The notes beneath the pieces were generated by a model, which was not told the origin of the DNA, did no database searches, and worked only from the letters and a program-made list of their open reading frames with translations. A stretch of 26,109 bases of DNA, from positions 1 through 26,109 of the forward strand of contig CAZGJX010000056.1 of assembly GCA_964525635.1 (NCBI GenBank), read 5' to 3'. Within the stretch, counting starts at the first letter, position 1; each line of letters opens with the position of its first letter. Made by a program: the position numbers and the translations under genes. Positions 1-26,109 of the stretch are shown here, in pieces. The DNA comes from an uncultured archaeon (GTDB lineage Archaea > Asgardarchaeota > Lokiarchaeia > Sigyniarchaeales > SOKP01).

Positions 1-363
1 TTTTCCAAATTCAGTTTTTAAGATAACTGAAAATGCCGTACTATCTTTATCCGTTTGAATTACATGAGAAAGATCTACTCCTCTTTTATGCATATCATCC
101 ATACAGATAGTTGCTGAAAAATCATTCCCTAAAACTCCTAAATAAGCGCTATTTAAATGTAACATAGCACAATTACAAGCTATATTTGCAGCCGAACCTC
201 CAGGAACGAATCTAACGTTATCAACATTCATCTTTCGACTATATTCAATTGCTGTATATTTTTTTATTTTATCTCTATCAAACAATTCAAATCTAAGAAT
301 ATCATTTAATTGAATAATACAGTCTAATGTGCAACTCCCAATTGTTATAATCTCAGGTTTCAT
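1..363 (-). CDS. PfkB/ribokinase-family carbohydrate kinase (5' part; runs off the window edge)
   Basis: Manual translation from ATG at 363: MKPEIITIGSCTLDCII...FVPGGSAANIACNCAMLHLNSAYLGVLGNDFSA..., matching the PfkB N-terminal signature GG-x-x-x-N-x-A...G-x-x-G-x-D. Not in the ORF track because it is truncated. Confidence 0.88.
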   Translation of the reverse strand, partial: MKPEIITIGSCTLDCIIQLNDILRFELFDRDKIKKYTAIEYSRKMNVDNVRFVPGGSAANIACNCAMLHLNSAYLGVLGNDFSATICMDDMHKRGVDLSHVIQTDKDSTAFSVILKTEFGK

Positions 364-571
364 TATTTTCACTTAATTTTAACTTAAATAAAATATTGAA
401 TTAAATTAGAAATATAGTCCAATCTTAAAAACTTTATTTAAGTAGGCTCTTTAAGAATTATATAAAGAGGATATTATAATATCATTACTCTTACCTAAAA
501 GAAATTATAATTCTTATAGACCCAATTTAAAACTTCAATTATGTAAAAAGTTAAAAAATTTTAAAAAAACT

Positions 572-1198
572 TTAATCTTTAGATTTTAATCTATTTAATT
601 CCTTTTCAAGTTCATCTATTTTTTCATTTGAGGTAACACTTGGTAAAGCCCCTGTCATTTCAACATTTATTTCAGCATCTATCTCACCAAGAACATCACT
701 TACTTGGTCGTCTGTTACAGCAGTGTCTAAAGTTATACCATCAATACCCTCAGCCGTTATTTCAGAAGTTACTTCGAAATCTTCTATGTTCATATTAATA
801 TCAGTCATCATTTCTGTTATCTGAGGTATTGAAAGTGTTGCTTTAAGATTTGCAACAGATTGTGCAATATTTTTCATAATACCTGCTACATCACTAATCG
901 CACTTGCTTGTTCTAATTTAAATAATAAGCCTTCTAAATTTGTTCTAAATGCATCAACAGCTCTTGCCTGCTTTTTTACTTGCAAATAATTTCTGGCATG
1001 AAATTTTGATCCGTCCATATCTCCTTGTTGTCGTAGCCTCACTGCTTTATCTCTGGCAAGTTTAGCGCTCATATCTAATTTCTTAGATTGACGGAGTAAT
1101 CGTTTATTAAAAACTTTTAACTTTATAGTTGCAGAGCGAATAGTATCGCTTTTTTTGCCTCCAGAAAGCCAACCACTAATATCTTTTAAAAAACCTAT
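572..1198 (-). CDS. ESCRT-III subunit, Vps2/24/46 (CHMP1-3)-like, ~208 aa with probable ATA start
   Basis: Snf7-family pattern: basic N-terminal helices, acidic C-terminal half, MIM1-like tail IDELEKELNRLK. The frame stays open 42 codons upstream of the ORF-track Met (1072), to ATA at 1198, giving (M)GFLKDISGWLSGGKK. AGGTGA (1205-1210) precedes it. Divergent from Vps4. Confidence 0.9.
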   Translation of the reverse strand: MGFLKDISGWLSGGKKSDTIRSATIKLKVFNKRLLRQSKKLDMSAKLARDKAVRLRQQGDMDGSKFHARNYLQVKKQARAVDAFRTNLEGLLFKLEQASAISDVAGIMKNIAQSVANLKATLSIPQITEMMTDINMNIEDFEVTSEITAEGIDGITLDTAVTDDQVSDVLGEIDAEINVEMTGALPSVTSNEKIDELEKELNRLKSKD

Positions 1199-1653
1199 GA
1201 GAAATCACCTAAAAAATTATTATTCTTTTTATAATATATAAAAAATCTAATTATATAAAATTATTTTTGGAGTCCAAAAATTATTTTTAAAATTACAACT
1301 AAATAAGTTCTGTTAAAATTGAAAGTACTTATTTTATTTAATATAATCTTTATAGCTATGTTAGATTATCTATAGCAATCGTCTTAATGACTTTTTATAC
1401 TCTTTCTAGTAAAATAATCGGAAAAGAGTATATTTTAAATTGTTATAAGATTATCCTTTTTTTATAATAATAAAAGTTGATAACTTTAGCAATTTTATAA
1501 AGATTGAATCAATTCCTCATGTTATTTTTAAAATATAATAATATAAATGAATATAAAAATTCTAAAGACTATATATATTAATAATAATTTAGATTGTTAT
1601 AATAAAAGAGATTTAAAAAATTCTAAAATAATTATATTATGGGGTAAGAAGGA

Positions 1654-2868
1654 ATGTCCTCCGTAGATTCAAAATTATATCAATTTGCAGTACAAGAAGC
1701 ACAAGAAGCTGTGGCTTTAGATTCGAAAGGTCAATACAGACTAGCAGTAGTAAAATATCAGAGAGCAGCCGAAAGTTTAATTCAATTTATAAAATTTAAT
1801 AAAAATCAAATTATGAATCAGAAATGTAAACTTCAAATAGAGGAATATTTAGATCGTGCTAAGGTTTTACAAGCCCATTTAAAAGGTGGAAGTTCGAAAA
1901 GAGTTCCATCTAAAAGGGATTCAGGTAAACCAACTGAAGATAAAATTGAAGAGGAAGGAGAAAATGTATCTACTGAAGAACAGGAATTATTCGATATGGT
2001 TTCAGGAACAATAATTACAGAATCACCTGATATTAAATGGTCAGATATCGCAGGATTAGAAAATAGCAAACAATTAATAAGAGAAGCAATAGTTTTACCT
2101 ATCTTAAAACCAGAATGGTTTACGGGAGCAGTAAAGCCATGGAAAGGAATCTTATTATTTGGTCCACCAGGATGTGGTAAAACTTTACTAGGAAAGGCTG
2201 CGGCATCTGAAATCAATGCTACATTTTTTGGTACTTCTGCTTCAGATTTATTAAGTAAATGGCTTGGAGAGAGTGAAAAATTAATTAGTTCTTTATTTAA
2301 ATTAGCGCGAGTAAGAGCTCCAAGTCTAATTTTTATGGATGAAATTGATGCTGTGGCAACAAAAAGAGGTGGGACTGAAAGTGGAGGTGAAAGAAGAGTA
2401 AAAACACAACTTCTAAGTGAAATAGAAGGATTAAAATCTTCAAGTGATAAACCTCTACTTGTAATAGGGGCAACAAATCATCCTTGGGATCTAGATAATG
2501 CTATTCTTAGCCGATTTCAAAAAAGAGTGTTTGTTCCTCTGCCAGATATGGAAGCTAGAAAGGCTATTTTCAAGCTTAATACTAAAGGGGTTAATATGAC
2601 GATGGAAGATGATGATTTTGTTGAATTAGCAGTTAGATCAGAGGGATACTCTGGAAGAGATATAGCAAATATTTGTAATGAAGTAGTAATGCTACCTATT
2701 CGGGAAATAGACATTTCAGGTCTTATTGATAACCCAGATTCAGATGTACAAAGGAGAGCTATTACAATTAATGATTTTAAAAAAACATTGAAGAGATCTA
2801 AACCAATACTATACAAAGAAGAATTAAAACAATATCAAGATTGGGAAGATAAATACGGTCAAGATTAA
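1654..2868 (+). CDS. vps4: Vps4-like AAA+ ATPase with N-terminal MIT domain
   Basis: MIT three-helix region (AQEAVALDSKGQYRLAVVKYQRAAE), Walker A GPPGCGKT, pore loop SKWLGESEK, Walker B IFMDEID, ATNHPWDLD, C-terminal helix ELKQYQDWEDKYGQ. Lies in an ESCRT neighbourhood. Confidence 0.95.
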   Translation: MSSVDSKLYQFAVQEAQEAVALDSKGQYRLAVVKYQRAAESLIQFIKFNKNQIMNQKCKLQIEEYLDRAKVLQAHLKGGSSKRVPSKRDSGKPTEDKIEEEGENVSTEEQELFDMVSGTIITESPDIKWSDIAGLENSKQLIREAIVLPILKPEWFTGAVKPWKGILLFGPPGCGKTLLGKAAASEINATFFGTSASDLLSKWLGESEKLISSLFKLARVRAPSLIFMDEIDAVATKRGGTESGGERRVKTQLLSEIEGLKSSSDKPLLVIGATNHPWDLDNAILSRFQKRVFVPLPDMEARKAIFKLNTKGVNMTMEDDDFVELAVRSEGYSGRDIANICNEVVMLPIREIDISGLIDNPDSDVQRRAITINDFKKTLKRSKPILYKEELKQYQDWEDKYGQD

Positions 2869-2880
2869 TTAACATAAGAT

Positions 2881-3825
2881 TTGTTGTTAAAAATGGAAAG
2901 ACAAAGAAAGAGAGTTAAAGAAGTTTCAAAGGAAATTAAACAAAAGACAGATAAAGAACTAGAGAAATTAAGAGAAGAATTAGAGAGATTAAGAAGATTA
3001 AAAGAACAAAAAGAAAGGGAACAAAAGGAAAAGGAGGAAATAGAAGAGGAATCTAAGTCCAAAGAAACAAAGAAAACAACAGACGAGTTAATATCTGATG
3101 AAAATATAGAAATTAGTGGAATTGAAAAAATTGAAGATAAATTAAATGAAATTGATACATTTTTAAGTGAAGAGTTAGAACGTATTGATCATAAAACATA
3201 TGAGAAAAATGCAGAATATATTGAATCACAACTCCATGAATTGGAGAAAGAAATCGTTGGAGAAGCAGGATTAATCGAAAAGGAATTATCTCCTTATGAG
3301 AAATTACTTGAACATTATCCTTGGCTTGAAGAACCTAGATATGATTATATGTTTCAAATTCCCAATAAGACTAAAAATCCCAATGATTTTGAATCTTGGC
3401 AAAATGAATGGGGTAAGGTTCTGTTCGATTATGCTAGATATGCGATATTGCATATTCTCTATCTAACAAAACTACACAGTGAAAAACCCTTTTTAAAATT
3501 CGAAAACCGTAAAAATGCTATAAAAGAAATAGCAAATAAATTGGTAGATGATGAATTAGGAGAATGGATTTCTAAAAAACAGGATAAAATTAGGGTTTAT
3601 TGGAAAACTTTAGATATTTGGGCCGATGAAATATATGAATGGGCTTATGAGCTGGGAAAAATAGAACCTATACTTCTCTATGAAATTAGAGATGCAAAAG
3701 AAGAATTTAGTTCGCTTCCTAAAGCAGATATTGTAAAAATATTTGAAATGCTCTCAAAAGAAGGAAAGGGGAAGCTTATTAAAACCGATGATGACCAAGT
3801 TGCTTTAAAAATAGCAATTGAATAA
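2881..3825 (+). CDS. vps25: Vps25 (ESCRT-II)-like tandem winged-helix protein with a long charged N-terminal extension (ATG at 2893 is an alternative start)
   Basis: C-terminal half has Vps25-like motifs WGKVLFDYAR...GEW...RVYWKTLDIWADEIYEWAYELG...LYEI. The N-terminal ~140 aa are E/K/R-rich. Starts 12 bp after vps4. Confidence 0.82.
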   Translation: MLLKMERQRKRVKEVSKEIKQKTDKELEKLREELERLRRLKEQKEREQKEKEEIEEESKSKETKKTTDELISDENIEISGIEKIEDKLNEIDTFLSEELERIDHKTYEKNAEYIESQLHELEKEIVGEAGLIEKELSPYEKLLEHYPWLEEPRYDYMFQIPNKTKNPNDFESWQNEWGKVLFDYARYAILHILYLTKLHSEKPFLKFENRKNAIKEIANKLVDDELGEWISKKQDKIRVYWKTLDIWADEIYEWAYELGKIEPILLYEIRDAKEEFSSLPKADIVKIFEMLSKEGKGKLIKTDDDQVALKIAIE

Positions 3826-3838
3826 TTTTTAAAATAAA

Positions 3839-4561
3839 TTATAGTGATGGAAAAAACCATTGTTTTCCTTTAAGAATAGATTCTGTAAATTTAGCAAGTC
3901 CACTATCTTCTAAGGATTTTAATGCTTTAAGTGATCTATTTTGCGTCCATCCTAAATCTTTAATAAGATCTTCTAATACTATAACGCCCTGACCTTTTTC
4001 TTTTACTAAGTTAACTACTTTATTTTGATCTGCAGTATAATGAATAGGAAAAAATTGAACCATTATAGCACCTGATTCAAGTTTTTTCACTTCCTCAATA
4101 ACACCTCTCTTTTCAAGATTATCCATAGCCTTAGCAACATCTCTAATCTCTACTTTTCCATTTAGTATCCCCGTATTTACAACATCAAAGATTTCAGATA
4201 AAGGTAATAATCCAACTCCTATTTCTTCCTTTCTAAGAAGAATACGTTGATAAGCCAACATTCCAAGTTTATCAAAATCAATTTTACTTTTTTTACTTAA
4301 TACATCAATTTCTATTATTTGTTCTTTAATAATTTTTGAAGATGGTATGTTATATTTTTTTTGGAGATATTCAACTTCTTCTTTTAATTTAGGATTTAAT
4401 GCTAAAATTACTCCATGTTTTTTTGCCATTTCATCAATTTTTTCTTTCGTGAGGTTTTTTATTGAAGCTTTCGCTTCCATTTCTTTAAATTTCAATTCAG
4501 CAGCTTTTTTTCTCATGGCTTCCCTGAGATCAATCTCATCCTCAATCTTTCTTATACCCAT
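3839..4561 (-). CDS. Vps22/Vps36 (EAP30 domain, ESCRT-II)-like protein
   Basis: Likely start MGIRKIE (ATG 4561). EAP30-like motifs GLLPLSEI...DVAKAMDNL...DQNKVVNLV...LIKDLGWTQNRSLKALKSLEDSGLA. Convergent with vps25. Confidence 0.82.
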   Translation of the reverse strand: MGIRKIEDEIDLREAMRKKAAELKFKEMEAKASIKNLTKEKIDEMAKKHGVILALNPKLKEEVEYLQKKYNIPSSKIIKEQIIEIDVLSKKSKIDFDKLGMLAYQRILLRKEEIGVGLLPLSEIFDVVNTGILNGKVEIRDVAKAMDNLEKRGVIEEVKKLESGAIMVQFFPIHYTADQNKVVNLVKEKGQGVIVLEDLIKDLGWTQNRSLKALKSLEDSGLAKFTESILKGKQWFFPSL

Positions 4562-4639
4562 ACAAATTAACACCAATTTTTAATTAACATAATGATTAAT
4601 AAATAATAAAAATGTTTTATTTATTTATCTTATCCGAAA

Positions 4640-5215
4640 ATGGTTGTTTTAACAGATTTTAGAGCTTTAAATACAATAGAAAAAAAAATTATTAGAAATT
4701 CTTTGGTTAAAATTTCTTCAAATTTCATTTCTTTTTTAAATATTAATAATCAATTTTTATATGTTTTAATTGATAGAAATAATGAACTAAAAAAATATCC
4801 CGAGATCTTTTTCATTCCTGAGGACCTAGAAAAAATTATATTAAATTTCGAGAATAAAATCCAATTTTCAGGGATATATCTTGGATTTATAAAAAAAGGA
4901 GAATTCTATCTCAGTATTGAAGGAGCAGAATATTTTGTAAATATCGATTTATTTCCAAAAAAATTACATATTTTCGTAGATCAAAAAGCTGAAAAGTCAA
5001 TACTTTATGGAAATCATATAAAAAAATGGATGATTAAATCTGATTTAAAAAATATGAAAATAGATTCTCATATTCTAATTTTTAACCAATTAAATGAATT
5101 AATATCAATTAGTAAATTAATAAAAAATGAAAATGAAATAAAATTTCTTAAAATGGATGATATAATTGCTTTAAACATTATAGATAAAGGATATTTTCTC
5201 AGGAAACAGCCATAG
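4640..5215 (+). CDS. Nip7/UPF0113-like PUA-domain ribosome biogenesis protein
   Basis: GIYLG...FYLSIEG, AEKSILYGNHI, and C-terminal NIIDKGYFLR resemble archaeal Nip7. A Nop2-like gene is nearby. Confidence 0.75.
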   Translation: MVVLTDFRALNTIEKKIIRNSLVKISSNFISFLNINNQFLYVLIDRNNELKKYPEIFFIPEDLEKIILNFENKIQFSGIYLGFIKKGEFYLSIEGAEYFVNIDLFPKKLHIFVDQKAEKSILYGNHIKKWMIKSDLKNMKIDSHILIFNQLNELISISKLIKNENEIKFLKMDDIIALNIIDKGYFLRKQP

Positions 5216-5348
5216 ATAATAAAAGCATATTTAACACAATTATATGAAATTGAACTTAATCAATTTTTATATTACTACTATTTGTCTAATCATTATTCTA
5301 AAAAAGTTATAGATAATTAATTAAAAAAAAAAAGAAAATAAATAGATT

Positions 5349-5615
5349 TTATGAGTTAATCAATTGAAATAAGACTGAAGGAAGAGGAATGAAGAATTCA
5401 TCCTTTCTTTTTATCACAACTGTACGAAAGTATTCTGCAAGACTGAGAAAACCTTGAATAATAGATTCATCTTCTTCAAATTTAAAAATAACGGTAGCTA
5501 ATGCTCCCCCAGTATTTAGATTTACTTTTTCATATACTCTTTCATCGATTAAGGGGATTTTTAACTCATTTAAGATTTGATAAACTCGTTTTTTATAGTT
5601 AAGGGAAATCCTCAT
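5349..5615 (-). CDS. Hypothetical protein; the true N-terminus may lie in an overlapping frame (5599-5652)
   Basis: 88-aa ORF with globular composition and no SD before ATG 5615. A TGGTGA SD precedes ATG 5652 in another frame. Confidence 0.65.
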   Translation of the reverse strand: MRISLNYKKRVYQILNELKIPLIDERVYEKVNLNTGGALATVIFKFEEDESIIQGFLSLAEYFRTVVIKRKDEFFIPLPSVLFQLINS

Positions 5616-5692
5616 TAAAATATACTATTATAAAGAGTTCATTCTTAGCCATATTATATCACCATTTTTTATTTTTTTAATACTTGATATTC

Positions 5693-6283
5693 TTAATTTG
5701 AGTCCTCCAATTCCTTTTTAATATTTAAGATTATTTCATTTATTTTTTTGATATAATCATTTAATCTATCACGAGCTACAATAATAGTCTCTTTTTGAAG
5801 ATTTAAAAGATGCAGTTTTTTTTTAGGACTTAAATCCAAATTTTCTTTTTCTGGTTTAATTATATTTGATAATAATTGATAATTTAGGATATTATCAAAA
5901 TACTCTAGTTCTTCTGAATCAAATGGAAAAATATGTTCTGATGATAATGATAAGAAATGTTTATAAACCTTTCTTATTTTATTTTGACTTTTTTTCATAA
6001 GTCTTAATGTTTCTTTCCCTTTATCTGTAATTTCATAAACTTGTTTATTTCTTATCTTATTTTTTTGATAAACAAGTTTTATTAATCCCATTTCTCTTTG
6101 TTTTTTTAATATCCAATATAATGTTGATGCTGTTGGATTCCATATCCCCAACGTACGTTTTCTTATTTTATTGTTTATCTCATATCCGTGTGAAGGTCCA
6201 TCTTTAAGTATCGAAAGAATAAAAATAGTAGCGAAATTTTTTTTTATTACTTTTTCATAACTTTTTGCATATTCTTCAACCAT
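5693..6283 (-). CDS. PadR-family transcriptional regulator
   Basis: ILSILKDGPSHGYEI...PTASTLYWILKK...G...KQVYEITDKG, plus a C-terminal coiled helix. Confidence 0.92.
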   Translation of the reverse strand: MVEEYAKSYEKVIKKNFATIFILSILKDGPSHGYEINNKIRKRTLGIWNPTASTLYWILKKQREMGLIKLVYQKNKIRNKQVYEITDKGKETLRLMKKSQNKIRKVYKHFLSLSSEHIFPFDSEELEYFDNILNYQLLSNIIKPEKENLDLSPKKKLHLLNLQKETIIVARDRLNDYIKKINEIILNIKKELEDSN

Positions 6284-6321
6284 TTCAGATCTACTTTAAT
6301 TTTATAATTTTGAATATCAAG

Positions 6322-6352
6322 TACCAGTGACTGGTAGTTTCAGTCACTGGTA
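6322..6352. promoter_or_regulatory. Tandem palindromic operator upstream of padR (probable autoregulatory site)
   Basis: TACCAGT-G-ACTGGTA (6322-6336) and TTTCAGT-C-ACTGGTA (6338-6352). Together they form a 12-bp inverted repeat, TACCAGTGACTG-n7-CAGTCACTGGTA, 39-69 bp upstream of the padR ATG. Confidence 0.75.
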
Positions 6353-6398
6353 TAATATATTTATAGAAATATAAAAATTTGCTTTTTTGAAATTAAAA

Positions 6399-7361
6399 TT
6401 AATTCTTTTTTATCAAACAAATAAAAAATCCGATTGAATCATGAATATGTGGAAAAAAGCGTTGAGAATACTTTAGATCATTAATTAATTCATCATCTAA
6501 TATTTGATTATAACCAGGTATACCAAATTGTTGATGAATTTTCTCAATTTTAAAACCAGATTTTCTTTTAAGAACATTATTGATAACATATTCATTTTCT
6601 TCAGGTGCTATTGAACAGGTGCTATAAAGTAATAATCCATTATTTTTCAATGAGACTAAGCCAGCAGATAACAAATCCTCCTGTATTTTTGTTATTTTTT
6701 TTATATCATCCATAGTTCGATTATTTTTTCTCTCTGGATCATCCCTGATTAATCCTTCTCCTGTACATGGTGCATCCAGTAAAATTTTATCGCCCTTTAA
6801 ATTTAATTTTTTTAATTCTTTTGCATCGTCATTAATCAAAATTGAATTATAAATTCCCATTCTACGTAGATTAAATTCTAACGCAGGAATTCTATTTTTA
6901 TTTCTTTCTATTAAAATTAGTTTTCCTTTATTCTGCATTATCTGAGCTAAATGAGTTGATTTTCCCCCTGGAGCAGCACACATATCAATAATAAGGTCAT
7001 TAGAATCTGGATTTAAAATAATAGGAGGGAGCATAGAAACTTTATTTTGTATGTAAAAATATCCTTGTAGATATTCATGAAGTGCTCCTAGATTTGAAGG
7101 GGATTTAACTACATTAAAAGCATAAGGTATCCAATCTATTTTTTTTAATAAAAAGCCTTTTTTTTCTAATCTTATTTTTAAATCTGAAGGATTTATCTTT
7201 AATGTGTTAACTCTAATACTTAATATGGACGGATGTTCATTAGCATTTAAAAGGTTTATTGTTTCTTCTAATCCAAAAAATTTAATATATCTTTCAATCA
7301 TATAAGATAAATATCCATATTTTTTAGCAAGTCTATCGACTTTTTGTTTTAAATTATTAAT
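6399..7361 (-). CDS. RsmB/NOP2-family RNA m5C methyltransferase (ORF-track start 7301; probable upstream ATT start)
   Basis: DMCAAPGGKS, ILLDAPCTGEG, LLYSTCS, FPHIHDSIGFF. The frame is open upstream as INNLKQKVDRLAKKYGYLSY-MIERY, which resembles the archaeal Nop2 N-terminus. Confidence 0.92.
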   Translation of the reverse strand: MNNLKQKVDRLAKKYGYLSYMIERYIKFFGLEETINLLNANEHPSILSIRVNTLKINPSDLKIRLEKKGFLLKKIDWIPYAFNVVKSPSNLGALHEYLQGYFYIQNKVSMLPPIILNPDSNDLIIDMCAAPGGKSTHLAQIMQNKGKLILIERNKNRIPALEFNLRRMGIYNSILINDDAKELKKLNLKGDKILLDAPCTGEGLIRDDPERKNNRTMDDIKKITKIQEDLLSAGLVSLKNNGLLLYSTCSIAPEENEYVINNVLKRKSGFKIEKIHQQFGIPGYNQILDDELINDLKYSQRFFPHIHDSIGFFICLIKKN

Positions 7362-7448
7362 ATAGAATCAACTCGAAACTTCTAAAAAACCAAAATTATT
7401 TCTTAAGATAAATATTATTACTTCTATAATAAATATTCGATAAAAAAA

Positions 7449-8057
7449 GTGTTTTTATTGATTGAAGTCGAAGTAAAGGCTCATATTGAGAATCTAGAAT
7501 TTTTTGAAGAGCAACTAAAAAACAAACGCTATAAATATAAAAGTTCTCTTAATCATGAAGATACATATTATAATATGCCACATGGGCTCAGAGATTTTAT
7601 AGAGTCCGATGAGGCATTAAGAATAAGAAAATCAATTGAATTTAGTAAAAATGACAAAGAAATTCCTAAAAAAATAAATTATTATCTCACATATAAGGGA
7701 AAAAAATTAGATAATAATACAAAAACTCGAAAAGAAATTGAAATAAAGGTTGAGGATGGAGATACTCTAAAAGAACTATTAACCATTATCGGATTTATAG
7801 AAGTATTAACTATAAAAAAAGAAAGACAACTATATAAAACTTTATATAAGAATTATGAAATAGAAATTCTTATAGATTATATACCTTTATTGACCCAATA
7901 TTTCCTTGAAGTAGAAATAGGTACAGAATTAGAAGAAAATATCGAAGAAACAAAGCAAATATTATTTGAATTTTTAGATTTTTTTCATATTAAGAAAAAA
8001 GACTCTATTAGAAAGTCTTATTTAGAATTAGTATTAGACAAATTTGAAAATAATTAA
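7449..8057 (+). CDS. cyaB: CYTH-family triphosphate tunnel enzyme (class IV adenylate cyclase CyaB-like); likely start TTG 7458
   Basis: N-terminal EVEVK (ExExK), HEDTYY, DEALRIR, LTYKG, TRKEIE, KKERQLY, FLEVE, RKSYLEL. Confidence 0.88.
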   Translation: MFLLIEVEVKAHIENLEFFEEQLKNKRYKYKSSLNHEDTYYNMPHGLRDFIESDEALRIRKSIEFSKNDKEIPKKINYYLTYKGKKLDNNTKTRKEIEIKVEDGDTLKELLTIIGFIEVLTIKKERQLYKTLYKNYEIEILIDYIPLLTQYFLEVEIGTELEENIEETKQILFEFLDFFHIKKKDSIRKSYLELVLDKFENN

Positions 8058-8066
8058 AATATTAAA

Positions 8067-9209
8067 TTATTTAATATCTTCTTTTACAACTTCATGATGA
8101 CAGATAGAAATAGGATGATCTGAAGAAGCGATTAATTTAATATTTTCATTAATATGTACATATGAACTAAGAATGACAGGTTGGTCTTTTTTTCCCTTTA
8201 AAATAGCATTTTTTTGAACATAACAATTATCTGCTATTATTGTTTTCTCAATTTTCGTATTTTCTGAAATATTTACATTATTGAAAATTAAAGTTTCTTT
8301 TATCTCGCAATTTACTCCAATATTAACGTTATGACCTATAATTGCATTAGGTCCAATTACACAATTTTGTTCTATGATAACATTCTCACCTATATTCACG
8401 GGAGATTTAATTTTAACACTTGGATCTATATTTGCATTACTTTCTATTAAATTATTATTACTTATATCGTTATTTTTTAGGATTTCTTTCATTAAAAGAA
8501 TATTTCCTTCCAATAATTCATTAGGTAACCCTATATCTTTCCAAATTCCTGATATGGTATAATGAGATAATTTTCTCTCAGTTGCTAAAATAGGAAAAAC
8601 ATCCCTTTCTAATGATAATTTTTTATATGGTTGAATATAAGAGAATATTTCTGGTTCTAATATATATATACCAGCATTAACAGGAAATTTTTGATTCTTT
8701 TTAATAGGAAGATTAAATCTTTCTTTTTCCAAAAATTCCAATATATTTTGAGTTTTTTCATCTATAATTAAAACACCATATCTAGTAGGATTATCGACTA
8801 ATCTACTTGCGATTGTTCCTATTTTATTTTGATTATTATGTATATTAAGCATATCTTTAAAATCAAAATTTAAAATAACATCTCCATTAACCATGAAAAA
8901 ATTATCATCTCCTAAATATTCTTCAGCTAATTTAAGAGCACCAGCAGTTCCCATAGGTGTTTTTTCATCAGTATAATGAAGTTTTAATTTTAATTTTTCG
9001 CCATTCCCAAAATAATTATTTAAATAATCGGACATAACACTAACGGCAAGAACGATCTCATTAATCCCAGCTTTTTTTAAAAGTAACATCTGCCTTTCAA
9101 TTACAGGTCTATTCCCAACAGGAATTAGCGTTTTTGGAATAGTACAAGTGAGTGGTCGCAGTCTTGTCCCCCAACCACCCGATAGAATTATCGCTTTTGT
9201 CATTTTCAA
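8067..9209 (-). CDS. Sugar-phosphate nucleotidyltransferase (mannose-1-phosphate guanylyltransferase-like) with C-terminal left-handed beta-helix
   Basis: AIILSGGWGTRLRPLT..PK, E..PMGTAGAL, VNGD, FLEK, NAGIY, WKDIG, followed by hexapeptide repeats. ATG 9203 is the likely start. Confidence 0.9.
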   Translation of the reverse strand: MKMTKAIILSGGWGTRLRPLTCTIPKTLIPVGNRPVIERQMLLLKKAGINEIVLAVSVMSDYLNNYFGNGEKLKLKLHYTDEKTPMGTAGALKLAEEYLGDDNFFMVNGDVILNFDFKDMLNIHNNQNKIGTIASRLVDNPTRYGVLIIDEKTQNILEFLEKERFNLPIKKNQKFPVNAGIYILEPEIFSYIQPYKKLSLERDVFPILATERKLSHYTISGIWKDIGLPNELLEGNILLMKEILKNNDISNNNLIESNANIDPSVKIKSPVNIGENVIIEQNCVIGPNAIIGHNVNIGVNCEIKETLIFNNVNISENTKIEKTIIADNCYVQKNAILKGKKDQPVILSSYVHINENIKLIASSDHPISICHHEVVKEDIK

Positions 9210-9382
9210 GCTTTTCTTTCTATTAATGAATAATTAATACATTTATAATTTTTAAAATTATTTACCAATAGAAAAGATATTATAGAGTATTTTCAAATTA
9301 TTCATATTTAATAATAAAAAACATTATAAGATGTAATTAATTTGATAAAATATCAATAATATGTTCTTTAAATTAGATTAAT

Positions 9383-9769
9383 ATGCCTTGTATCCATGGT
9401 CTTGATGAATTGAATTGTCCTATCTGTAAGATAACAGATTATACAATACCAGAGAAATTAAATAATTCGAAAAATGTTAGGAATAATCCATTAAAACCAG
9501 GAAATCATATATTTGATAAAAAAATAACTGAGAAAAGTATATTTCAGGATAGATTTAAAAAAAAAAATGATTTATTTCAATTAGATTTAATAAATCCTAT
9601 TTCAAATAATCCTTTTCTAAATGAATTACCTAATTTTAAAAATAAGATGTTTTTAAAAAGGTTAAAAGATATTGATTTGAAAAATCCTGATAAACATGGA
9701 ATCTCTAAGAAAATGTCGCTTGAGAGTCCTGAATGGAAGATAAATCAGAATGATGATAAAGAAAAATAA
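9383..9769 (+). CDS. Hypothetical protein with N-terminal Cys/His metal-binding motif
   Basis: Begins MPCIHGLDELNCPIC (C-x-H-x6-C-x2-C). The remainder is basic and N/K/P-rich. Confidence 0.7.
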   Translation: MPCIHGLDELNCPICKITDYTIPEKLNNSKNVRNNPLKPGNHIFDKKITEKSIFQDRFKKKNDLFQLDLINPISNNPFLNELPNFKNKMFLKRLKDIDLKNPDKHGISKKMSLESPEWKINQNDDKEK

Positions 9770-9917
9770 CTATTTCTTAATTTTTATTGAAGAATTTACA
9801 ATCTAAATTAAAAGTCTTATATATTGTTTCTTCCTAATTAATACATAATCTTAATTTTGTATAATTTAACTATACAAAATCAAATGAAAATATTATAAAA
9901 ACATCAAGAGGTGAGAC

Positions 9918-10556
9918 TTGTTGGAAATATCTTGGATTTCTCACTCATGTTTTAAAATTAAAACAAATAATGGAATTATAGTTTATCTGGATCCATATGA
10001 AATCCCTAAAAATGAAGAAAAAGCCGATATCATTGTATCAAGCCATAATCATTATGATCATATGGACGATAATGCAATTAACAATGTTCTAAAAGAGGAT
10101 ACAATTGTTATTGGTCCGGAGGCAATTGAAAGAAATTTAAAAAAATTCAATAGTAAAGCATTAAAACTTGGTGATTCATATGAAAAAAAAGGAATTAAAA
10201 TTGAATTAATTCCAGCATATACCATTAGAAAAAGTACTCATCCAAAAAGTAATCAATTCGCTGGAATTATTATTGAAGCCGAAGGAAAAAGAATTTATCA
10301 TGCAGGTGATACAGAACGAATTCCAGAAATGAAGGATTTAGAGTCAAGAGATATAACTGTTGCACTTCTTCCCTGTGGAGGAACTTATACAATGGATTTT
10401 GAAGAAGCTTGTAATGCTGCTTTGGATATAAAACCAGAATATGTCGTTCCTATGCATAATTGGAATAAAGATTTAAATGAATTTAAGAAACTCTTAAATC
10501 AAAAGGATCCAAATATAAAGGTGGAAATTTTAGAAAATACAAATTTGAAAATCTAA
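9918..10556 (+). CDS. Metallo-beta-lactamase-fold hydrolase (UPF0173/UlaG-like)
   Basis: HSCF, DPY, SHNHYDH (HxHxDH), YHAGDT, YTM, VPMH. GAGGTGA SD lies before the TTG start. Confidence 0.9.
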   Translation: MLEISWISHSCFKIKTNNGIIVYLDPYEIPKNEEKADIIVSSHNHYDHMDDNAINNVLKEDTIVIGPEAIERNLKKFNSKALKLGDSYEKKGIKIELIPAYTIRKSTHPKSNQFAGIIIEAEGKRIYHAGDTERIPEMKDLESRDITVALLPCGGTYTMDFEEACNAALDIKPEYVVPMHNWNKDLNEFKKLLNQKDPNIKVEILENTNLKI

Positions 10557-10709
10557 ATAAGTTTTAAATTATCTTTTACTTTATTTATTATTTTTTCTAT
10601 ATTTCTTTAAGTGATGATTTATATTTCTGTAAAACTATTAAATAAAATAATAAAATAATATAATTACAATATTCAATATAAAAATTATCTGATAGTTAGT
10701 TGACATATT

Positions 10710-12431
10710 ATGGAAATTGACCAAAATTTAATTGATGATACTAAAGTTGCATATATTTCTATGGAAATTGCTTTAGATAGTAATATACCAACTTATAGTG
10801 GAGGTTTAGGTGTATTAGCAGGAGATACAGTACGATCTGCTGCAGATCTAAAGATTCCTATGGTTGGAATTTGTTTATGTTATAGTACAGGATATTTTTA
10901 TCAATTATTTAATGAAAAAGGAGATCAAAAAGAAAAAGAAATCGAATGGAGTTTCTTCTATGAGTTTGATAAAGTAGAGAAGCCAATTACTCTTAAATTA
11001 GAAAATAAAATTATAAAAGTAAGTGCTTGGCTATATCGAGTTATCGGACAATCGGGACATGTTATACCAATATATCTTCTAACAACAGATGTTGAGGGAA
11101 ATGAACCATGGATGCATAAATTAACAGGTTCACTTTATGATTCTACATCAAGATGGAATAGAATATGCCAAGAAATTATACTAGGAATAGGGGGAGTAAG
11201 ATTATTAAATTCTTTAGGTTTCAACAATATTAGTACATATCACATTAATGAGGGCCATGGAGCATTTTCTACTATTGAACTTTATAATAAATATAAGAAT
11301 GATATTAAAAAAGTAAGAGAAAAAGTTGTTTTTACAACACATACGCCAGTTCCAGCGGGCCATGATCGATTTAACAATGATTTGATTAAAAAAGTCTTCG
11401 AAAATAGATTTCCTCCAGAAATGTTAAAATTAGGGAATGAAAATGGAGAATTAAATATGACCCTCTTAGCAATGAATAGTGCTAGATATATTAATGGTGT
11501 TTCAAAAAAACATGGTTTAGTAACTAGAGAAATGTTTCCAAATTATGAAATCGACTATATAACGAATGGAATTCATCTACCATTCTGGGTTTCAAAACCA
11601 ATTAGAAAACTCTTTGATAGAAAATGGCCTAATTGGAGGACACATCCAGAAGTATTACAAAATGCAGTTGAGATTGATGATTTGGATTTGTTTGATGCTC
11701 ATATAGAAAATAAATTCAATTTAATCAGTTACCAAAAAGGGCATTCTTGGAATTTATTGGATGAGGAACTCATTACTATAGGTTTTGCTCGGAGATTTGC
11801 TACTTATAAAAGAGCTGTTTTAATTTTTAATGATCCTGATCAATTAGGCAATATATGTAAGGGTAAAATCCAATTTATTTTTGCAGGTAAAGCACATCCA
11901 AAGGATCAAGAGGGTAAAAAATATATAAAACAAATATTCGAAGCAGGAGAATACCTATATGATAATTATGGTGTGAAAGTGATTGTCATGGAAAATTATA
12001 ATATGGATTTAGCCCATATGCTTGTATCAGGAGTGGATATATGGATGAATTATCCTGAAAGATATAGGGAAGCCAGTGGAACAAGTGGTATGAAAGCATC
12101 ACTCAATGGAGTTCTCAACCTAAGTGTATTAGACGGATGGTGGATTGAGGGATTTCATATGAATAAATTAGGAGGGTGGGCAATTGGTAAATTTCCAGAA
12201 GAGTATACAAAAGATGAGAAGATAAATGACTGGAATCGCGACGCTCATGATATATATGATATATTAGAAAATGAAGTTATCCCCACTTACATGAATCATG
12301 ATGAATGGCTTTTTAAATGTAAAAATGCTATTGCTTTAGCTGCTTTTTTTAATACACATAGAATGGTTGAAGAATATGCTGAAAAAGCTTATAAATTGAA
12401 AAGACAGAAGCCTTGGACATTTTTTGGATAA
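10710..12431 (+). CDS. glgP: Alpha-glucan (glycogen/maltodextrin) phosphorylase, GT35
   Basis: YSGGLGVLAGD, HINEGH, FTTHTPVPAGHD, ITNG, ARRFATYKRA, AGKAHP, and the PLP-lysine motif EASGTSGMKA. Confidence 0.95.
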   Translation: MEIDQNLIDDTKVAYISMEIALDSNIPTYSGGLGVLAGDTVRSAADLKIPMVGICLCYSTGYFYQLFNEKGDQKEKEIEWSFFYEFDKVEKPITLKLENKIIKVSAWLYRVIGQSGHVIPIYLLTTDVEGNEPWMHKLTGSLYDSTSRWNRICQEIILGIGGVRLLNSLGFNNISTYHINEGHGAFSTIELYNKYKNDIKKVREKVVFTTHTPVPAGHDRFNNDLIKKVFENRFPPEMLKLGNENGELNMTLLAMNSARYINGVSKKHGLVTREMFPNYEIDYITNGIHLPFWVSKPIRKLFDRKWPNWRTHPEVLQNAVEIDDLDLFDAHIENKFNLISYQKGHSWNLLDEELITIGFARRFATYKRAVLIFNDPDQLGNICKGKIQFIFAGKAHPKDQEGKKYIKQIFEAGEYLYDNYGVKVIVMENYNMDLAHMLVSGVDIWMNYPERYREASGTSGMKASLNGVLNLSVLDGWWIEGFHMNKLGGWAIGKFPEEYTKDEKINDWNRDAHDIYDILENEVIPTYMNHDEWLFKCKNAIALAAFFNTHRMVEEYAEKAYKLKRQKPWTFFG

Positions 12432-12465
12432 TTAATTGTTATTAATTGATTTATTTTAAAATTTC

Positions 12466-12960
12466 TCACTTTTTACCACAATTATAAAGCTTAAATGGAT
12501 AAATTTGGATATAATCTTCAAATTTCTGTTCTTGGAAATATTTATCTAATACTTGGTCTAATATATCCTCCATTTCATCAATTCCGGCTCTCATCCCATT
12601 TATATCTTTTGATAAAAGTATCATATAAGTTGAATTAGATTCGAGGTAAAAACATCCTTCTTTAATTGTAATATCGAGATAATTCTCCATAATATCATTA
12701 ATACATTGGATTAATTTAAAAGTTGAAAAGAATAATATCAAGTAAGATTCAAAATATGGTTCTTTCATATAGGAATCACGAATACCCGTTGCTTGAAGTG
12801 GAGTATTTAAATATTTTTGAAATAAATTCTGTAGCTTAATAATGTCCTTTCTGAATTTTATTTTATTATGATAAAATCTAAAATCATTTAATAATTTCAA
12901 TGGTTCTCCCTCTAAATAATCTATTGATATTGGAGGATATTTTAATTCAAATTGTTTCAT
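12466..12960 (-). CDS. Stand-alone GH20 domain-2 (zincin-like fold)-like protein
   Basis: EGCFYLES...MILLSKDINGMRAGIDEMEDIL...IYPFKLYN resembles the EgYxL...I.a.d..G.fyG..tL.Ql...p...I.D pattern of hexosaminidase domain 2. No catalytic barrel is present. Confidence 0.55.
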   Translation of the reverse strand: MKQFELKYPPISIDYLEGEPLKLLNDFRFYHNKIKFRKDIIKLQNLFQKYLNTPLQATGIRDSYMKEPYFESYLILFFSTFKLIQCINDIMENYLDITIKEGCFYLESNSTYMILLSKDINGMRAGIDEMEDILDQVLDKYFQEQKFEDYIQIYPFKLYNCGKK

Positions 12961-13112
12961 ATCTTTAACCTTTTTTTTTATTTTCAGTTAATTTAATACA
13001 ATAATTAAATTAAAATTATAAGGAATTTTTTTTAATTAAGATATTGTTCGATTTTTAAAAAACATCTGTTTTATGAATCAGAAATCAATATAAAAAAAAT
13101 TTTAACTCAATA

Positions 13113-14105
13113 ATGAAATTAGGATCCTTATCGTTAAGTAATAATTTATTATTAGCTCCTTTACAAAATGTAACAACTTCTCCCTTTAGGAGATTTTGTC
13201 GATATTTTCAAGATATTGGGTTAGTATACGTTCCAATGATATATACAAAAAGAATAATAAAAAATCCTAAATTTCTTGAACAAGAATTGATAAAGATTGA
13301 AGAAGAGCAACCTATATCAATCCAATTAGTCGGAAGTGATCCTAATACATTTAAAGGTGCATTAGAACATTTAGAAAGTTATAAATACGCTTCGATAAAT
13401 CTAAACGCTGGATGTAGCTCAGTAAGATCTTTAAAAACTAAACATGGAGGATATTTAATTAAAGATTTAGAGTTATTAAATACAATTATTAATTTAGTTG
13501 TTAAATATTCATCAAGACCAGTCTCTTTAAAAACTCGCATTGGTTATGATGGAATTGTTAATATTAATGAATTCAGTAAAATGATAAATGATTCAGGTCT
13601 AGATTTTATAATTATTCATGCAAGAACGGCAATGGATCGCTTCAAACCAATTAAATTAAATTTAGATGCCTTAAAAGAAATAAAGAGTAGATTAAATATA
13701 CCAGTAATAGGAAATGGAGATATCAATACACCTATGGATGCAGAGAATATGCTTAAACATACCAATGTTGATGCTTTAATGATTGGAAGGGAATCCATGG
13801 GAAATCCTGAGATTTTTAATAATATCCACGAATATCTCTCAAATGGTAAAATAATTTATCAAAATAACCATGTAAAATTAATGAAGAAAAGATTAGAGAT
13901 TTATGAAAAAATAATGAATGAGTTTATTCAAGATATATCATTAACGAGAGATATAAAAGAATATAAATTTAAAGAATTAAAGAGAAATGCTATATGGCTT
14001 ACAAGAAATATACAATTCTCAAATAAATATAGATATAATTTATGTCTTGCAAGAAATCTCAGAGATTTAAGAAAAATATTAGATATTATTTATTCTGAAT
14101 CATAG
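13113..14105 (+). CDS. dus: tRNA-dihydrouridine synthase (Dus family)
   Basis: LAPL..VT..PFR, QLVG, INLNAGC, HGGYL, KTRIG, IHART, GNGDI, MIGR...GNP. Confidence 0.9.
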   Translation: MKLGSLSLSNNLLLAPLQNVTTSPFRRFCRYFQDIGLVYVPMIYTKRIIKNPKFLEQELIKIEEEQPISIQLVGSDPNTFKGALEHLESYKYASINLNAGCSSVRSLKTKHGGYLIKDLELLNTIINLVVKYSSRPVSLKTRIGYDGIVNINEFSKMINDSGLDFIIIHARTAMDRFKPIKLNLDALKEIKSRLNIPVIGNGDINTPMDAENMLKHTNVDALMIGRESMGNPEIFNNIHEYLSNGKIIYQNNHVKLMKKRLEIYEKIMNEFIQDISLTRDIKEYKFKELKRNAIWLTRNIQFSNKYRYNLCLARNLRDLRKILDIIYSES

Positions 14106-14142
14106 ATATAAATGATTAAAGAAAAAAAATCTATACTAAAAT

Positions 14143-15165
14143 CTATTTTTTATATTTTTTTAAGAGTTCTTCAGGTGTAAATACACCATCTTCAGTTATT
14201 ACTCCTGTAACTAATCTAAAAGGTGTGATATCAAAGGCATAATTTAAACATTCTACACCTTCAGGAACAATCTGAACTTTTCCTAGTACATGTGATACTT
14301 CTTTACTATCTCTCTGCTCAATTTCTACGTCATCTATTATTTCATCAAGCGATAATGTTGATGTTGGAGCCGCTACATAAAAGGGAATCATGTTATCTTT
14401 GGCTGCTAATGCTACAAGATATGTACCAATTTTGTTAAAAACAGCATCAGAAGTTATTCTGTCTGTTCCAACAATTACTTTATCAATTTTTCCTAGTTTC
14501 ATTAATAATCCTGAAGATGTGTCAGAGATAACTTTTACAGGTATTTTATCATAATGTAATTCATAAGCTGTTAATCTTGCTCCCTGTAATCTAGGTCTAG
14601 TCTCATCAGCTATAACTGAAATGAGCTTACCTTGTTCTATAGCAGATCTGATTGGAGCTAAAGCTGTACCATATTGCACTGTTGCTAGAGATCCTGCATT
14701 ACAGTGGGTTAAAACGGTATCACCATCATTTAATAGTTCTGCGCCATATTTGCCAATGTTTTTATTTACATTAACGTCTTCTTGAGCCATTAATTTCGTT
14801 TCTTCTATTACTTCTTCAGATATTTCAAGAGAGGTTCCAATTGATTTCTTTATTACATTCATTATTCGATTTATTGCCCAAAATAAGTTTGAAGCTGTAG
14901 GGCGTGTATTTCTGATTATTTCAGCAGCTTCTTCCATTTTATTTAAAAAATCCTCTTTTGGAAGATTGTTATAATCAAGTGTAGCCAATGCCATTCCCAT
15001 AGCAGCAGCAACTCCTATAGCTGGAGCTCCTCGAATATTCATCACTTTAATTGAATTTGCTACATCTCTAAAATTATTAAATTCTAAAAATTTTAATTCA
15101 TGAGGTAAAATAGTCTGATCAATCATCTTGACTTTATTATTTACCCATTCTATTGATGGAATCAT
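14143..15165 (-). CDS. mtnA: Methylthioribose-1-phosphate isomerase (eIF-2B alpha/MtnA family)
   Basis: DQTILP, IRGAPAIG, RPTASNL, LTHCNAGSLAT, ETRPRLQGARLT, NKIGTY, FDITP. Confidence 0.92.
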   Translation of the reverse strand: MIPSIEWVNNKVKMIDQTILPHELKFLEFNNFRDVANSIKVMNIRGAPAIGVAAAMGMALATLDYNNLPKEDFLNKMEEAAEIIRNTRPTASNLFWAINRIMNVIKKSIGTSLEISEEVIEETKLMAQEDVNVNKNIGKYGAELLNDGDTVLTHCNAGSLATVQYGTALAPIRSAIEQGKLISVIADETRPRLQGARLTAYELHYDKIPVKVISDTSSGLLMKLGKIDKVIVGTDRITSDAVFNKIGTYLVALAAKDNMIPFYVAAPTSTLSLDEIIDDVEIEQRDSKEVSHVLGKVQIVPEGVECLNYAFDITPFRLVTGVITEDGVFTPEELLKKYKK

Positions 15166-15381
15166 TATATTACCATTTTTTTATTATTATTTTTATTCAA
15201 ATTCTTATAATAGAGAATACTTCAAACTATAAAGAAATTAAATTTAATTCCTATAAAAACATTGATTTTTTATGCCAAATTGTATTCTTTTTTATAATTT
15301 GATTTAGGGAAAAAATAAATATTTATAAATAATGTTGATAAACTTAAACTTTAATTATTAAAAAATATATTTTTTAAGACA

Positions 15382-16482
15382 ATGTCCATACCTATAATTC
15401 CTCATGGAACTATTCATGATATACTCATGTTATTTTGGTTTTCAGCATTCTTAACATTACTTTACATGACATATTTAATGATAAGAAGGGTAAGTAAAGA
15501 TAGAATTCTTTCAGCAATGACTGGATATGCTCTTTTTATTTTATGCTTTGCTATTTATGTATTTTTACGCGGTTTTTATTATTTTTTTAACTCTTCCTGT
15601 CAAATTTTTAATATGTGGTTTTTTGATTTTAGTTTCTTCTTTATGTGGTTAGGTTTTATATTTATAGTCTTTTTTACAGAATTAAGTAATAAAATAAATG
15701 ATCCTAAAAAAAAAAGAAAGTTATATTTTCCCTTTACATTAATTACCATATTTATTGATCCTATAATCCTTTTAGGATTTAAAGAATTCTTTGGAATTGC
15801 ATATGAAATAACAGGGGCAATAGCAGCAATTCCTACAATGATCACTCATTATAATTTTATGAATCAATTTAATAATTTAAATATTGTAAGAGTAAAAAAA
15901 CCTGTTCGGTGGTTCATTTTAGGCATGTTTTTATCAGGTTTTTCTAATGCACTCCACTTACCAGATATGTGGTCTTTAATCCCAAATTGGAATCTATTAT
16001 TACATTATAATCTTATTATAATTGGTTTATTTATGGCAAGTTATTGTTGGAATATATTACCTGATATTTCTGAAATGGATTGGTTGCAAAAATTAGATAA
16101 ATTATTAATTATTCAGTTAAAATCAAATGTATTGATTCATCAATTTTATTTTACAAAGGGTGAAATAGAACAAAATAATCTTGATGATATTGTGGGTAGT
16201 GCTCTTGGTGGGATTAGTTCATTATTAAAAGAAATTCTCTCTAAAAAAGGTCACTTAAGGGAGATAGACCATGCTGAAAAAAAGATTATAGTTCATCATG
16301 GACAAGCTACTATGTGTTTAATGTTTACAAGGGGGAGTTCAAGTGAAATTTTATTTCGAACAGAAATGTTTCATTTAGCATTTGAAAAAAGATTTGGAGT
16401 GGAAGAAATAAACAATTGGGTCGCAGATCTATCCATGTTTTCAAAAATAGATGACATCGTTATCAAACATTTCCTAAGATAA
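15382..16482 (+). CDS. ~7-TM membrane protein fused to a C-terminal longin/roadblock-like domain
   Basis: About seven hydrophobic segments in aa 1-225. The tail LDKLLIIQ..SNVLIHQFYF...DIVGSALGGISSLLKEIL...LREIDH..KKIIV..G...F...FEKRF...W..DLSMF has a beta-beta-alpha-beta-beta-beta-alpha pattern. Confidence 0.72.
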   Translation: MSIPIIPHGTIHDILMLFWFSAFLTLLYMTYLMIRRVSKDRILSAMTGYALFILCFAIYVFLRGFYYFFNSSCQIFNMWFFDFSFFFMWLGFIFIVFFTELSNKINDPKKKRKLYFPFTLITIFIDPIILLGFKEFFGIAYEITGAIAAIPTMITHYNFMNQFNNLNIVRVKKPVRWFILGMFLSGFSNALHLPDMWSLIPNWNLLLHYNLIIIGLFMASYCWNILPDISEMDWLQKLDKLLIIQLKSNVLIHQFYFTKGEIEQNNLDDIVGSALGGISSLLKEILSKKGHLREIDHAEKKIIVHHGQATMCLMFTRGSSSEILFRTEMFHLAFEKRFGVEEINNWVADLSMFSKIDDIVIKHFLR

Positions 16483-16740
16483 CCTTACAACTATTTATAA
16501 AAATTTATTTATTCTTATAATAATTACCAATTTCTATTCTAATTATCAATTTCATCTCAATAACAATTTTTCACTTATTCATACTATTATATAATTTTTT
16601 CATACTACAAATCTATCATTATATTAAACGTTATATTCATATTGATTTCGGAAATTTTCATATTATAGTTAATAATCCAAGGATTTAAAAATCTATTAGA
16701 GTATTTAATTAATAACAAATTATATTTATGGAGTATAAAA

Positions 16741-16860
16741 ATGAAAATTGTAAAAAAGGAAAAAACAACAAGTACTGCTTGTAAGTGTGGCGGAGGCTGC
16801 ATCTCAAACAGTTGTAAGTGCGGCGGTGGCTGCATTTGCAAATGTGGTGGCGGCTGCTAA
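16741..16860 (+). CDS. 39-aa Cys/Gly-repeat peptide MKIVKKEKTTSTACKCGGGCISNSCKCGGGCICKCGGGC (candidate RiPP precursor or metallothionein-like peptide)
   Basis: Manual translation. GGAG SD at 16730-16733, T-rich tract after the stop, and three identical peptide repeats encoded with synonymous codon differences. Confidence 0.85.
   Translation: MKIVKKEKTTSTACKCGGGCISNSCKCGGGCICKCGGGC
16780..16857 (+). repeat. Three imperfect 21-bp repeats, each encoding CKCGGGC
   Basis: TGTAAGTGTGGCGGAGGCTGC (16780), TGTAAGTGCGGCGGTGGCTGC (16813), TGCAAATGTGGTGGCGGCTGC (16837). All differences are at third codon positions. Confidence 0.9.
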
Positions 16861-16975
16861 AAACCTTAACTTTAAATATTTTTTTTAATATATTTTTTTT
16901 GTTTATTTCAACAATAAAGCCATTTTATTCCTATGAATATTTTAGCTTATTTCATATTTTATGTTAATAATTGAT

Positions 16976-17221
16976 TCATTTATTGCTCAGAATACTTTGA
17001 ATTTTAATCATTCTTATTTTCAAATTCTCTCTAATGATCTTTAATTGTTCATCTAAGATTTTATTAATTACTTTATTTATTGTTGGAAAAATAATGCCAA
17101 GATGCAGTTTTTTTAGATTATTAGAGATTTTGTTTGAGATCTTCGCAAAAATATAATCTAAATCTTTAATTTGAGTGGAAAATAAATCAACTATTTCTGT
17201 ATTTTTGTTTGACTCTTCTAT
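16976..17221 (-). CDS. Small helical hypothetical protein (~81 aa, probable ATA start)
   Basis: Part of ORF 16976..17251. AGGTG lies 6 nt before an in-frame ATA at 17221. Amphipathic helical pattern. Confidence 0.5.
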   Translation of the reverse strand: MEESNKNTEIVDLFSTQIKDLDYIFAKISNKISNNLKKLHLGIIFPTINKVINKILDEQLKIIRENLKIRMIKIQSILSNK

Positions 17222-17321
17222 TTTAAACACCTTTAAAGTTAAAAATATCAAAATTCCTAAATCTATAAGAAAACTGAAAAAATACAGAAAAACTCTGAAT
17301 AAAGAAAAAGGTGTTGAGAAG

Positions 17322-17465
17322 ATTCAAATTATTAGTCGTGAAGATTCCATTAAAGAATTAAATGAAAAAAATATAAATTTAATATCTAAATTTCCAAAAT
17401 TAAAACCTGGTTCATTAAAAGAAGATACATTAGTAGATGATGAAACTAAAATCGTAGAGAAATAA
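17322..17465 (+). CDS. Small hypothetical protein (~47 aa, probable ATT start)
   Basis: 3' part of ORF 17175..17465. AGGTG (17309-17313) precedes an in-frame ATT at 17322, and this start removes the overlap with the divergent ORF. Confidence 0.4.
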   Translation: MQIISREDSIKELNEKNINLISKFPKLKPGSLKEDTLVDDETKIVEK

Positions 17466-17642
17466 TTTAATTAATACTCTTTTTTTATTAATAAAATCAA
17501 TTAATAACATCTGATTTTAAATATAATTCTTGATATAATGTGCTGGTGAAAAATAGATATAAAAAAAAAAGAGATAATAAGTTAAATACTAATATTATTG
17601 CCAAGACGGCTAGAAATTGATATTTTTAAATGGTTTATTCTA

Positions 17643-17828
17643 TTATTGGACAACTACTGATTGTAATTCTATTTGAATGAGATAATCCATATCAGTATCA
17701 TCATAATAAACTGATTTATTTAAATCATTTCCTTGGACATTACTCTTCCAACCGCTTCCATGATCCCATAAAATCACAGCATACTAAGCAGCAGGATAGT
17801 TAAAAACTTCCAAAAATTCCAATAATAA
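17643..17828 (-). pseudogene. Fragment of a clostripain-family (peptidase C11) gene
   Basis: Manual translation LLLEFLEVFNYPAA*YAVILWDHGSGWKSNVQGNDLNKSVYYDDTDMDYLIQIELQSVVVQ* matches the C11 motif YPA-x-x-Y-x-x-I-L-W-x-H-G-x-G-W and the following DD..dyL...EL segment. Internal TAG at 17784-17786. Confidence 0.8.
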
Positions 17829-17832
17829 TCAT

Positions 17833-17872
17833 TAGACAAAATTATTGTCTATAATTACCAAATTATTGTCTT
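17833..17872. promoter_or_regulatory. Palindrome plus a phased second half-site, upstream of a TATA-like box
   Basis: TAGACAA-n5-TTGTCTA (17833-17851). AAATTATTGTCT is repeated at 17839 and 17860 (21-bp period). TTATATA at 17879-17885; next ATG at 17923. Confidence 0.5.
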
Positions 17873-17922
17873 ATTAACTTATATATCACGAAAATCTAAT
17901 ATAATTAAAAATTTAAACAAAA

Positions 17923-26109: not shown

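What the first reader, a model, noticed from the sequence alone, without database searches (positions are those of the whole stretch)
16730..16900. Unannotated 39-aa peptide with three CKCGGGC repeats
Seen: SD, a basic leader-like MKIVKKEKTTSTA, a core with 9 Cys in three exact CKCGGGC repeats differing only at silent positions, and a T-rich terminator-like tract. The ORF track shows only its antisense shadow. Established: Cys-rich cores behind short leaders are substrates of radical SAM/SPASM thioether-forming enzymes (sactipeptides, ranthipeptides); CxC motifs also typify metallothioneins. Inference: a RiPP precursor, possibly for the RRE-rSAM 3.6 kb downstream on the same strand, or an archaeal metallothionein-like peptide.
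Basis: partly seen in the sequence, partly recalled or inferred. Interest (0 to 1): 0.8.

Follow-up and report, generated by a model that had tools for sequence, protein, structure and literature searches.

The report
Asgard cysteine-repeat peptide for radical-SAM enzyme
The tiny unannotated gene is real: it encodes a cysteine-rich peptide that is inherited together with a peptide-modifying radical-SAM enzyme and a small three-cysteine protein across Asgard archaea and shares its DNA control sites with a nickel/cobalt importer, so it is most likely the precursor of an undescribed modified, metal-related peptide.

Summary
Observation confirmed. ORF 16741-16860 (+) encodes MKIVKKEKTTSTA + three CKCGGGC units, and all differences between the units are silent. 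It is a selected gene: 13 synonymous against 1 non-synonymous change to a congener.

I recovered 21 intact peptides from 20 genomes of the window's Promethearchaeota (Lokiarchaeia-type) family, with 1-3 CKCGxxC units. All end in Cys-stop. A congener holds a further copy broken by two in-frame TAA. Every genome with a peptide also has the RRE-radical SAM-SPASM gene (window 20424-21698) and the 81-aa three-Cys protein (21743-21988). Usually the peptide lies 75-770 nt from the enzyme; in the window inserted DNA pushes it 3.6 kb away. Other Asgard families keep the same trio with a single-unit 18-21-aa peptide.

The peptide has its own TATA box, oligo-T terminator and four phased TCATAYT boxes. 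The same boxes stand before the cbiM Ni/Co importer in six genomes.

Best reading (about 0.6): a RiPP precursor whose Cys are modified by the rSAM enzyme, probably as thioethers, giving a metal-handling peptide expressed with metal-uptake genes. It belongs to no metallothionein, SCIFF, ACGX or Crp family. No paper I searched describes it. This scan has already noted the same system on other DNA (e1-5585271, e1-5519174, e1-5592570, e1-5629985).

The parts
16579..16664 (+). Operator array: four TCATAYT boxes (16579-85, 16600-06, 16637-43, 16658-64), spaced 21/37/21 nt, upstream of the peptide promoter
   Evidence: Two to four such boxes stand before nearly all of the family's peptide genes shown. 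The same phased boxes stand before cbiM in 6 genomes.
16684..16691 (+). TATA-like box TTTAAAAA, about 50 nt before the ATG
   Evidence: TTTAAA(A/T)A is at the same place in nearly all orthologous loci.
16730..16733 (+). Shine-Dalgarno-like GGAG, 7 nt before the ATG
   Evidence: It is not conserved in all orthologues.
16741..16779 (+). Leader-like part, MKIVKKEKTTSTA (13 aa, Lys-rich)
   Evidence: M1, K6 and K8 are invariant and K5 nearly so. The same leader type occurs in the single-unit peptides of other Asgard families.
16780..16860 (+). Core: three CKCGGGC units with spacers ISNS and I, a C-terminal Cys, then TAA
   Evidence: C-K-C-G-x-x-C is the conserved unit, present in 1-3 copies and always ending the peptide.
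16879..16900 (+). Two runs of 8 T: an archaeal oligo-T terminator-like tract
   Evidence: T7-T10 runs follow the stop in nearly all orthologues.
20424..21698 (+). RRE-radical SAM-SPASM enzyme (F1, 424 aa), the proposed maturase
   Evidence: Pfam Radical_SAM at 8e-26. CxxxCxxC is C121/C125/C128, and the seven invariant C-terminal Cys are C331, C347, C383, C388, C394, C398 and C417. Profile matches to SuiB, CteB and TigE cover residues 25/33 to 400-419. The AF2 model has pLDDT 89 with an N-terminal beta-sheet plus three helices. Top Foldseek hits are SuiB, CteB, SkfB and TigE.
21743..21988 (+). 81-aa three-Cys protein (F3; C26-H-K-C29 ... C45), obligate neighbour of F1
   Evidence: It lies directly after F1 in every locus with enough sequence, with 81% mean column identity. 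It matches no Pfam, NCBIfam or PDB family. F3-like genes follow F1-like genes in other Asgard families.
22086..24737 (+). Membrane alpha/beta-hydrolase (22086-23825) and DUF1848 protein (23841-24737): possible lineage-specific accessories
   Evidence: Pfam. They are conserved after F3 only in part of the family: the hydrolase in the window's genus only, DUF1848 in that genus plus one other genus. They are not core parts.

Best explanation
The ORF is the precursor peptide of a three-gene, RiPP-type system that is spread through Asgard archaea. The ancestral peptide is a Lys-rich leader of about 13 aa followed by one C-terminal heptapeptide CKCGxxC. In the window's family the heptapeptide has been multiplied to two or three units.

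Shown: the gene is under purifying selection. It has its own promoter and terminator. It is inherited together with an RRE-radical SAM-SPASM enzyme and an 81-aa three-Cys protein. Its promoter carries the same phased TCATAYT boxes as the cbiM Ni/Co importer.

Inferred: the enzyme's N-terminal RRE binds the leader. The rSAM/SPASM domains then modify the Cys of each unit, most probably by S-C thioether links. Candidate acceptors are the invariant Gly (a sactionine, as in StsA) or the invariant Lys (a ranthionine, as in CteA, PapA and CrpA). The small three-Cys protein is a required partner of unknown role. The product is a metal-binding peptide (chaperone, store or metallophore for Ni/Co or a related metal) made when the metal-uptake regulon is on.
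For: Real gene.

Family: 21 intact peptides in 20 genomes of the window's family, plus single-unit forms in four other Asgard families. Only 6 clusters exist among 5.8 billion protein clusters; the two that carry a source name are from Promethearchaeota MAGs.

Linkage: the peptide lies 75-773 nt from F1 in 11 loci, co-oriented or divergent. In the window and two other loci inserted genes separate them. In three loci of other families it is divergent from F1-like at about 200 nt.

Co-occurrence: all 18 pattern-positive genomes are F3-positive, and none of the other 382 genomes of the sample has the pattern. The peptide HMM finds nothing in 5 complete F3-negative genomes, but does find peptides in F3-positive genomes the pattern had missed.

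Enzyme class.

Precedents: CrpC/CrpA in an archaeon (PMC13692751); StsB makes Cys-Gly sactionines on a CxCxC peptide (PMC10288494).

Regulation. NikR-type genes are present. cbiM lies 5-7 kb from the cassette in two genomes.
Against: No chemistry, expression or binding data exist.

The 7-residue unit has three Cys but only two invariant non-Cys residues, so the acceptor pattern is unclear.

The leader is short for an RRE ligand. Pfam PqqD and SPASM models do not score on the enzyme's ends, so those domains rest on structure and profile alignment and on Cys spacing.

No protease or exporter is conserved in the cassette.

The peptide is unlinked from F1-F3 in several genomes (G273, G277, G156, G174, G125, G307).

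F3 itself, with conserved Cys and many Glu, could be the enzyme's substrate.

Genome-wide, the box pairs are only about 2-fold over expectation, and 3-box clusters are not enriched over control motifs. The regulon claim therefore rests on conservation before the peptide gene and cbiM. The direction of regulation and the regulator are unknown.
Confidence: 0.6

Rival explanations
1. The peptide is an unmodified metallothionein-like or metallochaperone peptide. It binds metal through its free thiols. It is merely co-regulated and co-located with F1-F3, whose true substrate is the 81-aa three-Cys protein F3 or something else.
For: CxC/CxxxC spacing and composition resemble metallothioneins, and weak Pfam Metallothio_2/PEC hits appear. 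Metal-uptake-type operator boxes are present. F1-F3 are always fused in position, whereas the peptide can be unlinked. F3 has invariant Cys next to an acidic, aromatic loop, reminiscent of protein substrates such as QhpC and CrpA (PMC13692751).
Against: The metallothionein models score E 0.08-0.13 only. The strict co-occurrence with F1-F3 across deep Asgard divergence (F1 33-39% identical) is hard to explain without a direct functional tie. The leader + core build with an invariant leader is typical of RRE substrates. Sharing boxes with importers points to expression at metal shortage, not to detoxification.
Confidence: 0.17
2. The peptide is the precursor of a small excised cofactor or metallophore, in the manner of PQQ, mycofactocin or methanobactin. 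Each CKCGxxC unit is modified, cut out and used or exported as a low-molecular-weight chelator or redox cofactor. Multiplying the unit simply raises the yield.
For: The unit number varies from 1 to 3 with dispensable spacers, and the unit always ends the peptide. This fits a multi-core precursor. A Peripla_BP_2/FecCD/ABC metal-chelate importer carries the same boxes. A membrane serine hydrolase follows the cassette in the window's genus.
Against: No protease or exporter is conserved across the system. The hydrolase occurs in one genus only. Nothing is shown about cleavage.
Confidence: 0.15
3. The ORF is a regulatory upstream or leader peptide: translation of its Cys/Gly-rich stretch senses amino-acid or tRNA supply. 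Alternatively it is not translated at all, and the conserved DNA is a non-coding element.
For: It is very short, was missed by gene callers, and has a terminator right after it.
Against: Synonymous changes dominate and the Lys and Cys codons vary freely at third positions. The gene works from either strand and from unlinked sites, so it cannot act in cis on F1. No Cys or Gly metabolism gene lies downstream.
Confidence: 0.03

Closest known systems
SCIFF (CteA)/CteB ranthipeptide system of Clostridia (PDB 5WGG/5WHY)
   Same: A short Cys-rich precursor of about 40-45 aa sits next to one RRE-rSAM-SPASM maturase. No protease or transporter lies in the minimal cassette. CteB is among the best structural and profile matches of F1.
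   Different: The peptide does not match any NCBIfam model, SCIFF included. F1 is only 19-20% identical to CteB. The core is a repeated C-K-C-G-x-x-C heptad ending the peptide. There is an extra obligate 81-aa three-Cys partner. The host is archaeal. The promoter is of the metal-uptake type.
StsA/StsB/StsC (and BlaA/BlaB) sactipeptides, PMC10288494
   Same: The core has a CxC-type motif plus Gly. StsB links Cys sulfur to the Gly alpha-carbon, which is a chemically plausible fate for the invariant Gly of CKCGxxC. The NCBIfam StsB model hits F1 at 6e-20.
   Different: The StsB hit scores 71.5 bits against a cut-off of 625, so F1 is not a member. StsA has a CxCxC...GxGxG hairpin; here each 7-residue unit has three Cys and one invariant Gly. 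The RRE is fused here, not a separate protein as StsC is.
CrpA/CrpB/CrpC of Methanococcus voltae (PMC13692751, 2026)
   Same: An archaeal RRE-rSAM-SPASM enzyme acts on a neighbouring product with repeated Cys motifs. Ranthionine links were shown experimentally. That paper reports the proteins as upregulated on pyrite, so it too has a link to metal/sulfur supply.
   Different: CrpA is a large protein with ten 17-residue repeats behind a 47-residue leader-like part. Here the product is an 18-44-aa peptide. CrpC's family (TIGR04463) is not among the 25 best NCBIfam hits of F1 shown. No F3-like partner is described there.
Haft's ACGX-repeat peptide / TIGR04340 rSAM-SPASM system
   Same: A short leader is followed by a variable number of tiny Cys-containing repeats beside an rSAM/SPASM enzyme (the description is from my own knowledge). 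The TIGR04340 model hits F1 at 1.3e-19.
   Different: The score is 70.6 bits against a cut-off of 400, so F1 is not a member. The repeat and the taxa differ.
Metallothioneins; and the metal-chelating RiPPs methanobactin and bufferins
   Same: Cys-rich, aromatic-free CxC motifs. Bufferins and methanobactins are RiPPs whose modified Cys chelate copper (PMC12452194 abstract; methanobactin from my own knowledge). The promoter here is tied to metal-uptake genes.
   Different: There is no significant match to any metallothionein model. The modifying enzyme here is rSAM/SPASM, not MNIO/MbnBC. Metal binding is untested.

Membership tests
RRE-dependent radical SAM/SPASM RiPP system (generic class) | Short precursor with a conserved leader and a variable or repeated core next to the enzyme gene | tested here: met
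   (invariant M1, K6, K8; core units CKCGxxC); adjacency.
RRE-dependent radical SAM/SPASM RiPP system (generic class) | Enzyme with the CxxxCxxC radical SAM core | tested here: met
   Pfam Radical_SAM at 8.4e-26; C121/C125/C128 invariant in 20 orthologues.
RRE-dependent radical SAM/SPASM RiPP system (generic class) | SPASM domain (7-Cys motif for two auxiliary clusters) | tested here: met
   Invariant C331-x15-C347 (with G342-x4-C347), C383-x4-C388-x5-C394-x3-C398 and C417. Full-length alignment to SPASM enzymes. The Pfam SPASM model itself did not score on the C-terminal fragment.
RRE-dependent radical SAM/SPASM RiPP system (generic class) | RiPP recognition element (PqqD-like winged helix) in or beside the enzyme | tested here: met
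   AF2 model residues 1-82 form four strands plus three helices at pLDDT about 90. Profile and Foldseek alignments to SuiB, CteB and TigE include their N-terminal RRE. The Pfam PqqD model did not score.
RRE-dependent radical SAM/SPASM RiPP system (generic class) | The enzyme modifies the peptide | not testable with these tools
   Needs co-expression or an in vitro assay with mass spectrometry.
Sactipeptide / ranthipeptide | Cys sulfur linked to the alpha-carbon (sacti) or to a beta/gamma-carbon (ranthi) of an acceptor residue | not testable with these tools
   There are only precedents. Catalytic-site proximity profiling (PMC10288494) was not done here.
SCIFF peptide/maturase (TIGR03973/TIGR03974) | Match to the curated models above their cut-offs | tested here: not met
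   The peptide matches no NCBIfam family at E<=1. F1's best hits reach 60-101 bits against cut-offs of 180-850, and no SCIFF maturase is among the 25 shown.
Metallothionein (Pfam Metallothio_2, Metallothio_PEC and others) | Significant match to a metallothionein family model | tested here: not met
   Best E-values are 0.13 (6 of 18 members) and 0.076 (1 member); 0 families at E<=0.01.
Metallothionein (functional sense) | Binds metal ions through clustered thiolates; induced by metal excess | not testable with these tools
   Composition fits. The shared operator with importers would suggest expression at metal shortage instead.
CrpC family (TIGR04463) / ACGX system (TIGR04340) / StsB (NF045574) / PapB (NF047865) / AlbA (NF012164) | Enzyme scores above the family's curated cut-off | tested here: not met
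   ACGX 70.6 against 400; StsB 71.5 against 625; PapB 73.1 against 340; AlbA 68.8 against 850. TIGR04463 is not among the 25 listed.

The most novel reading that the evidence does not exclude
Asgard archaea make a radical-SAM-tailored, Cys-based nickel/cobalt-binding peptide from the CKCGxxC heptad. It would be a ribosomal 'nickelophore' or Ni/Co chaperone, under a NikR-type regulon together with CbiMNQO and a metal-chelate ABC importer, with the 81-aa three-Cys protein as its dedicated carrier or co-maturase. That would be a new RiPP class and a new route of Ni/Co trafficking for the hydrogenases and CODH/ACS of the closest archaeal relatives of eukaryotes.
Probability: 0.3. Interest if true: 0.85.

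Novelty: new variant of a known kind. Interest (0 to 1): 0.72.

Why it matters
Almost nothing is known experimentally about peptide natural products or metal trafficking in Asgard archaea. This is a compact, easily cloned three-gene system: a peptide of about 20-40 aa, one rSAM enzyme and one 81-aa protein. It has clear testable predictions (mass shifts, thiol loss, metal binding, response to Ni/Co).

It also shows that gene callers systematically miss the key component. Only 6 clusters of the peptide exist among 5.8 billion protein clusters, and the 18-21-aa forms are below typical gene-calling length cut-offs.

If the metal link holds, it adds a radical-SAM member to the small set of metal-chelating RiPPs (methanobactins, bufferins).

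Tried and rejected
1. Chance ORF or antisense shadow: rejected by the synonymous substitution pattern.

2. Metallothionein membership: rejected.

3. The two 40-aa Gly-Tyr peptides just upstream of F1 (19791-19913, 20168-20290) as the substrate: they have homologues only in the window's genus, so they are not the conserved partner.

4. Other neighbours of unlinked peptide copies (FAD amine-oxidase-like, cytochrome b561-like, wHTH): no consistent association.

5. F3: no Pfam, NCBIfam or PDB match. Its AF2 model is only pLDDT 67, so I ran no fold search on it. The protein atlas only returned its own Promethearchaeota cluster.

6. The single-box + TATA pattern as a regulon probe: too unspecific in this AT-rich genome. 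Clusters of three boxes are not enriched over control motifs, so the regulon argument rests on phased pairs and on conservation.

8. The search for related loci with the broad F3 alignment failed for lack of a conserved stretch. A narrower alignment gave two loci.

9. Literature searches for Asgard RiPP/rSAM, Asgard metallothionein, 'CKCG' + radical SAM, and nickel metallophore RiPP found no description of this system.

10. The claim in earlier scan notes that the system also occurs in anaerobic bacteria was not tested here.

Full report
**The observation.** The window is a whole 26.1-kb contig (C56) of a 4.45-Mb, roughly 25% G+C genome. At 16741-16860 (+) there is an ATG-to-TAA frame of 39 codons, MKIVKKEKTTSTA-CKCGGGC-ISNS-CKCGGGC-I-CKCGGGC. 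GGAG lies 7 nt before the ATG, and two runs of eight T follow the stop. The three 21-nt units differ at 2, 4 and 5 positions pairwise, all synonymous. The degenerate CKCGGGC pattern occurs nowhere else in the genome and never in the reversed control.

**It is a selected gene with a family.**
- A CxCGGGC pattern scan of 400 genomes of the phylum found multi-unit copies only in the window's family f1.
- Looking upstream of the rSAM orthologues, and using a looser pattern (CKCGxxC...CKCG), brought further members whose variable pair is SA, DS, GD, ST/SG/SS or GDA.
- In all there are 20 multi-unit peptides from 19 genomes, and one single-unit peptide in G167, MKIVKKVKRASAACKCGDSC.
- The consensus is MKIVKKEKxTSAA-(CKCGxxC-spacer)n. 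M1, K6, K8 and the first two units' C-K-C-G...C are invariant, and every peptide ends in Cys-stop.
- Against the nearest congener there are 13 synonymous and 1 non-synonymous differences. Pooled pN/pS is 0.22, and third codon positions carry most of the variation.
- A profile search of 5.8 billion protein clusters found six clusters. The two that carry a source name are 'hypothetical protein [Promethearchaeota archaeon]'. This names the lineage and shows that annotation usually misses the gene.

**The conserved neighbours.**
- In G158, G159, G150 and G278 the peptide gene is followed directly by the orthologue of window ORF 20424-21698 (F1) and then by an 81-aa ORF (F3, window 21743-21988). 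In G173 one ORF intervenes. In G165 and the window several ORFs intervene.
- F3 occurs in 24 of 135 f1 genomes: in 8 of 13 genera, patchily within four of them, and in none of the 96 genomes of the two largest genera. Wherever the contig allows, F1 lies directly before it.
- Peptide-to-F1 gaps are 75-773 nt in 11 loci. In three g10 genomes (G166, G167, G168) the peptide is divergent from F1. The gap is 3.0, 3.6 and 6.0 kb in G161, the window and G165.
- All 18 genomes that match the two-unit pattern are among the 24 F3-positive ones. None of the other 382 genomes of the sample matches, and there are 0 control hits.
- Counting G161, G167 and the disrupted copy of G160, 21 of the 24 F3-positive genomes have a peptide gene. 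Of the rest, G154's contig ends at the F1 start, G276 has a decayed F3 and no F1, and G275 has none found.
- The peptide HMM finds nothing at E<=1 in five complete F3-negative genomes of the family.
- Relatives are not independent, so I give no P-value. The joint patchy presence within four genera speaks for inheritance and loss as a unit.

**The trio is older than the family.**
- A broader F3 profile found F3-like genes in 12 further genomes of six other Asgard families.
- In eight loci an F1-like gene (33-39% identical over its full length) lies directly before one or two F3-like copies.
- Beside four of these F1-like genes sits a mini-ORF with the same leader type and one C-terminal unit: MKIKKVPKKETKTACKCGSDC, MKITKVSKKETKAACKCSSDC and MKITRVSKKKKTAACACKKCC, each divergent at about 200 nt, and MKIVKKEKRSSTACKCGASC at 1.9 kb.
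- In four more genomes the HMM finds an unlinked copy: MKVTKVTKRKTAACKCGQSC twice, MKIKKVPKKETKTACKCGSDC, and MKKIRKKTATACKCGASC.
- One locus is from 'Candidatus Helarchaeota' by its record title.
- The ancestral form is therefore leader + one heptapeptide, and the window's family multiplied the unit. This makes CKCGxxC the functional unit, and whatever is done to it must be possible within seven residues.

**The enzyme.**
- F1 has Pfam Radical_SAM (8e-26) and Fer4_12.
- Twenty orthologues keep C121/C125/C128 and seven C-terminal Cys in SPASM spacing.
- All NCBIfam matches are far below cut-off, but they are dominated by SPASM enzymes and peptide maturases: AhbD/NirJ, ScmE, DynA, WgkB, PapB over residues 111-408, StsB, and AlbA over residues 33-402.
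- The orthologue profile matches SkfB (5e-19) and YydG. Over nearly its whole length, including the N-terminal domain, it also matches TigE (8VPO), SuiB and CteB.
- The AF2 model is confident (pLDDT 89, pTM 0.89). It begins with four strands and three helices (residues 1-82), as in an RRE.
- Its best Foldseek matches are SuiB, CteB, SkfB and TigE, all RiPP maturases.
- Pfam's PqqD and SPASM models do not score on the isolated ends, so those two domains rest on structure, profile alignment and Cys spacing.

**The small protein.**
- F3 is more conserved than F1 (81% against 64% mean column identity). C26, H27, C29, C45, H5 and an acidic-aromatic loop (QEYWE.EYEC) are invariant within the family. 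Across distant relatives only the three Cys, F31 and a few others persist.
- It has no Pfam, NCBIfam or PDB relative.
- A profile search of 1.84 billion representatives gave 19 hits, some with two or three tandem domains. One is from Archaeoglobus sulfaticallidus.
- Its model is three helices, with the Cys at the ends of a low-confidence loop (pLDDT 67).
- Its role is open: co-maturase, carrier, metal site or alternative substrate.

**Expression signals and regulon.**
- Nearly all peptide genes have TTTAAA(A/T)A about 50 nt before the ATG and a T7-T10 run 15-40 nt after the stop. Each is therefore its own transcription unit with a terminator before F1, as is common for RiPP precursors.
- Upstream of the TATA box lie two to four direct TCATAYT boxes, mostly 21 nt apart. 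The window has four, at 16579-16664. In other Asgard families the boxes read (A/G)TATTAC.
- Earlier notes of this scan on other genomes claimed that the peptide shares its control site with a Ni/Co importer, and I tested this here.
- In the window's genome, phased pairs occur at 8 places, against 3 for the reversed motif and about 4 expected. Two pairs are at the peptide.
- One array of three boxes lies directly before cbiM (Pfam CbiM 1.4e-54), with cbiQ and an ABC ATPase gene, presumably cbiO, divergent. One pair lies before a Peripla_BP_2/FecCD/ABC importer operon. One array lies before thi4.
- Clusters of three boxes are not enriched over control motifs genome-wide, so one genome alone would be weak evidence. 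However, the phased boxes are also present before cbiM in G158, G159, G155, G169 and G173, which span three genera.
- In G169 and G173 cbiM lies only 5-7 kb from the cassette.
- The genome has two NikR_C-domain genes, and the box resembles the TCATAC half-site of E. coli NikR (my own knowledge). The regulator is not identified.
- I conclude that the peptide gene belongs to a metal-uptake-type regulon. This is an inference from conserved sites, not from expression data.

**Mechanism.**
- Shown: the gene is real, the trio is conserved, the enzyme belongs to the RRE-rSAM-SPASM peptide-maturase class, and the operator type is shared with cbiM.
- Inferred: the leader docks on the RRE and F1 modifies the Cys-rich unit.
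- The best-precedented chemistry is thioether formation. StsB links the Cys of a CxCxC peptide to Gly alpha-carbons. CteB, PapB and the archaeal CrpC make ranthionines on Cys-rich repeats. The invariant Gly and Lys of the unit are the candidate acceptors.
- Because the gene shares boxes with importers, I expect it to be on when Ni/Co (or a related metal) is scarce. That fits a chaperone, buffer or metallophore better than a detoxifying metallothionein.
- My confidences: real gene about 0.97; functional unit with F1-F3 about 0.9; substrate of F1 about 0.65; thioethers about 0.45; metal-related role about 0.55.

**Rivals.**
- (a) An unmodified thiolate peptide, with F3 as the real substrate of F1.
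- (b) A multi-core precursor of an excised small chelator or cofactor.
- (c) A regulatory mini-ORF or non-coding element.
- (c) is excluded for practical purposes by the substitution pattern and by function from unlinked or inverted positions. (a) and (b) need experiments.

**Comparison and novelty.**
- The system works like SCIFF/CteB, StsA/StsB and CrpA/CrpC, but it is a member of none. The peptide hits no curated model, and F1 reaches 60-101 bits where cut-offs are 180-850.
- Metallothionein models score only E 0.08-0.13.
- Literature searches found no description of it.
- I class it as a new variant of a known kind: an RRE-rSAM-SPASM RiPP with a new precursor type, an extra obligate partner and a metal regulon.
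- The scan has reported the same system from other genomes (e1-5585271, e1-5519174, e1-5592570, e1-5629985). A follow-up on this window's Gly-Tyr peptides (e1-5621030) reached the same view of the partner.

**Limits.**
- There is no expression, mass-spectrometric or binding evidence.
- The bacterial occurrence claimed in earlier notes was not tested.
- Genome counts come from MAGs of 52-100% completeness, so absences are soft.

Noticed in passing
L013:425-583 (-) = G160:C162, same genus as the window: The peptide gene carries two near-identical in-frame 30-nt inserts, each with a TAA, placed exactly between CK and CGGGC of both units (…SSCK-IIRELLF*CV-CGGGC-ISSN-CK-IKGELLF*CV-CGGGC*). The three differences between the two post-TAA CVCGGGC stretches are all synonymous. 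Whether this is a pseudogene, stop read-through or an assembly oddity is unresolved.
   Followed up: partly
window 16900-20420: Compared with the congeners G158 and G159 (gaps of 454 and 696 nt), the window has about 2.9 kb of extra DNA between the peptide and the rSAM gene. It holds ORFs 17175-17465, 17923-18612 (no family), SRPBCC 18890-19375, and a second copy of a 40-aa Gly-Tyr-ended peptide (19791-19913, 20168-20290). The Gly-Tyr peptides have homologues only in this genus.
   Followed up: partly
G000:C31:19379-22501 (L146) and G000:C217:78-1077 (L147): Phased TCATAYT boxes also precede a Peripla_BP_2/FecCD/ABC metal-chelate importer operon and thi4 (thiazole synthase). Both are possible further members of the same regulon.
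   Followed up: partly
G169:C6:449.5-457 kb; G173:C4:200-210 kb: cbiM lies only 5-7 kb from the peptide-rSAM-F3 cassette in two genomes of genus g10.
   Followed up: no
L131/L118 = G124:C180 (record DATKTP010000180.1): The record is titled 'Candidatus Deferrimicrobium sp.' (a bacterium). The contig (G+C 0.34) is syntenic with a Helarchaeota contig (SUPS01000145.1), and the genome is placed in the window's archaeal class. The record name or binning looks wrong.
   Followed up: no
P0010, P0013-P0015, P0018, P0025; P0022: The F3-like three-Cys domain also occurs as two or three tandem domains in one protein, and in the cultured Archaeoglobus sulfaticallidus (Asulf_02007). P0022 weakly resembles the C-terminus of the TIGR04084 rSAM/SPASM family (E 0.024), hinting that F3 may be a split-off enzyme tail.
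   Followed up: no
window 22086-24737: A membrane-anchored alpha/beta-hydrolase (S9/S33-like) and a DUF1848 (rSAM-like) protein follow F3. The hydrolase is conserved there only in the window's genus; DUF1848 is conserved in that genus and in G165.
   Followed up: no
L145:4824-5771 (G000:C28:15323-16270): A weak radical-SAM-like ORF lies directly after cbiM and a 98-aa ORF that may be cbiN (no Pfam match).
   Followed up: no
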